Shown here in pieces: positions 1 to 64,000 of a DNA stretch of 64,000 bases. Below the pieces are notes generated by a model that saw nothing but the letters and a program-made list of their open reading frames with translations, did not search any database and was not told the origin of the DNA. Made by a program: the position numbers and the translations under genes. Numbering within the stretch: position 1 is the first letter of the stretch; each line of letters opens with the position of its first letter. This DNA is from Octopus sinensis (taxonomy: Eukaryota), in NCBI RefSeq assembly GCF_006345805.1, contig NC_042997.1, positions 107,694,001 to 107,758,000 on the forward strand. Reading direction: 5' to 3'.

Positions 1-430
1 TCACTGGATATGACCCCTTCCCCAATATAGCATCTCCCCACTTGTAGCAATCCTTTGTGTTGTTCAGTCTTCGGGGTTCAACTCAGTTTTACCACTTCTT
101 CCTTGTCTTCAGATTCCTTCTATTTCAATTGCTATCCTCTGCACACATCACAGCTCTGTTTTCTATCAAATACATCATATCTGAGGCCGTTTCTCTCAAC
201 CAATTTCTGCTCCATCATTCACCAATGCAAATGTTACACATGTAACCAAGCATGTTTGTTCCATTTATTTGTACTCCTCACAAATCTTTAGTCAATAACC
301 ATGTTTCACTACCATGTGGTATTGCTCTTCAAACACAACTATAATAAAATCTTCTGTGTTTAAGCCCATTACTGTGTAATGTCACTGTCCAAATACAATT
401 ATACGATCTGTCCATTTGTTGCCAGCAAAG
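1..430 (-). mobile_element. Degenerate RTE-type LINE 3' fragment
   Basis: Resembles the other RTE 3' pieces in the window; truncated by the window edge. Confidence 0.5.
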
Positions 431-1016
431 GTAATGACTCCCTAAATTTTCTTTGTCAGCAGAAGTGGGTCAGCATAATTAATAAGAATAAGCAAATAGG
501 ACCATATGTATTTTATGACACCACCAGCAGGGAAGAGGTTGTTTGTCAGGAGCAAAGTATACCCTCTCTACATGGAGTGTAGCCACTGTCCTAGGCAGGT
601 TTCTTTTGCTGTAGTTCACAGAACCCAATTCAAACCCATGCTAATGGAGTTACTGCTCATCTTGATGGTTGCTAGTGAGTCCAACTGCTCAACCAGGCTG
701 TCTTCAACATGTTGCTTCAAGGAGTGCACAGCATAGGGTCAAAGAATAGTTGAGGGTGCTCTGTCTGATGATGGGAGTGGGGGGGTGCTTACAGTAGAAT
801 AGGTGTTTAGCATGTGAATTCCTTGAGCTGAACTAAATAGGAAAAGGTTTCAATTGAAATACAACACTTTAATTACAAGTTTTAATGAAATAAAAATAGA
901 CAGGAAAATAGAAGAGACGACCAATAAAAACTAATTAAGACACAGGTAAATGACAATCGAGAAGCTGAACTGATTATTGTGACCTAATTTCAAATGAATC
1001 AGCAAAAATAACTTAC

Positions 1017-1129
1017 TTTTTATATCCTCTGCATATTTTGCAAGCTGTTCAACAAGTCGGAGAAAAACAGTTTTCTTAACACTGCAAGTCTCTCGCAATT
1101 TAAGTCGGTCAATTTTATATTTATATTTT
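1017..1129 (-). CDS. ORC6: ORC6 coding exon 5 (KYKYKIDRLKLRETCSVKKTVFLRLVEQLAKYAEDIK); remaining exons not found in window
   Basis: tttcag acceptor and gtaagt donor. 113 nt. Matches ORC6 KVDKNKMVATSGVKKAIFDRLCKQL. Confidence 0.9.
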
Positions 1130-1539
1130 CTGAAAATAAATAACAAGAAAATGAATTGTTTCACTGATTCAGATGGTATTTTTCTTTACTCTCTAAACTC
1201 TCATTTGCCAATTATTGATCTGAAACAAACATACACAACATCTTGAATAATTCCAAACATAGTCATTCTTTAATATGAACTATATAGTTGAACAACAGAA
1301 GCCATAGAAAACAGGTAAACCCCATGTTTTTAGCAGATTCTGAAGTGATGAAGTTATGCCTAAGGTATCTTCATCACTTCTTTCTCCCAGTCTTGGAGGA
1401 ATTCAAAATGGTCATTAATGTTACTACAGGTATGAAAAACAGTAACAGATCAACCAACTGTCTGACAAGCCTTTGTTCATGTGGACTAACTTACTTTCTA
1501 ATTCTGTCAGTCATATACCAATAATATACCGGAATAATA

Positions 1540-3212
1540 ATAATAATCAAAACATTGTGTACAGTGCTCAGGTGCACTACAACTCATCTAAAGTGTATGT
1601 ATAATCAGGTGTAGTTTCGGTGGATTTCGGAAAGCATGAGGGCCTTAAAGGATGCAGTGTCATGGCAGTCAACAACTGACGCAGGCAGTTTGTTCCATGC
1701 TTCAGCAACTCTGAGCGTGAAAAAATGTTTCCAAAAGTCATGGGAGCTGTGTTGTTTTCTGACTTTGTAGGCATGTCCATGTGTGTTAGACACATGAAGA
1801 TCAAAAAGGTGTTCAGTGTTGTTGTTGGTGAGGTGGTTGATAACTTTGTGGGTGTTTACCAAGTCCATCGCCAGACGCCGGAGCTTCAGTGAATCCATGC
1901 CCAGGGAAACAAAGCGCTCAGAGTATGGTAGGTGTCTGATGGAGGGTATGCGTTTGGTTGCACGTCTCTGAACAGATTCCAGGAGGTCAATGTTCTGAGC
2001 AAGATAGGGCTTCCAAACTGATGATGTGAATTCCAAGTGTGGTCGTACCATGGCTGTATACAGTTTTAAATAGATGGCTGGAGAGCGGCTAACAAAAGTC
2101 TTGCTGAGTGATGCCAAGACACCCTCGGCCTTCTTGACAATTTCAGAGATATGCTTTGTCCAACGCAAATCACTGCTGACAGTGATGCCTAGGTCACGCT
2201 CGCAAGAGGATTTCTTGATATCAGTGTTGTGGAGGGAGTATGTGGACGCAGGGTTTTTCTCCCAAAATGCATGGTGGTACACTTGTCCACAGCCAGTTTC
2301 AGTTGCCAGTCTGTGATCCATTGCTGCATTGTGTCCAGGTCTGATTGCAGGAAAGAGCTGTAGACAACAGGATCTGTCCTCTTGATTTCAAGGTACAGCT
2401 TGATGTCGTCTGTATATTTCAATACGGTGGCATTCTTTAAACTGGCATCTATGTCATTAATGTATGCCACAAACAAGAGGGGACCAAGGACAGATCCCTG
2501 TGGTACACCCGATGACATCTCATATGGTGTAGAATGCTGTCCTAGAACTGTGACTACCTCCTTTCGGCTGAGAATGAAGGATTTCAACCAGTTAAAAATA
2601 TCATCCCTCACACCCATTGCAAAGAGTTTCACCATAAGCCTTTTGTGTGGCACAGAGTTGAAAGCCTTAGCAAAGTCAAGGTAGACAACATCCACCCATG
2701 AGCCACTGTCAGTGATCTGAGTAATGTCCTCAAGGAACTCGACAAGCTGATCACTGCAGCTGGAGTTAGGGACAAATCCATATTGTGAGGGTCGCATGAG
2801 ACTGTGACAGCTCCAGAAGTTCCAAAGTGTTTCTCTGACACACGATTCCTTCAGTTTTGCAATACAGCTAGTGAGACTGACTGGGCGATAGTTGACAGGT
2901 GATGTGCGGTCGCCCTTTTTGAACAGAGGAATGACACTGGCAGTTTTCCACTGCTCCAGAGTAGCACCATTGTTGAGACAGTGCTGGAAAAAAATAGAAA
3001 GCTGGTGTAAAAGGAAGTACTTGCCACGTTTGAGAAGCAGGTATGCAACTCCATCAAGACCAGTGGAGGCATAGTTGCGCTTATTTTGAAGGTGACGTTG
3101 CAGCATTGCAGGTGTAAATTCCATAGTTATTATGGAATTTGCTGTTAGAGATGGTGAAGATGGTACATTTTGACTTTCAACAGTGAATATGTTTGCATAG
3201 CACTCGGCAATG
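1540..3212 (-). mobile_element. CR1/L2-group LINE, 5'-truncated RT region with frameshift, in ORC6 intron 4
   Basis: ORFs 2189-3124 and 1605-2321 carry YLDFAKAFNSVPH, SGVPQGSVLGPLLF, KYTDD (YADD variant) and LESVQRRATK. No endonuclease seen. Confidence 0.9.
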
Positions 3213-3569
3213 AGTTACATCCCAAGTAACTTAGCAATTCGGCAAAAAGAGAGCGATAGAATATGATGTATCATCATCGTTTAACATTCACTTTCCGTGC
3301 TAGCACAGGTTGGACAGTTCAACCAGGATCTGGGAAGCCAGGAGGCTGCACCAGGCTCCAATCTGATCTGGCAGAGTTTCTACAGCCGGATGCCCTTCCT
3401 AACGCCAACCACTTTGAGAGTATAGTGGGTGCGTTGTACGTGCGACCGCAGGCTTTAAAATAATAAGTACCGGGATTCAATTCATTCAACTGAAAATTCT
3501 TCAAAGAGATGCCCCAGCATGGCCACACTAATAATTGAAAAAAGATAAAAGCTGATGCAAGCAACTTAC

Positions 3570-3659
3570 AGACAAGCAGCTTCAACTGCAGCAGCCAAGA
3601 AAAGTGTTGATCTGTAGTCAACGTCAGCACAACCATTCTTTACTATTTCTGACTGGTAC
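3570..3659 (-). CDS. ORC6: ORC6 coding exon 4 (YQSEIVKNGCADVDYRSTLFLAAAVEAAC-L)
   Basis: tttcag acceptor and gtaagt donor. 90 nt, in frame. Matches ORC6 DLDLSRPLFTSAALLSAC. Confidence 0.9.
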
Positions 3660-4232
3660 CTGAAATAAAAGGCATGAAAACAGTTTAGCTTTTGTGGAGC
3701 TTTGTTTTGGCGAGTGTTTTGCATCCATTATTGGCGCCAGCAAGTCTGCAATTCTCAATTCCAAACATTGGCAGAGAATTCTATTCTTACTGGCAACAAT
3801 CTCTCCATTTCAATGAAGGCATGGAAAGGAGATTAAAAAACAACTTAGCATCAAGCCACATTACTTCATTCTGAATGAATCTAAATGAGATATTTATATA
3901 TATATATATTGTATATGCATCATCGGATACCCTCCCACTCTTATCTACCATTCACTACATCCATTCCTCATCTTTTGCTCAGCCATGCCTTTTTCAAACT
4001 TCTATCAACCCACAAATATGGTTCTTCTGTCCCCACTTCTACTCACAGGGCAAGTCTACCAAGGTGAACATTCAACTAAACTAGATTAAGTATAAACATA
4101 CAATCCGACCATACCACGTTAAACGATGATGATGACGACAAGCTAAGCACAATTTAAATAGGATAAGCTTTGCTTGTGTGTATGAAGGGGTACCCAAAAG
4201 TAAGTGGAAACATTTTCTATGGGACAAGCCCA

Positions 4233-5008
4233 ATGTTGGAGATTAAGAATATGCAAAAATTTAAATTTCACCCCCACCATTTAAAATTTTGATTACTTTA
4301 AAGAGATTGTAGTGAATTGATGAACATACGCAAATTGAAACTAAATATGATAAAAACATTAAAGTGAAAAGAATTCACCTTTTTCTTGCGTTTGCCTTAA
4401 AATAATAATTAAATGTAAATTCACCATTTTATGAGAAACTAACATTATTTACATTTGACGGATATTTGTCCTCATCTTGTTTGTTGTTAAGACAATGTTT
4501 CAGCTGATATACCCTCCAGCCTTCATGGAAAATATTAACATGATTAATAATTAATGTTATAAACTTTAATAAGGGGGTCAATTTCACCCCCCCCCCAATT
4601 TTAAATTTTGAACTTTTTCATCTATTTATCCCTATCTGTTTATTTATAAAATATATTTGCCAACTGAATGTGGCGGTCCTATAGAGGATGGTGTTACTGT
4701 TGTTTTTAGCCCCAGGAAGACATTCATATCTATCTCTTTATACACATATCTATATGCTTATTGAATTTAAAATTTTGAAAACATGGTTTCTTGCATATTC
4801 AAAAAACAGGAGAAACACAGGAAAAAAGATTTCGAAAACAGTTAAAAATTTTTAATTGGGAGGCGGGGGTTAAAAAATTTTGTTTTTGCATATTCGTAAT
4901 CTCCGACATCTAAAACGTAGGAATCCGAAATAATTTTTTCAAGACAAAAAAAAAAAAATAGAAAAAAAAAGCATTTTTTCAGAAAAGGTGCGATTCTGCA
5001 GTAGCCCC
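4233..5008. mobile_element. Old DNA-transposon remnant with internal inverted repeats
   Basis: atgttggagattaagaatatgcaaaaa (about 4233-4259) is inverted to tttttgcatattcgtaatctccgacat (about 4885-4911). Family unassigned. Confidence 0.4.
4450..4526 (-). ncRNA. Degenerate, 5'-truncated hammerhead-ribozyme-like remnant (probably Penelope-type repeat)
   Basis: Minus strand reads AUGA-AGGCUG-GAGGGUAUAU-CAGCU-GAAAC...CCGUC. The CUG of CUGAUGA is missing. Confidence 0.5.
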
Positions 5009-5270
5009 TGGAGATCATGCTTCACCAGTTGAAACCATATCAGTTAATGACTAATATTTCAATTATATTATTTCCTCAAGAGAGACAACTCCAAATATGT
5101 TTCAATAGTATAACCTCAACAGTGACAGTATTTGCGTAACTAGTGATGACAAATCTCTAAGATGCATCATAATGAACATAGGATGGCATGAAAAAAACCC
5201 CAAAAAAACAATAGTATTTACTTTTCTAATACTTAAAAAAAAAGACCATACACAAGTATTTACTATTTAC

Positions 5271-5434
5271 CTGTTGAGTGTTTCCTGAGCCACATCAGCG
5301 ATGTCTGTACACCCAAACTGTACGCAAAGTTCTCGAATGGAGGATTTTTGTTGTTCTCCCAACAAACTTTCAACAGCTTTGAAAGAATTTAAATATGCCT
5401 TTTTATTCAAGCCTGACAGTTTTATGGCCATCGA
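5271..5434 (-). CDS. ORC6: ORC6 coding exon 3 (SMAIKLSGLNKKAYLNSFKAVESLLGEQQKSSIRELCVQFGCTDIADVAQETLN-R)
   Basis: AG/GT bounded, 164 nt. IKLSGLNK and IRELCVQFGC are ORC6 hallmarks (human IKLSGLNK, IRDLAVQFSC). Confidence 0.95.
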
Positions 5435-6122
5435 CTGGATTAAAAAAGAGAAAAAAATTTTCTGTCGTATAAATTACACACACAATTTTAAAACTAAAAG
5501 AGTTGTTCAACCCTGAGTCCCAACTTTACACATTTAATTAAGTCAACATATCAGGACTTCGTGGATAATAAAGATTAAATAGTCAAAACTATTGAAAAGG
5601 TTGCAAGACAACGAAAATTTTAAGAAAATAAAAAAATAAAATAGTGGAAATTTTACCGGTGAGTGTGTTAGATTATAAGGCACAAAAAGAAAATGACTCT
5701 CCCCAGACACAACAAAGATTAAATGCAAATAATTTTCTGGGGCAGAGAGAGTAGAAGGAATGCAACACATTCTTAGAACATCACAGAGTTCGCTTATAAT
5801 GGGAGTGATGCACGGGAGGATTGAAAAAGAGGGGGAGGGCGAATAAACTGATCCACCACCATGGCGAAGAAGCAAGTAATTACACCAATGTAAAATATTC
5901 TCAACAAAGGACGGGGCTGATATTTATCAGCTCAAGGACCCTCGAGTCGGTGGTGCTTATGGCATTATTTGATCTTAAAATCTCTGATTATAGATTATCT
6001 TTCCAGCTCCTAGAATGGATGGACGTCTGTATCCATTTGTGTTGTATGTCGCCAACAAAATATATGATTTACAAAAATGAAGAAAAATATAGAAGAGATG
6101 AATATCATTTCGATTAACCTAC

Positions 6123-6270
6123 CTTGTCCGATTCTTTAAGATGACATCCAAGTTTGTTGGCTGCCAGATCCAAAGCTATGACACATTTACAAGACTGGCT
6201 TAATCGAAGAGCTGACAAAGAAATTACATTTGGACCGCTTTCCATCTTGCGACAGATTTCATTGGCATAT
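6123..6270 (-). CDS. ORC6: ORC6 coding exon 2 (YANEICRKMESGPNVISLSALRLSQSCKCVIALDLAANKLGCHLKESDK)
   Basis: ttccag acceptor and gtaggt donor. 148 nt, frame continuous with exons 1 and 3. CVIALDLAA matches ORC6 AVMCLDLAA. Confidence 0.9.
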
Positions 6271-6402
6271 CTGGAATAAGATTTATCGTTTTCTTACATT
6301 CAAATATATTAATACATTTACGTTAGAAGCTAAATAAGAAATAAATGAATATATTTTAACGTCAACAATTTCGATATATATATATAAAAAAGATATATTT
6401 AC

Positions 6403-6455
6403 TTGAGGACTGAAACACTTGTTAATCCGAGTTTTGTTCCCAAGACTTGAAGCAT
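6403..6455 (-). CDS. ORC6: ORC6 coding exon 1 (MLQVLGTKLGLTSVSVL-K)
   Basis: ATG at 6455-6453 and GT donor (gtaaat) after 6403. 53 nt, phase 2. The LGL motif matches the ORC6 N-terminus (human RLGLAEPDMLR). Confidence 0.8.
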
Positions 6456-6732
6456 TTTGTCAGAGATTTGAACAAAAATGTTTCCCCGCTACAACACAGC
6501 TGTTCACCTCTAACACATTAGATTTCCCGCGAAATATTGAATGATGGGAAAAAAATTAATATATTTTTATTATTTAATAAATATCTGTTGGATAATAATT
6601 TTTTTTAGATAAATATAGCTATCTTATGAAAATCACCCAATCCAAATGTTTTATTTTATTTTCGATTCTATTCCAAACCCGACTGGTGATATAATCTCGT
6701 CCTGCCGAGTGTACTAATCACATGATTTCATC
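6456..6732. promoter_or_regulatory. Bidirectional ORC6/VPS35 promoter and 5' UTRs, with a double E2F-type site TTTCCCGCGAAA (6523-6534) and CCAAT (6637-6641)
   Basis: Lies between divergent start codons in a locally CpG-retaining region (about 5.8-7.6 kb). Motifs read directly; function is inferred. Confidence 0.7.
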
Positions 6733-44657
<37,925 letters not shown>

Positions 44658-46356
44658 GAAACTCTAAATCAATTCTAACTACCATCATGTTTTTTTGTTT
44701 CATTGATGTTAGCCATCTGACACTAGAGAATTGTTCTCTCCATCCTTTGGCTGTAAGTAATTTCTGAATGCTGCTATATGTGATTTAGGTGGGGCATTTT
44801 TTTTTTCTTTTTATATAATCACCTAACTCATGATGTATTATAGAAAGGACTTTTTGAGGAAAGAAACAAACAAGAAAATAGAAAGGTGCATAGACCTTGT
44901 TGAGTATTATTATTATTATCATTATTATTATATAAACTTTATTATTCTATGAAGAAAAACAAAATCATGATTTGTATTTAAGAAGAAATAATGAAGTCTA
45001 AATTGTAAATGACTTTCTGGTTGTTATATTTTTATTTAATTGTAAACTGCAAATATACAAAATCTAAATTGATTGGGTTCAAATTGCCAGCAATAAATAT
45101 AATTTCTGTTGGGAATGAGAAAATCTTCTTCAGCTGAACAGAATGTTTCAGCTTTCCTTCTTTTGTTGCCTGCAGTTGAGGCAATTTTCTGGCAATTTTT
45201 CATCAACCCATTTTTAACTCATCTTTTCTTCATTTTTGTTTGTTCTTGTTGATAATTTCTGTTGCTAATTCTTTAATTAATAACAACTATTCTCTCAAAA
45301 GTGACAATATTACTGCCTTCATTGCAAATCTTTACTAATCTGGAATTGAACTCCAATCAGGAGTCTCACAAAACTATCCTAAATAATAGTTCCACAACAA
45401 AAAACACTCTTTGCAATTTCACTTGCATTTGGTGCTCAAAACAACAGAATTTTCTTATTGTTTTTTTTTTGTTCTCATTTTTTAAATATTAAGAAACCTA
45501 GAATTCCTTTAAAACATGTTTCAGTCAGTTGGAGGACAAAGTTGTTTTTGAGTGCTTCTCATCTCTCATCGCAAGCATTTCAATGTGTGAGTTTGTGATG
45601 ATCTAATTGTTCATACTCCAACTGAAATTTATTTTACAACTGTAATCTACAGTTTGTAAGTTTGGCTTCTTTACAGCACATTGAGACCTGTTCTGTTTTT
45701 AATGTTTTAATAGAAATCATGCAGATTTATTAGGAAATTAAGATATTCATTAAAAAATATCTGCTTTGTTTTATATCTGGAGTGAAAGAGAGAAATGAGT
45801 TTACTGCAAGTGTCTGGTACATTGGCCATTAGTTTGGAACAAGAAAATGTTTGTTTTAAAATTTGTGACCTCCTGATTAAGAATTAGATTAGTTTGGAAA
45901 CTGTTGGGGATCTTCTTAAATGGAATTAATTGATTGTTTGGTGGAGATATTTCTAAATTATCAATTAGAAAGTTAGTGTTGAGGTTGATGCGACTGAATA
46001 TATTCTCAAAACTCTGTGATTGATTATTACTAATTAATAAATAAAACTTGAGGAGGAAGATCAAAATATTCTTGTCGTACAAAAAGCTGAACTAAATTAC
46101 GAAGTGGAAAAGAAAAAATTTGTTTTTTTCTTTAATGAGTGCTATTTCTGTATAAGTTGTATCTGCTGCATGGTGAAACAATATGTGATTCAAGAAATTA
46201 TCTTTGTTTTGTTTATATATATATTTTTTTTTTAATTTTTATTCCCTCCTCCCCAGTTAATCTCTTCTCTTTTGTAAATTGTTATAGCATTATAACATTG
46301 CTTTCACTCTCTCGACTAAAATCTGTTAATGTTCTGGAAAAGTAAAAGATTTTTCA

Positions 46357-46385
46357 AATAAAAAATTGAAGTTTGTTTGTTTGCC
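46357..46385 (+). terminator. Candidate distal VPS35 polyadenylation signal
   Basis: AATAAA at 46357-46362 followed by a GT-rich tract (gtttgtttgtttg). A more proximal AATAAA lies at 45092-45097. No transcript data. Confidence 0.4.
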
Positions 46386-49300
46386 TTATCTACACTAATC
46401 CTCTGATTTTGTAGCCAAAAAACTGGCTGAATTCTTTCTCACCTGCAATTTTCTGTGTTCAACTAACAACAAAATATCTTTTTCTTTGCATTTCTAATTT
46501 AATAACCCAGTTCTCTTCATTTGGCATACGAAGAAAGTTGTGTTGGAAGTGTAAACCTTTTCACAAAAATAGGAGTTAAGAAAATGTAAGACAAAGGATT
46601 TAACTAATCGTAAATCCTTCTTAATCTGGTAAGAGTTAAAAACTCAGAATGAGATACAATTTCTAAATCAAAAGAATCTTCTAAAATTATGAGGTTCTCT
46701 ACAAAATTAAACAAAAATAAAATGGATTTTGATGCAGTGTGGTGATATATAAACATTTTATTGGGAGGTAAAAAGTATTTTGATGGAGAAAGAAGCCAAG
46801 AATTTAGAAACGGATATGACTGACTGTGTTTTGAGTTGAGATTTTGCCTTGAAAAAATATAGATACATGCGTGGAGATATGAATATTTATTGATGCTTTG
46901 TGATTGGAATTGAATTTTAAATATGGTTAAAGAAATGTATTGAAATTATTGGGGAATCTTTATTCATAAATGCTACTCTTGAAATATATATTGCATTCTT
47001 TCATTTGATATGAGATCACGAGTGGAATGTGGTCAACGTGATGTAACACTAGTTTAGTTGCTATCAGCATTAGGACAACAAACTGAATATTATTAAATAT
47101 GGCTGCATTTGAAAAGAAGAAAATATCTTCTCAACCACTGTACTTGATAGATAAATATCATTTTTGTTTTTAAAGGTTACTTATCTAAAACAGAATTATC
47201 ATCATTATAATATCCACTTTTCCATGCTTACAAGGACCATACTTAATTTATTGGGGCAGATTTTCTACAGCTGGATGCTCTTCCTGTCACCAACCATTAT
47301 TACTAATTTCCAAGCAAGATATTTTCCATACTGCCTGTATGATCAACACAAAGATGTGCTCCATCATGGCCACAGACTTAGGGCTGAAACAATTAAAAGC
47401 ATAGATATCGTTTGGCTAAAATTCTTTAAGGCAGTGCCCCAGCATGGCTGCAGTCTAATTAAAAGAAATCTATCTATCTATATATATATATATATATATA
47501 TAGGCTTCTTTCACTTTTTATCTACTAAATCTAATGTAATGGTTGGTTAGTAGGTCGAAGATCTTTGTCCAATGTGTCATATAGTGGGACTGAATCCAAG
47601 GCTTTGTGTTCAGAAACCAACTTCTTAACCACATAGTCACTCTCAGACAAAATGCCTGTACTGTTTCGAAATACTGCTTTACATTCAGATAAAGTCCCCG
47701 TCGTGTACTGGAATATATTCATGAAATACCTTAGACGGGGATGGAAATATCATAATTAACTTCCCCACCTCACACATATACCTCTATCAATTTTTGTGTG
47801 TCATGTAACAGTCTTGGTCTGATATTTTCTTTTTGCGTATGTGGGTTATCTCTACTAACGTAACGACCCTTGATACATAACCGCTATTTTTTTTTTTGGC
47901 CTATTTCTTTATCATATTTCATCATTATCTCCCCACTTATATAATTTTGTCAATAAAACTCTATTTTAAAGTCGGAATCAATAAAATTCGTTGCACCACC
48001 ACAACACAGAGAGAGAGAAAGAGTTATAACTTACGTTCAATGATAATTGCAGTAGCAGTAGCTAAACAGCATCTTGGATATAGACTGGAAAGCGATATAT
48101 TAAACGTGGAATAAATAATTTGAAATGTACGATCATTTTATAAACACCGACTAATTATAACCCTGTTGCAGTTTCTGTGGCCTTACGACGGTGCTTCTGC
48201 TAAAAGGGAAACGACATGTTGCGTTGTTGCTGAAGGGAACCGAGTGGTTGTTTTAACTTAGATCGGTTGTAATTAAGGTGAACTTCAGTAACGAGGAATA
48301 TAACAGGTATTAAACAGTAATCAATGTTGGAGGAAGATATTTATAAAATCGTTTGAAAATATTAAACAATTCCAGATATTACGAAATAATTGGCTTTTTA
48401 ACATTTTCGGGATGAAGGGTGGCATGTAAATTGTTTTTATTCCCCCACCATCAAACTCTGACAAAGTTTTCAATTTAATCATTATCTTGTAAACTTACAC
48501 AATTTTTATTTTTCGTTTCTAAAACAAGTCCAAGATAAACAAAAACGTCATGAAATTAGCAAATGGGTTATTTAAAAACATTGGTTGACCGGCTTATTGA
48601 AAAAAAATTAGGTCTTAACAGATATGTAACTAATGCACATTATTATTAGAAAGTAACATTTTGATGTAATTTAGAAATTATTAAATATTTCAAATTACTA
48701 AAATAATTTTTTTCGTTTGTTGTCAGCAAGTTGAACCGGAATAAAGGCCACGCTGTTAGTTAAGTTACTGGAGGTAGAGATGTGATATTTTAAATTTGAA
48801 TATCTGACACAGGCCTGAAATTTCGGGGGAGGTGGCTAATTAATTAAATGGACTCCAGTAGTTCACCGGTCTTATTTTATCGACCCTGAAAGAATGACAA
48901 GCAAAGTCGACCTCGCCGGAAATTTAACTCAAAGCGTAAAGACAGACGAAATTCTGGTGAGCATTTTATCCGGCGTGTCAACTTGCTGCATTAAATAGCA
49001 TGAAGGATAAAATTAACATTGAAACTGTTAATTAGTCGTTTTTTACACAACGGCAACAATTTCTACTATTTAATAGCTTATTTTTTTTAAAAATCTGTTA
49101 ACTCGATCGTTTATTAAAGTTTGCCTGTAATTTCTTCCCCTCTCCAGATTGGTTAAAAAAATAAACTACAGGCAATTAAAGAAATTTTAAAAAGTCTCGT
49201 TTTTTGTGTGTGAATTAGTGTAAATTACCTCCCTTGTCAGTAACGGCTTCACTAAATTGGCAACTTGGCTCTAACTCCTTGTTACATCGTCGTACACCAT

Positions 49301-50234
49301 GTTATTTCCCTCTCTCTTTCTTGCCCCTCTTGTTATTACTGTGTCTCCCTTATTGATAAATAATTTTTCCCAATCGAAATGTATCGAACTCATGTTCTGC
49401 TACATTCCCCCCACCCAAATAAAACAATGTTTTACGGTGTGAACAGTTGATAAATAGACTCTAAACTGCATTTTGAAAAACCCGTTGGCCGCCTTCTATT
49501 TGTGTTGTTTAAACAGCGGTGTTCTGTTAGCATTTCTGAAATCTGAAATTTATTTTAAAATATTGGGTATATCGATTTTACTATTACTACATCAATAATA
49601 GAGATCAAGTCCAGTGGAGGCGCTTTCTGGTGGAAGTTGGTTTTTAAATGAAAGCTGACAGCATTAAAATTAAAATTAATTGAAGATTTGTGAGGGAAAT
49701 TAATTTTTTTTATGATTACATAAAACGTTGATGCGATTTACGACGGCAAAATAATTAAAGTAATTTTTAAAATCTGTGTAAAAATCAACATACAAAGTGT
49801 TATATTTTCAAATGTAGTTAAATATGGAAATGTCTATTAACGACAATTTAAAAGCGCAAATATTTCGGCAGAAACAAACACGTGGTAAACGAGGCAGGGA
49901 AATAAGGATGCCTCCCTCACTTTTTATTACAGAGAGGCCAGGCGATATCAATTGGTGTGCTTTTCAGAACTACGGATGTGCATTGGTGTAACAATTAAGG
50001 CAAGTTTAATTCATAAATACGGCGGCCCACACCACCACCATAAAAGATGTATACACACTTTTAAAGCTGGTATTTTATTTAATTTACATTTGTTTTAGAT
50101 TTAACCCAATACATATAATGAAGAGAGCCAGACAAAGCTTTGAATGAAGGAAATCTAATGGAAGTTAAAAAATCTAGACAAAGTGTAAAGACAGTTTTAG
50201 AGCAAGTTTCAAACAGATTCCCCGACATGACTTA

Positions 50235-51065
50235 CCATCATCATCATCATCATCGTTTAACGTCCGTTTTCCATGCTGGCATGGGTTTGACGGTTTGACT
50301 GGGGACTGGCAAGCCAGGAGATCACATAAGGCTCCAATCTGATCTGGCAATGTTTCTACAGCTGAATGCCCTTCCTAACACCAACCACTCTGAGAGAGTA
50401 GTGGGTATTTTTTTACGTGTCACCAGTCAGGCGGCACTGGTGTCAGCCATGTTCAGATGGTGCTTTTTATGTGCTACCAGCATAGGAGTCAATTGGGGCG
50501 GGGGCTGGCATCAACCACATTCGAATGGTGCTTTTTACGTGCCACTGGCACAGGGAGCCAGTCAGGCGGCACTGGCATCGGACACAACTACAATTTCCAT
50601 TTGATTTGATTTTGATTTTACTTGACTCAATAGGTCTCCTCAAGCACAGTATCTGGTGAGACAATTCAAAGGTACTTTTTAAATGGGTTGGTTATGTGAC
50701 ACTGGTGTAGGCTACAGCTGTGATCTCACTTTACTTGCGGGGTCTTCTCAATCACAGCATATATCCAAAGGTCTCGGTCTTTTGTCATTGCCTCTGTGAG
50801 GTCCAATGTTCGAAAGTCATGCTTGACCACCTCATCCCGTGTCTTCTTGGGTCTCCCTCTTCCATGGGTTCCTTCTACTGTTAGGGTGTGACACTTCTTC
50901 ACACAGCTCTCCTCATCCATCCATAGCACATGACCATGCCAGTGCAGTCGTCTCTCTTGCACACCGCATCCGGTGCTTCTTATGTTCAACATTTCTCTCA
51001 GAGTGCTTACACTCTGTCATGTGTGCACACTGACATTACACATCCAGCGGATCATACTAGCTTCA
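50235..51065 (-). mobile_element. RTE LINE 3' end with UTR
   Basis: QERRLHWHGHVLWMDEESCVKKC...GRGRPKKTRDEVV, then the UTR and a (GAT)n tail. Confidence 0.85.
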
Positions 51066-51402
51066 ATTAAAGATAAGTTAGAAGCAGATGGAACTGTAGT
51101 TCAAAATGTCCATAGGAAATGTTCTGGAAGACTGCAGAACCAAGGAGGGGACTAAAAACATATTGCCTAAGTTCAAAAAATATGTGCAGCAGCTAAGTTT
51201 GTAAAATAGGAATTTCAAAATCACGTGTTCATTGCATTTTGAAGGTCTGTCATTGAATAACTTACATTCCAGGAATGGTCCATGCTCTCAATGAAGATAA
51301 TCCTGACTAAAAAATGGGGTTTTGTGAGTGATACTTAGCAGAAGGTGCACATTTTCCAACAAAGATTGGAAAGAATGAGGCTACATTTCAATTAAACTGC
51401 TG

Positions 51403-51433
<31 letters not shown>

Positions 51434-54249
51434 TTACAAATATGATATATACCATCATCATCATTGCTTAATGTCTGCCTTCCATGCTTGCATGACCCAC
51501 AATGGCAGCCCCCAACCAGTCCTTAGTACTCTGGACCTACCATTTGGTGTTTCCTACAGTCACACCCCACAGATGTAGCACTTCAGGAGTTCAAATCAGG
51601 AGTCTTAAGACTCTTGATTTGTTGGGGCTCATACAAATTCTTCCAACTGTTACCAAACATGAATTGTTCTTTCCTCATTATGTAAGACTTGTACATAACG
51701 TCTGTCCTCATGAACGCCACATTTGGTTATTAATTTCACTCCCTTCAGTTGTTCAATGATGGAACCTCATCAGTCCATTGTTGATGATGACCATGACCCG
51801 CAGGATCCACTCAGCTGTTCTGATAACATCTGATTTGAGAATGATTCTTTCTCTCAGCCACAAATGATACAGAGGCTACTAGCTCTTTCCTGCTTCCCAA
51901 CCAAGTCACTTACGTTCTCTTTCGTCACCTGCAGGCTCAGAAAATAGTCCCAAACCTCCTCTGTTCTCAAATATTTCAAAATCCATAGGATGAGGTGATG
52001 AAGCATGTCTTTCAAACATTGGGCCTCACAGAGGCAATGATGAAAGACCGAGACCTTTGGACAATATCAGTTCACAATGCTTACCAAGAAAAGTTGAAGC
52101 ACTTTGAAGAAAACTCTCTTCCTGGTTTCATTCTTAAATGTACATCTACAATATTAAAGCAACTATTCCAAAATTCTTTTTATGTGAAATTCCCAAAGTC
52201 ACTTCCAAATGCATCTTAAATGGGTGCTTTAAGGATATTTAAAAAAAAAAACTTGGCTCACAGTTACTGACCCATGGGCCAAAACAAAAGAATGGTACTT
52301 GGAGCCAGGAACTTTGATAAAAATCAAAGCCCCGAGAAATTTGGTCCATGATTAGGATGTGTGTGTGTGTATTTGCTGGAGTATTGTCTATACCATGAAG
52401 AGTGTTCATAACAAGCCTCTTCCCTTTCCAGTTGTTATTGTGGAGATAAACATATTAGTAACATGTGTAAACTTCACAGTAAATAATTCCTAGGAATCCA
52501 TCTTTTCAAATCGGAAGCCTGCTTTAAATCCTCTGTATTTAAGGGTCACTCATCATAACTTTGCATCATCACTCTCTATAGATGAACAAGGGGTCATTTG
52601 AAACTATAACCATCCCATTGTATTTATTTGATTGATTGATGAACAACTAGTTTGCCAATTTCCTGAAATTCATATTCCAAATAATCCCTTTTTTATGATT
52701 GAGCCCTGTAGGCCATAGAAGGCATTCTGGCATTATCCAACATGATAACAGGGTCTTTGTCCTTTATGTTGTGGCAGTTTACAGGAGATCCTCATAGAAG
52801 AGGTTCTTCTATAATAAACCACTGCTGTTGTTGTGGTGGGTACACAGAGCCCTGTCACTCTTGCTTTGTTGAGGATTTAGCCTCAATTTCATTATTCATC
52901 CTCTCACTACCCACACCATCACTTCATCTACTTTTCTACTAACAATACACCCACCCTATTGTTATTAAACTCCAAGAGTGCATGCATGTGCACACACACA
53001 CAGCAGGCTTCTTTCAGTTTCTGTCTGCCAAACCTTCTCACAAGGCTTTGAAAACACTCCTAGAACCCCATAACCTCCATGTTGTATTTCTTAATCCACA
53101 CCTCTCTGATCTTGTTTTCTAACTCTGTACCCTTAATTCATGACTTGTCCACATTTTAAATTTCCAAAATTGGAGTAAATTTCATGCCATGTTTCTTGTT
53201 TTGGCCTTCAATTTACAAAGATTTCTACAGTCTATGAGCCTATTTATTCTGTAAAGTTTCTGGCTAGACATAACATTATGCTTTTCAAAATTCTCTCTCT
53301 TAAAATTTTGAGTTGTTGTCTGTGTTATTTTAAAGTTATTTTTAGAAACTGGGAGATCCCAGCTATTTGAAATAAAAAATAAAAATAATTTAATGCATTC
53401 ATTCTTCCTCAAGTATAATGGCTTGCTCAAGGAGGTGCCTGTAGAAGGATGCAGAAAACTTATAGTATGAAGAAACCTTTTCACATTTTATCAAGTTAAG
53501 CAGATTTTGTCCGAAATCAAATATTTAAAAGATCATATTTTCAAATAACTTTGTCTATTCATCAAATTGCCTGAAACTTAAATGTGTTACAAACTCACCC
53601 CCACCAATTCTTTGAGGCACATTTGGTTCCAAATCTTTTTTATATCAGTGTATCTTTCCAACTGTAAAATGCTGAAGGCCAATTAAAATTCTTCTCTTGG
53701 AGACACCAAGCGAAGAGGAACCACGAAAGCACGAGGTTTATTGATTTTTCTCTCCAATGCTAAATATTTAGTAGTTGGTGCCAGCTTTGGCATATGTGGC
53801 AATGATGTGCTGCAGCTCCTGGGGCCAGCCTGATTTCAAGAAGAAGCAGTGTTGTTAAGATAGCCAAACTCCAAATGGGGACACACAAACAACATATTTC
53901 ATAATAACCATGTGTCTTTTGTTGAGTAACATCAACGATTCCTCGTTTAACACTCACCTTCCATACTGCCACCGGTTGAACTATGTTGTGGCTGAATCTT
54001 TAATGATGGTTCAACACCTTGCCACCATTTGAATTCAGTTTGCACACACACACGCACGCACACACACACACACACACACAAACACACAAACACACTCTGC
54101 GCTACAATGAATTTAATGTACTGTATATTTCAGAAATATCAGTAAGAATGTTTATGAAGAAAAGGCTGTGCATTATAGTAGTAAAGGGCAGGGAGTGGTG
54201 TGGTGGGGGAATGGGGGGTATCTGCAATTATTTCACATATAATTAATAT

Positions 54250-54841
54250 AATTATATAACATAATGAATATAATTTCCCCTATTCTCACATCAGATTAAA
54301 ATATTGTTATTAAAAGTAAAAATAGCCAAATAATAGTAAACATCTCTTTAACTCACAAATCAAAATGTATACTGTATATATAAATATAAATACATGCATA
54401 CACATACATACATATATGTATGTAAGTATGTGTATACATGATATATAAATATATAAACATATATATAAAATTACAGGCACATATATATGCATGTATATGA
54501 ATACATGCATATGCATATATATATATATATATATATATAATTATAACAATGTTCGGTAAAAACTTATACAAAAAGCTTTTTTATATATAATTCTTTTCCA
54601 TACCGGAAAACTACTAGGTGAAATTTGTTAATTTTATTAAATTAATAATTTTTTCACCCTATATCTGTAATAATAAATAAATATATATATATTACTTATT
54701 ATATTATATTTATCATTCATTTTATACTTTTTGAAAAAAAAAATTATTATTATTATATATATTACTTGTTATTTATGTATTGGTTATGTCTATCACTAAG
54801 TTGCATAATAGTGGTTTTATCTCTAATTTATATTTTATATA

Positions 54842-54890
<49 letters not shown>

Positions 54891-54968
54891 TAATCTACAA
54901 CTATAATATAATATTTATGTATATATATAATACATATATATTATAATAATCTACATAAAATTTTATAC

Positions 54969-55005
<37 letters not shown>

Positions 55006-55020
55006 TATATGCATATAAAT
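54250..55020. repeat. (TA)n/(TATG)n low-complexity tract upstream of SPS
   Basis: Several long TA runs, for example about 54835-54886 and 54970-54996. Confidence 0.9.
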
Positions 55021-55200
55021 TTCTTTTTCTTTTCTTTCTTCGGTGCTTGCAGCTATTTATGTCCCGTTCGGTGCACCATAGTATAAAGCCTCTGTCCCAG
55101 TCGCACGACGAGCGAGTCCCTCTCCATCCGGGTCTTTCTCTCACCATTCTCTCTCGACGACGCCATAACGTGGCTCACAGAAACGAACAAGCAATTATGT
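55020..55200 (+). promoter_or_regulatory. Probable SPS promoter/5' UTR
   Basis: Abrupt change from a (TA)n tract to CpG-rich sequence. TATA-like gtataaag at 55081-55088, directly upstream of the coding exon. Confidence 0.5.
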
Positions 55201-55203
55201 CCG
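55197..55203 (+). CDS. SEPHS2: Possible upstream SPS start mini-exon (ATG TCC G), giving the extension [17 protein letters not shown]
   Basis: ATGTCCG|gtcaat followed by an 85-nt intron joins in phase 1 to the open frame at 55289. The donor is weak. Confidence 0.45.
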
Positions 55204-55288
55204 GTCAATATTTTCTCCTCTACTCGGAATTTTGGTCGTGTTATTTCCCATTCGAGCGGAATTAGAAATTTTTTCCTTTTCCTTTCAG

Positions 55289-55525
55289 ATGTTCAGGAAG
55301 CCTGCCCGCCGGAGGAACCGCGAGATCTGTCTATGCGGCGACCTTTCGATCCTGTCGCTCACGATTTGGATCCGAAATTCCGACTCACCAAATATGCTGA
55401 CCTGAAGGGATGAGGGTGTAAGGTCCCCCAGGAAGCTCTGCTCAAGCTTCTTGAGGGACTACAACAGGACAGCAGTGCCCAGGAGTCCGAACACTTCCAG
55501 TACATCGCCAGTGTTCCTCGAATAG
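55289..55525 (+). CDS. SEPHS2: Selenophosphate synthetase (SPS/SelD, SEPHS2-like) exon with in-frame UGA; later exons not found in window
   Basis: From ATG 55333: [73 protein letters not shown](U)GCKVPQ is the SPS active-site motif. cctttcag acceptor, gtaaga donor, 193 nt from this ATG to the donor. Confidence 0.95.
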
Positions 55526-58500
55526 GTAAGAAATGGCTTCACCAATTTTTTTTATTCTATCGGAAACGAGACATTGCTGCTACTGTCTCGGCATTAACCA
55601 CCAAATCGGCTTTTATTTCGCCGATCTGGATGAAGTAAAGAACCCAGCTTATTTCTTTTAGTCGCAAATAATTTTCCTAAGTTTATTTTATGATTTTGGG
55701 GTAGATTTTGGTGTGTACCTTGTGTTTGTGAGACATAAATAGGTTTTTTAATGTGACTCCCTTTCGATGCTCTCCTCTCCATAATGGCGGCTCTCAGCGC
55801 GTGGTGGCAGGTGTGTGTGTGTGTGCGTACGTGCGTGTGTGTTTGTCTGTGTCTGCAGTATACGTCGGCAGGTGTGTTTGTGTATGTCTGCAGTATACGT
55901 TGTTGGCAGGTGTGTGTGTGTCAACAACTTGTTGCAACAACATCCCCCCCACCCCCAGTTGCTCGTCTTTTCTTCTAAAACACTTATTTAAAAACATCTT
56001 TTATTATTATTCAGTCACACTGTTTCTTATTGTTATTCCTGACCATCAATCCCGACTCAACACAAATTCTATCGTCTTTCATTTTTCAATTTACATCAAA
56101 AGATTTCCTACAAAAGAATTTTCCCTTTTCTGTTTTTCCCGGCGACTTCTTTCAACACAAATTTTCTCAACAGAACCAACAAATTAACTCAACATTTTCC
56201 CGTTTATTTTGCATTTTAATTAAGAAAAAAAAACGCAATTTTTTTCCTTCGGGCTCAGATTTTTATTTAAATTTCATTAAATTTTAACAAAGCTCGTTAT
56301 TTTTCTTTCTCGTTTTAAAAATATATTTGCCAAAGACTTTTATTTAGATTAAATTCATTTCTTTAATTTTCCTATTAATTACAAATTTATTTCAATTTAA
56401 AAATTTGCTGTATTCTTTCTTAGACCAACCTAGTTGGCTCGTATTATTTAATTTTAACATATTTCTACTTAAATTATTTAATTAATTCAGTATATCTGAG
56501 GGAAGATTTAATTTAAAACCAATTATTTCCAATTAAAAACAAAATATGCACATTGTTTCGCTTTAATGTTTTCCTCTTAATTTTGACAACAATCTGTAAG
56601 TTAGGGTTGTTTTTGTTTTATAACAATATGAAATATTTGGTTCATGTTTGCTTATTAATATTTCTTTTATTTCATTTCCCTCTTCATATTCTTCCCTCTT
56701 TTCTTGGTGCAATTTTTCAATTCTAGACTTACGTCATCGTAAACTTGGCATAAATTAGCCAACTTTTAAAAGACATTATTTCAACGTTGCTGCAATTTTC
56801 TACATTTTTAATTACTTATGTAAAAAAAATTGACATCTTTTGCTTACAATTCTATTAAAACACCTATTCGAAGTTAATAATTTTACTATCTTGCTTGGCC
56901 ATATTCGATGCAAGTCTACCAAATTATCGATTTTCATCTATTCATAAATAAAATCGAAAATTTTTTTTATAAAACAAGCAAAAAAAGTCTTTGAGATATT
57001 ATTATGAGATTCCTGAAAGAGACAATGCGATAGGGAAGAGGGACCAAACGGTGTAAAAAGTTGATGGTGGGAAGTGTGACGAAAGATATGAAAACGGAAG
57101 CCGGTGGTTGTTAAGGGATAACCTGCCTGTAGGGGCAGGGACTAGTGACTTCTATAATCCAGGGAAAGATGATTGTGGTAATAGAGGAGGCAGATGACTA
57201 CAGGTGTTGTCAGTTAACAATAAACCACTCTACCTAGGACTTAATGAACTGTAAAAATTCTTTGGTAGAGTACCACACCTTTGTAGCTTGGCTGTTGCTA
57301 AGAGAATTGAGTGTTAGGAATTTAGCATGCAGGTAGGGTGTCCCTCACAGCTTGGCTCATAACATAATCCTAAAAGTGGAGTTTGAAACCAGCTGTGGGA
57401 ACTGTAATGGTTTAGTTCTTCATGGATCAAGATGTCTAAGATTTAGAGATGAAAATTCCTGATATGGAGGCAAAAGCCGAAAATTAGGAAGGCTGAAAGT
57501 AAATCGAGTAAAGAGAAAAATATTATAAAAGTAGAACTCTGCTGTCAAGATGTCAGCGTACAACTGCTGTATCTCAACTGGCCTACTTCATATATACGAG
57601 GAATGTGGGGTTACAAGTGGAGGAGGCAAACTCGTGTGGTTTTGTGGTAGATGCACAGCTGTAGTTAGCTGTGAGAGGATGCAAGGAATATATTCCATCC
57701 AATGCTTCTGTTAGTTAAGTTACCAAATAAAATGTAGAGAAGTGTTGTGAAAGTAGTCAGAAGAAAACCAGGCTGGAAAAGTGCAGGGAGCCATTATTTG
57801 TGAGGGTAAAGGTTAGATTGGTATAATTCTTGTGTATGAAGTGTGATGGATGGTTGTGGAACGTGGCCGTTGAGTGTGGGATGTGTAGAAGCTGGGAAGA
57901 AACGAGGTGAACATGTTTTGTTGGATGTGTATGGATAATGGGACAAAAGTGGTTGGTCTGAGAGGAAGGAAGTTACAGAAAATTAAGATTGAGGAAATAA
58001 TAGAGAGAAGTGAAGGCTGAATTTTAGAAAAGAGATAAAGGAGTGTGGTGGGATGCTGTGCTGGAGAAGAGTTGTTTACCTGGTAAAACTGGAGATAAGG
58101 ATGATACAGTGTAGATCTCAAGGGAAATGTTTCTAATGTTGGGTTAGGACCAACAGATTTCATTGTGTCATTTGTAGAAATGGGACATTGTTATGTTCTA
58201 ATTGGTGATACCTAAAGAATGGATATCTTTTCTACTTAAGAATTGGATAGTTTTATGGAATGTTTTAGTATTGGAACAACAAACTGCATTATAAAACCTG
58301 ATACCAATTAAAAACAGTTACAAAATTTATGTTAATTTAGAAAGAAAATTTATTACAAGAAATTTTTTCTTCAGCTTCTTTTTGTAAAATGTCACTTTAA
58401 ACAGGGTGTTTGTGGCATTATCGTTTATTCAAGCTCAGAACTGACTGACTGCCATGTTCAATGCTTTATTTCATTCATAACAGCAGTGACAACTATTTCT

Positions 58501-59169
58501 CTTAAATTCCGATTAGTGCTTATTTTCTTTACCCTTATTGACACCACCCTGCATGATACCATCTTCAGTTGTATTCTATAAATCCACCGCTTATATGTCC
58601 TTGGGACCCCTGATGTATGGAATTTTGCCGATTGAGTATATGCCCTCAACATGTACTATTTTCATGGATTAATTATATGCTCTGAGAGGTGTAGTTTTGT
58701 CTATGGTTAAGAGGTACACTTCCCAAACATGATTTTGGGTTCAGTTGTTCTATACAACACGTTGGCTAATTGTCTTCTGCTATAACCCTGGATCGATCAA
58801 ATCTTTGCAAGTTAGCTTGGAAGGCAGAAACTGAAAAGACCATGCTGTGTGTGTGTGTGTATATCAGTGCATCCCCCAAAATCCCTGAGCTGCAAACAAT
58901 GATTTTGTTGTCATTTCTCCTCTCACCAAATCGTTGGCTGGTTTTGCTCCTGAGATGATATGTAAAATTAAGGGGCCCCCTGCTTGAAAAAATGGGTAAT
59001 GGTTAATAAGAGGAAGCAAATGCAGCTGTAAAACAAAGCCTCAAAAATATGTTCATCTAACCCATTGTAGCATATAAAAACAAATGACGACTTCGTAGTG
59101 TTTTGCTAATAATATTATAATGTTTAATACTTACAATTTCTCAACCATCATTTTTATATCCGTGTCTTG

Positions 59170-60170
59170 CTCCTCTCTGAATACTCTCACTCATCGTATC
59201 ATTTCTGCAAGGTTGTCTTGAGGTTGTTCTTCTGTACTTTGTCTCATGCCTTCTGGGGTCTCCCTTTTTCGTGAGTTCCATCCACTGTGAGCGATCGGCA
59301 CTTCTTTATAGAGCTGTCGACATCCATCTGTATCACATGACCAAACCAATGCAGTCTTCTCTCTTGCACACTGCATCTAATTCCTCTCATGCCTGACATT
59401 TCTCTCAACACACCAGCACTCTGTTGCATATGTACTCTTACATTACACATCCAACAGAGCATACCAGCCTCATTCCTCTCTAGCCTTTGCATGTCTTCTG
59501 CATTCAGGGCCCACATCTCACTATCATGTAGAATTGTTTGTATACATCATACAATCTTCCTTTCACTTGGAGGGAGATAACAGAGGTAAAAGATCTCGGA
59601 ATTTTCTCTATCCTATTCTTATTCTAATGATTACACTTTCCATGCATCACCCCCCCCCCGCTAATTAGGTTCCCTAGGTAACAAATTATCCACTACCTCT
59701 AAACAGTCTTTGGGGCTCTTGAAAACATCAATTTCCTGAGAATCTGTAATTTTTATGACTCCTGTGCATCTTCCACATACAAACATTACTTTCTCTGACA
59801 ATCTTCCTATTATTCCACTGCACCTCTTGTGCTGAGTACAGTGGGTACACCATAATGGAATTCCTACTTACACCTTTCCTACAAATTGAGCAAGGCCATT
59901 CTCCTGATGGGGGTAGAGTCTGTTTTCTTAATTTCTAGAACAGTAGTCTTTGATATGTTAACCATAAGGCCAGATTCCAGGTTTTACTTCCACACTTGGA
60001 ATATCTCTGATATGGAATCCACTATGAGGGCAAGATCATCAGCATATAGTAGTTCCCAGCGACTACTAGTCTTGAATTCCTCTGTTATGGTCTAGAGGAC
60101 AGTGATGAAAAGGAGGGAACTAGGGATAGAACCTTGATGAACCCCTACCTGTGCACCAAATTCTTCACAG
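59170..60170 (-). mobile_element. RTE LINE RT fragment in the SPS intron
   Basis: ORF 59244-59516 (MQRLERNEAGMLCWMCNV...RRLHWFGHV). A YADDLAL-type segment lies near 60040. Confidence 0.8.
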
Positions 60171-62784
60171 TACTTGTGATTAACTCCCACCTTACTGACA
60201 GTGCCAGTTGTTGCGAGGTTAAAAGAATAATAGGAGAGAGAGAGACAGTGTGAAGGAGACTTAGAAAAATAGAGATGGTGGTGGATATGTTGGGAAATAG
60301 CTTTTGGGTGCAGTGGGAGAGAATTTCATCAGAATGTGAAAGAAAATGGTTAGGTGGGATAGAGATAGGAGTGGCACAGTGGGGGAAGGGGTTATAATAG
60401 ATAGGTGAGGGCATTGGGAGAGATAGGGGATAAAAGAAGTGTTAAGGATGGATGGAGTATAGTAGAGAGGAGGCAGCATTGCTGGAGGAAGATGAGGAAT
60501 GGAGGTGGTCCTGGGGAGGGGGAAGGCGATTATGGTTGTTGAATAATATCAAGTGATGAGTTTAGGGAGAAGCTTGATAGGGGTAGGGCAGAGCTGCTTT
60601 GCACATACAAACATTTACCAAAGTGGTTTTAGGATATCAATTCTGTTGTGGTGGGTGGGTTTTCTTGAGCACAACAAGGCTCCAGATATCTCAGTCCTTT
60701 GTCATCTCCTCTTTAAGGCTTTGTATCTCTTAATACTTTCTCCATAACTTCCTTCTTTGAGTGATTGGTACTTCTTTATGCAGCTATCCTCTTCCATCTG
60801 TATCACATGTGCTGTATTTTCTCCTGCACACTGCATCTGATTCCTTTCTAATCCACTCTGCAGGGTGGTTGGTGTTAGGAAGGGCATCCAACCATAAAAA
60901 CCCTGCCAAAACAGTCACAGTAGTCTGCTGCAGGTTTCTGCCTGGCCGGCTCCTGTCAAACTGTCCAACCCATAGCATGGAAGGTGGATGTTAAATGATG
61001 ATGATGTTGATATATAATATGCAATTCATCAGGGGACTAGGTATGTTCTATGAGGGCTCAGTTTGGTTTACCACTAAAACTCCAGTTTGAACATAAGAAA
61101 TGTGTTTTAGTTAGAAATATAGGAAGGAAATGGTTGAAGTCCTAATTGTTTCAAAATTCTTCTTTTCCATGTTTTTGTCAATCCTAACCTGTTTTCAAGC
61201 CAGGTAATGTCTTCTCATTGTCAGACATTTTTCATAGAACACTAAAAACAGACATTGTTCCTCTGACACAGTGGCTCATTTACAACCATCACATGCTAAC
61301 CTTGGATCGTAGAGTGACCCACTGTTCTTGAGGAGACCTATTGAGTCAAGTACGTCAACATTAACATCAAAATAAAAGTCAAATGGAAATTGTATTTAAG
61401 ATACCCGTGCCGGTGACAGGTAAAAAGCACCGTCTGAACGTGGCAGATGCCAGCATTGCCTGACTGGCGTCTGTGTCGGTGACACGTAAAAGCACCAACC
61501 GATTGTTTGCGAGCCTCCTCTGGCCCCTGTGCTGGTGGCATGTAAAAAGCACCCACTACACTCACGGAGTGGTTGACGTTAGGAAGGGCATCCAGCTGTA
61601 GAAACACTTCCAGATCAGACTGAAGCCTTGTGCAGCCTCCTGGCTTCCCAGACCCGGTCGAACCGTCCAACCCATGCTAGCATGGAAAACGGACGTTAAA
61701 CGATGATGATGACATGAAATCAGACAATGTTATAAAGAAACACACACACACCATCATATATGACTGGTTTCTTTTATACTACCAAATCAACTTACAAGGC
61801 TTTGTGACTGTGTGCGTGGATTTGGTTATTATGAACTCCCACCAATTGATGGACAAAATATGTTTATTCCAAAAATCTTCAAACCCAATCAAGAAAACTT
61901 TGGATAAATTAAACAGTTTTTTTTGTATCTTTTTATTGTCACAATCAACAAATCTTAATGTAATTAAGCATTAGGAAGGGTATCCTGTTGTAGAAACTAT
62001 GGCAAAAACAGGCAATGGAGCCTGCTGTGGCTCCCAGCCATACCAGCTCCTGTCAGATCATGTAACCCATGACAACATAGAAGATTATAAAATGATGGTG
62101 GTGATGATAATGATGATAATTAGATCTGAATGAAATTCAACAAAGACAGCAATATTGATAACCTGACCTATTTTAATCTAATAATAGTTTTAGCAATAAA
62201 AGTAACTATTTACAACAAAAAAAAAAAACCCAACTAATTTTTAAAATTGTCATGCCAGAAATTTTAATGAGGTCAGAATAGTGTCACCAACACAGTTTCT
62301 TTTAATTAGAGAGATTTTATTCATTGGCTATGAGTTTAAAAATGAAAGGTGGGGATCAGAGATAGAGAGACATTGGTGTCTGTCTTTAAAAAGTTTCAAC
62401 AGATAAACAAACTCTATACTTGAAAATATTTATTATATATTCACGTAAGAAAAATTCATGTTTAAAGAATTAATAAAGTTTACCATCATCAAAATCATTC
62501 CAAATTCTAATGAAAACATGGCTACCCCTGCTTGTCCTAGTCATCCACCTCTCTACCGTCTCAAATAGTCAAGGGAGTTTTCCTTCTTTTCCTTTTTCTC
62601 CCCTATTTTGTAAGCTACTCAGCAACTGCACAAGCACTAGTGGCACGAAACAGCTGTTAGAGACTCTATATCTATATTTTCTATCTAAATTGTCTTTTTC
62701 AAGTGATGCCAAATGGTTTACCTTTTTTTCATTTTTACTTAATTCTAAAATAATTGTGAATATAGATTTATAAATATAGTTTTC

Positions 62785-63120
62785 CTCATCATCATACCTC
62801 CGTTCTCCATGCTAGCATGGGTTGGACGGTTCGACTGTGGTCTGGGAAGCCAGAAGGCTGCACCAGGCTCTAGTCTGATCTGGCAGCGTTTCTACAGCTG
62901 GATGCCCTTCCTAACGCCAACCACTCCGAGAGTGTAGTGGGTGCTTTTTACGTGCCGCCGGCACAGGTGCCAGGTGAGGCTAGCAACGGTCACGATCGGA
63001 TTGGTGCTTTTTACGTGCCACTGGCACGGAAGCCAGTCAAGGCGGCGCTGGCATCGGCCACGTTCGGGTGGTGCTTTTTACGTGCCACTGGCACGGAAGC
63101 CAGTCTAGGCAGCGCTGAAA
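62785..63120 (-). repeat. Young copy of the abundant (GAT)n-tailed RTE 3'-UTR repeat (more than 20 copies in the window, both orientations)
   Basis: Shared core ctacagctggatgcccttcctaacgccaaccactc. CpGs are retained in this copy. Internal tandem units of about 65 bp. Confidence 0.9.
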
Positions 63121-64000
63121 ACTATATATGTATGTGTGTGTGGTTTTTGTGACACCGCAAGAAGTTCTTAAATCTATTCAGCAAAGTTTCTAAGTCTCCT
63201 GTAAATTTGAACTGAAAAATTGGTCAAAAAACAATATATATTTATTTACTACCCACAAGGGGCTAAACACAGGGAACAAACAAGTACAGACAAACAGATT
63301 AAGTCGATTACATCGACCCCAGTGCATAACTGGTACTTAATTTATCGACCCTGAAAGGATGAAAGGCAAAGTTGACCTCGGCGGAATTTGAACCCAGAAC
63401 GTAGCGACAGATGAAATACGGCTATGCATTTCGCACGGCGTGCTAACGTTTCTGCTTCTGGGTTTGTCTAGCATATACTGTCAGAAATGTGCCTGGCCCT
63501 TATATCCCATTATACCATCTTCAATTGATAGTTGCCTCTTTGTTTTATGATATTTTCGTATCTGCTATAAACATATGGAAGTGATAATTTCAGATCACAT
63601 CATACCTTAGGCCATGCTGTGGTTTTTCCCTGTATGAACTACTTGACTGGCCCTTGTGCCGGTGGCATGTAAAAGCACCCACTACACTCTCGGAGAGGTT
63701 GGTGTTAGGAAGGGTGTCCAGCTGTAGAAATTTTGCTATTTCAGATTGAGCCTGGTGCAGCCTCTGGCTCATCATTTCTCAGTCAAACTGTCCAACCCAT
63801 GCCAACATGGAAAGCGGACGTTAAACAATGATGATGATGCTGCCACCACTGTCGCCACCGCCCGTAATAGTACTCAATACTTAGCTTGCTAATCTCGCAA
63901 ATATTGATACCCTATTTTGTGGGTTTGTCTAGCATATTCTGTCAGAAATGTGCCTGGCCCTTATATCCCATTATGCCATCTTCAATTGATAGTCACCTCT

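Follow-up and report, generated by a model that had tools for sequence, protein, structure and literature searches.

The locus described here raises the question of how an in-frame UGA in a gene for selenophosphate synthetase (SPS) is read, that is, as selenocysteine (Sec), as another amino acid by readthrough or as a plain stop. Throughout, the window denotes the whole 64-kb stretch of DNA that was analyzed. SPS2 is found in every genome that makes selenoproteins (Mariotti 2015, PMC4561486). In insects, according to the same study, the hexanucleotide GGG-UG[C/U] is ultraconserved 3′ of the UGA in the SPS1-UGA genes, which lack a SECIS, but is missing from SPS2 and SPS1-Arg genes; in metazoans other than insects, it occurs here and there in SPS2-Sec genes without an SPS1 paralogue. 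For such genes, Sec decoding alongside non-Sec readthrough was proposed, aided by a stem-loop (SRE/HRE), and the SPS1-UGA class, as described there, is insect-specific (Mariotti 2015, PMC4561486). An earlier, sequence-only reading of the window had taken the exon for part of a Sec-encoding SPS2 gene; its statements on SPS2, on the hexamer and on insect SPS1-UGA genes agree with the published account, and its interpretation restates the model of Mariotti 2015.

The window contains the first coding exon of an SPS gene

The sequence-only reading had described an SPS exon with an in-frame UGA that is followed by GGG-TGT, by 37 open codons and by a good splice donor, and all of these elements were found in place (Table 1). 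The ATG at 55333 is the first in-frame ATG 3′ of an in-frame stop at 55084, with no other in-frame ATG between the two. It opens a run of 26 sense codons, the start included, that leads to the TGA, and the frame stays open for 37 codons beyond it. The coding part of the exon ends in phase 1, and its last base is the first base of a Gly codon. The exon boundary, …PR[IL]G / IGMD…, is common to the genomic relatives L001, L003 and L005, and cDNA relatives read across it.

Residues 4-65 of human SEPHS1 (PDB 3FD5/9HJT) align to the exon across the stop (E 1.5e-13, ~50% identity), and Thr29 of SEPHS1, which occupies the Sec/Cys site, lies opposite the TGA. Positions 1-36 of the NCBIfam selD profile also align to the exon; the score of exon 1 by itself is 20.9 bits (cut-off 125), and a full-length relative (L028) reaches 263.6 bits and contains both the AIRS and the AIRS_C domains. 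A protein search returned 34 exon-1 homologues (best E 1.9e-27, 76-80% identity), which stop at …LKG or have 'W' at the site, apart from one with Arg. The N-terminal Gly-rich loop of the SelD/SPS family, …DLKG-[UGA]-GCKVPQ…, is present with its catalytic Sec/Cys and Lys, as is the feature expected of a eukaryotic selenoprotein gene, namely an in-frame UGA at the Sec/Cys site that is flanked on either side by conserved coding sequence. The exon does not belong to an SPS1 paralogue with Thr, Arg, Gly or Leu at this site, since the site codon is TGA and not a sense codon. Judging from these alignments, the match to SPS is not due to chance, and 55333-55525 (+) can be assigned as the first coding exon of an octopus SPS/SelD gene.

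We searched the window by tblastn with a SEPHS1 probe whose N-terminus agrees with the PDB alignment. Exon 1 was the only match; neither a further SPS exon nor an alternative first exon was found in the 64 kb, and intron 1 is therefore placed at more than 8.4 kb. One could read the exon as dead or orphaned, a pseudogene remnant in which the UGA is a plain stop, as there is no downstream SPS exon within 8.5 kb. However, introns in this gene reach about 5 kb among relatives, and first introns are often the longest; the ATG, the open frame, the donor, the UGA context and a hairpin of full strength are all intact, and the UGA is an ancestral state common to dozens of relatives rather than a new lesion. 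We consider a dead exon extremely improbable.

The SPS exon lies between long (TA)n and (GT)n microsatellites (54840-55010 and 55810-55930), one just upstream of the presumed promoter/5′ UTR and the other inside intron 1.

Table 1. Features of the SPS locus, SECIS elements of a springtail used as a control and interspersed repeats
Feature	Position	Strand	Basis or remark
SPS exon 1, coding part	55333..55525	+	SEPHS1 alignment; 34 homologous exon-1 ORFs
In-frame UGA at the catalytic Sec/Cys position, codon 27	55411..55413	+	opposite SEPHS1 Thr29; TGA in 33 distinct relatives
GGG-UGU hexanucleotide directly 3′ of the UGA	55414..55419	+	GGGTG[T/C] in 33/33 TGA-type relatives
Putative recoding hairpin, SRE-type	55422..55460	+	fold and comparison across relatives
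Intron 1 splice donor GTAAGA, phase 1	55526..55531	+	same boundary in relatives
Intron 1 (start), >8.4 kb	55526..64000	+	only exon 1 found by tblastn
SECIS, Orchesella cincta GCA_001718145.1 (L010)	2713-2758	-	just downstream of one of two inverted SPS copies
SECIS, Orchesella cincta GCA_001718145.1 (L010)	5273-5319	+	just downstream of the other inverted SPS copy
Repeat copy	15015-15401	-	pseudo-ORF motifs
Repeat copy	27266-27889	+	pseudo-ORF motifs
Repeat copy	61338-61670	-	pseudo-ORF motifs
Repeat copy	62809-63152	+	pseudo-ORF motifs
Repeat copy	63590-63775	-	pseudo-ORF motifs
Further repeat copies	5543-5875, 32812-33162, 35700-36221		pseudo-ORF motifs

Host and genomic neighbourhood

The window contains a complete VPS35 gene at 12768-44654 (+) with at least 16 coding exons. 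Over the full length of the gene model, identity to VPS35 of Octopus bimaculoides is 96%; other molluscs come next, with at most 82%. Furthermore, O. bimaculoides chromosome CM046601.1 (L011) is collinear with window positions 186-54272, about 54 kb, at 85-93% nucleotide identity; the fetched O. bimaculoides locus stops at the latter position, ~1 kb before the SPS exon. Because of the VPS35 identity and this collinearity, we take the host to be an octopus, and the sequence indicates one that is related to, but other than, O. bimaculoides. Since the host is an octopus, the insect SPS1-UGA class is excluded on taxonomic grounds, and a gene of the SPS2-Sec class is to be expected.

An insect SPS1-UGA gene had been our first idea, since termite-gut and ant-garden metagenomes had supplied many of the homologues; it was dropped on the finding of an octopus VPS35 in the window.

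The gene order in the window is ORC6 (-), VPS35 (+) and the SPS exon. The partial ORC6 gene, at 186-~9600 (-), is placed by the annotation of the collinear O. bimaculoides sequence (1358-9721) alone. We found no VPS35 synteny in the loci of the SPS relatives, no cephalopod SPS protein among the 120 C-terminal homologues listed, and no match in a database look-up of an ORF near the end of the window. Three reverse transcriptase fragments, which were taken as non-LTR, lie at 2192-3124 (-), 14087-14428 (+) and 29813-30154 (-) (Pfam RVT_1, E 6e-36, 3e-10 and 1e-3, respectively), two of them within VPS35 introns. Two families of short interspersed repeats appear as recurring pseudo-ORF motifs without a Pfam match, and are probably SINE-like (Table 1).

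UGA context and hairpin in UGA-type and Arg-type relatives

A scan of JGI metagenome contigs yielded 80 further loci with the homologous exon, and we compared 33 distinct sequences with TGA at the site with 22 that have an Arg codon there. GGGTG[T/C] follows the site codon in all 33 TGA-type sequences, compared with 7 of the 22 Arg-type sequences, and the codon before the site is GGA in 33/33 and 8/22, respectively. Thus GGA-UGA-GGG-UG[U/C] is invariant wherever the UGA is kept, and both this context and the hairpin described below decay where the codon became Arg. The comparison of 33 UGA genes with 22 Arg genes amounts to a clean natural experiment, in which hexamer and hairpin are both linked to UGA decoding.

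In the window, the hairpin starts 8 nt after the UGA, and its arms (55422-55437 and 55445-55460) enclose the loop CUGCUCA (55438-55444) with 16 pairs, 15 of them standard and one a C/A mismatch. We computed the folding energy of the 44-nt region for both types. The values range from –18.3 to –27.1 kcal/mol in TGA-type sequences, with –23.4 kcal/mol for the window, and from –2.7 to –18.6 kcal/mol in Arg-type sequences of equal GC content (0.51 versus 0.52), although the sequences that give the difference its significance (Mann-Whitney test, P = 5e-10) are not phylogenetically independent. Among 17 sequences in the register of the window, 91.5% of cells pair, compared with at most 64.0% when the 3′ partner was slid by 1-3 columns, and one compensatory pair, U-A to C-G, was observed. 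The evidence for the hairpin is comparative, because the fold of the single window sequence is unexceptional against shuffled sequences (z –1.0 to –1.9).

In L006 and L007 (ENA ERZ25084518; site at 10118), the codon is Arg (CGA), yet GGGTGT and most of the hairpin are kept (–14 to –19 kcal/mol). Their exon falls within the clade of the window and is, around the site, nearly identical to that of L033-35, which carry candidate SECIS elements; this may reflect a recent UGA-to-Arg conversion or a duplication outside the arthropod-like clade defined below. The Arg exon is present on both contigs; in L006, exon 3 is partially repeated in tandem (11818-12305). Metagenome protein catalogues also include exon-1 ORFs of animal SPS genes in which Trp occupies the Sec site (P0001-P0018), and here Trp is evidently TGA read under genetic code 4 by the gene caller on eukaryotic contigs.

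The octopus exon has the combination known from insect SPS1-UGA genes, GGG-UG[C/U] after the UGA and a strong adjacent hairpin. The same UGA, hexamer and hairpin are shared by relatives in which a SECIS was detected and by others in which none was (see below), and consequently the local context cannot decide between Sec and readthrough. The two might also be combined: following the hypothesis of Mariotti 2015, SECIS-dependent Sec insertion could be accompanied by appreciable SECIS-independent readthrough that yields a non-Sec isoform with an 'SPS1' function. The hexamer, which is redundant with respect to coding, and the preceding GGA are invariant in all UGA-bearing genes, the presence of the hexamer is inversely correlated with that of an SPS1 paralogue in published data (Mariotti 2015, PMC4561486), and the window holds no alternative non-Sec first exon. 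However, the hexamer and the hairpin could equally serve Sec insertion alone. We regard dual decoding as a possible but tentative addition to the Sec reading, with which it is compatible.

Search for SECIS elements

The sequence-only reading had expected the SECIS outside the window; in line with this, and in addition to the tblastn result, no SECIS was found in the 64 kb by Rfam, by our own scanner (0 candidates) or by a SECIS covariance model, the 3′ UTR of the gene being outside the window. We applied the same three approaches to the relatives. Rfam 15 reported no match to a SECIS family in any locus, even at E values up to 10 on short stretches with convincing, conserved SECIS elements, and was also silent on the region of L031 with a strong AUGA…AA…GA hairpin. 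The Rfam negatives are uninformative, because regions in which a conserved SECIS was later found gave nothing either.

The scanner searches for a UGA…AA…GA core with helix II and helix I. It detected compact elements, their core halves 37-39 nt apart, in the 3′ UTRs of L002, L003, L081, L031, L028 and L033-35; among the controls, 11 kb of Arg-type 3′ UTRs gave no candidate and 38 kb of shuffled sequence gave two. The published SECIS core, UGAN/KGAW (PMC3753652), fits all of these candidates except that of L031. The element shared by L002 and L003 is the sole conserved block between their 3′ UTRs. In the full-length cDNAs L028 and L033-35, compact UGAN…AA…KGAW elements lie 0.9-1.3 kb past the stop, and none appeared in five shuffles of each UTR.

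A covariance model was then built from the three homologous elements of L002, L003 and L081, the divergent candidates not being alignable by MAFFT. This hexapod SPS SECIS model detected a clear SECIS beside both SPS copies of the springtail Orchesella cincta (36.4 bits, E 1e-6; 22.7 bits, E 0.008), which serves as a positive control in a named taxon, and it also matched an element in the marine cDNA L037. After refinement, and with filters off, the model aligned end to end with the candidates of L033-35 (10.5 bits) and L028 (9.5 bits) at E values of about 0.6-1.3, and we treat these elements as weakly scored SECIS candidates. L013, which belongs to the clade of the window, has no SECIS-like element in 1.2 kb of 3′ UTR, and no SECIS was detectable in termite-gut cDNAs (L040-L045) or marine cDNAs (L016-L027) that have the same UGA, hexamer and hairpin.

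The two SPS proteins of Orchesella cincta are annotated as truncated (166 and 218 aa), a typical mis-annotation of selenoproteins.

Placement of the exon among full-length relatives

Two clades emerge among the full-length relatives, one that is arthropod-like and a second with the signature …HFQY…PR[IL]G (L001, L005, L013, L028 and L033-35). Within the arthropod-like clade, SECIS-less UGA genes are mixed among Arg genes, and the SECIS-bearing genes are basal. In the second clade, SECIS-like elements are present in two of three cDNA lineages. In a ranking by identity, the six best matches of exon 1 of the window (79-84%) all belong to the second clade, and its mean exon-1 identity is 79% to this clade versus 71% to the others. 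The exon is thus placed outside the insect SPS1 lineage, as its host is an octopus and it groups with the clade that is not arthropod-like.

The UGA-type cDNAs without a detectable SECIS (L016-L027 and L040-L045) cluster with the Arg-type sequences L029/L030, L049 and L059-L091. Both kinds, UGA-type without SECIS and Arg-type, occur in marine metatranscriptomes, where 3′ UTRs may be truncated. An origin of these cDNAs in marine crustaceans would make the SPS1-UGA/Arg lineage older than insects.

These placements bear on the reading in which the octopus gene is of the SECIS-less SPS1-UGA type known from Hymenoptera, its UGA being read through without Sec by means of the hexamer and the hairpin, and any selenophosphate synthesis being left to another gene. 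The UGA context and the hairpin do match those of relatives without a detectable SECIS (L040-L045 and L016-L027), and the window holds no SECIS. However, the missing SECIS is expected, as the 3′ UTR lies outside the window; the SPS1-UGA class as described is confined to insects, whereas this gene is from an octopus; the exon belongs with the clade whose cDNAs carry SECIS-like elements; and a mollusc that makes selenoproteins needs an SPS2. We know of no second octopus SPS gene. Rich selenoproteomes are indicated for molluscs, with 32 genes cited for the oyster in PMC8557442. We consider such a SECIS-less gene unlikely.

For the claim of a Sec-encoding SPS2, the conserved UGA at the Sec/Cys site, the octopus host and the SECIS-like 3′ UTR elements in the closest full-length relatives are favourable, whereas the local context on which the sequence-only reading relied leaves Sec and readthrough undecided when taken alone. 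We conclude that the exon is probably the first of an octopus gene orthologous to metazoan SPS2/SEPHS2, a predicted selenoprotein gene with recoding signals close to its UGA, and that this UGA is most likely decoded as Sec.

DISCUSSION

All parts of the ancestral recoding package, namely the UGA, its invariant flanks and the hairpin, are retained in the octopus SPS gene. From what is established for Sec insertion, the hairpin and the 3′ context would weaken termination at the UGA, and a SECIS in the 3′ UTR, outside the window, would recruit SBP2, eEFSec and Sec-tRNA, so that Sec is inserted. The product would be the enzyme that supplies Sec synthesis with selenophosphate. The hexamer and the hairpin may also permit some SECIS-independent readthrough, which would give the non-Sec isoform with 'SPS1' function hypothesized by Mariotti 2015.

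Gene finders that stop at the UGA miss or truncate this gene, and its relatives in public protein catalogues are truncated or translated with Trp. An SPS gene in an octopus is nevertheless a well-described kind of gene and holds little surprise for specialists.

Coleoid cephalopods recode their mRNAs massively by A-to-I editing. A non-Sec isoform might arise by editing of UGA to UGI, which is read as UGG (Trp), in the structured region near the hairpin; alternatively, an SPS1-UGA-type gene without a SECIS might exist in octopus, outside the insects. We hold these more unusual outcomes to be very unlikely, although, if UGA-to-UGI editing were true, one codon would act as a three-way switch between stop, Sec and Trp.

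Among known systems, the octopus exon resembles the unduplicated metazoan SPS2/SEPHS2 genes with the hexamer, such as that of Capitella (Mariotti 2015), in having the UGA within the K-G-U-G-C-K loop, the hexamer, an SRE stem-loop and a host that is neither insect nor vertebrate. It differs from these in that the octopus gene is known here from exon 1 alone. Judging by the lineage labels in the supplementary script of Mariotti 2015, cephalopods are absent from the mollusc classes in that set. With the SPS1-UGA genes of Hymenoptera and Paraneoptera, the exon shares the GGA-UGA-GGG-UGU context and a strong hairpin just downstream, but that class is defined in insects, lacks a SECIS and has an HRE, a three-stem 'clover', whereas the octopus exon falls in a different clade. 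The N-terminal loop is the same in human SEPHS1 and SEPHS2, and the layout of exons and domains in the relatives of the octopus exon is also the same. SEPHS1, however, carries Thr there, in contrast to the UGA of the octopus exon, and does not belong to the selenoproteins; SEPHS2 has Sec, but most vertebrate SPS2 genes have lost the hexamer (Mariotti 2015, PMC4561486). Finally, the SRE of SEPN1/SELENON, as cited in PMC4561486 (Howard et al. 2005), likewise forms a stem-loop that follows a Sec-UGA after a few nucleotides, and promotes recoding with or without a SECIS. It belongs to a different gene and has no sequence homology to the octopus hairpin, for which conservation alone suggests a comparable function in recoding.
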